Source: Cirrosporium novae-zelandiae (taxonomy: Eukaryota). From it: DNA of 64,000 bases. The notes under the pieces are model-generated. The model saw only the letters and a list, made by a program, of their open reading frames with translations. It was not told the origin of the DNA and made no database searches. The position numbers were made by a program, and so were the translations under genes. Positions 1 through 64,000 of this stretch are shown here, one piece after another. How positions within the stretch are numbered: position 1 is the first letter of the stretch; every line of letters begins with the position of its first letter. The stretch covers positions 1,240,001-1,304,000 of the forward strand of contig JAPETS010000002.1 in the NCBI GenBank assembly GCA_026023565.1, in the 5' to 3' direction.

Positions 1-1602
1 TAACAATTCCACGCCTGCAATTGTCAGTCACCGATAATGAGATAATCGATATGGTTTCAACGAAGAACCTATCAAGAGTTTCCGGCATAAATCTAGGGTT
101 TGATGAAACCAAAAAAAAAAACTAAAAAAACAAAAACAAAAAACAAGTTGATGAGAGGTAGAGAAGGATAGGACCTCCGGATTTTTAATCAGGGGTGATT
201 TTATACATACATACGTACATACCGCATGGACTGATAATGGCGCAACGCACACATCACATTCACTCAACATCCCTCCCTAACTTGTCTTAATCATTCTACC
301 CCCCTCGTTATAGAATGCTCTTGATTTTATTTACTACATAAGTTTATACTCCCTCTTATTATTTCCGAGTAAAGTAGGTAATTCTTAAAGCGTAGCCGGC
401 GCACGTATATTATATAGTCGGTTGTAGTTGTCATGAGCCAAAGGTATAAAAGAAGGCTAAGCCTTGTTATATTCCATGGTGGTGGCCACAACGAGTCTTA
501 GATGCACATCTACATCTACATGTATGTACTTACTACCTACCTTGCATGCACGCCACGCGCGCAGAGGTGAAGGAAAGGAAAAAGCTACACTTACACACTC
601 ACACTCATAAATTGTTTTTTTTTTCTCTTCACTATTCCCTCCCTTGTGGAGTAAGTAGTGTAGTGTAGTGTAGTGTAGTGTAGTTACTATAAAGTAATGG
701 TAAATAAATAAATAATTTTAAAGTACGTGTGTACATATATAATTGAAATTGTAATTGATGATGATAGATTAGTTAGTTAATTAAGTAAATCAATGTTTAA
801 AAACCCAATATGGATATATAAATATAGATATAGATATGAAAAGTTGGTATAAAGTATACTCAAAAGTAACCCAGGTAGTTAAATTTGTGTTTCCTGAATG
901 TTACGGTTTCATGCGAAAAACTTGCTTGGTTTTCATTTTTTGGGTGTGCCCTTTAGTCTAGGTCTTATTTATGCTAATTACTTTACATCTGCCTCGGTAC
1001 TTTTCTAATATGTTTTCCCTTTCCAATCGTAACACTGAACCTGCGTTTGCTTTGCTTGTATCTACATTCTAAAGAGCTTACGATAAATACGATGATTATA
1101 GTATGGTATGGTATGGAAAGTATGCAATACACCAACTAAACCAAACCAAACCCACTTCCAACTTCGAAAAATTCCAACATTCCAACTTCTAGATAGTCTA
1201 TCACCTAGTCTATAGAGCACAATATCTACTAACTTATCCCGTTCTAGCATCTAGCAGTAGCAAGGTGAATTTTGAATCCCATGCGAATACGAATACAAGT
1301 ACTCTACGTCACCCCTCGGCTCAGTAGCACTAGATATTATTATAAAACTAATAAACTACTATTTAGAATTTTAACAACAATTATAATAATAGCATAGAGA
1401 GAGAGAGAGAGAGAGAGTCATATGGTATTAAATGTGTACATTTAAAGTCAAGCTCCCTGCTCTAGTTAATTAGTACTTCCCGCTTCTACAGTAATTACCC
1501 TCTTAACAGATGTGGTATCTCGAAGGCTAATAATTAAGGACCCCTGGATGTCCCCCCCCCCCCACCACCCAATCAATCCACCTTCAATTAATCAACCCAC
1601 GG

Positions 1603-4600
1603 CTAGTTTAAAAGGGTAGGGTTCTCCTCAGCAAAAATCTGAGAGGGACTGCTGCTGCTTCGATTAGGTGGTGATACTGCGAATCGAGGGTTTGGTCCTT
1701 GGGAATTTGACCTGGTGGTACCTTCTTCCAAGCCGAGCCTTACTGTGGTTTCCAACTCGAAAACTTCTCGTCGTCCACTACGTCCTGCCATGGGAGGTTC
1801 AGAGATAATGCTGTCCGGACTAAATGGTGTTCCTGATACTGGCACCAGATTATTCCTATTTGGGATGTCACTTTCCAACTCATATATTTGTTGTTGGTGG
1901 GGATCTAAGTGCGTAATAGCTGTTCCGTCCAACTCTAGCAAAGGTCGATTTGGCTCAGCTGAGGTGTAGTCTTTGGACAGCCGGGATTTTTTAAATTTCA
2001 ACAGCTTGGGTGGGAGGCTAAAGCGCGAGAGAGTTGATGGCTTTAGCTGACGTTGCGATCCTTTTAAACTCTCATGGCTTGTGTGATGATTATCCTTCGG
2101 CTGAGGACTTCGAGAAGTGGGAAGCATAGCAAAAGAAGAATCAGATACAAACGTTGAATCAGGGCTAAAAGTCCCCAGCCAGTCGTCTACTCCCATTCTG
2201 AATGCCTCTCGCCCATCGGGATAATACGATGGTTCCATTCTTTCGAGATTTTCAGGATTATCTATCGATGCGTCTCCCTCGGACCCAATTAGTATCGACG
2301 TCTGTGGGATAAGGGACGGCGACGAGAATCTATGAGATATTTCTGAAATCCTGTTAGAACTGATGTTCGCAGGGTAGAGATATCGTTCGTTCGCATATGC
2401 GTCAATAGCTCCAGTAGCGCTCCCGGTACCATTGCGAGGCAATCAAAGCTCACATCGACGTGTACGATTTTCTGTTCTCCTCCTCATTATCGGAGGTGCG
2501 AATTTGATTTTGGGGCCCACTAGTGCAATATTAGCTCAATTATAAACAATCCTTGTAGCTGCACTCACTATTGGTATTTTCCTCGTAAAGACACCTAGGA
2601 AAGCCGCTTATTGGATAATACTTGAGATTTCCAGGGTCGTCGTCTAAGCAGAGTTCTATTGTGGTTTCTGCGGTCTTGTTCGCAACTTCAAATTTTAGTT
2701 GCATGGAGAATTTACTCTCTTCAACTATGGTATCAACAACATCAGATGTGAGGATGACCTTCGACCCTTCCTTTTCCCGGTGTCGTTCCTGTATGACAAA
2801 ATATGGGTCATAGTCACCTGGACCAGGAATTGTATTGTAAATTCTCTTTCTTCGTTCTTTCAGCACTTTGCCGAGACACCCGATCTCGTTGGACATGTTT
2901 GCAAACCTACAATAGATCTTTCCTGAGCAGCGAAACCAGCCATTTTCCAAATCAATAACCGAGACGGACTCGAAATAGAATGATGTAGCGAGGAGGTGGT
3001 CAGCCACATCTTGAATCGAGACTTTATTCTGCTCCTCCATAAAATAACGTCGAGTCATGCCCTGGAGATCTTCCAGAGAATCAACATCGTCAAGTTTAGG
3101 GGGATCTCCATCCAAGTGTAGGTTCAAACGGATGGATCGATCTTTGTACCTCCTCGGAGGAGAAACAGCAGCCATGTACTCTTTCCATTTTTGCTCTGAA
3201 TCTAGGCTACTTGCGATATGGTCTACCGCTATCTTGGTGAGTGCTTTGAGATGTGATATGATCCCGCGATGAGAAGGCTTTGCGGGAACCTCATCGGCTT
3301 TTGAGTTTTCGCTGACCCCTGTTCCAATGGATAGGATAACGTCCGGGTATGATTCTAGTACATCAGGCCAGATAAGCTTTCTCTCTCGATCGGCGATGTT
3401 TATTGGATTATTGTGATAGAGGGCTCCATCTAGATATAATTGTCTAGAACCCGAGTGAAAAAAACTCTTGAAGATGCGAGGAGCAGCAGACGTCGCTCTT
3501 GCTGCCTCCCAAATTTTCATTTCATCCGCGGCTTCTCCGACCTCTGGAATTTATATGGGCCGTCTTCAACATCACTGATCCTGTTATAATTAGCAATCAC
3601 CACAGCTTTTCCAGAGGTTGTCGTGGATGTCACGGCGACTTTTGTGATTTGATTGGATTGTGTAGATTTGCATTCCGTTCGCAGTCCGCCAAACAGTACG
3701 TCATCTCCAAACGCCTCCTTAAGAGTATTTTCCAACGGCTGTGTCTCATAACGGCTGTAGTTTGACGCGGCGACAATGAACTCGATTCCCGGGAAGCCAA
3801 TTCCCTTGCGTTTTGTGAATGCGCTATGGCACAACCTCTCAAAGAATTTCGAGCATTTCTTCACAGACCATCCCTTCGCTCCAAGGTCAAGAGCAATTAG
3901 GCCTCCAGTACTGGTTCCTACTATCAAATCAACAAAGGCTTGGATAGAGAGCTTATTGTCCCAGACTGATTCAATCTGCCGCAGTACTTCAAGCTCTACA
4001 ATACCACGGATACCTCCACCATCTAAAGTCAGGATACGGACGCCTGCTCTCGCCGGTTTTATGAATATTGGCCACGGCGTTGAGCTGGTGGCATTATCAA
4101 CATCCCACCGATCTTTATCGATATTATTGTCAGACTCGTTCAAGACTAGAATCGCATGGGGAAGAGATGGCTGATTCGACGACTTCTTCAGCGCAGTCGC
4201 TGCCCAATCGATGAGTTGCGTTATTACATTCTCGATGACCCTACATAGTAATCAAAAACCATGGTCGTCTTAAAGTAAAATCTGATATAGAAACTCCTTA
4301 CCTCGGATTTTTCAAGACATAGACGATGACATCGGAGAACGTGTACAGTAACCTAGAATAGAGATTCTTCACGACAAATTCCCGTCTTATTTAATCTCCT
4401 TGCGCCCAATATATCTCCCGTTCACAAGAGCAATTTTTGCGATGTGTTTGCTTGTTTAAAGCGCTGCCGGATTTTTGTTTAATTTCCTCAACCGCATGTT
4501 TAGACCACTTTAAACCTCTTGACTTGGCTCCCATTGGCTCTCGTTCGCCACCATCCAGGCCTTCACAATCAGAATACAGCATAGGGTTCTCGCTCTCAAA

Positions 4601-5865
4601 CGTTTCAGGGTCACAGTAAAGGTAGACATCTCCAGAAGTAGGAATGTCTTGATGCAAGACAGAGCCAATTACGGGAGCTGGTATCCCGTCCTTGTCCCGA
4701 GATTTTAGCTAATCAATAAATGTCAGCCCGAAAACGCTTGTGCTCTGGTGTTTAATAATACCTTTATTAATATTTTGATGAGGGTGCTTTTTCCATCTCC
4801 TATACACGGTTTAGAAAACGTGCTATAGGATCAGATGGGGAATAGGATTGCCTGTCTGACCAACAAACGAGACAAGCCCTGGATATCGTGGCCCTCGCTT
4901 CTTTGATGACTTTTCGGCCATTAGGTCTGCATATCTACCATAATCTTGGAAGATCATAGTATCGTATTCGTCTTTTGTCACACCAAACCATGTCGCTCCT
5001 TCATTTTGAAGATGAAACAGAGCTTGATGTTCATCATCTGTAATAGGTTTCAATACAGTTTCGATTTTGCGAGCAATGCCTTCGTCCGTTTTTTTCGTGA
5101 GGAATCCCACCCGACCAATCTGTATTTATGCGATGTGGAGTGCATTCATTCCAGCAGTGTTCGCAAAAAACTAAGCGGCACACATTGCAAAAGTATAGCG
5201 GCTTTGAAAGCGTACGACAGGGTTGGCAGTGGGGGCGTTCCTCCACAGTGGAAGCCTTTAACGCACTTTTTGTTTCTCGCGGATGATCATAGACGTTAGG
5301 GATTTCTAGAAGGTTCCTAGTCGCTGGCTGCGACTCATCTGGCATTCGTCGTTGGAGGGCGTTTGTGATCTGCTCCTGAGAGATTGGACTGCGATAATAG
5401 GGTTAATATTTGTCGAAGGATGCATTAACCACTTCATGATCATATGAAAGGATCAAGAATCAAGACCAAAGGAAGCATGTTTATGTGCCTGACCGGAATA
5501 GTCTAAATATACTTACTTCACCTGGCTTAAGTTATTAATGTCAAGCAAGCTTAATTCCTGTGCGATATCCCAGACGCCATTCTCTTGGCTAATTCTAAGT
5601 GTGAGAACTACTTTAAAAGACCATCTTACTATTTAAAGGGAATACCTTTCTTTCGAATCATCGATGGCTTTTTGGCGTGACTATGTAAACACGTCGATGG
5701 TAAGTCCTGATTCAGTGAAAATATAAGAACATATTATTATCTTACCTTAGGGGGACTTGATGCAAGATCGATAAGGTCATCGAACATAGATAGGTCTTGA
5801 TATGGGTTAAAAGAATTAAGCTTGGGCGAGGCTGCTTCTGATTCTGAGCTCGATGAGGGATCCAT
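1603..5865 (-). pseudogene. Degraded multi-domain patatin-like (iPLA2-type) phospholipase: Cys/His zinc finger, P-loop domain, patatin domain
   Basis: Patatin motifs DGGGIRG, GTSTG and LYLDGAL, plus WEAARATSAAP. Walker A GQTG|DGKST reads across an intron at about 4800-4851. CxxC..CxxC..FCxxCW finger at 5130-5230. Lesions: frameshift in a T7 run at about 5089-5095, in-frame TAA at 4391-4393, frameshift at about 3525, in-frame TGA at 2443-2445. The 5' exons (5400-5865) are tentative. Confidence 0.8.
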
Positions 5866-6090
5866 CAAATACAACTGACTAGAATGAGATGTTGTTGCAA
5901 GCACAATGCTAAATATTGGCAAGGAATTTGAAAGGATAATCTTGCTCCGATAGTCCAAGACAAGCACTGAAGTATTTAAACAAGAAGTGGGATCAGGCTA
6001 TAACAACCATGGTAGGAGACGTAAGACTGCCAAAAGTGTTACGAAAATAAATAAATTAACATACAGCATATCAAGGATGTATAATTAAAC

Positions 6091-6430
6091 GTAATGTTGG
6101 GAATAGACTAGGCTGACCAGACCAAAGCCCTCAGCCTGGTCGGTCTATAGAATAAGAGGCTTGGTCTGGTCGATCTAGACCGTCGGGTCACACAATGAGA
6201 TAGGAGTTTGACTGGCCCGTTAATAGTTATATATATAAGTCAGGGTCTTGGTGGAGGTTTGGGTGGTGATTTTCGCTATCACCACCAGCATTCTAGCGAG
6301 TGTTGTGAATAGGCCAGACCAAATAGTCGATCTACGCCAGACCGTCTATAGACCTTAGACCGACCAAACCAAGCTTTTGAATAGACTAGACCGAATAGAC
6401 CTTAAACAGTCAAGGTCTATTTGGTTTATA
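6091..6430. mobile_element. Putative DNA-transposon terminus relic with subterminal AGACC/GGTCT repeats
   Basis: Dense direct and inverted copies of (T)AGACC(G/A)ACC, hairpins at 6115-6171 and 6391-6426, and two similar starts (TGTTGGGAATAGAC near 6095, TGTTGTGAATAGGC near 6301). No transposase ORF is visible. Confidence 0.45.
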
Positions 6431-7938
6431 TAAATGCGAATTTTATGGTGGGGGGAATTTTGATAGTGTTGAGGTTTTTGGGGAAGGTTTTCAGGGTGAC
6501 TTTTTCCAACAGGCGCGAGGTTGGGGGGGATTCTTAATGACCCCGAGTTCTGGCGGTATTCAGCTTCTCAAACTGCCTACTCGAATAACAAGATTAGATG
6601 TAAACAAAGAAAAGTGTGTAACACAACTAACCTAGAGTTGGGCGACGACTAGGAGTTGGTCCTTGGCATAGGACGTCGAAGCTAAGGGCAACCAACTTCA
6701 GGTAGATTATAGCTCGGAAGCTGAGCTCGCCTCGTCGATATCACAATCAGAATCTTTGGATATATCCCATGCTCTGATTCCCCAAATGGCTTCAGGATGT
6801 CACAATTTCAGGACTGAATTACCAAGAACAACCTAGTCGCTCACCAAAATCCATCCACACTAGCTATCACTGAATGGCTAATAGTATTTGAAAACTCCCA
6901 TTGAGCTGGTTATTTTGATACTAGATTTGAAAGCAATAGGAAAAGACCTCAGAAGAGCATACGGGCAGTGCAACTCTAATAGTTATAACGCGAGAAAAAA
7001 AAGTAATAAGAGAAAAGGGTTTTCATCTGTACTCATTGGAGAGCCGATTGATTTTTTAGGCCTAGGCCCCTTCTGGAGCACCTTGACACTGGATAAGGTC
7101 CATCTTATAACGCCTAGGATAGGATTCTTATGAGGCTTAAATTTTGGTGTATAGCTGGTGTGGGTATGTTGACTTAAGGTCAAGTATCTGAAGTGGAGGG
7201 GCTCAACTATTTATACACTCTCCATCCCTGAATAATTCAGGGATATATGTCATGTGACTAGACCATAGAAGCAATTTTTTCTTTACAGATTTGGATTTGT
7301 TCTACGGCGGATATATAGGGTGTCTGAATTGTTCAATTGGTAATTAAGTTTAATTCTTCATATTTCATCTCATCTCAACTGGCTTTCGCTTTCAGTGTCA
7401 GCTATCGGTTTCCGTATCCCGCTTAGATGCGATGCAATGCGATACGATTGCGTACCAGACATAAAAACGCAGTAGTGGTAGTAGTAGTTTAAGGCAAGAA
7501 AGCCGGTTGGTTTGTCCAGTGAAGTAGTTCCCATCAAGTTCAAGTATTCGATTCGATTCGGTTCCCCTACCTTCCCCTCCCCGAGATGTTGGGCCAATAT
7601 GAGACTCTTAAACTCCATTTTCGACTCCCCCAAAGCGCCTTTACTCTATTTCTCCCAAGCCGAGGTCTGCCTCTGTATAAATCCGTTACTAGGGAGGAGG
7701 GGACCATGGCATGGCGAAGGTAGCTGTACAGAGAAGTTGATAGTATAAATGGGTCCATTGTTGAGCGTCTCCTTTGGCTTCTTTGTCCCATCTCTGCTGC
7801 AGCACAAGGTCTCCTCTCCGTCTCCTCCCTTCCCTCGTCCACCCTTTTCCCATTACTCACAGCTAGGAGCTTTTATCGCAAGGAGCCAATAGTGAGAAAA
7901 TAATAATCCTCTAAAGGAGTGCTCTTCTCTTAAGGCTG

Positions 7939-9380
7939 CTATGACGCAAAAACTCTGACGTTGAGATCCACACTTCCTGTTGCTATCACACATCTGATGG
8001 TGATATTCCCTGCCTGATCTTCACCCTTCTTTGTCCCATTGACACCATTAGTCTCGCCATTTGTTGCCGGTACATCCTTGATCACACCTGGCGCCCATCT
8101 TATACAGCTGACAAAATGGCCATGAACATCGTCAAGAGTTTTCACGCATTTACCCTCTTGAGTCAAGTCCCAACACCGTATGGTTTTATCATCGGACACA
8201 GATAGAAGATACTTGCCACCAGGATGGAAGACTAGGCCCCGAACCCAGTTGTCATGACCGGCAAGTGTCTTGATGAGTGTACCTCTTGCATCCCATATCT
8301 TAATCATTTTATCACGTGCACCAGTTGCTATGAATTCGGCGGAGCTGGAAGACGGAGGAGCTTTTCGAAGCCCGGCTAGCGTAGCTAGGTGAGGATAAGC
8401 TGCTGGTGGAGCGATCGTGACGCACTCGATCACATGTTCATGGCCAAGAAACGTAGCTTTCACTTCGCCGGTATTGGAATCCCAGAGTCGGGGAACCATG
8501 TCGTTTCCTACAGATGCAAGCCAGCGGCCGTCAAAGCTAGGAGCTACATCTCTAACCCAGTCTACATGGCCGCGGAGTGTCTTTACGCAGTAACCTGTTG
8601 TCACATCCCATACTCTCAGGCTTTTGTCACGGGAGGCGGAAACAAGAAGGTTGGAAGATGATGGGGCACCAGCAGCACCAGAGGGAATAAATCGAACACA
8701 GGATACCGAATGGTCGTGCCCCGGAAGTGTTCGTATGTTCTTGTATTCATCAGAGGGGTCCCAGAGCTTAATAGTTAGATCGGAAGAGCAAGAGGCAAGA
8801 AGTGTGCCGCCACGAGGGCCGCCAAAGTCAACGTCGAGGACCGCTTTTGTGTGCCCCTTGATAGTTCGCTCAAGCTCACCAAGCTCCCAATCCCATACCT
8901 TGATGGTGGTATCTTCAGAACCAGAGGCCAAAGAGGTGAAGATGGGATGGAATGCTACACAGGTTATGGGCAATCTATGCGATTGTAGGGTATGACGAGC
9001 AGGGGATCTGGGGAGCCAGCTCGTGGGATCTTGCGTGCGACGGGAGAGGGAGGTTGGAGTTGCTGAGTCTAGTTCATGTTGGAGTGCATTATTTCGTGAT
9101 TCAAGATCCATAATCTTCTTCTGTAGCCGCACCACACTGGTCCATTTCTTCTCCAATATCCCTTCATATTTCTTGCGAGTATGATCGTCAAAGGTTGATT
9201 GTTCTATTCCAAGTTCATCTCGTAACGCGTTGGCAGAATTCGAGAGGTTCGTGGAGGACAGGTAGGCAATAATTGCCTTGTGACTTCCAAGGCTATATCA
9301 GTAAAGAACTCAGGATATGGAGATGAGAGACTTGGAACCCACAGCTCTTCCGCCTGCCGCGAAGTGAGCAAATGGCTCAT
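7939..9380 (-). CDS. nudF: LIS1/NudF/Pac1 dynein regulator (LisH, coiled coil, WD40)
   Basis: Spliced N-terminus [21 protein letters not shown] (intron 9284-9342), [19 protein letters not shown] signature, seven WD40 repeats. Confidence 0.96.
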
Positions 9381-10575
9381 CTTGATATTATCTTCGGCGC
9401 ATCCACTCTTGGGCGCAATGTTGAGTTGATCAGGAATATATGCTCATACAGGTTGCACAAGATGACCGAAGAGGTTTCAAGGTGTTTGATCTATCTTGTT
9501 CTGATTATATATGTGTGGGGGAAGTAAGAGTGATGTAGAGTAAGACAGATTGGGTAATAAGTTGTTGGAAGCTACTAGAGTCCAGTAGCTCTAAGCGGTG
9601 AGGAACAAGGATCGGGGGGGGGGGGAGGGGGAAGGTTCAGATGAAGTAGGAGAAAGTTTCTCAAAGGTTATGGATATGAGCACACAAAAGAGATGATAGG
9701 ATTCAAATATTATGTAGAGAGCATTAGAAGGCTAGATGAGGAAGTTGTCGTCGTTAGTGTTAAGAGAAGTTTTCCCTGACGACGACGATGATGATTCTGA
9801 CCTTTGGGGGGTCTTTCTGCATGGACCCGAAATACAGAATGCAGTCTAGTTAGACTAAGGTGTCTAGAAGACGATTGGAAGACCCAAGGTGGCCCCCCCC
9901 CCAGTTAAAATGTTTGCACTGACCAAGAACATCCAGAATTTGTCCCGGATAGGTCAGTCTGGTTAGGGTAAATCAAGGGTCAATCAAGGGTTTCCAGGAC
10001 CTCCAGGACCTTCTTTGGGCTCCCACGGCTCCTTGTTGGGCTTGCCTTGTCGGCTACTTAGTTTTAGTTCTTGTCATCACCACCTGGAAACGCCATACTG
10101 CCCAACTTTAAGCCGGTAAACAAATCCATCTCCCCCAACTCCCCACCAACACCAACATTCTCCATCTCCGCAGCGACCCTTTTTTGTTCTTTAATCCTTT
10201 GCATCTTCAATCCTTCTAGAAATTCCTCTTGATTTTTCTGACGCGTTGATACCCTTTATGCACTTATATGAAACCTTGCTTGAAGAAGTTCTTTGCCATC
10301 AACTCCAAAGACATCAGACGAAGCCCTTTGAAAGTCGTCTCGCAGACTGATAATCATATTTTAAATACGGTATGTATTTGATTTGAGATACGCACAATGC
10401 ATATACCTCACTTGAACATCCTCTGACACTTTTCAACCTGCTGCTTCCCCTTACTCCATCACCCCACTACGGCGCGTTGCTTTTTCAAATTTATGACAGG
10501 ATGAAGAAACTGATCAGAAAATTTACAGATCCTGCACAGCTGAGAAAGCTTTCTCACCGCATATCTCTTTCCAAC

Positions 10576-13438
10576 ATGGCGGAGGCTGAAGAAGATTTCA
10601 GTGCTATGCCGATAGCAGATCGGTTTGTTCACAAGGTTCGATTGACATATTGCTTCATACCTGATTAGCGGTCAGTGCTAATATAGATGTGGCGTAGAAC
10701 TGGAAAATTCGGAAGAGTGGATATGAAGATGCTACTAAAGAATTTGAAAAAACTCCGGACGAGTCAGATCCAGCATTCAAACCATTCTTACAAGACCCAA
10801 ATCTATGGAAGGGTGCTGTGGCGGACTCCAACGTTGCGGCGCAAGCCGATGGCCTAGCAGCTTATTGTGCCTTTTTGAAATATGGAGGAGTAAATGCATG
10901 CACAAGGTAGGAATGAGATAAAGAATAACCTCACAGCAATCCCAGGTCACACAGCTTCTGACTTTGGCATTTTCTAGAACCCGGGGTATTACAGTTGGAC
11001 CAATATGCGAGAAAGCCCTTGCTTCTACACGGCCTGCCGCAAAACAGAGTGCTTTGGAAGCTTTATTACTTTGCATTGAGCTTGATAAGGCAAATCCCGT
11101 CGTTGAGGATATGATTCCTTTCATAGCACACAAAATTCCCAAGACTAGTTCAGCTACCCTCGCAGCCCTAAAAGCTATATATCACGCCTATGGATGCAAA
11201 ATAGTGGATCCTAAACCCGTTTTAAAAGCATTGACCAAATCTTTTGACCACAGAGATAAGAACGTACGCGCCGAAGCTCAACATCTTACCATTGAACTTT
11301 ACCGATGGCTAAGAGATGGAATGAAACCACTTTTCTGGGACGATCTGAAACCTGTTCAGCAACATGACTTGGATAAATTATTTGAAGAGGCCAAGTCAGA
11401 GCCTCCACCAAAGCAAGAAAGACTTCTAAGATCACAGCAAGAAGCAGCCGCCGCCGCTGCCGCCGCTGGAGTCGAAGAAGATGAGGATGCAGATGGGGCC
11501 GAGGAAGAAGAAGGCGGATTCGATGCTTTCGATGCACTTGAGCCACAGGATGTTTTCGCCAAAGTCCCCAAAGATCTACATGATAACTTATCTTCGGCGA
11601 AATGGAAAGATAGAAAAGAAGCTTTGGATGGACTTTTTGCAGCTCTCAATTCACCCAAGATAAAGGACGGGCCTTTTGACGAGATAGTTCGAGCTTTGGC
11701 AAAATGCATGAAAGATGCCAACGTCGCGGTTGTTACTGAGGCTGCAAACTGTGTGGATGTTCTGGCAAAGGGGTTGAGAAAGGGGTTTTCTAAATACAGG
11801 GGGGTGATTATGACACCAATTATGGAGCGATGCAAAGAGAAAAAGCAGTCGGTAGCTGATGCTCTATCCCGAGCTCTAGATGCCGTCTTCGCCTCATCAA
11901 GTTTATCAGACTGCTTGGAAGATATTCTGGAACATCTTAAGCACAAAAATCCTCAAGTCAAATTTGAGACTCTCAAGTTTTTAATTCGGTGCTTGAAGAC
12001 GACAAGGGATGTTCCACCAAAGCCAGAGGTCAAGTCAATCGCCGACGCAGCAACAAAATTGTTGACAGAATCTAATCCTGGGGTAAGAGAGGGTGGTGCG
12101 GAAGTTCTAGGTGTACTGATGAAAATATTGGGAGAACGAGCGATGAATCCCTATCTCGATGGTCTGGATGATATTCGGATGAAAAAGATCAAGGAATTTT
12201 TTGATACTGCGGAAGTCAAGGCAAAAGAAAAGCCTAAGCCTAAGCCCAAGCCAGTAGCTGCTCCTCCTAAAGCTGCTCCTGGAAAGAGAATGGTGAAGAA
12301 GGGGCCTGCTGGTCTGAAGAAACATGCGCCAGCTGCTGCATCATCACCAGTCGACGAAACCCCGGCATCACCCCCCGCAATAGCAAAGCCTGCTGGACGC
12401 GGACCGACATCAAGGCTCGCTGGTCCTAAGTCTGGTCTAGCAGCCCCCGGAGGTGGTCTCAAACTCCAAAAGAGACTTGTTGGACCTGGGGGTGCTAGAC
12501 CTCCTCCCTCTCCTCGTCGCGCTTCCTCCCCTGCATTCGAAGAAGAACCTGTCGCAGCACCTGCGCCAACTCCAAGAAGTGGGCTTGGTGGGCGTGGGCT
12601 AACAAATAGACCTCTAGGACGTGCACCATCCGCCGAATCTGCTCCTACATCCATGGCACCAATTTCTTCCGGCTTTTCTGCTCTTGAGCGGGCGGAGCTT
12701 GAAGAACTCAGAGCTGAGAAAGAACAGTATTTACGTCTTACCCAAATGAATGAGGACCTAAGGAGCGAGAAGACGAAGCTCCTGAGCCAGGTACATGAAC
12801 TGCAAAATCAGAATGCACAGCTTATTGAAGATCATACGAGAGACGTCCTTAGCATCAAGGCCAAAGAAACACAGCTTATACGAGCAAGGAGTGATGCCGA
12901 GACCGCTGAGCAATCCGTCCAGAAGCTACAAAGAGAGAGTGAAAGGTTAAAGCGTGAACTCGCAAGAACGGTCCGCGCCGCTAGCCCTCCTATGTCCACT
13001 CCCTTTGGCGAAATTGGCGAACAAATCTACAATGACGGCTCCCTCAACGGCCACTCGCAGCACCCTGAATTTCGAACCTCCCGCTTTGACTCAGTACCTT
13101 CAATCAACACCACATATATGAGTCGAGGACGACCATACCTTTCATCTCCTAGCGAAGAGAAGGAGAATGGAAGTGTAAGCAGTCTATCGAAGGCAGGAAG
13201 TCCCCCTCCATATTCGCATGATGGTAGGGACAGTAGCAGCAGGGGAAGTCCGAATAGAGGAATGAACACGCAGAATCAGAGCTCTGGAGAGAGTTGGAAG
13301 AGAGCGGCGGAAGTGACGAGCCAGTTGAAAGCTAGGATTGAGCAGATGAAGGTATACCTCACCGCGATATTATATTATGAAGTATAGTGATGCTAAAATT
13401 ATCAAATCTAGGCACGACAAGGCTTGAACAGACGATGA
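10576..13438 (+). CDS. STU2: XMAP215/Stu2/Alp14 TOG-domain microtubule polymerase
   Basis: MAEAEEDFSAMPIADRFVHK|NWKIRK TOG1 start, second TOG (SSAKWKDRKEAL), basic Pro-rich linker, coiled coil, terminal WKRAAEVTSQLKARIEQMK|ARQG. Introns at about 10636-10697, 10908-10977 and 13352-13411; probable 5'UTR intron at about 10370-10529. Confidence 0.93.
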
Positions 13439-14243
13439 GACCTTGACGGTTTGTGAAATCCAACCAGCTCCACCAAAAAGCGATATATGATGAACTTTGC
13501 CTGTGTTGATGAGTTGTGTTTCTTTTCCCTACTTCTCGCAGCTTCTTTCACTTGATGATAGCGATCACTTTGCATGATATGAGCGTCGTTCACAAACTGC
13601 TTCTTGGATGCATACATGCATGATATCATGGGCATTTTTATCAAACCGACCCTTTTGCATGTACGACGAAGAAACAAACAAAGAGCGAGCGAATTGCTTT
13701 ATTGATTTTCTAATCAAAATCAGAAAAAAGACATAAGCGAGTGAGAAAAGAAAAATAATTCAACAGTGTATGGGATGAAGTAAAAGAAGTGGGGGCGAAC
13801 GCAAGCGGGTGGGGAGGGGGGAAGGGTAGTAATGATTTTTTATAGGGGGGGGCATAAGAAATACAGCGCTGAGAGCTTCTTTGACTTGGTGGGGACGGTA
13901 TGGGATAGGATGGATGGATGGGTGGATGGGATGGATAGGACGGATATAATGAATGGGCAATTACTCGTTTTTTACTGTGGTTCACAAAAGGGGTGGGTGG
14001 TGGTATTCATGATATCCGTCAGGAGTTCTGTTTTTTCTTCTTCTTAGATTAGGGGCACGGAGGGGGAGGTTTATTTTGAAAGTTTCGTACGAGCTTTTTT
14101 TTTTAAAAAAAAAAGAGATGCACTTTTTACCTTTTGCCTTTTTTATTTCTATTAATTTTGACTGATTTAATTAGAAGAGGGATTTTTTTAAAAAAAAAAT
14201 TTGGATATTGTGTGGATAGATAGGGGGTTTTTTTTATCAAGGT

Positions 14244-14350
<107 letters not shown>

Positions 14351-14768
14351 CTAATTAGAAAATCTGAAAATTGAGGATCGAGGATTCGAGAATCCGAAAA
14401 AATGAATAAATACTGTTCGTTGTCTATATAGTACAGTACAAAACGGGACGAGACGAACGCCCATCCTTTCTTCTCTTCTTCTATGAATTATAGAAATTTT
14501 TTTTATTTTTATTTTTTGTCAATTCCAGCTACTTCTTTGTATCGAATAGCTAAAGTCGCTTCCACTGTTTTTCCTGATATCATTCATAACCATTACCCTC
14601 CGCCCCCCCCCATGAATAAACCCCGGGGCGTATAAGAAAAGGTTTGAGTTACGTGTAATGATTTTCATTCATACTCAGGGGGTTTGGGGAGGATATTTTA
14701 TTCGTCACCACCACCTCCACCAAATCAAGATAAGACCGGGTTCCTTGTAGTCCAAAGTCCCTCCATAC

Positions 14769-16672
14769 TTAGATCTTAACCGCACTCTCAATCGCCTTCC
14801 TCTTCTTCTCTTGATGAGCAATAGCCTTAGCTCCCATAATCCCTCCACCCCAATGTCGGCGGGACTCCTCATACTTGTCTGTATACCCTTCCTTGACGGT
14901 AGAAACAAGTTTCGCGAGCTCGGATTTGTCTTCGCCGCGTACTTCGGTGAGGGAGACGACGGCTGCGGTCTTCTTGTGCACGAGGGTGCCTAGGCGCGCT
15001 TTTCCTTTTATGATGGCGTAGGGGACGCCCATTTTTCGGCAGAGGGCGGGGAGGAAGACTACTAGTTCGATGGGGTCGACGTCATTTGCGATTAGCTAGG
15101 AAGGGGGTGGGGTTAGTATTTTGGATGGATGGGTGGGGATTGAGTTGGGAGGTGGGGGTTGAAGGGGGAACGTACAACGAGGGAGGTCTTCTTGTTTTCG
15201 ATTAGGCCGACGACGTGGTTCAAGCCGTATTTAATCTGAGGGGTATATGTTAGTTATGGGCCGGTTCATTTGGTTTGGTTTGACATTTGTCATTTTGGAT
15301 GATGGGGGAGGGTTGTGGGGGGTACTGACAACATATGGCTTCTTGCTAACGTCTTCGGCTTTCTTGCCCTGCATGAAATTATTAGCGTTTGTTTCAACTT
15401 TTTTGGTGGATGATGCGGGAAAAAGAACTACCTCTTGGATAGCTGAGGCTTCCTTGGTCAATCTTTCTTTCTTTTCCGTCTTCGATTCTGGCCTATATTT
15501 GCTGAGGAGCTTGAATGCCTGGGCGGCGGTGTTGCGGTCGAGGACGTGGCCTAATTTCATACAATGTGAACTTGCCGTCCAAAGCAACAGATACAAGGTG
15601 TGTGAATCTTACTGAATTCTGTTTTACGGTTAGCATTCCGTTGGACGACTAGGGTAAAAATGGGAAGACTCACGGGCAATGGCAGGGGGAACCTTCAATC
15701 TCATGTCTACACATATTGGTTAGGATTTCCCGATTGCCGTAGGAGGTAGGCAAAACACACTGAGGATCCTAAAGTAGACGTTTAGTAATTAATTTCTTGT
15801 TGGAAGGGGGAATGGGACACTCACTTTCGCTGGCGTTGGAGGCGGACATATTCTGGCCACTTTACCATACGCTGGATAGGGAAGGAAACGTTAGTTGACC
15901 TCAAAGGGTGAAGGAGGACACGGATGATACACACCGACAAGTTTCGTTTAGGCTGAATATCTTGACCGATTCCAAAGTTTTTGGAACGCTTCTCGGAGAG
16001 GGGGTTCTTTGCCTGCTTCTGCAAAAAGCTCAATCTAGTGTTCTTTGAAGAACATATTGGAGGTCATTGAGAGCTAGCTGTACCTTTGAAGCGCCGGCCT
16101 TGCCTTGAGGAAAGCTACACACCACATAAGCAGATAATCAAATATGATAACCTGCCAGACTTACGGCGCCGCGGCGACTTTTTTTCCACTCTTAGCGGGT
16201 GCCTGCAGTAGACCCAAGACCCGTCAGCAAAATCAATCACTCAATCGGTGTCTTGTTTTAAGAGGTCGTTGCTAATGAGAACAGCGACCGAACGATGATC
16301 GAGGGAAAAGGCTCTTGGCTCTGTAAAACTATCCAATTGTTTAGTAATCAAGTACTTTCATACCAGAGTTAATTAGGAGTGTCATACCTCTTTGAAACCA
16401 ACAGCTAGTATTTTTGAGTCTCAAGCTCTTTCCCCTCGACCATCGAAACGTTCGCATGTCCTCCAGGCGTCTTCTCCATTGCTAACACAGAGACCTTGTT
16501 GCCAAGGCATGCGAGAGCTCCGGTGGGACTCAAGAATACATGATGAATGTTGGAAAGATGGATATGTCGAAAACATTGTGGGAAATGTAGGTTGGACTGA
16601 AGTCGTGCCGTAGGAAATGGATCCTCATGGCGATGACATTGAATGCAAAACGAGGTTCGGCTTGCTTACCAT
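14769..16672 (-). CDS. RPL8: 60S ribosomal protein eL8 (L8/L7a), 12 exons
   Basis: Spliced product [31 protein letters not shown]...[53 protein letters not shown]...[22 protein letters not shown]...RHWGGGIMG. Eleven GT-AG introns; exon 1 codes only ATG (16670-16672). Confidence 0.96.
16264..16540 (-). ncRNA. Structured RNA element inside RPL8 intron 1 (cis-regulatory element or intronic ncRNA, class unknown)
   Basis: 18-bp helix 16428-16445/16293-16310, 13-bp helix 16527-16539/16408-16420, CCUUG-GCAA-CAAGG tetraloop hairpin 16494-16507, hairpin 16264-16289. Confidence 0.6.
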
Positions 16673-16840
16673 TTTTGCTGAATGTTAGTAGTCGTCTGGG
16701 TGGAAACGAGAAATTGAAGTTGGACAGTGGAGAGGAATGGAACAGAGTTGTAATCATGAAGGTTAGATTTTGGTTGTGTGAAATTTCGCGCCAAGACTTT
16801 GCGGGCTGTTTACCTCGCTTTGAACTTTGCCTATTTTGTC

Positions 16841-16858
16841 AGGGCTCTAACCCTAGCC
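16841..16858. promoter_or_regulatory. Possible Tbf1-type (TAACCCTA/TAGGG) site upstream of RPL8
   Basis: AGGGCTCTAACCCTAGCC lies about 170 bp upstream of the RPL8 ATG. Telomere-like Tbf1 motifs are known in many ascomycete ribosomal-protein promoters. Confidence 0.4.
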
Positions 16859-16985
16859 TTGCAGCTATGTTCCAACTTCATAGGAGTTATCAAGTTATCA
16901 AGCTATAGATCAAGATTCAATAATACATATTAATAGGTCATCTAAATCTATACAGCTATTTTTTTATTTAACTCTACTCTATCGT

Positions 16986-18275
16986 CTAGGTAACCCCCAA
17001 ATCAACAGCCTCCATCTGTCTTCTCAAAGTTGAGCTCCCCTCCTCATCCTCAACGCTTAGTTCAATAGCCATCTTCGGTCGATTCTTATTAAGACCCTCA
17101 AGAAGCATGCAAGCCTTGCAAATACGTTGACTTGAGAGATAGCCACACTTTTCACATGTCCCCATCCGCTGTTTTTGCACCTTGCGAGATTTCTTTTTGT
17201 CGTGTTTGCCATTGCTGGGATGTATCCTATCATGGCGTTGGCCATTGACGGCCAGGGGTGATATTATTTCCGTCTCTCTCTCCTCGGCGGCTTCATTCTC
17301 TTTCAGGCGCTTCTCCATTTCCACCATTTCGCCTCCGCTGCTTCTTCCGTTTTGAGATCCACAGCCACCTTCTCCTCCTTCCTCGACGGTGGCTGCAGCC
17401 GGTAATCCATTACCATTTCCTGAGCATTGAGACGACCCTGCGACTTCTGAAGGAACTAATTTGGCCATGTCTTCTCCACTCCTGACAACATCCAAGATGG
17501 CGCTTGGTCTCACCCTTTCGAGGTTCTTAATAAGTTGTCTGGCACTGCCTCTAAAGGCCTCTGGACTGTAGATACACTCTGTGCTAAAGTAGTCCAGCCT
17601 TTTATGGTGCGCGTAGAGCACAATCTCCTTCTCGTATGCATACTTCAACGGCTTGCTTCTTTTGATTTCGCTAGCCGTAGATGAGGTAACGATACTTGTT
17701 GCACGCGCCAATCTTGGTAAGTCTCCTCGCAATAGATTCATCAGGACGGTCTCCGCGACGTCATCAGCATTATGTCCTGTCACCACATGCTTGATCCCTA
17801 ATTTTGCCGCCCCGCGATCGAGAGCCTGCCGGCGAAAGACACCGCAGTAGGTACAATTCCCTTTCTTGCCCACCTGCTCAACTACCTGATCCATAGTCCA
17901 GCCATAGAGTTGGTTATAGCCCACGATCTCGAGGGGCATGTTATATTGTAGCGCATTTCTCTTAACAGTCTCTAGACTATCATCCCGGTAGCCTTTGATT
18001 CCCTCGTCTATAGATAACAGAACCAAATCCAAACCGTAGTTGTGACGCTCATTCAATGTTTTCAAGACGGATGCAAGGACGGTAGAATCTTTTCCACCTG
18101 AGGCCCCAATCGCGATGCGCTCGCCGGGGTAAAAGAGATTATTGGTAGTGATTGTGTGATGAATTTCAGTTTCGAATACTTCGATAAAACATGCTTTGCA
18201 TAGTTTCTGCTGGTTCTTGGGCCGTATTATGAGGGCGCGAGAGGTCTTGCAGATGGCACATAGTGTGGGTGGCAT
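16986..18275 (-). CDS. NCS6: Cytoplasmic tRNA 2-thiolation protein 1 (Ncs6/Ctu1)
   Basis: PP-loop [22 protein letters not shown]- and C-terminal CxxC zinc fingers; single exon. Confidence 0.96.
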
Positions 18276-18621
18276 ATTCAAAGCCGGCACAAGATCTAAC
18301 GCAAAAATATGGGGGGGGGGGGAATGGGAATGGAAAAATCAAGACATCCGGGAATTAATATTTGGTTAGATCCAAACTCGACATTAATTACCTATAGATA
18401 TAAGCAGATTAAGAACGTCGGCGTGTGGTGGGGAGAAAAATAATGTTTGCATCTCATCAAGCAAACCCCCCGCTATCGGATCCCTCAGGCATCACAAAAT
18501 TCAAATTCACTCTGTTTGTTCTGTTTGCTTCCCACACTAGCGCCTGGTCCGTGCTTCCCAACTTCTATTTAATCAGCTCCTCCTCCCTTTCTCTTTCTCT
18601 TTTTTTCTTCTTTTCTTCTTT

Positions 18622-18858
18622 AGCTCTGTGAGTATTCACCTCCCTTTACCCCATACTTTTGCTAATAACTATCGCAGCTTTGCCTTTTGGCTTAGATCAA
18701 GTGTAGTATCTGTTCTTTTCAGTTTAATCTCTGAAATGGTTCTAAGGAACCAAACATTGATTAATCTTATTTTTGGCATTGGTGAGAATGGCCTCTGTGC
18801 TTGCGCATGTCTTCTTACACTGTGTCCCTGGTATTACACTACCTCCAGGTGACGCGAA
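18622..18858 (+). ncRNA. U2: U2 spliceosomal snRNA, interrupted by a spliceosomal intron (18628-18677)
   Basis: CTTTGCCTTTTGGCTTAGATCAAGTGTAGTATCTGTTCTTTTCAGTTTAATCTCTGAAA (stem I, branch-pairing GTAGTA, stem IIa), Sm site ATTTTTG near 18769-18775, stem-loop IV CCTGGTATTACACTACCTCCAGG. The exact 5' and 3' ends are approximate. Confidence 0.95.
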
Positions 18859-18965
18859 TTCTATCTTTTCATCATCTACTTCGGCTTGTCTGGAGATTTG
18901 GGGAAGAGGGTTTTTGAGTGACGAGATTTGTGATCAGGATGTGATGAGACGGAAATTCTCGCTTA

Positions 18966-18969
<4 letters not shown>

Positions 18970-18997
<28 letters not shown>

Positions 18998-19014
18998 AGT
19001 GTGAGTGTGTGTGT
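18970..19014. repeat. (GT)n microsatellite
   Basis: Read directly. Confidence 0.9.
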
Positions 19015-19568
19015 CCTTTTTATGGGAGCCGAATTGTTTTAACCTTTACATAGACCCACCTCACTGCTGCTTTGAATCCTTCTCATATTAGCTACTCTCG
19101 ACTTTATTCTAAAAAACAAGAGAATATACGGCCAAGCAAGCAGCCTACTTACCCATGTATGAAAATATCATAGTGAGGAATAGATGATAGAGATAGATGT
19201 CTTTCTTTCGTAAAAATCGTATATAATTCTTTTCAATAAATAATAATAACGAATTATGGATATCTCTCGTAAAGATGCATGCTAATAATATATAGACTAT
19301 ATATATACAGACAAGCAGACTAAAATAATGCTATATCTTATCCTTCTTCGAAGAAAGCCGGATGGATGGATAGCTTTCTTTTCTAAATAACCCGTATACT
19401 GTACTTGTATCTGTATCCCTCTCCGAAAAACGCCATGCCGAAAACTGACCGGAGGTATATCCATTCGTTCCCAACCACAGTCACTTTATCCACGCACACA
19501 CACGCACATGACAATCGGAGTAGCCCTCTTTTTTATCCATCTCCGCCCCCATTAAATTTAAATCAAAA

Positions 19569-20559
<991 letters not shown>

Positions 20560-22292
20560 TTAGGGCAAAGGATTTTTTGTTCTCAGGGGGTTACCAAAAG
20601 GAAGGCAAGACAGGATTAAAAATTCTCTAGGAGTTAAATGTCTTTCTTTATTCCTCTTTAACAAGGACAAGAAATTCTGGGAATAGGTTCAAATTCCATG
20701 TGTTTTCCTCCCTAGCTCCTCTATTGTACTAGTCTCCTCATCTCAGCAACCATGCTCTACCGCGCTTTCCGACATTACCGCAAGCCAAGTTTCTATATTA
20801 GTAACATGATGATCGCGTGCATATTTGTAGCCTTGTCTGCCCAGAAAGGACACGTAAATGTTGTTCTCCAATAAGAGGAGCTTAGACAGTACATGAGCCC
20901 GCTGTAAAAACGTCATTCGTAAGGCATGATCCTAAGATGGACTAGGGAGATCACAAGAAAGCTCGGGAACTTGGCAGTTCGGTCTGTTGTGAGTATGCAA
21001 TAATGATATTGTTTGACGAGGGGTTTGAAGATGCGCTGAAGAGCCATATTTTAAAAGTATACTGAATTCTCAGATATAACGACAGCTGAGTCCATTGAAT
21101 CGAGCCAGAGCTAATATCCACATAGATCCAAATGTACCAGAAAGTATAATTATTAGAGGTGGCAGACCTAGAAACATGCTGTTTTTGAAGGCGAGAGAGA
21201 TATTAGCTATGGTCTTTGGGGAATTCTGAATCTAAGGCAGTTTTTCACATGTTTTTCTGGTGTTATGTTATCATTATCTTCTAGCCTGCCACGAATCAAG
21301 CCCTCCTCATATAACCGGCGAGAATTTCTCTTCCAGGGGGATGATCTCGGAAAAGGACCCTTGAGAACAATATTCTATCGGTATTGTAGATGAATCCCCT
21401 TGGAGTCGTAACAGAATACTTGGAATTGCAAGTTCCGTTCGGGAAGCCAACCAGTAAGGCTAAGAGAACAGACAATGGGCATTATTCAAAGAAAATAAAC
21501 AGGAAAGGCAATGCTTTGAGCTTCAACTATAAAGTATATTCTCAAGACATCTAGGGTGATCGAAGTCAGCTTTGTAAACACAATCGCAACCGTAGTCGTA
21601 ATCACCCCAATCACAAATACTCACCTACTAATCATAATAAGAAGTTCCATGACCCTACCAGTAGATAAAGTTGTCGTTGCATATAAAATACCCTCGATCA
21701 CGTGAAGCATTAACATAACGACGCTTTTATCGCCTGTCCTCTCAGTCGAAGAGCTCAGGAAGCAAGGCAGTTAGTGCTTATGTTTTTACCATAATTCCAT
21801 CCATCTGTTATAACTCCTAGTAGTAGGGGCATAACTCGTTGTGGTAAAATAATTGATTGGTTAATTATCTAATGAGGAATCTAAGGTCCTCAGCTTATAA
21901 AAAGTGATGCTAGGGTAATTATATGCCCTAGCAGTCTAACCTAATTGGGCATGTAGTAAGGGACCGTAATTAATTTAACAAGTAGAAGTAGAAATCTAAT
22001 ATAAAAACAAAAAAAACCAAGTAATTATTTATTTTTATGTAACTGTACCCGAAAGCAGTCCGAGGGTGAGTCGCCATGTAGGAGCATTTCAAAATTTTCA
22101 GATAATAATTTTTTTTTCTTTGCATTTTCCTTTTTTTTTTTAACAAAGTGGCGTCCAATGTGCCAACTGAGCTACCTATCTTCAAACGCTGGTTATTTGG
22201 TTGTTTTGGTTTGTTTACTTATCGTAAACCACAGCAACAATTTACAAATTTTCGTTTGGCTTCCTGAAATCGCCCAATTCGTACCAGCAACC

Positions 22293-24229
22293 CTATCTCC
22301 TGATATCATAGGCCAAGCACCCCATTCCATCTAGGACCCTCCAGATCTGCGCACTCTCCAGTTTCCCTAATGATTCCATCTCCCTTCCTAATGATTCTCG
22401 ATCTCTTGCCCATTCCACGATACCAATCTGTTGCTCTTTGCTTATGGTCCCTATCGCATCCGCCGCATGAGCGAGGATCTGGCACCAAAGCTCTAGAGGA
22501 AATCCCAGAAGGAGTGGTCGCTTATCGGATTTGATCCTCGTGCTATGGAGAGTAGTAGGACTTGGTGAGGCGCTAGAAGTATTATTTCCTTTGGCTAAGG
22601 TGAAGGTATAAGGGCTCCTTGGACGAGGGGAAGTTTCGACCATGCCGAATATCGGTTCACCTGGATGTTTATTTGTGGCATCCGAAGCCACGAGTTTGGA
22701 AGCGTATGTTTGTTTGGGTGGTCCGATACGTAATACTGGTGCTTGTGGCTCTGGCTCTGGCTCTACCCGCTGGCCTTCCAGCAGAATAGTTCTTGCTAGA
22801 CGCAACATCTTTAGGCCACACCTCCATAGCTCCACACTTTCAGGCCCGAATTCCTTCAATGTGAGGCCCTGAACTCTAATTCGGAGCCGATCAAGTTCAC
22901 CGGATACATTTTGAATGTATGCATGGTAGGGTGTTGAAGGGCTCTCTGGATCGGCAGATGTATTACTCCTCCGTCTTCCTGTCTCCAGGCTATCCCCACT
23001 GGCACTGCCGTTTGAATCCGTGTGAGATCCAGCTCCAGACCCCTTCCGTGAAGATCTGGGGAATGGCTGAGCTTCTTGACTTGATTCCGGGATAGAACTA
23101 TATTCATGTTCATCTACCCTTGCTTGTTCAGCCAGATCTAACAATTTCTGCCCGTTATTGGACAAATTTGCGTTTGGGAGATATATTATTCCAAGGCAAC
23201 CCGACTGGAAGTAATTATCAAGTATCTGTGCGGGCTGGCCGGCCTTCGCTGGAGGCACATACCGAAGAAGTTTATGAGGGGGATAATGAGCCGCGATGAT
23301 ATACGATAGGTGTAAAGCACAGGTATCAGTCATAAAAGTGTCGGCAAATATCATGTAGGGAATGGAGCGAATCCCCCGGGTTGACGAGTACCTTGCCATG
23401 GTGGTTTCTCTGGAATTTTCAACGTCGTATAAGCCGATTGTTGATCCTGTTCTTTGTCAATACGATCCATTTAGGTGGCAAACAAACTGGCCTCTATGTC
23501 TTCGTGCTGTCGGAATCTCAATCGCAACTGCCTCAGTACTGTCGAGATCTGAGGTTATCACCTCCACGTTTCCCTCGCCGCTGGTCCCCTCGGAAGAAAA
23601 GCCATCCACTGTTTCAGCCTTAGAGTACACCCTAGCCAATATTTCAAAAGCCTTCGGCCCTAGAGGGCTCCCGCTGAAGTCCACCCTTCTCAGGACCGAG
23701 CAAAACTTGAAAGACTCAAGAAATCTTTCCCATATTTCTCCATCCTGATCACTTTCAATTTTTATTTCGTTTCCACTCAGATCTAGGTCTTCCAGCTCAT
23801 CTCCAGCAAGCTTTATGATGTCCGCAAGAGGATCCAGCGAGATTACGGAGATTTTATTGTCAGCTAGACAGAGCTCTTCGAGATGTATCACCTTCCCCTG
23901 CTCTCCATTGTATTCGAACGCTTCTTTCAAGCCTTGGGCCAGATGGAGGAATCCCTCATCAGTGATGTTCTTCTTAGAGACGTCGAGCTCAAGGAAGGGG
24001 TCTCTGAAGGCTGCTTTTGCAGATGATCCTGGAGGGATGCGCTTTTTCTAGAATGAATTAGGAAAGATCTGACAAAATTTGGTTGGAATGCAAGTTGCGT
24101 ACTAGGTCTCTGCTCACTACAGTCCCCAGTTTCACACCTTCAACCTTCCTCTATACCTAATATTAGCATCTTGTGATATCAAGTTTATAGGAATATAGAA
24201 CTTGCATTTGTGTAATGAATCCTGCCCAT
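22293..24229 (-). CDS. Fungal leucine-rich-repeat (RNI-like) protein
   Basis: LRR segments LELDVSKKNITDEG, LEELCLADNKI, LEDLDLSGNEI, LRRVDFSGSPLG. Proposed introns at 24151-24205 (GC-AG), about 24048-24102, and 23447-23491 (GC-AG, tentative). Confidence 0.75.
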
Positions 24230-24778
24230 CTTGAATCGCTGTTTGATCTGAGAAAGTCTTCAGCCTGCAAAAGAAGAAATGCCTTGTAGTTGAGTGAGTT
24301 ATAACTGGAGTTGGATGGGCGAGTTTGGAAGGATGTTTGATTCACTAAATACTGGGACCAGTTGGCCCTCCGATGCGTTTACACACATATGCCTGGATGA
24401 CTGCCTGAATGTAAACAAAAGGTCCATGGTTACGGTATCTGTTATTGTCAAGTGTGTTGACTTATTTGTAAGCTCATTGATCAAGCAGCGTCGATAAAAT
24501 ATTACATATGTATAGAGGCGATGGCCTGGTTACCTAGATGGTTTACAATGTCTTTCAATTATTTAAAAAAATGAATCTATTTACTACTCCGAGCTAATGG
24601 GGGCAATACATGTAAACTGTAAATACATGCTTCTGCGCCTTGGTTACCTACATGCAATATGAAAGAGAAGGCACCTTGGTGGACATATTTGGACATGGAG
24701 GAAACATAGAAACTCAATATCCCCGAGAACTGCAATATGAATCAAGCAAATCGTCAAAACAATCATCTGCACTTCTCG

Positions 24779-27700
24779 CTAGCCGAATTCACGATCTATA
24801 TACCGAGAAAGCAACTCAACCTCTTGAATATCAAAATCCTTTGCCCACCCTGGATTACTATTTATCCGTTCTAGATGCTGTTTTAATGACGCACAGCTCT
24901 GCCTGAATTCACGCATTTCATTGCTGCTATCTTGAATCGCGTTTAGCTCCTCGATCTTTTTCTTTCCATATCCTGTCTCCGAACCAGACTCCAAATCTAT
25001 GTTCCAAAGCTCCTCTTGGGGTCTCTTTCCCACTGCCTTTTCCGGAGATTGACTACTTGGCACACCGTCACTACTTAAGCCTGTAACAAATAGAGACCTT
25101 TTATTTGGCCGGTCAATGGCTGAAGCCATGCTGGGACTTCGAGCCCGTTTATCGCGGATCGGAGAGCTAGACCAGTTCAGACTGGACCAGTCCATAATGC
25201 CATAGTCATCTGCAGCCTGGTAGTCTTTCAGGAAACGTTGAGGCTGTTCTCTTTCTAGGTTGGGTCGAGCCATTGAGTCTTCCAATCCAATTATTCCCGC
25301 CTCTAGGAACGGAATGTCATTTAGTTTGTGTGCTTGGACGGTGTTCAGAAGCTCCTCTTCCAGAGGTAAGTCATCCCTCAAGTCGTCCTCGTAGTAATTC
25401 GAAGACCCAAGTATCTTGGCCGGGACCTTCTTGTTAGGTATGCATTCGCTCTGAATTGGAAGATCTGACATCCCTAGGAGCGCGGGGTTGGTGCCGTAAC
25501 TATCCCAAGGGGTGGTAGGGGGGGACTTAGGCCAGCCCTTGAGATTCTTGGACCTTGTTGCTCCAAGGAGAGTGGCGGGAACGGAATCCATCTGCCTGAC
25601 CTCGGATGCGGCCTTGGGGGCCTCAGCCACCACAGTCTCAGGGATGTCGTTCAGCATCTTCTTACAAGTCATAGGCTTCCCTACCTGGTTGTTATCAGAA
25701 AGCCTTTCCCAAAGGCTGTCGAGCCTATTCATGCCTTCACCAGACAAGCCCTCCTCCCTTGGTTCATTAGCCAAACCGACTGTTGCTACTCTCCTAGGAG
25801 CGGGCTTTTGGATCAAAGGAGTCCTCGGTTTTGTTACCTTGCCACCTAAGGAGGTCTTAGGGATTTCTTTGGGTGCTTGCGTATTCGAACTAGCCTTGCG
25901 TGGTTTCGGCTTCTTATTGAGGCCATCTCGGCAACACATGTGTTTACATCTAAGGTGTTGTTAGCATTGACGTTTGGGATATCGTATACATAACTCACGA
26001 AGTTTTATCCTTGCACTTGTGATTACAAGCCCATTTCCCATTTGATAGTTGTGTGTAATCTAACGCATCCTCTTCGCTTTCCTGAGCTGCTGGTTTTGAT
26101 GATAGGTTTTTATTTATTTTTTGGGTATGGGGATTTGTGGCCATAAAGCCTCTGCCTGGAGGTCTATCCTCGAAGTCATCGATTGTTCGAAACTCCATGT
26201 TCTCTATTTTATTAGCTCGATTAATTCCGCTGCCATAATAAGGAGGACTTACCGGCCGCAAGTAAGTCTTGATCATCTAAGTCGCCGAAAAAGTTCTCAC
26301 TCTCCTCAGCAACCAAATCCATTGCTTTGCAAAATCCTTCCCGACTCCGGCGTCGTGATATATTCATTTCAGGTTTTCGTAGACATGCCGAATCGGGCCC
26401 TTTGATTTGACTTTGTTCCTCATTATGTGGAAGGGGAAATATCGATGCAGGAAGCCCGGGCTGTAGCTGTGCGGTTCGATAAGTGCCAGCTATATCATCG
26501 CACATCACTGAGCATGTAATATATTGATGTTCATTCCAAAGGTCCACCGAAAGGAACACGTCCAATGTATTCTGTAGCTTCGTTGCGCTAATGCGACGGA
26601 AATCAATCAAGTGGCCATCGGACAATTCGACTAAAAAGCAGACATATATTGGCCTTTTGCGGAAAACGGTTGGTGTTTCTTCATTCATGAAGCTTATCTC
26701 AGCCTTAACTTTAACCTTCACTTGAATTCCAGGTTTCACATCCTAGGAGAATTAGTGGAAGAGTAAGCCTGAAAGGTTTCTCATTTATACCTTGCCCATT
26801 AACTTAACCCGCACTCTAAGTTTTGGGAAGGCCTTCAACGCCGTTAGGATCCTGGTTCCATACGGAGGATACCTGCTCAAGATCATCTCGATACGACGAG
26901 CTTCTGTACCCTCCAATGTCTCGACACTGTTTATATTGGCGGAAACCAGTCTTCGTACCCCCACATTTCCGATTGTTTCGATTTGTTTTAGCTCCAATGG
27001 TGAATTATCCCAAACACGAGCACCGAGGCTTCTCGAAAACTCTAACGCGTGACGAACCGTAACGGCATCTTGAAGGTGAATTTGGCAGTCGATAATGCAG
27101 CGAACTAACCGATGAATATGTTGGAAAATTATACCTTTATCCTGTAGGTACTGAGTCTTGTGCTTTTTGTATTGTTCCTCGGCGGGGAAGTCAATACCAC
27201 CCAGTTCGGACTGGACAATTAACGAGATTTTATGAGCGGAAAGCGCAATATCAACTTCAATGGGATATTTAATCCCGTTATTTTTGTTCAGAGTCTTGTA
27301 AACTGCTCTCTCCCCGGACTTTAGTCGAACCCCGTGAAACTCATCGGCCTGGGCGAGAACAGAAAGAATCTCTGAAATGGAAGCTTTTCGAGAAAGGGAC
27401 AGCAAGGTTTTCATTGTTTTATACTTGACGTAGTAGCGAGACATCGCATCTCCTAGCTCCGTGCTTTTGATTCGGCCTTGGACGGTGATCAACTTGGTTT
27501 CTTCTAGAAGTTTGATGTCACGTCCACATATCTCTTCAAGTCTCTCGTCTTGGTCTAGGGCCGCTTGAGTATCGCCGTCGAGCTTGTAGTGATCAGGATT
27601 GGTTTTCAGCCTCACAAAAAGAAATGTTCCTGCGAGCCATCTTGTTGCGGAAGGAATGTCGTAGACTGTTCCCAGCCCAATTTCAGCATTCTAAGATATA

Positions 27701-29943
27701 TTAGTATATTTTCCTTGGGCACAGTATTGGTAGCAGCAAACCAAATGATCGATTAGATTTAGGTGGAGGCAACTTTCGAGGCGTTCTTCGCCCGCCACCA
27801 TCTTTTCATAGTGTGACATCCTTTCCTTTCGGGTTAATATGACTCCTACAGCACTGTCATCGAATTGCGGACGGCCTGCCCGTCCCAACATCTGCATCAT
27901 TTCAAGATCTGGATATTCTCTGCAACCACTTTCTTGCCAAGATACAGTACCCTTTACAATTACTAGGTGGCACGGAAGGTTCACTCCAACTGCAAGTGTT
28001 GAGGTGCAGCAAATGACACCGAGTTGGTTTCCCAGAAACCCATTCTCGACAGCATGTCGGTCTCCTGGTGTTAGGCCGGCGTGATGGAAAGCTACCCCAG
28101 ATGTTACAGTACCTACTACAATCAGCAGTGGCCCACAAACCTCGATAGGAACCCACCCCGTAGATCAGAGTTTTCAATAATCATCTGGCCCCCTGGAGCG
28201 TTCCAACAGCGATCTTGTGGCCTCGCCGATGCCCAAAAATTTGCAAGGAGCTTGGCGGTAGAAATGCAAGAATTGCGTGTACAGCAGAATATCATAATTG
28301 GCTTCCCTGCTGAGTGCTTTGCAATAACACCTGGGAGCTTTGTTTCGCAGGTTTTGTCAAACGCAAAATCATTTCCTGTAGAATTATATCCGTATACATG
28401 TTTCTCAAGTTTAACGGGTCTAAACTCTTCACCAAACTTTTCACATCGTGCAGGCCCAAGCCATTCCGCAACATCTTCAATGTTTGGAACGGTTGCGCTC
28501 AAAGCCACAAATCGAACATCACATCCAGAAGACTTTATGCGAGAAACGACCGCCTCTAAAGCAGCTCCTCGCGATTCTTTTAGGATATGTACCTCATCGA
28601 TCAAAAAGAGTTTGATCATTTTCATCAATTTCTCGTGGTCTTTCCATTTTCGAGTGATGCTATCCCACTTTTCCGGCGTAATAATAATGATATTTGCACT
28701 TTGTACATTTTGCAGGTTTGAGTATTCGGTATCGCCGGTCAACTCAGCGCACCGAAGACCTAGAGTGGCAAACTTGCTCTGCCAGTCTCGATATCGCTGG
28801 GAACAAAGCGATTTCGTGGGGGCTTGGTAGACAATCTTATATTCCTCGTTTTTGGAGGAAGCAATTAAGCTGCAAATTGCAATTTCAAAAATTGCAGTTT
28901 TGCCGCTTCCTGTAGGCGCAGACAACACCAAGTTATCCCTTGATTTATAAACGGTGTTAAAACACTTCGATTGCACAGCATTGAATATAGGAAATGGGAA
29001 AATGGACCGAAAACGGTCTGGTAATTCGTTTAGAGAAACAAGCCGGATTCCTTGAATAAGTGGGGTATTGGCATGAGGAAGCGAAGTCCTATCTGCCTTG
29101 GTCCTAAGCTCCCGGAAACCGGATACTTTGGCGCTGATGTCAAAATTCCTCCCTGTAGATTCAATATGTGCTTTGGAAGCCGCGCCGCGCGTAGCTGAGG
29201 GAGAGTAAAGCTCAGAAGGTCTAGGGAAGTATTCTGTCTTTGGCGGTATGTGCGTAGAAGATTGCTTCTGACTTGCACGATAAGTTGGGCTAGATAAAGG
29301 CCCGTAATCTGAAGAAGATTCCACACGTGTGTGATTAGTGAAGTTGGCTAGGACTGGTGTCAGTAATTAAAACGGTTCTGCTTGGGACTTCTGAACTCAC
29401 AGAGTCCATGTTTACTACCTTGTATAGTATCTACACATTGCTTGAATTAGTATTCTAATATAATACTTACTCAAGAGAAGTCTAACCTCGAACAGAATCT
29501 GGGAGCTTCGGCTGTTGTGCTGGCCCCCAAGCTCTTGGGCTGATCCCAGAATCCTCACCAGTATCGAAGTACTTAGATGCCAGAGAGACTCTGTTCGAGC
29601 TATCGCATCTCCTTTGCTGACCTTGAACATTCTCATTTAAGAGCTCTTGATCTAAGGTACTTGTCAGTCGTTTTGATCCTAATTAAAGGATTCAAAACAA
29701 ACCAAAAGCATCGAGGGGACGTTCTAGGCTATCGTAGTATGATAATATGCCTCCTGTCCTGCGATTCGAATGATGAGTACGATGGCTAAAGGAAGGTGAT
29801 GAATAAACGTTTTCTTGACGTTGAAGTTTTGACAAAGGCTGAATTGGGGAACCATATGACCACTGATTTCTGGGCCTGCTTTGTAGGGGGAGACGATGCC
29901 TCTCATCTTCAAAAGAACGAATAAGAGAATCGATCGGATCCAT
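24779..29943 (-). CDS. MER3: Meiotic DEAH/Ski2-like DNA helicase Mer3/HFM1 with Sec63 domain
   Basis: FNAVQS, APTGSGKT, TPEKWDSITRKW, DEVH, LSATVPN, HHAGL, TSTLAVGVNLP, QMLGRAGRPQFD, Sec63 region, and C-terminal GKWACNHKCKDK..CKHMCCRDG finger; multi-exon. Confidence 0.93.
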
Positions 29944-31173
29944 TATTAGATTTTAAAAGTAGACAGCTGAAGGAAGTAGGAGTGAGACGAGATGATTCTT
30001 AACATTGTTGACGAGGGTCTCGTAGTGCGAGATGTAAGTGGGTTAACCCCGTGCGGGAGTAGATGGGGTATGGGATAATCAAAACTATGGGGAAAGAGAA
30101 CAGTCTGAACTGGGCTGCAATCATAAATTTTGAGATACTTCCTCATTGAAGGGTTATTTAGAATAAACTAAACATTTAAAAGGGTTAACCATTAACAACA
30201 CTGACAGTAAAACAATTATTTTTAGATGAAAATTATTAGGAATTTGGATATTTGGATATTTTGATAATAAATGATGAAAGCTCCGAAGGTGAATATTGAA
30301 GGCCCCGGAGGTGAATATTAAAAGTTCTGGGGCACGCGGGGGTGAATGTTAAAAGCTTCGGGGGTAAACAGGAAACTTGGTTATGGCGGCCTTGTTCAAA
30401 GGCTTTAGGGCAGCAAGTGATTCCTGCAGTTAAAATGGTGCCCGAGACATAGGCAGTGGAGGGGTTGTATCTAAAGAAAGAGATATCTCAGACAGTGGTA
30501 TCCGAGGAATTTTTTGGAATAAAAAGGGTTGTTTAGATACCCAGGTATCTAAAGTATATTCATCACGGTTATGATAGCTATCTCTTGAACTGTCCCTGGA
30601 GGACACACGCTGGCAGGAAGGTAAAACTGGAGAGTCAATTGGCTCAATGATAAGTCCCTAAGGCTCAACATTATTCATCGAAGAAGTTGATACCTGAATC
30701 TGCCTGAAAATAGTTATCTGGCCTATCATAATCCTTACATGATATCCCTACAAGCGTGCGCCCTCCGGGACAGTTCAGGAGATCATGGAATCTAAACGCT
30801 CCAAGCCTGGTATAATGCACCACTCTTGATGTAATCAATCATCTCTCCCAAACGCCTCGTTATATGCATTTCAACCATACAGCATATATCTTATATCCCA
30901 CATCCCACTTTTATACAAGATAACTCACGCTCATTTGAACACCACCCATCACCTTTCCGCCGTATCACATAACAGATCCCAAATATCTGTTCGAGAAGCA
31001 TAATCCATAAGATGGCAGGTTGGCCCTGCTAATATGAGGATGATGACAGTTCCTGCAACGTGCTGGAACCTGCCAAAAGTGCCCATTAGGACAGTGTGTA
31101 CACGCGCAGATTTCAGAACTATAATCACTGGAAACATCCCGTATATCATTTTAATATTGAGTTCCAGCTAATT

Positions 31174-32690
31174 TTATTCATCCCGGTGGCTGTCAAAATA
31201 TTCCCTAGCCGAAGAAATCCTCGAATTGTGTCTGGCCGGAGACGCAGGACGAGAGGTTGTTAGAGCATCGGTTTTGAATGGGGTAACCGGGAGTTTGATG
31301 GAAACATCGCCGCTGGACGGAGATGCAGTATCCATGGTTGACTTTTCGAAGTTCTGTATCCGTAACTTCGGGGGCCTTGGGCGATCCTGGCCAGTATAAA
31401 GATATGCTCCGAAAAATGTCACAGACATGCCAAGAATGAACTAGAGCCATATATTAGCAACCCCAAAGACGACTGGGCGAGGGAATATAACTTACAAAGT
31501 TGCTAGGGTCGAAGTTGAAGAGGAAAATGCTGGAAATCAGTGTCATAACTACACTGATAGTAGTTGCAAAATTCTTGGTTACCGTATCTGCGTAACTAAC
31601 GGAAAGCGAAACTAGCAAACCGCCGAAAGCTTGCAAAGAGATACATAGCCAGACTACCCAGTTGTATCCCTCAAAAAAGCCGTTCTTAGCAATGTTCTCG
31701 CCATCAACGAAAACAACTCCGATGAATAGGGCTGGGAAGGCTGAGTAGAGAGACAGTTGGACATTGCGCACCCACAATGATACATTGGTGTTGCTTTCTT
31801 TCATGATCTTCTCGAGGTATACCCCAGCCCAGCCAAGCGCAATGCACCCAACAGTAGCTGCCGCCAGGCCAACGGACGCATTCATGCGAGGATTTTCCAG
31901 CAATTGATCTTCTTGTATACCCTCATATGTGGCGGACCGTTTGACCAGATGCGCCGCCGCATAGGTTCCTAGGTTGCCGAGGTCGCTTAAAGATCGAGGC
32001 ATTCGCAGCTTTGTATCTTCGGTTTTCACCTGAGATGCAAATTGACTTGGAATTTGTACAATAGCTACCCCCGTAACTAAAAGGATGAGAGAAAGCCACT
32101 TTCGAGGCGATAAGCTTCGTCTCAAGACTACTACGCCAAATAGCGCCGTAGTAACTAGCTTTAGCTGATATGTGACCTGGAACGTTGCTGCATCTAGATT
32201 CGAAACCGCGACGTATTGTAGGGAGTTCGAAAGAGTGTATAGGCTTGCTGGAATAGCTAGCTTCCAACTATCACCGGTGAATACCGACCTCATCAGAGCG
32301 CCAAACAGAGATGTTGCAGGCATGGAAGGTGATGCGGTTCTAGAGATGTCATAGAGGGAGAAGGTCAATGCGATAGCCAACTTGATGACTTCATTGAGAA
32401 GTACGGCGGTGGAGGTATAGTAGCGGTGGCCTGCCACCGGAGGCATAGCTCGTGAATAGTGGAGAGACTATGAGAAGCATAAACGTTAGGTCCTGTAGAG
32501 ACAATTGCGATAAATTTGGGGGGTTTTGCATACCAAAACTAGGATTGCATTTTGTAGTGCCAGCTGTATTCCAGGTCAACTCAAGAGTTCGTCTAATAAT
32601 ATTTTCACAAGGCGCGTGTACCATTACCAGGGATATGGGCTTCGCTGGCAGTCCCATACATGACGATCGTTTCTGAGCCGATTTACCCAT
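31174..32690 (-). CDS. UDP-galactose / nucleotide-sugar transporter (SLC35A family)
   Basis: STAVLLNEVIK, LAIPASLYTLSNSLQY, FQVTYQLKL, AGVYLEKIMK, SLWVRNVQL and FFEGYN motifs; three introns. Confidence 0.92.
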
Positions 32691-33467
32691 TTTCGAACGC
32701 GCTGCAAGAAGTGTCTGATGTTGGGGATCGTCCCAAACAGAGTGGGTTATGGATTTGTGGCGGTGATGGTTTTTTTTGGTTTTTGGTGGGAACCGATGAT
32801 CAAAGACGCTCTCACTCCCTCTTGAAGGAGTGTAGGAAAGCTGGATCGACTTAAAGAACGTATTCGGATGGTCAAGAAAATAAAAGGCACATTAAGGGTG
32901 GTTTTGAAGGATCAGAAGAAAAAAGGGACTTGGAACGAAGAGATAGATATTACAAGTTATCCAAGGTTTTGGGGTTTTGGGGTCAAAGACTTCAAGTCAA
33001 GTCCAAAGATTCCATTGATTCACCTTCAAGTGACTGGGGTAGCGCCGTACATATTCCCAGGCGTTCCAGGATCATCGCCCTGTTATTTGATACGCTAAAC
33101 CTGCCGGAACTTTTAAACCTCAATGTCCGACTTGTCCATCCTCTGCTTCAGCCACACTTTCTCCCTACTCTACTCCTTTTTCCTTTCAGTTTTGTCTCTC
33201 GCTGTTTCCACACTCTCCCCCCCTCCCCCCCATAGATTCGGGTAGATATAATAATATATCTCTAAACCTTGATAGAACATTCGATATTACCAGGAATTAA
33301 ATTAAATCTCAACTAGAAATCGATGCCGTCATACATTGACAGGTGGCCTGAGGGACATACATACATACATACACTGCAACTAACTAATTACCAGATACAG
33401 TACAGTACATACACTTGTCGGTCGACACACAGTGGGGCAAGGTTACGACTACGCGCTGCAGGTCACC

Positions 33468-33527
33468 TACCAATTCTACCAATTCTACCAATTCTACCAA
33501 TTCTACCACTTCTACCACTTCTACCAC
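33468..33527. repeat. 9-bp tandem repeat (TCTACCAAT/TCTACCACT)
   Basis: About six and a half adjacent units read directly. Confidence 0.85.
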
Positions 33528-34030
33528 AAGTCACCGCAACAAACATCTCATAGCTCCAAAAAAAACCTGGCTACTATGCCTGTTATCTCTATTCATTGAA
33601 CATTTTCCTGCCACAATATAGCCCTAGACTTTTTATTACGCATGAGGTCTAGTACATGCAAAGTAAGATCGTCTAAGTACATGCGCCCAATTCATCAGCC
33701 AAATAGGCCGGTTATAGCGTTTCAACGTTCGCTTGACGAATAATCCGCCCAGAATCGAAAAAAAAAAAAAAACGAAGCAAGTCGCCAACGGATAAATCAA
33801 CAATTGCTTCGAAGCAGGTGAAAATGACAAAACCCAAGGAAAAATGGCCGGTACCGGCTGCGATAGTTGGTGGGGAAATATTGACGGTATAAGACATTAT
33901 AAAATAATAATAAATGGTTATCTTTGGCGATAAGAGGGTATTAAGAGAACGTAGAATCATAACTGTTATCTAATTGCCAATGACAAATGGAATCCGTGAA
34001 GCAAGACACATTCAGATCCAGCCGTCATCC

Positions 34031-36601
34031 TTAAACATGCCGAATCCATACAGGGAAATCCTCATCCTCATCCGACCTAAATATTCTGGTATTGGCTGTT
34101 TCATCCATGACAACAATACTGCTGCTGGCAGTTCGGCTCCTCGTGTGAATTTTCGAATCTGATTTGGACCCAATAGTCATGTCATAATCAATTTCTGGTT
34201 GTGCTTGTCCGTATTGTCGCCGACGATCTATTGGATCTGAAGGAGGCGGTGTCAGAGGACTTGCGATGCTGGGTTCAGGTGAAGGAGCAGTGTCGGAGTT
34301 CATGACGCTTGCTTTGGATGATATGGTCAGATATCTGCTGGAGGTATCAAAAGAATGGTCGGAGAATGTGGAGTTGCGGTCATATGCAAGGCCAAAGTCA
34401 TTAATGGAAGAGGATCCGTGCGAATACTTTCTTCGCGACGACGGTAGAGGTGATGGGGTGTCTCTCTGGGAGGATGGCTCATCGTCTGAGTCTGTTCTAG
34501 ACTGTGGTAAATATTGCTTCGAGTTATTCCGCAAGGCGGTCTTGTAGCCTTCAACGAACCCATTTTCCCGCATCCTAGCCCTCTTCTGCCTCATAGCTTC
34601 TAAAAGCGTCTCTTCTTCCTCGGTTACAGCCATGAGCCGTGCTGTGCCAGCACTCGGATCTGGACCGGATGATGGTGAGTCATATAACCGTCCCCGCGAA
34701 GATTCCTGCGATAGATTCGACAGCCGAGATGCAGATCTATATCCAGCACTTGATGATCTTCCAGAATTCGGCGGCAACGGTGGTAATGGGCACGTAGGCG
34801 CTGTTGAAAGGATTGATGACCGACCATTCCAAGGTGGTCTATTTTCGCTAGGGTATGGCCCGTTAGGCTGAAACTGACTGCTTGAGGCTGACCGGCTACC
34901 TCTTCTAGGTACACGAGTGTTGGCGATAGGTGTACGAGGAGAAACGGCGGATTTAATTGAACCGCCTCTTCGCGATACATCTCTAATTGTGCTAGCTGTA
35001 GTGGTTGTGGTCGCAGAACTTTCCCGGCGAGACTGATCGGCATTGTTTAGACTGGAATTTGACTCTATATTGCTTACAGAATCGCCCTCTTCCTCCTCTT
35101 CATCATCGGAGGAAGAAAGTATTAGTACACTTGTGTTGTTGATATTCTTTGAGGTTCTGTCATAAACACTTCTCTTGCTCTGTAATGACTCTGCTGTTCT
35201 GGATGTCCGACCACTACCAACGCTTGTTTCTTCCCAGGCTTTGATAGAAGCGCGAAGATTTGGGTTGCCCGGATGGACAGGAGTTGGACTCAGCCTCTCA
35301 CCCCGTTCCCGGCTTTGGTGCCTCGACTTGGTGAGATCTTGGTTTGCTGGTTTCGAAAGGTTGCGCTGCTGCTGGTTTTGAACCGGCACCTCAGGTGTAT
35401 GACGAGGAGGAAGCTTGAAGAAGTCCAATTCATCCATTTCACCCCCTTCCACATTCTCAATGTCACCGAACCAGTCTTGCACGTCTGGTTGGGGTTTACG
35501 ATAGTTAGCCCTGGAATTCGGCTTCGTATCTACTTCAGGGGGTCGAAGGCCTCTTATTGAATTTTGCTTAGCATGTGCCGACTCTCTTGGTTTATTACTC
35601 CGCTCCTGTTCATCAGTCCCGGGGGCGGCATCATCGAATCCATCGAACCAATTCCGGATCCCAGGCTTAGGTTTATACGTATTGATTTTGAAACTAAAGC
35701 TATCAACAGGTGAGAGACGCAAACTTGGAGGACCCTGGTTTTGGGTAGAATTTGTTTCTTCTCTGATAGCAGTGGATTTGGATTTCCAATCAGCAGGTGC
35801 CAAGGGAGGTGACTGTTGCTTGGAAACCATGGAAAGAGCAGTTGGCGAGCTCACTATGCGCGTAGGAGAGAGTAAAGCTCCCCCGGCCTTTGTAGGCTTA
35901 GGAAAGAGAGACGAAATATCAAGGCGGGCCGGCTTTTTCTTTAACTTTTCATCGCATGTACCTGGATGTTGTTCGCCTGTCAAGCGCTGGAGTTTGGAAG
36001 TCTTTGGTGTTGGTAGTGGCTGGCGCGGAGGTTTGCTAGGAGGTGGGAAAAGCTTCGGCATACCTTTTCTTAATGCCATGTCCCTAGCAGCCGAAGCTGA
36101 CGTTTGCTGTGATATTGAAGGCGGCACTTTGTCAGGGTCATAATGCGATTGTAAAGTAGACTCAGATCCAAAATGATGAAGCTGACGGCCCAACAACCTC
36201 TCTGCTTTATTACCAGCAGTGGGACCATCTTTATAGCGTTGGCCTAGTAAAGGCGACGAGGGACGCGGGAGTAGATGCTGTGCGCTTTGGGATGCTGGAA
36301 TTGGGGGACGATGATTCCGGCTGATGGATCCCCGAAATGAAGACCGATCCAAATCAATCTCAGAAACATTATCCCGAAGAGGTAGACTGATATTATAATG
36401 TGGTTTCTCCGCCTTTGATTTTTTGTGTCTACTGATTCCACTTCTCCATGAAGCTTTTGTTCTTATTGAGGCGGAAGATGCTTTGACATGGTCACCGTCG
36501 ACAGATTGCTCGAACTCGGATTCCCCGATGGAGGTCTCAAAGGATTGAGCACTTGGCCTCCGTCCGGGCAATGGAAATAATAGTTTTGATGAACGAACCA
36601 T
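34031..36601 (-). CDS. Ser/Pro/Arg-rich, largely disordered hypothetical protein (856 aa)
   Basis: Long uninterrupted ORF with a good ATG context and short conserved-looking islands (YDPDKVPPSISQQTSASAARDMALRKG, NWFDG, RLMAVTEEEETLLEAMRQKRA). Confidence 0.8.
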   Translation of the reverse strand: MVRSSKLLFPLPGRRPSAQSFETSIGESEFEQSVDGDHVKASSASIRTKASWRSGISRHKKSKAEKPHYNISLPLRDNVSEIDLDRSSFRGSISRNHRPPIPASQSAQHLLPRPSSPLLGQRYKDGPTAGNKAERLLGRQLHHFGSESTLQSHYDPDKVPPSISQQTSASAARDMALRKGMPKLFPPPSKPPRQPLPTPKTSKLQRLTGEQHPGTCDEKLKKKPARLDISSLFPKPTKAGGALLSPTRIVSSPTALSMVSKQQSPPLAPADWKSKSTAIREETNSTQNQGPPSLRLSPVDSFSFKINTYKPKPGIRNWFDGFDDAAPGTDEQERSNKPRESAHAKQNSIRGLRPPEVDTKPNSRANYRKPQPDVQDWFGDIENVEGGEMDELDFFKLPPRHTPEVPVQNQQQRNLSKPANQDLTKSRHQSRERGERLSPTPVHPGNPNLRASIKAWEETSVGSGRTSRTAESLQSKRSVYDRTSKNINNTSVLILSSSDDEEEEEGDSVSNIESNSSLNNADQSRRESSATTTTTASTIRDVSRRGGSIKSAVSPRTPIANTRVPRRGSRSASSSQFQPNGPYPSENRPPWNGRSSILSTAPTCPLPPLPPNSGRSSSAGYRSASRLSNLSQESSRGRLYDSPSSGPDPSAGTARLMAVTEEEETLLEAMRQKRARMRENGFVEGYKTALRNNSKQYLPQSRTDSDDEPSSQRDTPSPLPSSRRKYSHGSSSINDFGLAYDRNSTFSDHSFDTSSRYLTISSKASVMNSDTAPSPEPSIASPLTPPPSDPIDRRRQYGQAQPEIDYDMTIGSKSDSKIHTRSRTASSSIVVMDETANTRIFRSDEDEDFPVWIRHV

Positions 36602-37180
36602 GTTGTAATTAGAGTGACTCGGGAGTCGATGTAGTAATAGGGTATATGTTTAATGATAACGATTGAGATCCAGATAGAAAGCGTTGTGCATGACGATAGT
36701 AGTTAATAGGCATTCAACGTTGGATTGATTGACACAGCTAAAAAAGAAGGTAAGAAAGATATCTGGCCATGTGAAACTCGGTCAGTCTTGTATGTAACGC
36801 TGGAGGGAGGAAGGTCAGCGTACTAGATAATGCTTAGTGTTTCAAATGCCCTTTCGTGTATTACTCGAGAAGCTGTTCACTTCAAGACTAAAACGATGGA
36901 GGGGTAGACGGGGGGGGGGGGGGGAAAGATAAAAAGAAAGAAAGGGAAATATGCACATGGGGATTTGTTCCCAAATGTTTGCAAGAACAGGAGGAGCAGG
37001 ACAGAAGGAGAAAAGCACAAGCATAACTAACTGTTGGGGGAGGAGGAGGGGAGAAGGGAGGGAATTGGAGGAGAATGGGGTGGGTTGGCCATTCTAGCCG
37101 GATTCCAAAGTTACTGTTAGTAGTTTTACGAGGAATGATGATTTTTAGTTTCATAGTAGTTAGTGGACAATGGGGGGGGA

Positions 37181-37240
37181 TGGGCAGTGGGCAATGGGCA
37201 GTGGGCAGTGGGCAGTGGGCAGTGGGCAGTGAGCAATGGG
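37181..37240. repeat. 7-bp tandem repeat (TGGGCAG)n
   Basis: About eight units read directly. Confidence 0.85.
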
Positions 37241-37893
37241 GAAGGAGCCTGACAGAAGAGAGTCTGTGTTGAGTCGAGAGAGCCATGTTGTGCTGTGCCC
37301 TAAGCTATGCTTCAATCGGTCAAGTCTAACAAAATGACTGATTGTGTGTGTATTTATCATCCTGGAATCATGCCGAATCATCTTTAAATTATCTATAAAT
37401 GATCCTATCACATCCAAGTTGCACGGCCACTAAATGGATCTGACCCTTCTAAAGCAATTTTTTTTAGTTGGTCCTGGGTGGTGGTTGGTGGGTTTCTTGG
37501 GTTGGTTCCTGGTGTGCTTTACTTATTTTACCCCTGAGTGAGTTGAGAGTTCACTTGAGAATCTCTTGGGAATTCTGGGAATTCTGGGAATATGCCGTCT
37601 GTCAACCGACTCTGTCACGGGCTTTTTCGGCATATGAATTTTAGTCCATTCAGGCTTGACCTAACTGAGTCTTGACATTTCACATTATTATTTCATAATC
37701 CGGCACTGCGATATGTAAAAACATAAATACAAAGTATATTATATCATGGTCCATGACACTAGTCCTAATTCATAATGATAACGAAAGTAAAAAGAAAAGA
37801 AAAGAAAAGAAAAGAAATACAATAAAATATCAAGCTACACAGGTATAACCAGGTATAACTCACATCGTATGTTGCTGGCCACGCCCTCCAAAA

Positions 37894-37941
37894 ATGGTGG
37901 TAGTGGTGGTGGTGGTGGTGGTGGTGGTGGTGGTGGTGGTG
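37894..37941. repeat. (GTG)n microsatellite
   Basis: Read directly; it accounts for the spurious poly-Val ORF. Confidence 0.9.
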
Positions 37942-40302
37942 TGCTGCTATGTACTTACTTACGTACTCACGGCCCTCTTGTCTTTCATTCGGAATTATCC
38001 CGGATCCGTGATTGCAAATAGAAGAATCGCTCTCATTGTTAAGGCAAGCCGGAAAGCATATCCCAAAAAACTATGAATGTGATCTTCTAGGTTTTGTGCT
38101 ATTTTCAGGGGCACCATGCAAATCATGTCTACTTCAACTTGAGCCGCCCACGCCGCCGTCCTCGTCTCCCCGATTCCAGGGACAGCATCATGCGTAGATC
38201 TCTGCTGCATTGGGGTAAACATCATCACGCCGTCACTCTTAATGCTTTTTAACACTGAAGCCAAGAACGGCTTCCTGTCTCCATCGTGGCCTCAACCATG
38301 AACCAAGATAGAATTTCCTGTCATCCATCTGGGAAAAAGGTGTTTTCCTGGTCTCTTTTTGTTTTTTGTTTTAATATAAACACTGTTTAATAAACATCCG
38401 CCGATCTGCGCGGAATGTTATCTGGTACTAAACAATAAAGTATGGGTCGACTCTTTCGATAGTTAAGTAGTGTATCTCGTCCAAGTCGATAGGTCGAACA
38501 CTCATCATGTTCGGGGAAATAAGCTGACTTCATGATCCAGTGATTCAGGTGAGAAGCTTCAAGAATTGTGAGAGCAATGTTAGAGCCCGCCTGAGGTCTG
38601 GACGCCTCCCAACGTTCCTGGTCTGCTGGCTTACTTGTCAGGTAGGTAGGTTGCTTTCCTCCAAAACGTGCGCTGGTTTCAGCTGAAGTGTTAGAATTTT
38701 CAACGGACAGAAGTCACTGAACTGACAGCAGTTGGAAACATTTGGGCTTTGGGCTGTGAGCTTTGAGCTTTGAGCTTTAGCTTGTGGCCAGCCTACCACT
38801 GTGCGTAGAAACGCTATCTTTGATCCATTTACCCGATCTTGACAATTTCCCTGATTATATTTTTTTTATTTTTTTTAGTTGACCGTGCATGGCCAAATTA
38901 ACTTTTCCAATCTTCTCGACTGTAAGTGTCCGTGATTGTCTTGGAGTGTAACGTTAGGTCTCCTCCAACAACATCATGACGTCGAAGTCAGTATAGAGCC
39001 AATGCTGGACCTTTCAACTTACTACACTGCCATGTGGAGATATTATATGAATCACCCAAATCTCCAGTCTTGTCCTCCAGCTCTTCAGTCCCCTAGAGGG
39101 TATCGCCGTAATAGAGACACGCAATCAACAGGTAAGGATAGGAAGGAAGATACCTCTCAATGGTGCAACAGCTTTCGCAATGTGTTGCTACACTCTTCGC
39201 CCCCAAATGAGTCTTCCAACTGATGGATGATGTGCCCACTCTCCGGTCACCCACACAGCAGCCACTTATGGCTGTGGATCGACAGGAACAATCACCGTGG
39301 TCCAGGTATCACACAAAAGTAAACAAACAATAAGACGTGTTCCATCATAATCCAATAGACATCCCGGTTCCCCCCATCCTCGATACCTTGAATTCCCTTG
39401 AGACCCAATACCATGGACATCCTTGCGCCAGGTCTTTCACCCCCGGATCATTCCGCACTTATCAACTCACCACTTCACGCGAAGTCGTTATCCTTGCCGC
39501 CACTTTCTCGCCATCAAGGACCAAGGAAAACTATCTATTTTGTTAGTTCTGCTTGGTGAATAGAAAGGGAAAGACAAAAATACTAAGCTCGGAAAGAAGT
39601 AAAGGCGTGTAAAAACAGAACCTACAAGTCAGATTCCTGATCGGTCATTCGTCATCAATAAAAAATACTTTCTGGGATAATCCCTTGGATATATTTCTAC
39701 TCTAGGAACAACGTAACGTTACAAATCTAGAGTCTCTATACTCGCCACTTTGACGTTTTGAGCCCAACACCGAGGAATCCGGACCCAAGGTCCGATGCGC
39801 CCCTACTTTTTCGATTGGTATTCAGGCCTTAACGTCTATTGACCGTAACACAAGTCACGTCAGGTTATCACTGTGCTTGAGTCCACGTTTCACCATCAAT
39901 ACCCAATAGTTTGGAGTCGGAGAAGGATTTTAAAAAAATATAAATGGGCTGAAACGGCATAAATGCCTATCGTAGTCCTTATTCAAATCACGCAGTGAAA
40001 GTATTGTATAAGACCGTCCTTGGTTTTGCTACCTGCCCTTGACCATGCTAGGCTTATGTTTCTACGTTCTGCATGTCCCTCGCAGCAATATCACTTAAGA
40101 ACGAATACTAATAAAATACCATGGCGCTATCTCCTTCCTAGCACCTGGAGCTACGCCTATCTGATGTACCTTGACCCCATAATTTTGCGTTGACGTAACC
40201 CACGCTATGCGAAAACATCCATAGGGTATTATTTGGGAAGCAATGCTCATAACACTTGAGAACAAGAGGAAACAAAAAGTAGAAAGGAACTATGATCAAA
40301 TA

Positions 40303-43300
40303 TCACACCTGATCATCCCCTTCATCGTCATCAAGATCCACAATCGATTCCACGGTATCGGAGATTTCACGTCCCACCGTGTTGACGGTAATACGCCGAC
40401 CGCGATTATATTCCGGTGTGCCATCACGAGATGCACCAAAATCGAGTACCTGTAAAAGTCCCATTAATTTCATCCAGATGCTAAGATGACATTCTATCGT
40501 ATCTTACCTCAATATAAGTCATGTTGTTCCGTTGAACAGCCGCAACACACCTTCGCTCGTCAAACTTGACCTGCCAGACGCCACTGAGGTCGGTGAGAAG
40601 ATCTTTAACACATTCTCCAGATCTAACATTCCACATTTTCAAAGTTCGATCAGAACCTGATACAACCTTGATCGCATCATGCTGGAAGCAGGTGATAGCA
40701 CCAGTATGTGCAGTCAGTGTACTTTTGCATTGTCCTGTCTCAGGATCCCAGATCCGTAATGTCGAGTCTGCTGCTGCTGATACTAGGCGGTCATTATTGA
40801 GGTCTAATAGTCCGACAAGAGATGAGTGGCCTTCCAAATTATATAAGATAGACCCGGTGTCAAGAGACCAGACTTTGACTAAATTGTCCATTGACCCACT
40901 GATACAGCGGTTACGCTTATGATCAAGGACTACGCTGTAGACCTTTTGGGTGTGGCCTTGCAGGCGATGAATAGTTTCACCAGTTGAGATCTTCCAGACT
41001 CTCACCGTGGTATCATAACTGCCACTAACCAATGTATCCGCATAAGCAGCTACAGCTCGTACGGAGTGTGCATGGCCAGCCAGGACTCTAATGAAAAAGG
41101 GGTTTTCGTCGTCGTCCTTTGACTGCTGTTGGCTTGTCTGGTAGAATGTGTTTTCATCTTCCCGCGGCAGTTTCCATATTCGAATATTTGAATCTCGTGA
41201 TCCAGTAACGATCAACGGTTCATTCGGGGTCATAATTGGTCTTCCATCTACTGTCTCTCCAACTTTGACTGGCATGATTATCTGAAGACAACGGACGGTA
41301 GATGTATGTCCCTGGAATATCTGTGTGCATCGTTCGTTTTTAATATCCCAGACACGAACAGACCTGTCAGTTGAACCAGATACAAGCGTATTACCAACAT
41401 ATTGCAAGGCCCAAACACCTCCTTCATGGCCCTTGAGCTTCGTCCTCAGCGCACCAGTTCGTGTGTCATAGACGTGAATCTCATTATCGTCGCTACCTGT
41501 GATGATTTTATCATTATCAAACTGAAGACAGGTTACGACATGGCGATCGTGAGCTCGGAATGCAAGATGCTGCGGTTTGATTTCATCTTGCATCCAGCTC
41601 TTTCGTATTAGGTAGTGTCGACGGTAGAGGGATTTATAAAGATGAAGTCCTCTTAAACTCGGCAAGCCGACGTTGGCATATGGAACAGCCGCGGCTGCCG
41701 CAGTTGCAGCAGCATAGGGACCCTCTACGTTCTGCATTTGCGACATCCAGTTTGGTTCGATATCCTTGTCTCTCTGGCTTGCAGCTTTCCGTTTTGGTTG
41801 CTTACGGCTTCCAAATTTCGTGGTGGCCTTACGCTTTGATCGCCGCGAGGGAGCAGGGGATCTGTTCTTTGCAAGGCTACTGGAAAATATATCGGATCCC
41901 AGCAATAGAGTTGCACTCGACGGCGAAGAATAGTCACTCTCAGTCTTTGGGGCGGTGGATGGATTCAAGTCCTGCTCGGCGCCTTCAGGTCCGTATGAGT
42001 ATTGCCAACCCCAACCTTCCTGGATAGCTCGTTGCAGTTCGCCTTCAGGCAAATCGAATCCTTCTTTCTCAAATAGTTGTTGCCAAGCCTTTTCATCGGA
42101 GTCAACTATTTGCCTCCACTTCTTGGAGACTTGCGCAGCACGACACATGCTCTTAACATCAAGAGATTTTACAATGTTGAGGGTTAACTCTAAGGGTAGA
42201 TGGGCAAAGAAGTCTCGTTTAATCGCTGGGTTCACAATGTCGGCAACAATTTGTAAAGCTGGTCTCGGACACCGGCGAAGCATTTGATACATCACAAGAC
42301 TCTTCAGTTCATCAGGTATTGCCTCGAACATGTCCAACATCTTTGGTATATCCATCAAGGTTGGGCCTAATTGTGGACCGTCCGAGCATAATCCAGGTGC
42401 CGTATAGGAACTTGTACCAGATGCGCAGTCGGCGCCCACAGTCGAGGAAGCTTCAGAAAACGATAACGACAAATCATTTTCCCGATTAATTGGTGTTAGA
42501 GCCCCATGGCGTAGTAGTGTTTGGGATGTAGCATCTGCACCAGAGTAGTTCGCATTAAGACGCTGCAAATTGGCAGCGGCAGTTACCGGTGAAAGACTAG
42601 GGCTGGGCAAACTTAGATCCTGTATAGCTGCGGTATCGAGTTGAGCAAGTCGAGGCCGAGTTAATCCTAATGAATTTTCTACTAATTCTCCACCATCCTC
42701 AGAGGCCTCCAGTTCTGCTAGTGATGTCGTGGTTGTGGGATCAGTGATATTCTGGAATGAATTTCCAGGAGTCGGGCCCTGTCCTTCGTCCAAATTTTCT
42801 GAATCCAATCCTATCTCAGTGAACTTTTTTTTTGATCCTTGTGTTGATATAGACGATACTCTATGAGATTTGTCTCGGGGAGATGGAGATTCAAGAGCCT
42901 GATCTGGTTCGAGGAATGATGTGGTAGGAGTTTCTTGGAGTCTAGAACGACGATATCCTTGGCTACGTCTAGTACGACCGCGGGGATTTCGATTCTCACT
43001 ACCCAAAACTCCACCGCTATCGGTATCAGGCGTTGCAGGCCCGGTCGTAGACATAGACAACATATGGTTTAATGATACGTCATTGCCACTATCAATGTCG
43101 ATTTGATTCCGAGCTACCCTCTTGGAGACACGTCTAGAGCCATTTTTCCCTCGTTGTTGATTAGCCAACTCCACGGCTTTCGATATAGAAACTGGCGATG
43201 GAGATGTTGGTTCCGGGTTTACCGCTGATGCTCGAGTTCGTTGACTTTGTCGAGTGGATCGTCGTTGCTGGAGCTTCGATGTTTCGAAATGGGGTGGAAA

Positions 43301-43866
43301 TAGTGTTACAGACTCTAGCCTACCGTTTGCTGACCTCAAGTTTTCGGCTCGTCGCTTAAGCTAAGATGAGATGATGAGTTATCAGCACAAACTTCTTAAT
43401 CAGATAAAAAACGGAACGCGGAGATCATAATATAGAGCCTGCCCTTCCCGAACCCTCCAACTTGGCTTACATTGTGCAACTCCTTCTCTGTATCTTCCGC
43501 TTCAGTAAAATATCCAGGTACTCCTTCCAAATCAAAGCATATTCGTTTTACAGACGGTGGTGTAGGAGCAGCGGCAAGCGGGTATAATTTGGGATCTCGC
43601 TCAAGATGACGCGGTGCTTTCATGACGAGTGGAGGAAAATTTGTCGTGGTTGTCGTGGTTGTTGTTACTACAGTAGTCTGTGTGGTTGGAGCAAAAGAAA
43701 ACTGGCCTAGAGAATAGGAACGTGGCATATTTTCAAACGAGCTTGCCACCATGGCCGCAGATGGTCTTGTCGAACTGTTGAGGACATGAGACGTCGATGA
43801 ACGTCGTCTCTTATCAGCCGAAGTGAACATGGGTTTAGCAACATGTCGTGGCGTATTGGCCTCCAT
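40303..43866 (-). CDS. CDC4: F-box/WD40 SCF substrate receptor Cdc4/Fbw7
   Basis: D-domain, F-box DFFAHLPLELTLNIV..AAQVSKKW, WD40 propeller HVVTCLQFD, GHEGGVWAL, GHTSTVRCL, terminal IE|VLDFG. Introns at 43361-43470 and 40450-40507. Confidence 0.93.
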
Positions 43867-45468
43867 GTTGACCTGAAAGGGTTTTGGAGCAGGATCGATG
43901 CTAGCTCGAGTTGCAAGTGGTAGGGAGAACAAAGGTCAGAAACCTTTAAGTCTCTATTTGAATTTGAAATTTGAATAATTCAAACCCCATGAGAACCGGT
44001 TATATCTGATGTTTTGGGGTCCAAATAAGAACTAGCAATTTCCCCACGTTTGGTTCTCTGGACTCGGGATCGAAAGGAGCAAAGACGCTTTTTCGAAACC
44101 GAAGTTACAAACACTTTCTCGACGTAACTAGATTAGTTCTATGGTAGTTTGGACCAGCCTGGGGTTAATCTGTTGAGGAGAGAGTGGTGAAGAAAACGGT
44201 GAAGCGGGTAGGGAGATTTCTGGATTTCTCTGTTGACCGAAAGAGAAGGCAGTGAGACAGAAAGAAGGATTACGGTCACGGCTCACACTGATGGGGGTTT
44301 TCCTTCCATTGCAATTATCGTCCGAAGGCCTATCCTTGTCTTAAGTGGTCGCCCCTCGGCAAGCGCGACTAAAAGCGACTAAGTCGGTGGCTTGTAAGCA
44401 TTTTCTTACCGGATAAATCCACCCTCCGGCGTCACACATCACAACCCCACCTAACATTCGACCTCCCAAGACCCCATCCCGACAGATAATTAAAAAAAAA
44501 TACTTTGTAATATCATTTTGTTGTGCTTTCTAATCTCTTAAAAATGTAATGTGTCTGTTAACCCTATCAGGGTTATCATCATCTATCTCCTTACAGTACA
44601 TTATTTTAATTCAATACCTATTTCACCATGTTTTCTACAAATATCTTACTCATTATTTTGCTTTATTAATGGCATATCGTCTTTTTCAATATTCAGACTC
44701 TTAATAACATTTGCAACTTGACCTGTGTTTGTTCTTATATTCTTGTTATTATCCTTGCAATTTTGTTTGCTACATGTCAATTGTGGTGATAATTTCCAAT
44801 CAACAAATGAGGGAAAGTTTCTTTTTTTGAGAGAGAGAGATTCTTACTTGGAGGACTCTTTAATGCGAATGTTGATATGTTAACTGTGGAAGTTCAATGA
44901 ATTCTTGTTGCCGGGGGTCCTTTGATTGAGCTCAAAGCTTGCGGCTGGCCAAGTAAAAGGGCGGCTACCATAAGGGTACGTTGAACAAACACCAGTCATA
45001 TGCGCTACTTGCCACGGTACAAGAGTTCCTAGCCATATAAATTTCATATAGTTCAAGTTATAAAGAAACGTGATCTCACTCCATTCCTTATCAAACCTAA
45101 AGAGAAATATCCTATTCCGCTCTAACATTCACTATGAAATCAGAAATTAGTTGAACCATCCTTGCCGGAAGTCAGTTCTCTATCCGTCTATGAACCTAGT
45201 CTAATATATAAACTGGCTGGTAGGTAATACCTTTCGGTCATAGCCTGGCGATTCAATTGCTGTATCACCATGGCAGAATTCTACTTCTAAGCCGCAGGAA
45301 GCTTCGTAAGACTGCATAAAAAGCCGCAGTGCGGCGCAGGGCTCTTTAGCGCCAGTTCCGAACCTCGCTCGGTAGAATGCATATCTCCAAAATTTATTAG
45401 ACTATTCAACTCTTCAACCTCATTTATCTTTTTCATTTTAACCATCCCTAAATAAACAGACCTTTAGC

Positions 45469-48298
45469 ATGGCGGGGACTCAGGTCATGCAATTACGCCC
45501 AACGGCTGTGGTACCCCAGAAGGAAACTCTGAGTAAAGAAGAGAACTCTACTATGAAGCAGGCCCTCACTTATCAAGCTCAATCAACACCTCAAGAAGTC
45601 CACCAGAAACAGAGCTTGGAAATCGTCAAGACTATGATTCATGGATCGGTAAGTACCTTTCAATCATCTTCCTTCTAAACATTAAGCTCACCACTTTTCT
45701 TTGCAACCTACAGCTCGGTTGCATTGCATTCCTCAGGTAAGCCATATGCAATAAGCCCGTTGATCAGTTGACTAAAGCTTTTTTTCAGAGAACTCTTTCC
45801 TGTCTCCTGTTTCTGTGACCGATCGTACTATTCAGGGGCCTCTAGAAATATCTATCTGACCTATGAGGATTTCTTGGCTGGTCGGCTCTCCAAAGGGAAC
45901 CGTAAGGGAGGAGATGACCAACCTAACAAGGAATACTCTGGGTTTGCGATGAAAGTGCTAGGCCGAGGACGTAATAAAAAGGTTGATCAGCTCCTTGACT
46001 ACCTGGTAAGAGCTTTCAGCCGACTTATCGAGGTTTAAATACCTGACGGGACAAGGAAAACGGGGTCTTCGATGCGCTCAAGAAGCGTGTACTCTCCACA
46101 CTACAACTCGCTATCTTCACAGACAAGGAGGATCCTTCTAAGGTCATCGAGAGCTATACGTTTACTTTTCAATATACGGGGAATGTCCACGATCCTAACC
46201 GTCGATTGACCGGAATTGGGCTTCAGGGACCGAAAGGAAAGCCGGTCCTCCTTCCAGATGTCAAATTCGAGGTTGAGCGTGTAGTTCGCCTACTATGTGT
46301 CTTGACTCAAATGTTACCAAGGCTACCAGGTAAATAACCTTCAATGCTCTTCCAGGAGCTGCTAACTTACCATGAAAATTCCGTTAGACAAATGTTACGT
46401 GAACATGTACCTTTTCTACACTGATGACTGTCCTAGAGATTATGAACCTCCACTCTTCAAGCAATTTGAGGATGATATCATGTTCCTGGGAGAAGCCCCC
46501 GGTTGGACAAGGAGTACAGAAACTTGCGGTCAGATTGATACTGGCTTCCATAGGTACTACCCCTTTATGCTCAAGTATGGCAGCAAGCTGATCTTTGGTA
46601 TTTAGCGTGAGTGTAAAAATGGATTGCCTGCAAAATACAAAACCCTCCTCGAATACCTTGGAGAATGATTACCAAATTCCAGATAATTTGACGTATGAAA
46701 AGCAGGTGTCACGGCCTCAGAAAGCAGAGCCATCCATGATTCAATCAATCATGTCAGTTGTAGATTCGTCCGAACCTGCACAGCAGAGTGAGGAAAGAAC
46801 AGCTATATCCGGGCCGACAGAACAAAATAGTGGGGTTCCTAACCCAGAGCATCGAAATGGGACTGCAATGCCTTTATCGGAATCGACGCAGCAAGTTGAG
46901 GATCGCTTGACCTCAGAGAGGTTACAAAAGATGATGCCGGTATCGTACCCAAGTCTCAATTTTAGATTTAGTTACAATTTACCAATTGTTATAGTCCAAA
47001 CTCTCCACCCAGGACAGTGGCCTCACTCCTACGCAGTCTATTGGCAGTTTTTCCGCCCATGCATCGGAGGCCTTGCAAATCTCTCAGGCTACATATGCTA
47101 ATGCGCAACGAAAACGCAAGGAACAGACAGATACGACTACGGCTGTAGCTACTGATGCCGGTGATCAAATCCATTGCGAATGCGGGTTTGACGAAGAATT
47201 TTCTGATATGGTATAAGCGTGCCACTATTCTTCAAAGCATCATGTTACTAACTGCTATAGATCAAATGTCACAGCTGCTCAACTTGGCAACATTCTCACT
47301 GCTACGGCTATCATAGCACGAACGACCCTAGATTGCCTAAACCACATCTCTGTTATAGATGTATGTTGGGTACCTATGAAGCTCAACTTTTCTCCGAGAT
47401 GAAGGACCTTGCTTTGTTTCGACATGCATTGCATATAGTTTATGATTTAGGATATCCTCTAAAAAATAATGAGTTCAGCGAGAGTTTAGGTATACCACCT
47501 GCCAAGTCTAGTCCTGGACTTATCTGACTCTGTATAGGTTGCAGCAATCAAACGGCAGCTATTGTTCGCAAACGTCTCAAGACAGAAGGCTATCTGATGG
47601 ACACGCCCGGGTCCCACGACAAGAACTTTAATAGCAAGAATTTACCAAAATTTCGTGCTATCAATACGCCTGCTCAGGTTGAGAAGAGAAATAGAAATTA
47701 TTTTGATCCGCTGCTAAAAGTCGCCCACCACGTAAGTTGAAATTCCCTATCAATGGCTATGCCTACTTCTAATCAAACCTCGAAGTTCGATAATCTACAC
47801 CCAACTCTACCTCAGCAAGAGTCAACTTTTGCGCCTATCGCTCCTCCAGACTCTGCCGCAGCTACAATATCAGTGGCTACCACATCCATAGCCCAAGGCG
47901 ATGAAAGAAGGGTCACAGAAAGTGTTGCAACCTACGAACAAACAGATGAGCTTGTTGATCTCATGTCTCCCCCCTCTCGCAAAGGCTCCTCCAAGTTGTC
48001 ACTCGTTAAAACTCGACGTATAGGCCTCCAGCGTAGCTCCCCAATTGATGAGGTAATAGTCCACTTGGCACATGACCGAAGTGCCATGAGTGAAGAGCTC
48101 GGCGAAGCCATGAGATCCAGGAGCAGCAGCGTCATCAAGGACAATGCAGAGCTATCTCAATCACGTAGGGAGCTAAGACGAACCCCCATGCGCAGTAAGC
48201 GACAGCGTGAGATTGATGAGGACTTGCATACCTCCAAAAAGCTCAAGGCCAGTGATGCCAGAAAGGCCATCAGTGTAGAGGGAAGTGACGATGAATAA
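45469..48298 (+). CDS. HOP1: Meiotic chromosome-axis protein Hop1 (HORMA, PHD, winged helix)
   Basis: HORMA motifs QSLEIVKTMI, ELFP, LLDYL|ENGVFDAL, IESYTFTFQY, LFYTDDCPRDYEPPLF; PHD finger IHCECG..MIKCHSCSTWQHSHCYGY..HLCYRC; about nine introns. Confidence 0.9.
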
Positions 48299-48996
48299 GA
48301 GATGTTGGCGTTGCTATGATTTGATGTGCTCTCCACCGAAGGGCTTCGGCGAAGGATCGTGATGATGTAGGAGTACCGTGTGAGTAATAGCATGTGATGC
48401 TTTTAGTAGTCGATAGCAATAGCTCATTGGTTGTCCAGGGTCATGTTTTGGTACCTGGCCCATGACCTAAAGTAGCACAGCCACTTCGTCAAAAATGTAG
48501 AATAAACTTTACCTAAATACCCCATCTCCCCATTTCCCCCCCAACTCTATTGCCAATAAAGTATGAATAATCGCATGAGTTGTTCAAGAGGTGGTTATGG
48601 AGCGTTTCCTCCCGTGCCGCCTATGAACCAGATATGCACGCCAGAACCTGGCTTTGCCTACTTTTAGAAGTCTTTCTAGGTTCTATTAACTAAGAACCAT
48701 GCTTAATATGCTAATCTTAACCCAGCCGAGCTTATTTACCATGCTGGCATTAATCTCATCTAGAACACCAAATTGCAGATGATCACCCAACTAGCGGAAT
48801 GAAAATCCACAATTTATATCCGCATTCCGTAAAGAGAAAGAAGATGGGAAGCCCATAAGCACTAGCTTATGGACTGTAGAATGGACTAAGATGGACAGAA
48901 AAGATATTTAATTATCTGACTTCCGCATCATGATTCTTCAAATAATTGAAGGCCAGAAGCTGACTACTTGCTGATTACATTGCATAACAGCCCACC

Positions 48997-50421
48997 ATGA
49001 GCCTGAAATATTTCACCCTTCTTACAGCTTTCTTCATAGCCTCTCTTATCCCTAACCTTGCCTCTGCTTCCACCAATATCAATATCACCGACTTCTCCAA
49101 CTGTTCTACAATCACCCGAGATATCCTGGTCATCGGTGGCGGATCGGCCGGGACATATGCAGCTATTAGGCTCCAATCCCTCAACCAATCCGTCATTGTA
49201 GTTGAAGAAAAAGATCGGTTGGGCGGCCACACAGAAACATTTACCTCCCCCACCAACAGCAGCCAACATGTGGACTACGGAGTCGAAGTCTGGCACAATA
49301 ATTCCATTGTGAACAACTACGTCTCCAGTCTCGGTGTTGAGCTGGCCAGCTCAAGTTATTCAACGGCGGGTATCACGCCCATGTACGTAAACTTCAAGAC
49401 CGGGAAGGTTGTTCAAGGGTACGAGCCTCCGAATTCCACGGCCGTGCAGTCGGCGTTGGAGAAGTACGCTCTTCAGCTTGCAAAATATCCATATCTGGAT
49501 AACGGGTTCGATTTACCGGACCCCGTTCCAGAGGATTTGCTGATCCCGTTCGGAGAGTTCGCGGACAAATACGACCTCCATGCTGCTGTACCAACGTTCT
49601 TTAATTTTGGACAGGGTCTCGGGGATTTTCTTAAACAGCCCACACTATATGTGATGAAGCTTTTAGGGCTGACTATTATCGAGGGGATGACGAATGGCTT
49701 TATTGCCTCGGTGAACCATGATAATAGCGAGTTATATGAAAAAGCAGCAGCCGTGCTTGGAGAGGAAAACATCTTGTTAAATAGTCATGTTGTGGCAATG
49801 GATCGGAACGAAACGGGATGCATCAAAGTTTTGGTTGATACTCCTGCAGGGAAAAAGCTCATCTTAGCAGAGAAAATTGTTGTTGCCATCCCACCCAAAC
49901 TAAACAACCTAGCTGGGTTCGACCTCGACTCGACAGAACAATCGCTTTTTAAGCAATTTACGAATACAGCCTACTACACCTGTCTGCTGTGGAATACAGG
50001 AATCCCCGAAAACGTTGTGCTTTACAACACGGCTCCCAACACCACTGATAACCTCCCCTATTTACCAGGCATCTACACCATCGCTTCAACAAGAATCCCT
50101 GGTCTCGAAACCCTGAAGTACGGTAGTGCTAGCCCTATCCCCATTTCGGAAGTGAAGGCAGATATCGTGAACAGCATCCTGCGCCTTAATACGGTCGGCA
50201 CACTAAACACCACGACGCCTGAATTTGCGGTCCTCAAGGCACACGTGCCGTTCGAGTTGACAGTGCCAGCGGATGCTATTGCGGATGGCTTCTATAAGAA
50301 GGCCGTGGCATTGCAAGGCTATAGAAACACATTTTGGACCGGTGCAGCCTGGCAGACTCATGATTCGAGTTTGATCTGGCAATACACAGAAGGGTTGCTG
50401 GGGAATATTACCGAAGCGTAA
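48997..50421 (+). CDS. Secreted FAD-dependent (amine oxidase-like) oxidoreductase
   Basis: Hydrophobic signal peptide, Rossmann motif DILVIGGGSAGTYAA..VVEEKDRLGGH, C-terminal LQGYRNTFWTGAAW..HDSSLIW; intronless, with many N-glycosylation sequons. Confidence 0.88.
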   Translation: MSLKYFTLLTAFFIASLIPNLASASTNINITDFSNCSTITRDILVIGGGSAGTYAAIRLQSLNQSVIVVEEKDRLGGHTETFTSPTNSSQHVDYGVEVWHNNSIVNNYVSSLGVELASSSYSTAGITPMYVNFKTGKVVQGYEPPNSTAVQSALEKYALQLAKYPYLDNGFDLPDPVPEDLLIPFGEFADKYDLHAAVPTFFNFGQGLGDFLKQPTLYVMKLLGLTIIEGMTNGFIASVNHDNSELYEKAAAVLGEENILLNSHVVAMDRNETGCIKVLVDTPAGKKLILAEKIVVAIPPKLNNLAGFDLDSTEQSLFKQFTNTAYYTCLLWNTGIPENVVLYNTAPNTTDNLPYLPGIYTIASTRIPGLETLKYGSASPIPISEVKADIVNSILRLNTVGTLNTTTPEFAVLKAHVPFELTVPADAIADGFYKKAVALQGYRNTFWTGAAWQTHDSSLIWQYTEGLLGNITEA

Positions 50422-50573
50422 CAGTGGAAGATGCGAGTGCCGCGTGTTGGTAGTATCGGGCTTTGGATAAGGTAGGTAACCCACTGCTAGCAGCCACATT
50501 GTAATGTAAACCATCTGCTTAGATACTAGTCCATATTAGAGTAGCATATTCAGCCCTTGGAATTTCAGATTAT

Positions 50574-51539
50574 TCAAGATAGTTCATTTGAGAGATTAGC
50601 GCTTTCTGCGCCGGCGTCGGCTTTGACCGCCACTGGTTTCTTTCTAGTCAAAGGATTTATCCCCGCGGCCGACAGAATAGCCCATCTAACACTAGCAACA
50701 CCATCTTCATTACTCCTCGCAAATTTGGAATCGGTGGAACATCCAACCAACTCACCTAGAGCCGGGGGTCCATCATCCATCCCAGGGGGCTGAACAATCC
50801 GTCTCACCTCATTAAACACTCCCTGCAGTGGCCCAGACCTCGACTCCGACCGATCAACTTGCTGCTGTTTCCCCGGAATGGCCTTGAAGAAGCAATCGGC
50901 TTTACTCAGCACCACCTGATGAGAAACTCCATTCCGCCTCAGCAGGGCCAGCACATCCAGATCCGTACTCTTGACCCCATGCATCGCATCCACCAGCACA
51001 AAAACCCGTCGCAGTTGCTTTCTTCCCCGCAGGTACTTCATGATTTCCGTGCCCCACTCCCCGCGACTCGCCTTCCCGTACCCCGGCATATCCAGAAGCA
51101 CCAGCTTCCCGGAATTGGGATTGTCCTTCTCCCCACCAAGACTAAAAGCATTCATGGTCTTCGTCCGGCCGGGTTTGGAGGACGTCTGGCAGATGTCGGT
51201 GTAGAGGAGGGCGTTTATGAGGGAGGACTTGCCCACGTTTGAGCGGCCGATCATGGCCACCTCGGGGATGGAGCTGGATGGTATCATGAAGAACTTTGAG
51301 GCTGAGTAGAAGAGGTTCGGTCGGTTGCGGCGGAAGAATATGTTGGCGTGCTGGAGCTGTTGTCGGGTTGGCGGGATTGTGTCCCAGTAATAGGAAAGCA
51401 TTTCATGCTGGATGATGGGTTTGCTGGTTACTTGTCGTAGCTGGTGGAGGTGGTTTGCGGCTCCCTTTCCGCGGAGGAAAGGGCGTATTATTCCATTGAG
51501 ACTCATTTGCGGGGTTTGTTCGTTTATCTTTTTTTTCAT
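50574..51539 (-). CDS. EngB/YihA-family GTPase (mitochondrial Mrx8/GTPBP8-like)
   Basis: PEVAMIGRSNVGKSSLINAL (G1), KPGRTK (G2), DMPGYG (G3), SKAD (G4). The start may be the later Met at 51506. Confidence 0.9.
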   Translation of the reverse strand: MKKKINEQTPQMSLNGIIRPFLRGKGAANHLHQLRQVTSKPIIQHEMLSYYWDTIPPTRQQLQHANIFFRRNRPNLFYSASKFFMIPSSSIPEVAMIGRSNVGKSSLINALLYTDICQTSSKPGRTKTMNAFSLGGEKDNPNSGKLVLLDMPGYGKASRGEWGTEIMKYLRGRKQLRRVFVLVDAMHGVKSTDLDVLALLRRNGVSHQVVLSKADCFFKAIPGKQQQVDRSESRSGPLQGVFNEVRRIVQPPGMDDGPPALGELVGCSTDSKFARSNEDGVASVRWAILSAAGINPLTRKKPVAVKADAGAESANLSNELS

Positions 51540-51848
51540 GTCGGGCTTGGAAAATTTAAGAGGGAATGCCCGGCGGTGGCTTAAGCTTCAGCCTCATGTG
51601 GCTTTGTAGACCGGATAGAACCCGCACAAAGGGTGAAAAGTGGGTTGTAAGGCTGGTAATTACTCTAAGCTTTAACTCTAAGTAGCTAGAAGAATACCGC
51701 ACATGAAGCTAGTGAATAGACAATCGATTATCTCCCAGAGCCGTCATTTTCTATATCTCTACTAAACAAATCCTCGACACCGTCCACACCATCCACACAG
51801 TCTCAAACACCACAACCAACAACCATAAACCACAAATCCTAAACAACC

Positions 51849-52226
51849 ATGCCTCCCTCCCCCCCCCATCTCCGCCTCCGCTCCCTCTACCGTTCTCTCC
51901 TCCGCGAACTCCCCAAACGCCCCAACGGCGGTCCCCTATCCAACCCCTCACCCCTCCAACGTCATCTCCGCACCTCCTTCTCCACCCCACCACTATCACC
52001 ATCACTATCGTCCCAACCTTCCAATAAACACACAGCGCGGAAAATTCAGGAGGCGGAGCAATATGTACAGTATATACGCGCGCAGAGGATGTATGTGACG
52101 TTGCTGGAGAGATATAATCCGGGTATGGGTATGGATGAGGAGGAGAGGGTTAGGTTGACTGCTAGGAGGGTGGGGATGGATTTGCCGGTGGAGATGGAGG
52201 TAGATGTGGGGAGGGGAAGGGAGTAG
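51849..52226 (+). CDS. FMC1: Mitochondrial ATP synthase assembly factor Fmc1
   Basis: LYR motif LRSLYRSLLREL, then YIRAQRMYVTLLERYNPG..EEERVRLTARRVGMDLP. Confidence 0.92.
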   Translation: MPPSPPHLRLRSLYRSLLRELPKRPNGGPLSNPSPLQRHLRTSFSTPPLSPSLSSQPSNKHTARKIQEAEQYVQYIRAQRMYVTLLERYNPGMGMDEEERVRLTARRVGMDLPVEMEVDVGRGRE

Positions 52227-53289
52227 GAGGGTTTGGTAGTAAGAGGGTGTGAGTCTGGAAAGGCGAGGTAGGGCAAGGCGAGGCAAGGTACTGTACAATG
52301 TCGAGGTGCCTGAAGCCCGCTGCGCAATATGACACCGATACCGCCTCTACCAATACCCCAAGGTCGCTATGATGACCGAATACGAAAAGCCTACCGTATC
52401 AGTCCTCAATTGGAAGAAAACACGATTGTGTGAGGAGATATGAGAATCATAGTTCTGATCTCAGAACTCTACAGCATTTCCTCGCTATTCACTCTATCCC
52501 TATGAAACTAGAGGGGGCCACCCCGCCCGGGAAGAGCAGATTCCATTCCATCTCAATCCTTCTGCGCCCTCCCCCTCCCCCCCACTAACTTTCGAGACGC
52601 TCCTCTGCTATGAGCAAACCACACCACTTCTACATTTCGCAGATCTCTATTTTATTTTACTTTTTATCTTACACCAACATCTAAGGGATCTTCGCCTTTC
52701 TAATACCCCCCCCCCTTCCCTTTTGGGTGGCCCTACACACACACACTTATACTATACGATATATACCATCACAAACAAAGCGTTCCATGAAAAAAAAGAA
52801 TAGGGAGAAGTCTAAAAGGTGATTATTAGGATATGGTATGGTGGTGCGGGGAAATGCGTTTCTCTCTACCAAGTAAAAAAACCAAAAAAAATATGAGGTT
52901 CTTATATATATAGCAACAGGAGAAAGGAAGAGAATAAGGAGAATGTTTCGCTTGAGGTTTATATATTACTTCAGACCCTACGATTTTTCATAGACACACG
53001 CGATTGGACGGTATGGTATACATGGTATGGTATGGTATACCTAATGTATGTATGGTGTATGGGTCTACGATAGGGAAATGAAACAAAATAATTAAGTAAT
53101 ACTGTACAGTACATATATACTACCACACCAAAAGCTAATTAGTGATTAGTTACACTACTGTAGTATCAGTGTTCTTCTAAAGGGTAATACTAAGAAAATA
53201 CTAATGCTAAATCGATACCGGTTCCCTTGCATGAGGCCTTTTCCCGTGAGATTAAGATAAGGGTAGGGGCAGAAATGAAAGTGGGCCGG

Positions 53290-53490
53290 ACCAGACCCAA
53301 AGGTGGAGTTAGAAAACCGACCTTGGGGGAGGCCATGAACCCCAAATCTATTGTCAACATATTCGCAGCTGTTGTTTTGCTTCTCAGATATTTGGGAGGC
53401 CTTTCAAATTGAGTTTTTATTAAAAACTGATTTTTGTTTCAAGGTCTCCTCCCAAGGTTACTTTTCTGGTTCCATTATGGTATCTAATTA
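53290..53490. repeat. Degenerate inverted repeat (MITE-like relic)
   Basis: GAAAACCGACCTTGGGGGAGGCC (53312-53334) versus the reverse complement of 53443-53466, GAAAAGTAACCTTGGGAGGAGACC; similarity extends on both sides. Confidence 0.5.
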
Positions 53491-54096
53491 GATTTTTTCT
53501 ATAAATTTTTTATACTGTCAAAGGGAAGAGTGTTGCAGTGCCTAAAGCACAGCTGACTAGTGGTTGATATGGTCTGTGCGCCCACCTAGAATTAGTGCTC
53601 CACTAGCCGTACTACCTGAACCACACGAGTTCCACGTCCATGTTTAATTGTCGGTATTGGAGATGTTATATTGGACTTTGTAATCTCAAAGGTAGATGAC
53701 TCCAGGTGAATTGTAAATAGTGGTGAGTTATTTAAATGTGTAGAGGTTTCAATTATATATTATGAAGAGTGAGGTCTCCTAAACTGTCCCCGCTAGCAGG
53801 GATGCCATGTAAGGATTATGATTCGTGCATGTAAATATTACTCAGTAAGTTACTGTGTGCAGCTAGAAATCTAGGCACCCTTGTTCTACACTACAAATAC
53901 AACCCTAACAATCAAACCAGATCAGCATCGTTAACTCTCATAAACACTTGTTGGTCTATCCATATAGCCAAGAGCCCCATTCTCTACTATCCAAAAACTG
54001 GCCAAAATACACCGGGATTAACTCCAGATCAAGACAGCGGGCCACCAACCCTGCAGCCCCGCAGTACCCAAAACATCAGATTCACAGCTCTTCAAG

Positions 54097-54816
54097 ATGC
54101 AGAACCCCCCCAAGCCACAGGCAGAGGCTTTTTTGCAATCTAAATTCTTAGCCTCCATACCGCCAGAGATTCGCATCCAAATCTATAAAGAAGTTTTGGT
54201 CTATAAACATCCTATCCCACTTCGCTCATATACTTTAATCCTCAACCCATATTCAGCTGAGAAACCAAAAGTGACAGCAGAATGCCTGGAGTACAGGGTT
54301 CCAGGATTGCTTCAGGTCAACTCTCAAATACGAGCAGAAACCGATAATCTTTTTTGGAACAAGAACGTATTTTATATCAACGCATCTCAACCAAATTCGG
54401 TGAACTCATTGTTCACGTTGCCTGAGCATCTCAAACAGGAGCTCCGACATCTATGCATCTACGTCGATAGAGACACCTACGTGACTTCCACCGATTACTG
54501 GTTCCGTACCACAACCGCAGGACTTAGGGGGTGTCAGACTGCCCGCCTTTGGGAGTGGGACACGGTCCACCCTGCAGCGTTCAAACATCTCCCATATGGA
54601 GACCAGATGCAATATGAATCTTTCACCAGCAGAAACCTGACGCAGATAGACCAAGCCATCAAATATGGCGCTCGATTTTGCCAAAATCTTTTGGATGTTC
54701 GGCTTGATTTGGGGGACATCAAAGCTCGGCAAAATGATGCTTTGGAGATTCTAGCTATCTCCAAGATACTGGGATCTGGGGTGAAGGTGGAAGTTACAGG
54801 GAAATTTATCAAATAA
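54097..54816 (+). CDS. F-box-like (2EXR/DUF7730-type N-terminus) hypothetical protein, possibly truncated
   Basis: FLASIPPEIRIQIYKEVL and LLQVNSQIRAETDNLFWNKNVF motifs; two in-frame TAAs precede a likely 3' intron. Confidence 0.65.
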   Translation: MQNPPKPQAEAFLQSKFLASIPPEIRIQIYKEVLVYKHPIPLRSYTLILNPYSAEKPKVTAECLEYRVPGLLQVNSQIRAETDNLFWNKNVFYINASQPNSVNSLFTLPEHLKQELRHLCIYVDRDTYVTSTDYWFRTTTAGLRGCQTARLWEWDTVHPAAFKHLPYGDQMQYESFTSRNLTQIDQAIKYGARFCQNLLDVRLDLGDIKARQNDALEILAISKILGSGVKVEVTGKFIK

Positions 54817-55830
54817 GCGGCTAAGAGGAAGCTTGGGGCCTAAGATTTGGGTATTTTTTTCTCTGTTATAGTTCATCCTTGGTCAATGCAATCTGCTAAC
54901 GACTTACGTAACAGGTAGAGAGAACACTGGAACCTCGGCGTTGGAACAAGAAAATGTAGTTTTGATGGATATCCTTCTCATTCCAGTTGGTAGCTTATAT
55001 TAATTATAGGGGGGCCATGAAGTGTGTATGAAGTGCAGAATATAATTATTTGATGATTGTTTACCGAGTTGCCATAGTAGGTTCTTTGGATGTCACGTGG
55101 GTGTTTGGAAATAATGACGTTGACAGTTGAAGTAAAATAACCCGCTACCCCGGTTTTCTTCAGGGTTCTTCAGGGTTCTTCATGATTTACTGTTGGTTGT
55201 CGTGGTTGTTGAATGGCGCGAATAAGCCCCACCTAGATTCTTCATCCATCCAGAGCCAATGCCTAAGGCGCCCTAAACAAAAGCCAAAACCAATAAAGTT
55301 ATGCTTGAACTGCGTCATAGGGTCGTTGTGCTCATAACTTGCACGTCACATCATGCTTGCCATGCTGTCTTACCAACTTATTTCGCGTTTCATCATTCTG
55401 GGTGGTAGTTTCTCGTTCTCTCGTTCTGTGACTCCCCTTGGCTGGAATTCAAAACTAACCATCACCTGAACACTTTGTGGTTGTTGTAGTAGACTACTCT
55501 TTGATGCCTTGTCTTTCCAAGCTTGAGAGGTTCCACAAAGAATAGCTACTGGCCGCAAACATACATTTACTACTACTTACTTCCACATTCTTTCTCCCTT
55601 CTACCACGCAGATTCCCCCCCCCCCCCTTTCTTCAAATCATACCATACCTACTTACTCAGAAAAACTCCATATTTTCTTGACATTTTCTTCGCCTTGTTG
55701 TTAACAGCTAACTGCGCAATACAACACAATACGATATAATACCTCGTTTTCAATATTCGAACAGCCAACTCCCGCAAATCCACAGCCCTATCGCAATAAC
55801 AACAACAAGAACAAGAACCCTCCATCAAAA

Positions 55831-56483
55831 ATGGCCAAATACGCCATCACTTGGGTATTAATTATCCGAGCAATCCAAGCTGTCTTCGCAATAATAATCC
55901 TAGGATTAATGGCCTACGGTACCTTGACCTCTTCCCCCCTCCTCCTCTCCATTCCAAACCACTAACTATAAAAACAGTCGCCAACGTCTTCTCCCACACC
56001 TATACCTATTACGACGATGGCTTCTACGGAACCGTCAACAGCTCGCCCCCCAGCCGCGTAAACTTCATGCTCTTCAACGCCTGCTGGACCATCCTAGCCC
56101 TCGTCTTCCTAGTCTTCATCCCCTACATCGCTGCCGAAGCTGCACACAAATATGCCATCCTAGCCGTCGATGCTGTTACTATGATCTTCTGGTTTGCGGG
56201 GTGGATCGCGCTGGCGGATTTGGCAGGTGGGTTGGGGGGTTGTGGTGCTACTGTTTGTAATGCGATTGATGCGGGGGCGGCGTTTGGGGCTTTTATTTGG
56301 TAAGGGTGTTTCCATATGCTGTGTTGGATTGATTGAATGACTGATTTCGATTTTTTTTTTTTAAACAGGGTCGCCTTCGTCGCAACTACCATTACCTCGG
56401 CTCTATACTGCCGAAATCACCGTCACGAAAGTACCTATGAACCTAGGGATGAACCCGCCGTGGCTATGGAACAACGAGTTTGA
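55831..56483 (+). CDS. MARVEL (membrane-associating) domain protein, four transmembrane helices
   Basis: Spliced MAKYAITWVLIIRAIQAVFAIIILGLMAY|VANVF..PSRVNFMLFNACWT..DAVTMIFWFAGWIALA..AAFGAFIW|VAFVATT. Introns at about 55919-55977 and 56300-56368. Confidence 0.88.
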
Positions 56484-57560
56484 CATGTTTGATGTATGAC
56501 AACAACCTAAGGGGAAAAAAAAATAGGGATCGGAGATATCTCCTTCCTCTGATGGGAAATGACTTTATTATTATTATTATTTCTTAACAATGAGTGCGCA
56601 GTGCACGGGTGGTAGTGGTGGCTTCATTCGGAGTACATATATGATGTGATACGATTACGGAAAATAATACTTTTTTTTTTTGCTTTGCAATGGAATTGAA
56701 TTAGTCTAAGCGAAATACCCGTTTGTTATTTATTGGTCTGTTTTGTTTAAACATCTACGGGTCCTATCTGTTAACCCTATCTATTCCTTAAGAATTAAAA
56801 AGAAAAAAAACATGTTTTTTATATCATCTCAGTCAAATAAATAACCCCCCCACCCCCGCCCCCTTTAATAAGTCTTTTCCATTCCCTATTCCTATTCTCG
56901 TCTTCTTATAACACCTTCAATTTTATTTTATTCTTTTATTCTTTTTATTTAGTGTTTTGGAAGGTTAGATATTATTACCTAGTAATTAGGGAATGGTAAG
57001 GTAGGTACAGTACCTTAGGTATCTATGTTTTCCATTTTCTATTTTTTTATTTTTTATTTTTTCGGGGGTGTACAGTAAGTAAGTAAGTAGGGGTAATAAC
57101 AAATAGCATTTGGTTCGGTTTGGTTTGGTTTGGTCAACTTTAACCCCCTATCTATCTATCTATCTATCGATATAGATAGTTCTTTCTATCTTCCTTCACC
57201 TAGTCACCCACTAATTATATCTTGTTTAAAAAAAAAATTAAAAATTAAAAAAATCCACTCACTCACGCGTCTTTTGGGGGGTATCTATGATCCATCTCGG
57301 TTTCCGCTTAATCACAATTAAGTATGCCACTCTTCCCCCTCTTTCCTTCTTCCGGTTTTTATCCCACATCGAATTTGCCATATATATCCCATCCCTTAAC
57401 ACAAAAACATATAATCCAGCAGTAGCAAAGTTGCCAAATCCCTACATTCTTTAAGATGTTACAGTGTACTAGTACTAGAGGAGGGTCTACTTTGAGATTG
57501 TGTATGCACATCTTCTCGAAATTTGTGCCTGATACACCCTCGTATTGATATTTTGCAAAA

Positions 57561-58301
57561 CTAGCCTTTGAAATCCTCGGAGAAGAGAGGGAGAGAGGGA
57601 ATTAGTCTATCGTTTTTAGGTGTTCGTTCAGAGAGAGAGAGAGAGAGAGAGTTGTTTTCTGATACAATAAAGTGTCGTGGTGGCTTTTTTTTTAAACTTA
57701 CCGTACCAAGTCCCTTCTTCATCCTATCCCATCGCTCAAGGATCTTGTGGCACCTTGTGGCGTGGATATCCGATAGGAGGCTGACCGTAGTATCTTGTGG
57801 CAACCAAGCGAGATACCTAAATAAATACTCCAAGGTTCCTCTGTCTATGCTTTCGTCGTCGAGATGCATCCACCTGGCAGACCCCTCCTCCAGGAACAGT
57901 CCCACCGTTTTTAGATTCTTGCAATACCTCAGGCCGCGGTAGGCGAGGTGGTGAATCCCTCTCATGTCGTCAAGATCTGGTATCTGGATGCAGAGATGTT
58001 CTAGTCTGGACTTTTTTTGCTCCACGAGATTGAGGTGGTGTTGCATATCATTATCATCATCTGAACTGAGGTCGATGAAATGTGTTGGCTTTGTGAAAGC
58101 GTCAAGCGCTTCATCTCGAATCCGGCTGTTCGTCGGGAGGATGTTACGGGCATTTGGAGCTCTGCATAGGCACTTGTGAGGATATTCTTGAGCATCTGTC
58201 GAGTCCAGAGCCACGAGAGGGCCATGAAAGAAAACCATCATATATATCTTTAGACGAATCTCTACTGGAAGGCGTATGAATGGCGATAGATTTAGCGGCA
58301 T
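57561..58301 (-). CDS. F-box-like hypothetical protein
   Basis: SPFIRLPVEIRLKIYMMVF and ILPTNSRIRDEALDAF motifs; GTAAGT donor at 57701, so the true C-terminus is uncertain. Confidence 0.65.
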   Translation of the reverse strand: MPLNLSPFIRLPVEIRLKIYMMVFFHGPLVALDSTDAQEYPHKCLCRAPNARNILPTNSRIRDEALDAFTKPTHFIDLSSDDDNDMQHHLNLVEQKKSRLEHLCIQIPDLDDMRGIHHLAYRGLRYCKNLKTVGLFLEEGSARWMHLDDESIDRGTLEYLFRYLAWLPQDTTVSLLSDIHATRCHKILERWDRMKKGLGTVSLKKKPPRHFIVSENNSLSLSLSERTPKNDRLIPSLPLFSEDFKG

Positions 58302-59739
58302 GTTGTATTCTCTGGTGATAAAGAAGTTAGCAAGTTGCTTGGTCCAGAAGAAAATATATGGCGATCCAGAGTACAGACCTAGAGGTGGAACCAAAAGATG
58401 TCCTTAGTGGTATGAATTAGGTTGTTATTGTTCTGTTGTTTCTCTCTCTCTCAAGCTTTCTTTTATAATATACTTGTCCTGTTTGTGCCTTCATCTTTCC
58501 TTCATCCGTGCTTTTCCCTTGTAACACTTGGAGAAGGCCTTTAAATAAAATCATTTTTCAAATAAGGTAAACCATAACCCAGCTTTTGCCTGGAGGTCTG
58601 CCCCAGAGTCAAAAAGCGACAATAGGCTTTTTATTCAAAGGTTGACTTGAGTTATAGCCCGATTTTGTTTAAAACCCTCCCGAAAGTCACTTTTCTACCA
58701 AACCAACTATTGTAAATTCCGCCTACCAGTTCATTAAAACAGAAAATGATTCTCCGACCGGGTCCACCTACACATTGGGCGTGTATGACTCGCACGCGGG
58801 TAGTGATATATATATCATTCTTGCTCTCGTGAAAATGATATAATAGCTAGAGGAGTGGCTTGATAAGACATCAGGATTAGTATCTTTTAATCATCGACAC
58901 AAGCTGGGTAGTTTACCTCTTCACAATATGGGGCTCCATATCTCTAAATACTCATACTCATACTCACTTACAACAGTACCTTCAAGAATATTATTTTTCT
59001 TGGCTCTCTGATTCCTTTGAATTAAGTTGCGAAAAACAACAACTAAACCATTCTTTGAATATTAGAAACTATGTGCTTTTCTACTGTGGATAAATTAACG
59101 GGGTTCTTTTCTTAGAGGGGGCAAATAGTACCTGCATTTGGATTTCCTTGTCGGTGTCAATTGTTGTCCATGGCAATCTCACGACCAGACCATGTGTTAT
59201 TCTCAGAAGCTCCTTAAATAAACGCAAATAAGCATTGTCCGTCAGCTCATTAAGCATCATAGGATGCAGGTTTATTTTACCCTGTACTCTTTTCTTGCTT
59301 GTTATGTAGCATTTTGTTTAAGGAAATCGGATAGGCGCATTCAGGAGCCGTCCCCTTTGTTCCACATGTGAACCAGAGCTGTTGTAATGTATAGGCCGTA
59401 TATATTGACTGATTAGTTGATTGATTGATTGATTGATGTATATATCACATATAGAAACGTTTGCTGGGGTTTGAAACTTCCAGAAAGGGCTTGTTGGTGT
59501 GTTTCCGAGAATGTTCCAGTGCCATCTCCTAATGGTTTGTTGTATTAGTTCATAAGAAGTCTTGAACTTCCATCTGGCAGCTCTCAGAATCTCAAATTTC
59601 TAATCTACCCATATGGTTTCTCATCTTCGTAGAGCGCATGTGTCATCAACTCGGGACGTATTCAAGCCAAGACCCATATCCCAGAGTACCAAAGTTACTT
59701 TCATGGTGGCGAGAATGCTAACCCCAGGTTTGGATAAAA

Positions 59740-60588
59740 ATGGCTAGCCCTAGATCCCAAATAGCACTGCCGGTTGAAATCCTTGCAAGAATATGCGAGT
59801 ACTCATTAATTCATAACCATGAGATCCTTCTCCATCAACGCTTCATCCGTTCCGCCTCCCTGGAATCCTTTCATTATGGAAATGACGAATTACTTCCTCG
59901 GTCAAGCTTCAAATGTCCCTTAACTTGTGGAACATTTCCACCATCTTCCAGTCTCGCACAACTGAAGACATTCACTGCCGCCCCGTTATTAAAAACCCTG
60001 GTTCTCCGTGCAGAGGTCATTCGCGCGTTCTACGGCTTCAGCACATTCGCATTCTTTCTCGCCCGTCAGATGCCAGGTACGCCATATATGCTAGATCAGT
60101 TTTTTACTCTTCCTCAACACATGAAGAATGCCTTGCACCACATCCTAGTTCACATTTATGATCCTGAGTTGGCTAAAGCGACAAGGGGTTCCTTGGCAGA
60201 CGAACGTAATATCATCTATGCCATGATGGCATATTTTATCAAGAAAGGGATCAAAAATTGTGATAACCTTGAAACCTTCACAATCATATCCCATAGACGT
60301 ATGTGCTCTTCCTGGTTTTTCAATTCGGGGGAAAGAGTGATCTCTATATTTTCCCATATACCACAGAAATGCCATATAGAGATCAAGGGATATATAAAGA
60401 AGATGTATATGGATGTGATGAAACGATGGAATGTGAAAAGAAAGCAGTTAATTGCAGTAAGTTACAAGTATAGTGACCTAACAATAAGTCAGAATAAAAG
60501 GCTCTCTGTTGTTGCAAGCAGGTGTGCAAGCAGTCCACATCCACCTTGGATTCTATTACCCCAGACCAATCCAAATTTTGAGATTTGA
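59740..60588 (+). CDS. F-box-like hypothetical protein
   Basis: LPVEILARICEYSL and LLKTLVLRAEVIRAFYGFSTF motifs; GTAAGT donor near 60457, so the true C-terminus is uncertain. Confidence 0.65.
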   Translation: MASPRSQIALPVEILARICEYSLIHNHEILLHQRFIRSASLESFHYGNDELLPRSSFKCPLTCGTFPPSSSLAQLKTFTAAPLLKTLVLRAEVIRAFYGFSTFAFFLARQMPGTPYMLDQFFTLPQHMKNALHHILVHIYDPELAKATRGSLADERNIIYAMMAYFIKKGIKNCDNLETFTIISHRRMCSSWFFNSGERVISIFSHIPQKCHIEIKGYIKKMYMDVMKRWNVKRKQLIAVSYKYSDLTISQNKRLSVVASRCASSPHPPWILLPQTNPNFEI

Positions 60589-63500
60589 AGCTGATCATCA
60601 TTTTCCGATCCAGGATGAACTCCTGGAGGCTGAAGGAGGTAATCCACTTGCTACTTTCCGGGAACTGAAGGAGGAAACTCTCGGCGAAGAAGTAAACATC
60701 AAGCTCGCTGTTTAAATAAGGTGTTTTCCGGGATCCGAAAATCGTGGAACGCGCAACTGCCAACTATTGGGTTTCTACTTTGAGATCCTCCTTTTCTGTG
60801 CCTAAAAATAGAAATATGGATTGTGGAAAAGAACAAGCTTCGATACTTGTGGGTTTGGAATATTAGTTCCGTTAAAAGATATGAGTTCTAAACCTAAGCC
60901 ATTGTTGAGGTCCGAGGAAAGGTGGTCTGCATGTTTTGGCGGAGACCTCAGGCCTCAATATTAGGAAAGGTTATGTAAATTGCTCTTTACGGTATATATG
61001 CAAACTAGAGTAGAAGTATGTTAGCTCGAGTCATCAGAAATCCATTCACCAAGGTACAACCTACTAGGTGTTGTAAGTTTCTTTAACTTCCTATTCTAAC
61101 ATATTCATTGTTCTCTATAAATTGGCAGGTTGACTTATGGCTCTTTTGGGCTTTGCTACCTTGACTTTTTTTTACCTTCTTCTCTTGTTAAATTGGCCCA
61201 CTTTCAAGTCTGATAGGGAAATCTTATCTTTTGAGGAAAGCTTTATGGAAATCTGTTAATAGTAGGTGTATATGTAAATGTTGATGAACAGAGGAGGATA
61301 TCCTTAAAGTCTGGGGATCTTTAACTTTAAAATTGGTTGAATTGCAACATCTCCGGTGATCAACGATAAGCCATTAGAAGGGGAAGATCCTCAAAGCTAA
61401 CAAGTGACGATCGACAGCTGATGTTCATTCAATCCACCGACCTTACTAAAATAACCTACTCGGTGTCCGTGGCTAACACAAGCAATTTCAAGGTACCGGT
61501 AGTCATCAAGACCCGCAGAATACACTAAGCACTTCTGCTCTGGTCCCATCTCTTGTGCTCGCGAATATGCGGATCTCGAGAAGGTATGAAGGCTTATGGC
61601 AGATTTACTCTTAAGTTTTCAAGCCATCTCTAATTGATGATGCTCCATACCACACGCATTCTAGATGTAAAGCATTAATACATAGATGGATGGTATCCTT
61701 ACACTTGAGAGCGTTAACATGAGAGGTGCCAATAGGAAATTAGAGAAGTGGTAACAATAGCAATAAGTAATACATATCGATATCTTAAAATACGTGAATG
61801 GTGAACAAACCAACAAGCTTAACCGAACCTTGTGTTCATAATCAAACTCAAGGAGCTTCTGTCGACATGATAGTAATTGGACGCCTTGATTATGACTCTG
61901 CACTGATCATTGTTAGTGTACTAATAGCCCGAGCATCTCTGGACTGTGAAAACCCGACGGAGATGTCATATCTAGATAACCAGTAAACCGGAGTACCAAT
62001 CGCGGGCGCGCATTGAACTACCAAGATTTTAATAGCTATTTTTCATTGCATCTAGGAGGTCTTTGAGCGAAATTAAATTCGTAATCAATATTGTGGTATG
62101 AGTTCGTGCAGATTGCTTAAAAATTCAACTCAAAGTACTTTAACTCTACACAAGATCAAGATCTCGCATAGACTTAATCTTGCCGAGGAATGCACAAACT
62201 TTGGGAATGAGGTATATTTGGTCGCAGACGGATGCATTGAGCCCTGAGTATGATGCCTAGGCATGTTTTAGCTGTCGTTGAGATTGTCTGATAGAATTAA
62301 GAAGAGCTATTATCAGAACCAATTGCAGGTTGCCCTTGCATTATGCGCCCAAGCGGTTAGGGTATCTTAAACGATTGGCGACTTCATGGACGATTTCAAT
62401 AATCGCAATTCCCTGTCACGGGATATTAATACGGCTTGCAAATATAATAGAAGAGATTAATGGATTTGTGGGGAGCTATCGCGTACGAAGCTGAAACAGA
62501 CGCTTTGAAGTTCGTGGTTAGAGAGCGAGCGCTTATCTCCCCTCAAGTTGTTCGAAGCTAAACAAGTCACAACGGATGAGGTGTTTGAGATTCGAGGTAC
62601 AAGGAACATTACCAAGATTGGAGGAATACGGGCGCATCGCTGAATCGACGGATCGGTAGACTTGTGAGAGGTAGAAAATAATATTCATAGGACATAGGAG
62701 AATTCCAAGTCTCCGTGTTAGAGTAGGACAGCGCAGCCATGCAGGGCAATAAGGAAGGCACCCATTAAGCTGGTAGTTAATTGCAAGCTTGAACGTGGAT
62801 AAGTTGCAGGCATTCATTCTTTTTTTTTTCATTTCATTTTCCACTGTCCGTGTCTCGGAAGCGGTGTGGCTGGCTGCTTTGTTGGCGAGTGGAGCTTTGA
62901 CTCAGTTACTGTGCCACAAGACAACGATTATCCCAGATTAAAGGTTGAATATTGAGAAAGAATTGCAAAAGCGGAAGAATACCACCATATCTTTGTAAGG
63001 GAAAATGATAGAGAGCATTATTCGGTCTGTTGGAATGATAGATGGCGTTGTTCCAGCCTGATGTTTGACTTGGTTACATGAAGAAACTCGGGAGGCATCC
63101 ATTCACTGTGGACCGATTCTCTCTTTCTATCTCTCTTTACTCTCTCGTTGATCACCGTTTCCAAATAGAGTCACTCTCCGACCAATAAATACCTGGGTGG
63201 CCACTGAACTATTGCTTGATAACCTTGGAGCTGATTAACTAATGAATTGCGAATATTTGGGCTGTAACTTAACTTATGAGCTTGCTAAGGTGAAGAGTGG
63301 ATTGATTTAATGAAGGTTGATAGCTGATTCTTCGTCATTTACATGGGTTCTTTGATTCTATTTGGTACTACCATAGTACCGTTATATAAGATAGGCTGGG
63401 TTGTGGCTGGGGATGGAGCACAAGTAACCAGGTAACCAAATAATTGATCAAAGTACGTACCTCAACAAAAACCAATGAAGCTGTCAAATCGTCATGTGGC

Positions 63501-64000
63501 TGAACTGTGGCTGGGGAAATCATTGGTAATGGCTGAGAACACCCCCGCCACTCCCCCCCACCCTTCTTCTATCAAAGTTTGGCTGCTCAATCTAAGGGTG
63601 TGTTCTAGACAGTTAATGCCATCATTCACATCAGTTCATGTCTGAAAAAGAAAAAAGATCGGAATGTTTTACTTTGGTAGAATCTCCAGAATCTTCCCTG
63701 CAGGTCTATCAGAAGCTTCTTCAAAAAATTTGTCAACCTTTTTTCTCCAAAAAAACACTTTAATCCTTAGGCCATGCACCTACTGGACCCTGTCGGTGAA
63801 GGAATAATTAATTACTTCCAACGGGTAGGCTATCACTTACTGAACTGGTAATTAATCGGATAATATAGCGGTCTAGAAAGGGAAAAAGGGAAAACAGGAA
63901 TGTTGAATAGTTTCTTTTAACCAGGGTTTACCCGAACACATTGGGTATCGTACTCAGTAGATATTCGTAGGACTGACGAACCGATGAGGCTGATGGCGAT

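Follow-up and report, generated by a model that had tools for sequence, protein, structure and literature searches.

The long first intron of the eL8 gene in the window (the whole 64 kb stretch of DNA analysed here) is predicted to fold into a three-way junction laid over its branch point and 3′ splice site, and the same intron site in related fungi carries a conserved, covarying RNA structure of like topology. We tentatively favour the reading that the window fold is a strongly diverged derivative of the relatives' cis-acting splicing element in which one arm, P2, has been expanded, rather than a new RNA gene.

The eL8 gene and its first intron

The gene and its first intron are annotated as follows.

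14769 to 16672, (-) strand: eL8 gene (yeast Rpl8 / mammalian L7a type), 12 exons, 11 introns, 264 aa
16203 to 16669, (-) strand: intron 1, 467 nt, GUAAGC...CAG, phase 0, directly after the ATG

Translation starts at the ATG at 16672-16670 on the (-) strand, and the 12 exons splice to a reading frame of 264 aa without stops, the last exon matching Pfam PF01248 Ribosomal_L7Ae (E 1.3e-14). The protein shares 64-86% identity with 80 eL8 loci from metagenomes, which are the relatives referred to throughout. Read by hand, the sequence of the unspliced transcript reaches a stop after 15 codons, so that no eL8 can come from the unspliced form.

An earlier sequence-only reading had set the 467 nt of intron 1 against about 50-80 nt for the other introns. 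The length of intron 1 is correct, and the remaining ten (50, 65, 63, 56, 54, 55, 62, 63, 94, and 80 nt) fit that range, the 94-nt intron excepted. At this position the relatives too have an intron, of 202-358 nt in 35 distinct sequences and of 415 nt in locus L032, and a long first intron is a trait of the eL8 family. Open reading frames within intron 1, on either strand, are mechanical ones only, of 25-93 aa.

A three-way junction predicted for the 3′ part of the intron

In the unconstrained MFE structure of the ATG, the intron, and 10 exon nt, the helices P1, P2, and P3 close a single three-way loop in which 14 nt are unpaired. The junction is predicted at 16468-16201, over the branch point and the 3′ splice site, and the MFE of the whole intron is -139.7 kcal/mol (z = -3.45), with none of 100 shuffles as stable. 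Its parts, and the hairpin upstream of it, are listed here in the order of transcription; a hyphen in P1 sequences marks the splice site.

16493 to 16508, (-) strand: GCAA-tetraloop hairpin upstream of the junction (MFE and pair probabilities)
16464 to 16468, (-) strand: P1 5′ strand GCCUG, pairing with CAG-GC in the unconstrained MFE
16277 to 16463, (-) strand: P2, an irregular 187-nt hairpin (MFE; base-pair probability 0.84-1.0 for its base)
16428 to 16445, (-) strand: 5′ arm of an 18-bp helix, CGAUGGUCGAGGGGAAAG (folding, inverted-repeat search, copy count, pair probabilities)
16321 to 16387, (-) strand: putative intron-like unit of 67 nt in the P2 loop, GUAUGA ... UUACUAAAC ... UUUUACAG (read from the letters and the fold)
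16293 to 16310, (-) strand: 3′ arm of the 18-bp helix, CUUUUCCCUCGAUCAUCG (found by the same means as the 5′ arm)
16268 to 16276, (-) strand: junction strand J23, AUUAGCAAC (MFE), where relatives have UUUA, UCUA, UUA, or UUAC
16211 to 16267, (-) strand: P3, a 57-nt hairpin (MFE; probabilities 0.79-1.0)
16206 to 16210, (-) strand: junction strand J31, UACUG (MFE)
16201 to 16205, (-) strand: P1 3′ strand CAGGC, made of the CAG of the 3′ splice site and the two exon-2 bases that follow it, from the Ala codon GCA (MFE and pair probabilities)

P1 has a probability of 0.80-0.98 in the narrow context and of 0.24-0.29 in a 661-nt context to which the 5′UTR, exon 2, and intron 2 were added. P3 is built from the helices GACC/GGUC, CAAGAC/GUCUUG, CCG/CGG, and AGUGA/UUGCU, and encloses the branch-site word GCUGAC (16228-16223). 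When the intron interior was shuffled with its dinucleotides preserved, a 4-bp helix over the AG and the following two bases appeared in 52 of 250 shuffles and the same helix closing a three-way junction in 5 of 250, a figure of 2% for a criterion chosen after the fold had been seen. The strict three-way arrangement is found in the single-sequence MFE structures of 19 of 33 relatives.

P2 runs from its base GAGGACA/UGUUCUC through GCGA/UCGC and CG/CG to the 18-bp helix, which forms its middle, and then through GCUU/GAGC to a folded distal part. The 18-bp helix, picked out from the letters earlier, stands as described: 16445-16428 pair with 16310-16293 in 18 contiguous pairs, and both non-Watson-Crick pairs are G-U on the transcribed strand. 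Its arms are 89% complementary as DNA, and at up to 3 mismatches the arm occurs in the 64 kb window at these two places only, with 0.04 expected and none of 100 shuffles giving two matches. With pair probabilities of 0.96-1.0 in both sequence contexts tested, the helix is real and non-random, and it dominates the predicted ensemble.

The other helices proposed earlier fared unevenly. The GNRA hairpin GCCUUG-GCAA-CAAGGU (16508-16493) is present, at a probability of 0.87-1.0. UCGCAUG/CAUGCGA exists as sequence but has a probability of 0-0.02 in the predicted ensemble, being outcompeted by the base of the long hairpin, and the hairpin 16289-16264 can be drawn but both of its arms are taken by other helices in the MFE. 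A 12/13 helix between 16539-16527 and 16420-16408 can be read in the letters, inside a 40-nt inverted pair of 70% complementarity; it crosses the 18-bp helix, and its probability of 0 says nothing either way, since crossing pairs are impossible by construction in a nested-structure program.

The junction in related fungi and in known systems

A covariance model of the relatives' junction, R1, matches 67 of the 80 eL8 loci (E <= 1.2e-6; scores of 32.6-151.9 bits). The full structure was taken from single-sequence folds and then tested by pair counts. In an alignment of 58 distinct rows that was itself fitted to R1, 88.7% of cells are paired, compared with 41-53% when the partners are slid, and 32 of 39 pairs are changed on both sides, which was reached by none of 500 shuffles. 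A plain MAFFT alignment gives 84.1% paired against 42-53% slid, with 19 of 39 pairs changed on both sides; RNAalifold applied to it returns P1 and two short helices only. By these pair counts, the phase-0 intron site after the ATG hosts a conserved, covarying RNA structure in related fungi.

Within this structure the 3′ splice site is paired in P1, P2 is a hairpin that varies, and the branch point and the pyrimidine tract lie in P3, where a purine-rich 5′ strand, AAAGAAGA, is paired to the tract, UCUUCUUU, and the branch site lies in the distal part. P2 is 24-52 nt long and closed by GAG/CUC next to P1 (55 relatives), and the junction strand from P3 to P1 reads [A/U/G]AUGA in 55 of 55 complete distinct relatives. 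P1 is GGCU/AG-CC where codon 2 is Pro and GCCU/AG-GC in L032, where it is Ala (GCA), and in L079 and L031 the pairing is kept through a register shift; as far as the compared loci go, P1 tracks codon 2 (Pro or Ala). In L022 and L036 the junction sits further upstream, 25-45 nt away from the branch point and 3′ splice site, and masking of splice signals therefore cannot be all that it does.

The window intron keeps the layout of this junction and departs from its sequence. The predicted topology over the branch point and 3′ splice site is the same as in the relatives, and P1, GCCUG/CAG-GC next to an Ala codon (GCA), has the same compensated form as in L032. P2 opens with GAG and closes with CUC beside P1, followed by AUUA, where the relatives have GAG...CUC and then UUUA or UUA; at 187 nt it is three to eight times longer than theirs, and the helices named in the sequence-only reading are not conserved in the shorter, presumably homologous arm. 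The [A/U/G]AUGA strand is absent, with UACUG instead, and in P3 the AAAGAAGA/UCUUCUUU helix is absent, with CAAGAC/GUCUUG in its place.

Searches with the relatives' sequences do not recognise the window intron. Model R1 reaches 3.6 bits at best (491 nt searched; E 0.3, not significant) and a second, broader model, R2, 2.5 bits, no better than R1; the best R1/R2 match in the intron, weak and non-significant, falls on P3 and is aligned to the model's P3. The best blastn match of the intron to the 80 loci has an E of 0.46, four profile pieces of the relatives' motif give no nhmmer hit inside intron 1 in a search of the window and none on the intron alone, and Smith-Waterman comparisons of the intron with three consensus pieces give p = 0.18, 0.65, and 0.81. 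We had also considered a canonical copy of the junction lying upstream, with the hairpin inserted into P3, and dropped it on these Smith-Waterman values (p = 0.18-0.81). The resemblances seen by eye that lay behind this idea are GUCUCU..UUAG..AGAAGAC at 16494-16469, two CUUGAG boxes, and CUCAA at 16418.

Going by its published prose description, the 'rpl7-l8-s3' candidate motif of Li & Breaker (2017, BMC Genomics 18:785, PMC5640933) is probably the same thing as the relatives' junction. The passages on this motif in that paper report 29 representatives from 25 species of the Pezizomycotina, the majority in introns of genes for the ribosomal proteins L7 and L8, and leave its function at candidate level too. 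Their description fits P2 and P3 (AAAGAAGA) as reconstructed here for 67 of the 80 loci; the same passages mention neither a helix over the 3′ splice site nor the AUGA strand, and the window intron is a further difference, being unmatched by the models of the relatives' junction. Rfam 15 has no family for this junction, as judged by zero matches in the loci of 12 relatives.

Comparable loops are described in yeast, where L30 (L32 in older papers) binds a structure of its own pre-mRNA (cited via Li & Breaker, PMC5640933) and Rpl22 inhibits splicing of the RPL22B intron (PMC4838235). They resemble the fungal eL8 case in being first-intron structures of ribosomal-protein genes that overlap splice signals, and L30 and eL8 share the L7Ae/L30e fold (Pfam match, and PMC5061560). 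The yeast loops were shown by experiment, whereas the eL8 case is known from sequence and predicted folds, and the L30 site involves the 5′ splice site, whereas the eL8 fold covers the 3′ end of the intron. A review (PMC8047918) includes the L7A/eL8 genes of human and C. elegans among those with unproductive splicing coupled to NMD; this is the same gene family under regulation at the level of splicing, but in other organisms, with another gene architecture and no known common RNA structure.

Kink-turns and k-junctions are described (PMC5061560, PMC10573300) as RNA sites bound by L7Ae-family proteins. As a lead only, the relatives' strand P3-CUC / AAU / GA / Y / AGCC-P1 runs as a helix, three unpaired nt, G-A, and a second helix, and their third arm is on the opposite strand, as in a k-junction. 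Compared with a kink-turn, the relatives give only the bulged-strand half, with no assignable partner G-A. Two kink-turn registers were tried in the relatives, and neither agrees with the alignment: one uses the GA at the P2 base, which covaries there as a Watson-Crick pair in L072 and L031, and the other is contradicted by L032 and by the lack of covariation beyond the G-A positions. The window junction strands AUUAGCAAC and UACUG contain no kink-turn arrangement.

Origin and possible role of the window fold

Conserved structure at the intron site and the same topology in the window together make a cis splicing role plausible. The sequence-only reading had offered either an eL8-sensing splicing switch or an intron-encoded RNA, and it is the splicing side that gains from this comparison, although the failure of the relatives' models to recognise the window intron counts against it. 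If the window fold descends from the relatives' element, the conserved AUGA junction strand would have been lost and P2 expanded about five-fold in the window lineage. The fold may then act in cis by hiding everything from the branch point through to the 3′ splice site, both included, and intron 1 would be spliced or not according to whether the fold is opened or stabilised. That it senses eL8, with eL8 itself or another L7Ae-family protein as the ligand, is something we infer only by analogy with the feedback loops of other ribosomal proteins. A bolder and rather unlikely version is a k-junction-like sensor of an L7Ae-family protein (eL8 or Snu13) in eL8 first introns across filamentous ascomycetes, in which the bound protein would hold the branch point, pyrimidine tract, and 3′ splice site fixed in the junction and stop productive splicing; the window intron would have lost the protein-binding AUGA strand, and its 187-nt hairpin would serve as a protein-independent clamp or thermometer on the same signals.

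It is less probable, though still a serious contender, that the canonical motif was lost and the hairpin is lineage-specific and not homologous to the relatives' junction, being either a neutral insertion, for instance a MITE-like or palindromic one, or a generic 'zipper' that brings the 5′ splice site of an over-long intron effectively closer to its branch point. Such an origin would agree with the failure of the covariance models and of all sequence comparisons on the window intron, with a P2 far longer than that of any relative, and with the missing AUGA strand. Long yeast introns use stems that shorten the effective distance; here the 5′ splice site and the branch A are 445 nt apart, of which about 290 nt would be taken out by the two closed domains, 16574-16469 and 16463-16277. 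Yet the predicted fold sets P1 over the 3′ splice site and P3 over the branch site in just the way seen in the relatives (the arrangement of the 5 in 250 shuffles), and the change to GCCU fits the Ala codon, as in L032. The MITE check, made in the 64 kb window only, found no further copy of the arm or of the 187-nt hairpin. That both mismatches are G-U on the sense strand speaks only weakly against this origin, as two transitions would give that outcome with a chance of 1 in 4.

A further reading, alternative or nested splicing, builds on the intron-like unit of the P2 loop: the unit 16387-16321 would be removed, or AG 16322-16321 would serve as an alternative 3′ splice site, to give unproductive transcripts, the helices choosing the site. 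The unit has a donor-like GUAUGA, a branch word UUACUAAAC shared with intron 5, and UUUUACAG, at a 67-nt spacing typical of the introns of this gene, and by hand reading the ATG joined to 16320 would meet a stop after about 20 codons; unproductive eL8 isoforms are reported for animals in the review cited above (PMC8047918). Splice-like words this short are, however, common in AT-rich introns, and the unit lacks a counterpart in the relatives; we consider this reading quite improbable. A stable RNA encoded in the intron, as a snoRNA or as a long hairpin processed into small RNAs, we regard as highly improbable. Fungal ribosomal-protein introns often host snoRNAs, and the stem of about 40 bp may be long enough as a substrate for a double-strand-specific RNase. 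However, the intron-encoded RNA proposed from the letters finds no counterpart in Rfam 15: a search of 16100-16800 at E <= 10 gives noise only (IMPDH, 13.6 bits against a gathering threshold of 95.4), intron 1 has no match at gathering level to any family, including C/D and H/ACA snoRNAs and the fungal motifs that Rfam holds, and the loci of 12 relatives are likewise without matches. By hand reading, the intron has no CUGA D-box word except at the branch site, and the overlap of the relatives' conserved element with splice signals fits a cis element.

The derivation from the relatives' splicing element thus remains the reading that we prefer, and for the window taken alone a cis-regulatory fold is plausible but unproven. 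To our knowledge, good documentation of ribosomal-protein genes under feedback control by structured introns is limited to a few in yeast. If true, an eL8 element conserved across filamentous ascomycetes would add a fold that lies over the 3′ splice site, the branch point, and the pyrimidine tract together, and an exon codon (Pro or Ala, at position 2) that co-varies with an intron helix. The window intron would be its outlier, with the position and predicted topology kept, the conserved junction sequence lost, and the arm lengthened five-fold, and setting it beside the canonical relatives would separate the parts of the element that function requires from the rest.

The eL8 gene and the fold of its first intron

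The eL8 gene lies on the minus strand and has 12 exons whose splicing yields a stop-free, 264-aa product. Its last exon matches Pfam Ribosomal_L7Ae (E 1.3e-14) and was the query with which 80 eL8 loci were collected from metagenomes; identity to these relatives is 64–86%. The features of note are:

16672-16670, minus strand: exon 1, ATG only
16669-16203, minus strand: intron 1, 467 nt
15768-15761, minus strand: micro-exon, 8 nt
15618-15613, minus strand: micro-exon, 6 nt

A sequence-only reading had put the other ten introns at about 50–80 nt; they measure 50–94 nt, and the unusual length of intron 1 stands. In most relatives no intron separates the conserved NPL...GIGQD exon from the last one (~313 nt apart at many loci), and the window gene is therefore unusually intron-rich. 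Neither strand of intron 1 has a notable ORF. Upstream of the eL8 gene by ~2 kb, on the other strand, is a complete U2 spliceosomal snRNA gene (18671-18863, plus strand; Rfam RF00004, 153.1 bits, model positions 1-192). The 3′ end of another upstream gene (16986-17400, minus strand) shares the eL8 strand; its ORF stops ~310 nt short of the eL8 ATG, and the C-terminus of the protein has CxxC...CxxC cysteines.

The intron 1 fold is more stable than 100 of 100 shuffles (z = -3.45). The 18-bp helix proposed in the sequence-only reading (16445-16428 with 16310-16293) is recovered in the minimum-free-energy fold with pair probabilities of 0.96–1.0, including its two G-U pairs on the transcribed strand, and the GCAA (GNRA) hairpin is robust in the pair-probability calculation. 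The UCGCAUG/CAUGCGA helix and a hairpin at 16289-16264 can be drawn but are outcompeted by other pairs. The 12/13 helix is present in the sequence by inspection, and the nested-fold program cannot assess it since the pairing would cross the 18-bp helix. The 18-bp arm does not occur elsewhere in the window with up to 3 mismatches allowed (0.04 expected), nor is there a second copy of the hairpin within these 64 kb. An intron-encoded ncRNA gene, also suggested earlier, is unlikely: an Rfam 15 scan of intron 1 found no family, its sole match being noise (13.6 bits). The same database gave no match at E <= 1 in 12 of the relatives' loci. The loop of the long hairpin holds a 67-nt intron-like unit (16387-16321, minus strand) with GUAUGA, the branch-like word UUACUAAAC, which recurs in intron 5, and UUUUACAG; this unit might be a nested intron or might provide an alternative 3′ splice site.

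A three-way junction in related eL8 loci

An acceptor AG lies immediately 5′ of codon 2 in 46 loci, and in 41 of these (35 distinct sequences) a GT donor directly following the ATG is found 202–358 nt upstream (median 233 nt); in locus L032 intron 1 is 415 nt. Long first introns are thus characteristic of the family. The 3′ 120–160 nt of these introns have near-invariant sequence blocks in common, and of 33 relatives folded as single sequences, 19 form a three-way junction by a strict criterion.

Three-way junction of the relatives, with helices P1 to P3
P1: GGCU with AGCC, the 3′ splice site (AG) and two exon bases
P1-P2 spacer: one unpaired base
P2: GAG...CUC, variable stem, frequently with a GNRA-like tip
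J23, strand between P2 and P3: UUUA
P3: GAG, internal loop, AAAGAAGA paired with the pyrimidine tract UCUUCUUU, closing CUC
P3 distal hairpin: contains the branch word CGCUGAU
J31, strand between P3 and P1: AAUGAY

A covariance model of this junction (R1) matches 67 of the 80 loci at E <= 1.2e-6; several of the other 13 are truncated upstream or resemble spliced copies. In the model-fitted alignment of 58 distinct rows, 88.7% of cells are paired versus 41–53% with slid partners, and two-sided changes occur at 32 of 39 pairs, which none of 500 shuffles reached. A plain MAFFT alignment, not fitted to the model, has 84.1% paired versus 42–53%, with two-sided changes at 19 of 39 pairs. Covariation is seen as GGG/CCC at the base of P2 (L072 and L031), and in L032 as GGA/UCC at the base of P3 and GCCU/AGGC in P1; in L079 and L031 P1 pairing is kept via a register shift. 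P1 therefore follows codon 2, whether Pro (CCN) or Ala (GCN).

The junction is not bound to a single layout. In L034, L037, L038 and L052, read directly, it occupies a 5′UTR intron just upstream of the ATG, and in L022 (3329-3480) and L036 (1007-1174) the branch point and 3′ splice site are separate from it, 25–45 nt downstream. Because of this placement, masking of those sites cannot be its only role. Many relatives also have a semi-conserved G-UGAUGA/GUGAAGA box 5–25 nt upstream of P1 (columns 32-42 of A1, the alignment of relatives), which with the AAUGA strand is reminiscent of the paired boxes in K-turn RNAs.

Genes for eL8 are annotated variously as L7a or L8. Li & Breaker 2017 describe an 'rpl7-l8-s3 motif' with 29 representatives from 25 Pezizomycotina species, mostly within introns of L7 and L8 genes, as a candidate to which the passages on the motif assign no function (PMC5640933). 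Compared by description only, it fits P2 plus P3, and the relatives' junction is probably this motif, already published as a candidate of unknown function. A full-text literature search returned the name from Li & Breaker (PMC5640933) only, and no mention of L8 or L7a was found in excerpts of a later screen by other authors (PMC8216456).

The window intron compared with the junction

When the ATG, intron 1 and 10 exon bases are folded unconstrained, the predicted structure has the same topology and place as the relatives' junction:

P1: GCCUG 16468-16464 with CAGGC 16205-16201 (splice site after CAG), minus strand
P2: 16463-16277, minus strand, adjoins P1; GAGGACA/UGUUCUC closure, 18-bp helix mid-arm
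J23: AUUAGCAAC
P3: 16267-16211, minus strand, encloses the branch word GCUGAC
J31: UACUG

The most likely account, which we hold at a little under even confidence, sees in the window a strongly diverged descendant of the junction at the 3′ end of the relatives' introns; the 18-bp helix would then extend arm P2 in this lineage specifically. The window and L032 have the P1 G-to-C change in common, with codon 2 Ala in both, and dinucleotide shuffling of the intron interior gave a helix over the AG plus two bases in 52 of 250, and one that closes a three-way junction in 5 of 250. The main rival, somewhat less probable, supposes loss of the canonical element; the hairpin would then be either an unrelated insertion or a generic stem that shortens distances in the intron. 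Covariation, proposed earlier as a test for intron 1, is found in the relatives' junction, but their models do not recognise the window intron: R1 and the second, broader R2 reach at best 3.6 and 2.5 bits there, which counts against homology, although these weak matches lie on window P3 and align to the models' P3. Also against homology, no sequence comparison of intron 1 with the relatives is significant, the [A/U/G]AUGA junction strand, which none of the 55 complete distinct relatives lacks, is absent, P2 is 187 nt versus 24–52 nt, and P1 probability falls to 0.24–0.29 in a 661-nt context, P2 and P3 remaining at 0.79–1.0.

In intron 3, CUCUCAAUGACCUCC (16073-16059, minus strand) is a near-copy of the relatives' intron-1 end and exon-2 start (CUCAAUGA[YAG]CCUCC). 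The region's top model match, at 16153-16055, is due to this copy (9.1 bits, E 0.05 in 3 kb; 8.3 bits, E 0.028 in 701 nt), and an 8-mer of it occurs six times in the window; it could be a remnant left by 5′-end rearrangement, represent a second site, or simply be chance.

Possible effects on eL8 output

Human and C. elegans L7A/eL8 genes have unproductive, NMD-sensitive splice forms, as summarised in a review (PMC8047918); none of the matches listed in our literature search reports fungal eL8 feedback. Whether diverged derivative or unrelated stem, the predicted fold would hide the branch site and 3′ splice site of intron 1. By inspection, a message retaining intron 1 meets a stop after 15 codons, so that a cis effect on eL8 output via splicing would be the natural mechanism, the fold presumably acting through splicing of intron 1. 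By the K-turn definition in PMC5061560 and PMC10573300, the relatives' strand CUC/AAU/GA/Y/AGCC resembles a K-turn in form, although its partner G-A could not be assigned, and the window lacks this strand. A structured cis element in intron 1 is plausible and, as a further step suggested by precedent and by the resemblance of that strand to a K-turn, eL8 itself may be the ligand.

Follow-up and report, generated by a model that had tools for sequence, protein, structure and literature searches.

A greatly expanded three-way RNA junction predicted at the 3' splice site of eL8 intron 1, with a candidate 67-nt intron-like unit at the tip of its longest hairpin

The stretch of DNA analysed here, 64,000 nt in length and called the window throughout, carries on its minus strand a gene for the ribosomal protein eL8 (RPL8 in yeast, RPL7A in human) in 12 exons. 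Translation of the gene model gave the full eL8 protein. The last exon matched Pfam Ribosomal_L7Ae, so that eL8 has the L7Ae RNA-binding domain, and in a comparison with PDB it matched '60S ribosomal protein L8' with an E value of 1e-51. Intron 1 lies directly after the ATG and is 467 nt long, while the other ten introns are 50-94 nt each. The gene is laid out as follows:

Positions 16670..16672, minus strand: exon 1 of eL8, the ATG alone, followed by GTAAGC
Positions 16203..16669, minus strand: intron 1, 467 nt, placed by the gene model and protein matches
Positions 14769..16202, minus strand: exons 2-12 of eL8, with micro-exons of 8 nt (15768-15761) and 6 nt (15618-15613)

ATG|GTAAGC was also the commonest start of intron 1 among the listed related loci. 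The outer signals of intron 1 are its donor at 16669, a branch site at 16228-16223 and its acceptor at 16204-16203, and retention of the intron leads to a stop after 15 codons, at 16627-16625. A search with Rfam families returned nothing at E 1 or better in the window's intron and nothing in one relative. A snoRNA hosted by the intron, of the box C/D or the H/ACA kind, was rejected on the lack of an Rfam match and on the behaviour of the stretch upstream of the relatives' CUGA, which varies or is absent; this CUGA is the only branch-site candidate there. Outside the gene, a SCARNA7 match at 18891-19112 aligned over a simple repeat rich in GT, scored 18 bits where the cut-off is 65, and was discarded. 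The first-pass annotation had drawn a parallel between eL8 intron 1 and an intron in a nearby U2 gene, and this parallel was not seen: the match to U2 at 18671-18863 (+) is unbroken over model positions 1-192.

Thermodynamic folding by itself gave a three-way junction as the minimum free energy (MFE) structure of the region, with the same topology as that of the related loci described below. The fold spans 16468-16201 on the sense strand and runs from inside intron 1 through the first bases of exon 2. Its three helices, P1, P2 and P3, and their parts are:

Positions 16464..16468, minus strand: 5' strand of P1, GCCUG, paired with 16205-16201 in the MFE structures
Positions 16201..16205, minus strand: 3' strand of P1, CAG|GC, made of the productive 3' splice site and the first two bases of exon 2
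Positions 16277..16463, minus strand: P2, a predicted hairpin of 187 nt with GAG at its opening and CUC at its close, as in relatives; it contains the 18-bp helix
Positions 16428..16445, minus strand: 5' arm of the 18-bp helix, purine-rich
Positions 16293..16310, minus strand: 3' arm of the 18-bp helix, pyrimidine-rich
Positions 16311..16427, minus strand: apex of P2, 117 nt, with two small sub-hairpins and a 14-nt direct repeat (GGTATGA... twice)
Positions 16268..16276, minus strand: junction strand J23, AUUAGCAAC, from the window sequence and the MFE structure
Positions 16211..16267, minus strand: P3, in which GACC, an 8-nt bulge and then CAAGAC pair with GUCUUG-GGUC

Pair probabilities over four sequence contexts were 0.73-0.98 for P1 and 0.81-1.0 for P3, in whose loop the branch site GCTGAC (16228-16223) lies, and the seven basal pairs of P2 had probabilities of 0.95-0.99. 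In the 18-bp helix 16445-16428 pairs with 16293-16310, two G-U pairs among them, at probabilities of at least 0.98. The 281-nt region had a z-score of -5.85 on the transcribed strand, with none of 200 shuffles folding as well, compared with -2.55 for the antisense strand. Both the helix and the fold as a whole thus exceed chance. The first-pass annotation had recognised the helix and placed it in a structured RNA. The helix was confirmed, and the structured RNA is supported in general terms: it is probably the junction of eL8 intron 1 that is conserved across many fungi, in which the 3' splice site is paired and the branch site enclosed. In the P2 apex a GAAA-capped mini-hairpin can be drawn near 16365-16354, and forcing it costs 4.3 kcal/mol relative to the MFE. 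In a kink-turn, a Watson-Crick stem adjoins tandem sheared G-A pairs that come after a bulge of three nucleotides. The long stem has a UUU bulge at 16448-16446, which was rejected as such a site, since by eye no G-A pairs follow it.

At the DNA level the helix is an 18-nt inverted repeat, 89% complementary, around a 117-nt AT-rich core, and it might have begun as a small MITE-like insertion into the P2 loop that was tolerated and has no function. Terminal inverted repeats of this length and the position of the helix in P2, whose length is free to vary in the motif, are what such an origin would leave behind. We nevertheless think it improbable: no second copy of a helix arm was found in the 64-kb window at up to 3 mismatches, and inspection by eye gave no clear target-site duplication, with TT on both sides at most. 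Moreover, only the transcribed strand can close the two mismatches of the repeat as G-U pairs, and the fold is much better in the sense than in the antisense orientation.

Of 74 related loci, 61 were found by a covariance model to carry a conserved three-way junction in eL8 intron 1, all on the + strand, which is the sense strand because the loci had been oriented by their eL8 match. The alignment from which the model was built comprised 16 relatives, for which RNAalifold gave P1, P2 and P3 unguided, and every one of the 54 loci that were searched again matched at E 0.05 or better. In these relatives the 3' splice site is paired within P1, the P2 hairpin is variable, and the loop of P3 carries the branch site. 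Covariation in the junction is strong. On the 54 rows, in an alignment that was itself fitted to the model, 93.2% of the cells were paired, compared to 46.8-63.2% when the partners were slid, and changes on both sides were seen in 25 of 33 pairs; 500 shuffles never reached the observed values. P1 itself covaries little because it is almost invariant in the relatives, GGCU pairing with AG|CC in 31/31 rows of one set and 47/54 of another. One relative (L032) has GCCU paired with AG|GC and an exon 2 that starts GCACCA, which is the compensated P1 variant of the window. P2 in the 54 relatives is 24-52 nt long, with a median of 35, and is GNRA-capped in the rows read by eye. The relatives' junction strands, UUUAGAG and AAUGAYAG|CC, hold conserved GA dinucleotides, and no canonical kink-turn could be fitted to them by eye.

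The window shares with these loci the location in the first eL8 intron on the sense strand and, in its predicted structure, the three-way topology, with P1 at the 3' splice site, a P2 that reads GAG...CUC and the branch site in the P3 loop. It lacks the conserved junction strands and the short P2 with a GNRA-type cap; its P2 is 187 nt, and its strands read AUUAGCAAC and UACUG instead. AUUAGCAAC together with the preceding UUCUC resembles the relatives' UCUC-UUUAG, a likeness judged by eye that carries no statistic. The covariance models with default filters gave no window match at E 10 or better, and with filters off no full-length match of the window exceeded 1.3 bits. P3 was the only part that the relatives' models matched, with 6.4 bits and E 0.088 for CM R2 and E 1.3 for R1, and nhmmer detected P3 weakly at E 0.014, the CM R2 and nhmmer values applying to a search space of 571 nt. 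When nhmmer was run with the 5' block or the whole profile nothing was found in the window, and blastn of the window's intron 1 against the related loci gave no significant match, the best having E 0.51. A mapping of UUUUACAGAG and UUCUCAUUAG onto the relatives' UUUAGAG and CUCAAUGAYAG, obtained with MAFFT and the full-length covariance model, scored 0.6 bits with E 3.5, and because this was no better than chance it was set aside for the mapping based on topology. From the topology, the short blocks seen by eye, the shared P1 variant and the weak P3 match, we infer that the window fold is homologous to the motif. As a separate observation made by eye, the 5' part of the motif may be partly duplicated at about 16541-16473, where UUCUUGAG and a hairpin are followed by GUCUCU..UUAG..GGAGAAGAC; this region was not unusually stable (z = -0.56) and was matched by no model.

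Nineteen motif-bearing contigs of the relatives have no CDS introns and so look like cDNA, although some, such as the 3.5-kb contig L073, may represent truly intronless lineages. One contig can be set beside a genomic counterpart: L018 is 95.4% identical to genomic L016, lacks the 51-nt CDS intron of L016, and keeps intron 1. The same pattern, intron 1 kept and the CDS intron gone, was found for L035/L026, L054/L061 and L045/L041. Because intron 1 is retained in otherwise spliced contigs of several relatives, a splicing-level autoregulatory role of the junction is plausible. The reading that we prefer, at a probability of about 55%, is that the conserved eL8 intron 1 junction has here a greatly enlarged P2 with the 18-bp helix as its core, that the junction has a feedback role, and that a 67-nt intron-like unit in the P2 tip, described below, is a by-product. 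Under this reading P1 would pair GCCUG with the productive 3' splice site CAG|GC, and P3 would pair a purine-rich strand with the stretch between the branch site and the 3' splice site, leaving the branch site in the loop. The fold would be held in place, most plausibly by free eL8, an RNA-binding protein of the L7Ae family, and the folded junction would make the branch site, the pyrimidine tract and the 3' splice site less accessible. Intron 1 would then be retained, translation from the ATG would end after 15 codons, and output would drop, the outcome being a negative feedback loop on eL8.

Stems in long yeast introns bring the donor and the branch site closer together. The junction and the long P2 might likewise aid splicing efficiency and not regulation, by compacting a long intron and bringing its donor near the branch site, in which case the 67-nt unit would be irrelevant. 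Intron 1 is several times longer than the other introns in the window, and is also long in the relatives (202-358 nt), and P2 loops out about 190 nt of it, as compaction would have it. Several observations make us doubt this explanation. Pairing of the 3' splice site and of the stretch after the branch site is expected to hinder splicing and not to help it, intron 1 is the one retained in the otherwise spliced contigs, and the sequence conservation of the junction strands goes far beyond what simple compaction needs.

The tip of P2 also contains signals resembling those of a small intron, for which two positions are needed:

Positions 16321..16387, minus strand: candidate 67-nt GT..AG unit, with donor GTATGA at 16387-16382, branch-like TTACTAAAC at 16347-16339 and acceptor TTTTACAG at 16328-16321
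Positions 16258..16260, minus strand: TAA at which the frame would stop were the ATG spliced to the acceptor at 16321, from translation of the joined sequence

The donor reads GAG|GTATGA, the acceptor TTTTACAG is followed by AGCCAAG, and the 9-mer TTACTAAAC recurs at 15788-15780, in intron 5 of eL8. The first-pass annotation had described these signals on the minus strand, and all were confirmed there. It was also correct that excision of the 67 nt lets a new hairpin form across the junction, predicted here to have 7 bp, and no new splice signal arises where excision joins GAG|AGCC. An in-frame cassette of 27 nt, 16320-16294, with GTTCGG at 16293 as its donor, was judged unlikely given the weakness of that donor; the nine residues it would add are missing from every relative examined.

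The unit might be a real small intron, excised alone from 16387 to 16321 and possibly a recent gain in a lineage whose eL8 is far richer in introns than that of its relatives; its removal would shorten P2 and leave the mRNA and the junction unchanged. The gene has 10 CDS introns, about 640 nt in all, compared to 0-227 nt of extra sequence in the relatives, and at 67 nt the unit falls within the 50-94 nt range of the gene's own introns. Its signals equal or better those of most real introns of the gene, the branch-like 9-mer being identical to that of intron 5. With a strict filter it was the only passing unit within intron 1, and just 3 of the 10 genuine short introns of eL8 passed. Such a unit arose in 5.1% of intron shuffles and in 1.5% of shuffles of the 117-nt loop at the P2 tip, but the strict filter had been picked post hoc, after the unit was seen, and with a loose filter the figures were 65% and 19%, respectively. 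Whether the unit arose by chance is therefore ambiguous, with estimates from 1.5% to 65% depending on stringency. In the MFE structure the donor lies in a predicted loop, and pairing covers part of the branch-like sequence and of the acceptor. The 64-kb window holds no second copy of the unit or of the helix arms, the best other match to the unit being 11 nt, and a repeated, introner-like origin was accordingly rejected. Conservation of the unit's splice signals in orthologous introns, which the first-pass annotation had named as a check on its own reading, did not emerge: the P2 hairpins of the 54 relatives, none of them close to the window's lineage, hold no counterpart, and even by the loose filter just 4 of 37 relatives have a fully internal GT..AG unit. 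On this evidence we regard independent excision of the unit as possible but on the unlikely side.

The same acceptor could act as a poison 3' splice site. While P1 and P3 mask the productive site, splicing from the main donor at 16669 would go to the exposed acceptor at 16321, giving an mRNA that stops after 21 codons and is degraded by nonsense-mediated decay (NMD), so that alternative splicing coupled to NMD would be added to the feedback loop. The stop foreseen in the first-pass annotation is present, since 21 residues are encoded in the joined sequence before TAA at 16260-16258. In the predicted fold the productive site is paired, the internal branch-like sequence and acceptor are strong, and the nematode gene rpl-7A makes unproductive isoforms under homeostatic control, according to the available part of PMC4937301. 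What speaks against use of this site is that an equivalent acceptor is missing from P2 of the 54 relatives, a set with no close relative of the window's lineage, and that the AG at 16322-16321 sits at the base of a predicted helix. The relatives do have a conserved UAG|AG, but it lies in J23 and not in P2, and it is not conserved as an acceptor because a minority of rows, about 8 of 54, have ACGAG. The poison route is, in our estimation, a weak contender. A decoy version, to which we give equally little credence, combines the elements above: a decoy intron would have been gained at the P2 tip, and masking by the junction, most plausibly through eL8, would divert the spliceosome to 16321 or excise the nested 67-nt unit. 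Were the decoy version true, the outcome would move from intron retention to an isoform with a premature stop, and an RNA structure would be choosing between two 3' splice sites in the own transcript of an L7Ae-family protein. To return to the preferred reading, the unit lies in a lineage-specific, freely varying P2 tip and is most likely a by-product of the expansion, presumably unused; should the spliceosome recognise it, excision would leave the junction and the mRNA unchanged. In sum, the first-pass interpretation is partly supported, and nested or poison use of the 67-nt unit stands as a candidate suggested by the sequence.

We know of few worked-out cases outside budding yeast in which ribosomal proteins regulate themselves through structured introns. 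The junction rebuilt here is probably the rpl7-L8-S3 motif, going by the description in the available part of the paper that named it, a candidate structured RNA known chiefly from introns of L7/L8 ribosomal protein genes of Pezizomycotina (Li and Breaker 2017, BMC Genomics 18:785, PMC5640933). That part gives its function as unknown, with binding of a ribosomal protein suspected, and describes features that fit P2 and P3 of the junction rebuilt from the 54 relatives; it contains no mention of a P1 pairing of the 3' splice site, and no experiment on the motif was found in it (PMC5640933). Rfam has no family for the motif; it occurs widely among filamentous fungi, and in print it has only the standing of a candidate. 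We know of no demonstration that eL8 binds to it or is regulated through it. What is added here is that the first helix of the motif is the 3' splice site itself, that the branch site lies in a hairpin loop, and that intron 1 is kept in otherwise spliced transcripts of several species, and together these three additions would give a concrete, testable mechanism. The window differs from the motif in having a P2 about five times longer and other junction strands, and it was missed by the models. It is an extreme natural variant, with junction strands changed and P1 compensated, and shows where the motif can accommodate change. Splicing of the 67-nt unit, should it occur, would make that unit a rare case of a nested or decoy intron within a regulatory RNA fold; otherwise the unit is a reminder that good-looking splice signals in structured introns need RNA evidence.

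Like the stwintrons of filamentous fungi, the candidate unit would be a U2-type intron nested in another. In a stwintron, as defined in the available parts of three papers, the internal intron lies within one of the outer intron's signals, its donor, branch point or acceptor, and has to be spliced out first (PMC6616335, PMC8469720, PMC12403724). The 67-nt unit interrupts no outer splice signal, the donor, branch site and acceptor of intron 1 all being intact without it; thus the first-pass idea of a twintron-like unit in a structured RNA holds for the structured RNA, a conserved junction, and not for the stwintron definition. The C. elegans eL8 gene, rpl-7A, is described in the available part of PMC4937301 as undergoing homeostatic unproductive splicing coupled to NMD, with an alternative intron that is unusually conserved. 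It encodes a member of the same protein family, but the intron and the element are different, and relatives do not share the candidate acceptor of the window. Gao et al. 2021 (PMC8216456) mention neither RPL8 nor L7Ae nor a kink-turn. Other parallels lie in the proposed role of the protein. The leader of the mRNA for archaeal L7Ae, a protein homologous to eL8, carries a kink-turn that is bound by L7Ae. RIP-seq targets of archaeal L7Ae suggest translational regulation, as reported in the available part of PMC5539422. Control there is translational and through a simple kink-turn, whereas for eL8 we propose control of splicing through a three-way junction. In yeast the RPL30 gene encodes an L7Ae-family protein (L30e), and binding of L30 to its own pre-mRNA blocks splicing. 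L30 binds kink-turns in its own pre-mRNA and mRNA, according to the available part of PMC3706390. As with RPL30, the transcript of an L7Ae-family protein carries a structured element that overlaps a splice site of its own first intron; the element of RPL30 involves the 5' splice site and a kink-turn, whereas in eL8 the predicted three-way junction would enclose the 3' splice site and the branch region.

The intron lies in the minus-strand gene for ribosomal protein eL8 (RPL8 in yeast, RPL7A in human), which has 12 exons and whose last exon matches Pfam Ribosomal_L7Ae and, at E 1e-51, solved chains named "60S ribosomal protein L8". The ten remaining introns are 50-94 nt each, compared with 467 nt for intron 1, and with intron 1 retained the reading frame ends after 15 codons, the stop codon being 16627-16625. 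A solidus marks splice sites here and below.

Minus strand: exon 1 of eL8, ATG alone
16669-16203, minus strand: intron 1 of eL8, 467 nt
15768-15761, minus strand: 8-nt micro-exon, required by the conserved protein sequence
15618-15613, minus strand: 6-nt micro-exon, required by the conserved protein sequence

Downstream of the gene is an (AGT)n trinucleotide repeat of ~90 nt (about 14255-14345, minus strand).

Scanning metagenome contigs with the last-exon protein gathered 80 related fungal loci (L numbers), 64-86% identical over that exon; with 11 introns, the window gene is far richer in introns than any of them. Window intron 1 had no blastn match among these loci (best E 0.51). Among the relatives, the 3' 125 nt of the first intron is strongly conserved, and RNAalifold on 16 well-aligned sequences gave a three-way junction of arms P1, P2 and P3.

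P1 of relatives: GGCU with AG/CC, which comprises the 3' splice site plus the two bases that open the exon
P2 of relatives: hairpin with GAG opening and CUC closing, interior variable, GNRA-type cap in rows read by eye
P3 of relatives: purine-rich strand with the pyrimidine tract, the loop holding the sole branch-site candidate, GCUGAY

Plus-strand matches to the covariance model built from that alignment came from 61 of 74 loci (E 9e-34 to 0.2), and all 54 re-searched loci matched at E 0.05 or better. In those 54 rows, 93.2% of cells were paired, versus 46.8-63.2% with partners slid, both-sided changes occurred in 25 of 33 pairs, and none of 500 shuffles reached the observed values, the alignment having been fitted to the model. 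P1 hardly varies (GGCU:AGCC in 47 of 54 rows). Two loci (L022, 3342-3492; L036, 1020-1186) have a mutated AG within P1 (CUGCC, CGCC), and their new branch site and acceptor are found 35-45 nt further downstream; the motif can therefore survive where the splice site is no longer part of it. No Rfam family covers the element; from the published description we infer that it is the candidate motif rpl7-L8-S3 (Li and Breaker 2017, PMC5640933). No other paper in the collection searched uses that name.

In 43 loci (37 distinct sequences) ATG is followed directly by GT, mostly as ATG/GTAAGC like the window, and the first intron is 202-358 nt. In other loci the equivalent intron is in the 5'UTR, with ACG/GTAAGC replacing ATG; the start codon has shifted there, and the intron and RNA fold are preserved. 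In six such loci (L052, L053, L061, L064, L065, L067) the motif-bearing intron precedes the eL8 ATG by ~100-350 nt, and a new ATG is found a few bases 3' of the conserved ..ATGACAG/CC acceptor.

Thermodynamic folding alone gave the window a topology equal to that of the relatives' junction.

16468-16464 with 16205-16201, minus strand: window P1, GCCUG with CAG/GC, pair probabilities 0.73-0.98 in four sequence contexts
16463-16277, minus strand: window P2, GAG opening and CUC closing
AUUAGCAAC: window junction strand in the predicted fold
16267-16211, minus strand: window P3, GCTGAC (16228-16223) in the loop, pair probabilities 0.81-1.0

The 281-nt region is unusually stable on the transcribed strand (z = -5.85; 0 of 200 shuffles equally stable), with z = -2.55 on the antisense strand. 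Window P1 is a compensated change from the consensus, GCCU:AGGC rather than GGCU:AGCC, and L032 has the identical variant and an exon 2 that likewise starts GCA CC. With default filters, the covariance models left the window unmatched at E 10 or better. With filters off over 16150-16720, the best match was the P3 hairpin at 16255-16215 (model R1, E 1.3; model R2, 6.4 bits, E 0.088); nhmmer found the same hairpin with the 3' block (E 0.014), and nothing in the window with the 5' block or whole profile. Homology to the motif is thus argued from topology, short blocks compared by eye, one shared P1 variant and the weak P3 match, in place of a significant model match. The structured RNA which the first-pass annotation placed around an 18-bp helix is real, and is probably an extreme variant of the conserved candidate motif. 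Its P2 is 187 nt, whereas the arm spans 24-52 nt across 54 relatives (median 35), and the helix (16445-16428 paired with 16293-16310, including two G-U pairs) appears to be the core of this expanded arm. As DNA the helix is an 18-nt inverted repeat of 89% complementarity, as an origin by inverted-repeat insertion would leave; no second copy of its arms or of the 67-nt intron-like unit at the P2 tip occurs in the 64-kb window, and we regard such an origin as improbable. Directly 5' of P1, 16541-16473 (minus strand) resembles by eye a partial second copy of the motif's 5' part, reading UUCUUGAG, a hairpin, GUCUCU..UUAG and GGAGAAGAC; this stretch is of ordinary stability (z = -0.56) and has no model match.

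The 67-nt unit (16321-16387, minus strand) lies in the 117-nt P2 tip, and all the elements listed for it by the first-pass annotation are present on the minus strand.

16387-16382, minus strand: hexamer of donor GAG/GTATGA
16347-16339, minus strand: branch-like TTACTAAAC, repeated in eL8 intron 5 at 15788-15780
16328-16321, minus strand: acceptor TTTTACAG, followed by AGCCAAG

Excision would permit the predicted 7-bp junction hairpin, and a splice from ATG to the acceptor at 16321 would encode 21 residues before TAA (16260-16258), both as proposed. In the MFE structure the donor is in a small loop, the branch-like sequence in a weak G-U-rich hairpin and the AG at a helix base. Whether the unit exceeds chance depends on the filter. 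A loose filter (GTNNG, CTRAY-like branch, YAG, 45-100 nt) found a unit in 65% of intron 1 shuffles, in 19% of P2-tip shuffles and, fully internal, in 4 of 37 relatives' introns. Under a strict filter, picked after the unit had been seen, the figures were 5.1% and 1.5% for the two sets of shuffles; the unit was the sole one passing in intron 1, and only 3 of the 10 genuine short eL8 introns passed, so that its signals at least equal those of most real eL8 introns. On such signals, the spliceosome may recognise it. The donor belongs to a 14-nt direct repeat, and the repeat's other copy forms by eye a GAAA-capped mini-hairpin similar to the cap normally seen on P2, in a structure 4.3 kcal/mol less favourable than the MFE. 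This suggests that a duplication at the P2 tip may have produced GTATGA as a by-product. The relatives have no counterpart of the unit, which, like its lack of a second copy in the window and the repeat that contains its donor, argues against a specific function. Neither specific form of splicing has comparative support: a genuine nested intron is possible, on balance doubtful, and a poison acceptor at 16321, used once the productive site is masked, is a good deal less probable. The supposed parallel with an intron in U2 was not seen. The U2 gene, the only Rfam match and outside intron 1, is complete (18671-18863, plus strand; 153 bits), and its alignment is uninterrupted over model positions 1-192 of 192, so no intron is visible within the modelled part. 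A (GT)n-rich repeat adjoins U2 downstream (about 18960-19010, plus strand) and caused a spurious weak SCARNA7 match.

The coding region is uninterrupted in 19 motif-bearing contigs, several with close genomic counterparts that have CDS introns. L018 is 95.4% identical to L016 across 1528 alignment columns and lacks its 51-nt CDS intron, yet intron 1 is present; L035/L026, L054/L061, L045/L041 and L005/L003 repeat the pattern. Eleven short contigs (L018, L035, L054, L045, L055, L069, L005, L034, L037, L056, L062) keep intron 1 in full or part and are without CDS introns present in their nearest genomic counterparts. Judged by sequence, these look like otherwise spliced transcripts with intron 1 retained, and suggest that such eL8 transcripts are abundant in environmental samples. 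Some other uninterrupted contigs, e.g., the 3.5-kb L073, may come from lineages without any CDS introns.

On the reading with most support, the junction would regulate intron 1 splicing by enclosing, in its predicted fold, the branch site, the tract that follows it and the 3' splice site; the early stop would then result from retention. The splicing switch proposed at first pass is thus plausible in general form. That the fold only promotes splicing, by compacting an intron of this length, fits the size of intron 1 and leaves the apparent retention aside; we give it little credence. If the junction is a regulator, eL8 itself, which belongs to the L7Ae family of RNA binders, is its most plausible effector, by analogy with L30, archaeal L7Ae and nematode rpl-7A. 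Archaeal L7Ae reportedly acts on its own mRNA. The 67-nt unit is rejected as a stwintron: it breaks none of the outer intron's signals, which are uninterrupted, and its excision yields no new signal. As for the junction, the sources cited state that L30 binds its own pre-mRNA (PMC3706390), that RIP-seq points to translational regulation by archaeal L7Ae (PMC5539422), and that nematode rpl-7A is under homeostatic control by unproductive splicing (PMC4937301).

Follow-up and report, generated by a model that had tools for sequence, protein, structure and literature searches.

Does the U2 snRNA gene found in the window (the whole 64-kb stretch of DNA that was analysed) carry its own 5′ end directly, or are the first nucleotides of U2 encoded as a separate, very short exon, so that the transcript has to be spliced before it becomes U2? 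The sequence-only reading of this DNA had proposed the latter, with a spliceosomal intron splitting a first exon of a few nucleotides from the U2 body.

The U2 locus and its neighbourhood

The sole Rfam match in the 64-kb window is U2 (RF00004), which covers 18671-18863 on the plus strand scoring 153.1 bits (gathering score 46; E=1e-31), and is aligned to model positions 1-192. Reading of the sequence over 18400-19100 places the opening of the U2 body, CTTTGCCTTTTGGCTTAGATCAAGTGTAGTA (CTTTGCC...), at 18678. GUAGUA and then the Sm site AUUUUUGG are both present, in the right order, together with stem I and the 3′ stem-loops, and the locus is a bona fide full-length U2. Since the Rfam alignment is continuous over 18678..18863, the U2 body itself contains no further intron. 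The features of the region are the following.

16986..18275, minus strand: divergent neighbour gene encoding a PP-loop ATPase with a zinc ribbon (PF01171, E=2e-19; PF16503, E=3e-19)
18537..18542, plus strand: upstream motif CTAGCG, candidate snRNA-gene promoter element
18566..18572, plus strand: TATA-like box (TATTTAA), at a distance of 56 nt from A18622
18577..18621, plus strand: pure pyrimidine (CT) tract of 45 nt, from sequence reading, ending just before +1
18622..18627, plus strand: predicted exon 1, AGCTCT (6 nt), the same six nucleotides that open the 13-mer AGCTCTCTTTGCC of intronless U2 genes
18628..18677, plus strand: predicted mRNA-type intron of 50 nt, from splice signals and comparison with intronless U2 loci
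18628-18633, plus strand: putative donor GTGAGT, from sequence reading
18660-18666, plus strand: putative branch motif TGCTAAT (CTAAT at 18662-66), its branch A, 18665, lying 12 nt from the intron 3′ end
18675-18677, plus strand: putative acceptor CAG, from sequence reading
18678..18863, plus strand: exon 2, the U2 body (Rfam RF00004), 3′ end approximate
18703-08, plus strand: U2 branch-point recognition sequence GTAGTA, from sequence reading and the Rfam match
18769-76, plus strand: U2 Sm site ATTTTTGG, from sequence reading and the Rfam match

The divergent PP-loop ATPase gene and the U2 promoter have an intergenic region of about 350 bp in common; the domain pair PF01171 and PF16503 presumably marks a Ctu1/Ncs6-like tRNA thiolation protein. 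Downstream of the U2 gene, at a distance of 100 nt, is a microsatellite of the type (TG)n/(TGAG), about 50 nt long (18967-19015).

The predicted exon 1 and 50-nt intron

A U2 body starting at 18678 and preceded by a donor, a branch site and an acceptor had been put forward from the sequence alone, and every one of these elements was found at its proposed coordinates when the sequence was read again. The frequency of such an arrangement was estimated with a strict intron motif (GTRAGT, 20-50 nt, CTAAY, 5-20 nt, YAG), which was searched on both strands of the window with 50 block shuffles as control. It occurs five times in 64 kb, against a shuffle mean of 1.9 and a maximum of 4. As the motif is this rare, an occurrence positioned exactly between AGCTCT and CTTTGCC is very unlikely to have arisen by chance. 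The four other occurrences are all on the minus strand and are 49-55 nt long (2520-2568, 15619-15673, 25950-25998 and 31441-31495), those at 15619-15673 and 25950-25998 being placed at the ends of long open reading frames or overlapping these ends. They are probably ordinary protein-gene introns, showing the typical intron size of this genome.

U2 5′ ends in metagenome contigs

Metagenome contigs were scanned with a 41-nt U2 core (18682-18722) as query, an exact match being required, and at least 121 loci with at least 124 core matches were obtained; viral contigs scanned with the same core gave no match. All 16 loci that were tested, and then ten of ten more, are U2 by the Rfam threshold. Among the 124 matches listed, 67 are intronless and all 67 begin with the same 13-mer, AGCTCTCTTTGCC. 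Another 44 of the matches listed begin with a prefix of this 13-mer, followed by GT, an unrelated segment (50-83 nt), AG and the rest of the 13-mer, and deletion of the GT...AG segment leads in all 44 to the exact AGCTCTCTTTGCC. The other matches listed comprise eight with variant or, in L030, unassignable 5′ ends and five that are too short to classify. The intron-bearing share is 44 of the 119 classifiable matches listed, a figure that describes an exact-core sample and is no estimate for fungi at large. In L030 and L113 the U2 body is preceded by ...CGCTAAC...TTAAG/GCC, which has the look of a branch site and an acceptor, with no matching exon 1 in the available sequence; an intron that is longer, or that is truncated where the contig stops, may be present there.

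The 44 listed matches with 5′-end introns bear out the proposal of the sequence-only reading, as does the join itself. It had held that removal of the intron restores CUCUCUUUGCC, and in the window AGCTCT and CTTTGCC together rebuild exactly the 13-mer that opens all 67 listed intronless matches. The division of U2 into a very short exon 1 and a body is strongly backed by the comparison with 67 intronless and 44 intron-bearing listed loci.

When the listed matches and the window are taken together, an exon-1 prefix followed by GT that restores AGCTCTCTTTGCC is present in 45 of the 53 loci without an intronless 5′ end, and in shuffled upstream regions of the same 53 loci the 13-mer was restored in 9 of 10,600 cases. 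This difference stands against the reading in which an intron is absent, transcription of U2 begins at about 18671, the RNA opens with AUCGCAGCUUUGCC, and GTGAGT, CTAAT, CAG and AGCTCT are coincidental. The 45 introns comprise 39 distinct sequences. All 45 start with GTNNGY and end with AG, of which the GT and the AG were imposed by the search; CTRAY, which was not a search requirement, is found 10-24 nt from the intron 3′ end in 44 of the 45. Six other distinct introns among the matches listed occupy the same position as that of the window (L002/L066, L007, L037/L082, L040/L116, L056 and L112). Their sequences are unrelated to that of the window intron, yet all have the form GT...CTRAY...AG. 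Among the listed loci in general, the intron interiors vary and the splice signals and exon 1 are kept.

Promoter context and transcription start

Of the 59 listed intronless loci that have a TATA motif, 56 have it 37-62 nt before +1, and the distance from the TATA motif to exon 1 is 37-56 nt in 19 listed intron-bearing loci, being 56 nt in the window. The start is set in a context of T at -5, C at -4, three pyrimidines and A at +1, which recurs in 60 intronless and 38 intron-bearing loci, all distinct, among those listed. Both the promoter spacing and this context in the window are those of intronless U2 genes. The TATA-like box is 56 nt from A18622 but 105 nt from 18671, which is outside the range of 37-62 nt, and the start is therefore placed at 18622 and not at 18671. 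Transcription from A18622 is what the promoter layout predicts. A U2 beginning at about 18671 would have no TATA-like element 37-62 nt upstream, the only one being 105 nt away, and the agreement of exon 1 and of its promoter context with the intronless genes would be left unexplained by such a start.

Further upstream, 54 of the 98 distinct U2 loci listed have CTAGCG or TTAGCG, or a reverse complement of these, at a distance of 54-108 nt from +1, compared with 804 of 9,800 shuffles (8%). The motif is a candidate snRNA-specific promoter element. It turns up repeatedly ahead of the TATA box in the listed loci (L001-L121) and is often duplicated or palindromic.

The CT tract at 18577-18621 permits another interpretation, which had been raised as a possibility together with the intron itself, namely that a second intron ends at TTTAG (18618-18623), so that CTCT would be a micro-exon of 4 nt and the first exon would lie further upstream. 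A long pyrimidine tract followed by AG does resemble a 3′ splice site. The same tract and YAG, however, precede the intronless genes as well, 37-62 nt after the TATA box, and the sequence 18573-18627, which lacks GT, offers no donor after the TATA box. The micro-exon was abandoned on these grounds, and a second intron is regarded as extremely improbable. Promoters of filamentous fungi are known to carry CT tracts shortly before the start site, and the tract at 18577-18621 is best read as promoter or initiator context and not as part of a 3′ splice site.

The 5′ end assigned by Rfam

In the Rfam alignment of the window, the last seven bases of the intron, ATCGCAG (18671-18677), are taken as positions 1-7 of U2. 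The 5′ end is placed inside the intron because AUCGC resembles the animal-type consensus (AUagC). This alignment speaks for a U2 gene without an intron: 18671-18863 is matched to positions 1-192, AUCGC being set against the consensus AUagC, the score still reaches 153 bits, and the 5′ end AUCGCAGCUUUGCC is as long as the Rfam consensus AUagCUUCucgGCc. The intronless loci give a different picture, since Rfam aligns their UUAGCUcUCUUUGCC to model positions 1-14. Three of them (L062, L047 and L022) have a standard base pair in stem I and score 160-164 bits, versus 153 bits for the unspliced window, in which the basal pair of stem I is non-standard. Splicing would replace the G of the intron by U at this place, turning a G.A mismatch into a U-A pair; without an intron the mismatch in stem I remains.

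ATCGC as a true animal-like 5′ end was considered and rejected: it is kept before exon 2 by none of the six other distinct introns listed at the same position, all of which differ in their last seven nucleotides. As ATCGC is missing from them, its likeness to the animal 5′ end is taken to be accidental. From the metagenome counts, the promoter spacing and the alignments together, a U2 gene without an intron is very unlikely, and the 50-nt segment 18628-18677 is, with high probability, a genuine intron that must be spliced out to obtain U2. An annotation based on Rfam would consequently put the U2 5′ end at 18671 instead of 18622/18678 and miss exon 1, and the same misplacement is expected in all genomes with such introns.

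Function of the intron-bearing copies

An intron may be real in evolutionary terms and still be located in a copy that is silent or poorly spliced, the cell being supplied by another U2 copy. More than one U2 gene is frequent in fungi, and five of the listed metagenome contigs carry two separate copies, which makes such an arrangement conceivable. In three of these five contigs, though, both copies have the intron (L021+L039, L032+L033 and L058+L059, among the matches listed), in two both are intronless, and none is mixed. When 30 distinct intron-bearing bodies and the window are aligned, compensatory changes keep the U2 helices in 12 of 35 predicted pairs, that is, intron-bearing lineages preserve the structure of U2. 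The compensatory changes and the paired intron-bearing copies argue against the intron-bearing copies being dead genes. The window, moreover, has intact promoter elements, intact splice signals and a complete U2 body. A silent copy is on this evidence unlikely, and a functional intron-bearing gene is the preferred reading of the locus.

Intron positions and their history

Among the listed matches and the window, distinct introns follow U2 nucleotides 5, 6, 7, 9, 10 and 11 in numbers of 2, 7 (including that of the window), 6, 3, 5 and 16, respectively. With six intron positions within nucleotides 5-11, this stretch of U2 has the appearance of an intron hot spot.

The relatedness of the loci was deduced from a tree comparing 85 U2 bodies over their variable part (145 columns), in which many forks are weakly supported; 40 matches were left out of it, being short, lacking an Sm site where expected, having internal introns or having no 5′ class. 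The 11-, 10- and 9-nt classes each form one group, with support values of 97, 98 and 85, and members of the 6-nt class are scattered over at least three places. At a support of 80, the window falls together with the 9-nt class (L064, L073, L015 and L088), to which it has 80-85% identity in the variable part. L097, of the 7-nt class, is grouped with L040/L116 of the 6-nt class (support 99), and L007/L056, also of the 6-nt class, group with the 10-nt clade (support 94). Between close pairs in the tree the intron position differs by 1-4 nt. The window intron and that of L064 have a short stretch in common, TTACCCCA, which is weak evidence.

These patterns would follow either from repeated insertion into a stretch of 7 nt or from one intron that slid. 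It is a tentative proposal, to which slightly less than even probability is given, that the first 11 nt of U2 are an undescribed intron hot spot across many filamentous fungi, in which every U2 would be spliced there. If so, the capped first exons of those lineages would be just 5-11 nt long, and the 5′ end of U2, the strand of helix II, would be marked as accessible to reverse splicing. Alternatively, the cluster would reflect intron sliding between close relatives in steps of 1-4 nt; exon 1 of the window has 6 nt and that of its nearest relatives (L064/L073/L015) has 9 nt. First exons of 5-11 nt are among the shortest known to us.

Several U2 loci show further irregularities. Insertions starting with GT are located inside stem-loop IIa after CAGTTT (L016 and L034), after TTTTCAG (L041 and L078) and after CTCTGA (L043, L049 and L063), and three loci (L051, L061 and L104) apparently have two introns, one at the 5′ end and a second after TTTTCAG. 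Loci with insertions in stem-loop IIa are aligned full-length by Rfam over 238-258 nt, not about 193 nt. The 3′ stem-loop breaks off in L040 (GGTA/AGTTT...) and in L014 (CACT/GTAAGT...CTGAC) at alignment columns of about 165-200, and in both this looks like a further intron near the 3′ end of U2. Short U2-like genes of about 100-140 nt, with 59-66 bits to RF00004, were also observed (L018, 355-453, minus strand; L028, 355-453, minus strand; L070, 263-403, plus strand). Their first 54 nt or so are as in U2 and are followed by a different, GC-rich hairpin; they stand head-to-head with a U2 gene that is full-length in L018 and L028 and cut off in L070. They may represent a variant or truncated U2 paralogue.

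Proposed maturation of the U2 transcript

The locus would be a working U2 gene of a filamentous-ascomycete-like fungus, the transcript of which needs splicing to become U2. RNA polymerase II, directed by the TATA box, the CT tract and the CTAGCG-type element, is expected to start within about 2 nt of A18622, and the capped precursor would consist of AGCUCU, the 50-nt intron and the 186-nt U2 body. A spliceosome containing pre-existing U2 would then remove the intron by means of GUGAGU, UGCUAAU (branch at A18665) and CAG. The predicted product has the conserved 5′ end AGCUCU/CUUUGCC, that is, AGCUCUCUUUGCC..., and would enter the normal Sm-class pathway. Splicing of the window transcript is suggested in this scheme by the arrangement of signals in the DNA. 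A capped first exon of 6 nt is unusually short, and we know of no experimental precedent for the splicing of one.

The 5′ strand of U2 pairs with the 3′ part of U6 (helix II) in yeast, human and other animals. Splicing would restore this strand for U6, and the unspliced RNA would be without it and without the proper pair in stem I; the strand would read AGCUCUC in the spliced form versus AUCGCAGC if there were no intron. On the U6 side, a scan for the U6 core followed by GAGAGCT in genome contigs gave no match. The U6 core alone was found at 17 loci in genome contigs, 15 of them U6-like (L123 and L133 are not), and no 3′ end matching the complement of the fungal U2 5′ end was seen at the 15 U6-like loci.

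The intron may have originated by reverse splicing, by intron sliding or by both. The feedback loop envisaged in the sequence-only reading would amount at most to self-dependence, U2 being needed to make U2, as distinct from demonstrated regulation.

Comparison with known systems

A canonical intronless U2 (RF00004) has the same full-length body as the gene of the window, with GUAGUA, the Sm site and the stem-loops; the difference is that in the window the first six nucleotides are encoded separately. According to the available part of PMC5855946, introns in genes of spliceosomal RNAs are known from U6 of Schizosaccharomyces pombe and many fungi, and from U2, U1 and U5 of Rhodotorula hasegawae (for U2, Takahashi et al. 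1993, Mol Cell Biol 13:5613, as cited there). The same text describes the sole U6 gene of S. pombe as containing an intron and needing splicing, and it summarises the work on fungal U6 introns by Tani and Ohshima 1989 and the survey by Canzler et al. 2016.

Like the window, the U2 gene of R. hasegawae has a spliceosomal GT-AG intron, and the spliceosome processes its own RNA; in the accounts available, the usual explanation is reverse splicing into an snRNA within the spliceosome. The R. hasegawae intron is reportedly internal, near the branch-site recognition region. As far as those accounts go, it is one U2 intron in one species, whereas the intron of the window is situated 6 nt from the 5′ end, after a micro first exon, and is one of a series at six positions found in 44 environmental loci listed. 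The introns of fungal U6 resemble that of the window in having a canonical 5′ splice site, branch site and 3′ splice site in an otherwise unconserved intron and, in the same partial sources, in using several insertion sites, some common to relatives and some lineage-specific. U6, however, is a polymerase III gene with introns near the catalytic core, whereas the U2 of the window would be made by polymerase II, capped and of the Sm class, and introns of its type, unlike those of U6, cluster in the first 11 nt, in the strand of helix II. The U3 snoRNA of fungi (Saccharomyces cerevisiae and Neurospora crassa; PMC5832005, in the part available) is also capped, with a TATA promoter and a spliceosomal intron, and it is likewise a small structured RNA that is independently transcribed; the RNA family differs from U2.

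In the parts available of the literature searched, which included screens of fungal spliceosomal RNAs and genomes, introns at the very 5′ terminus of U2 are nowhere described. The only U2 intron cited there is that of Rhodotorula, and further papers on snRNA introns could bear on the novelty. The intron of the window belongs to the same class as the known snRNA introns, and what is apparently new is its cap-proximal site in the strand of helix II, the first exon of 5-11 nt and its apparent recurrence.

A U2 gene that needs the spliceosome for its own first six nucleotides would be a self-dependent arrangement; to date, fission-yeast U6 and a single U2 gene of a basidiomycete yeast are the documented examples. 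Six adjacent sites in many environmental U2 genes offer a natural data set on intron origin and intron sliding, and they raise the mechanistic question of how a cap and an exon of 5-11 nt are held through both catalytic steps. With such an intron, U2 would take its place beside U3 among the small structured RNAs of fungi that have spliceosomal introns.
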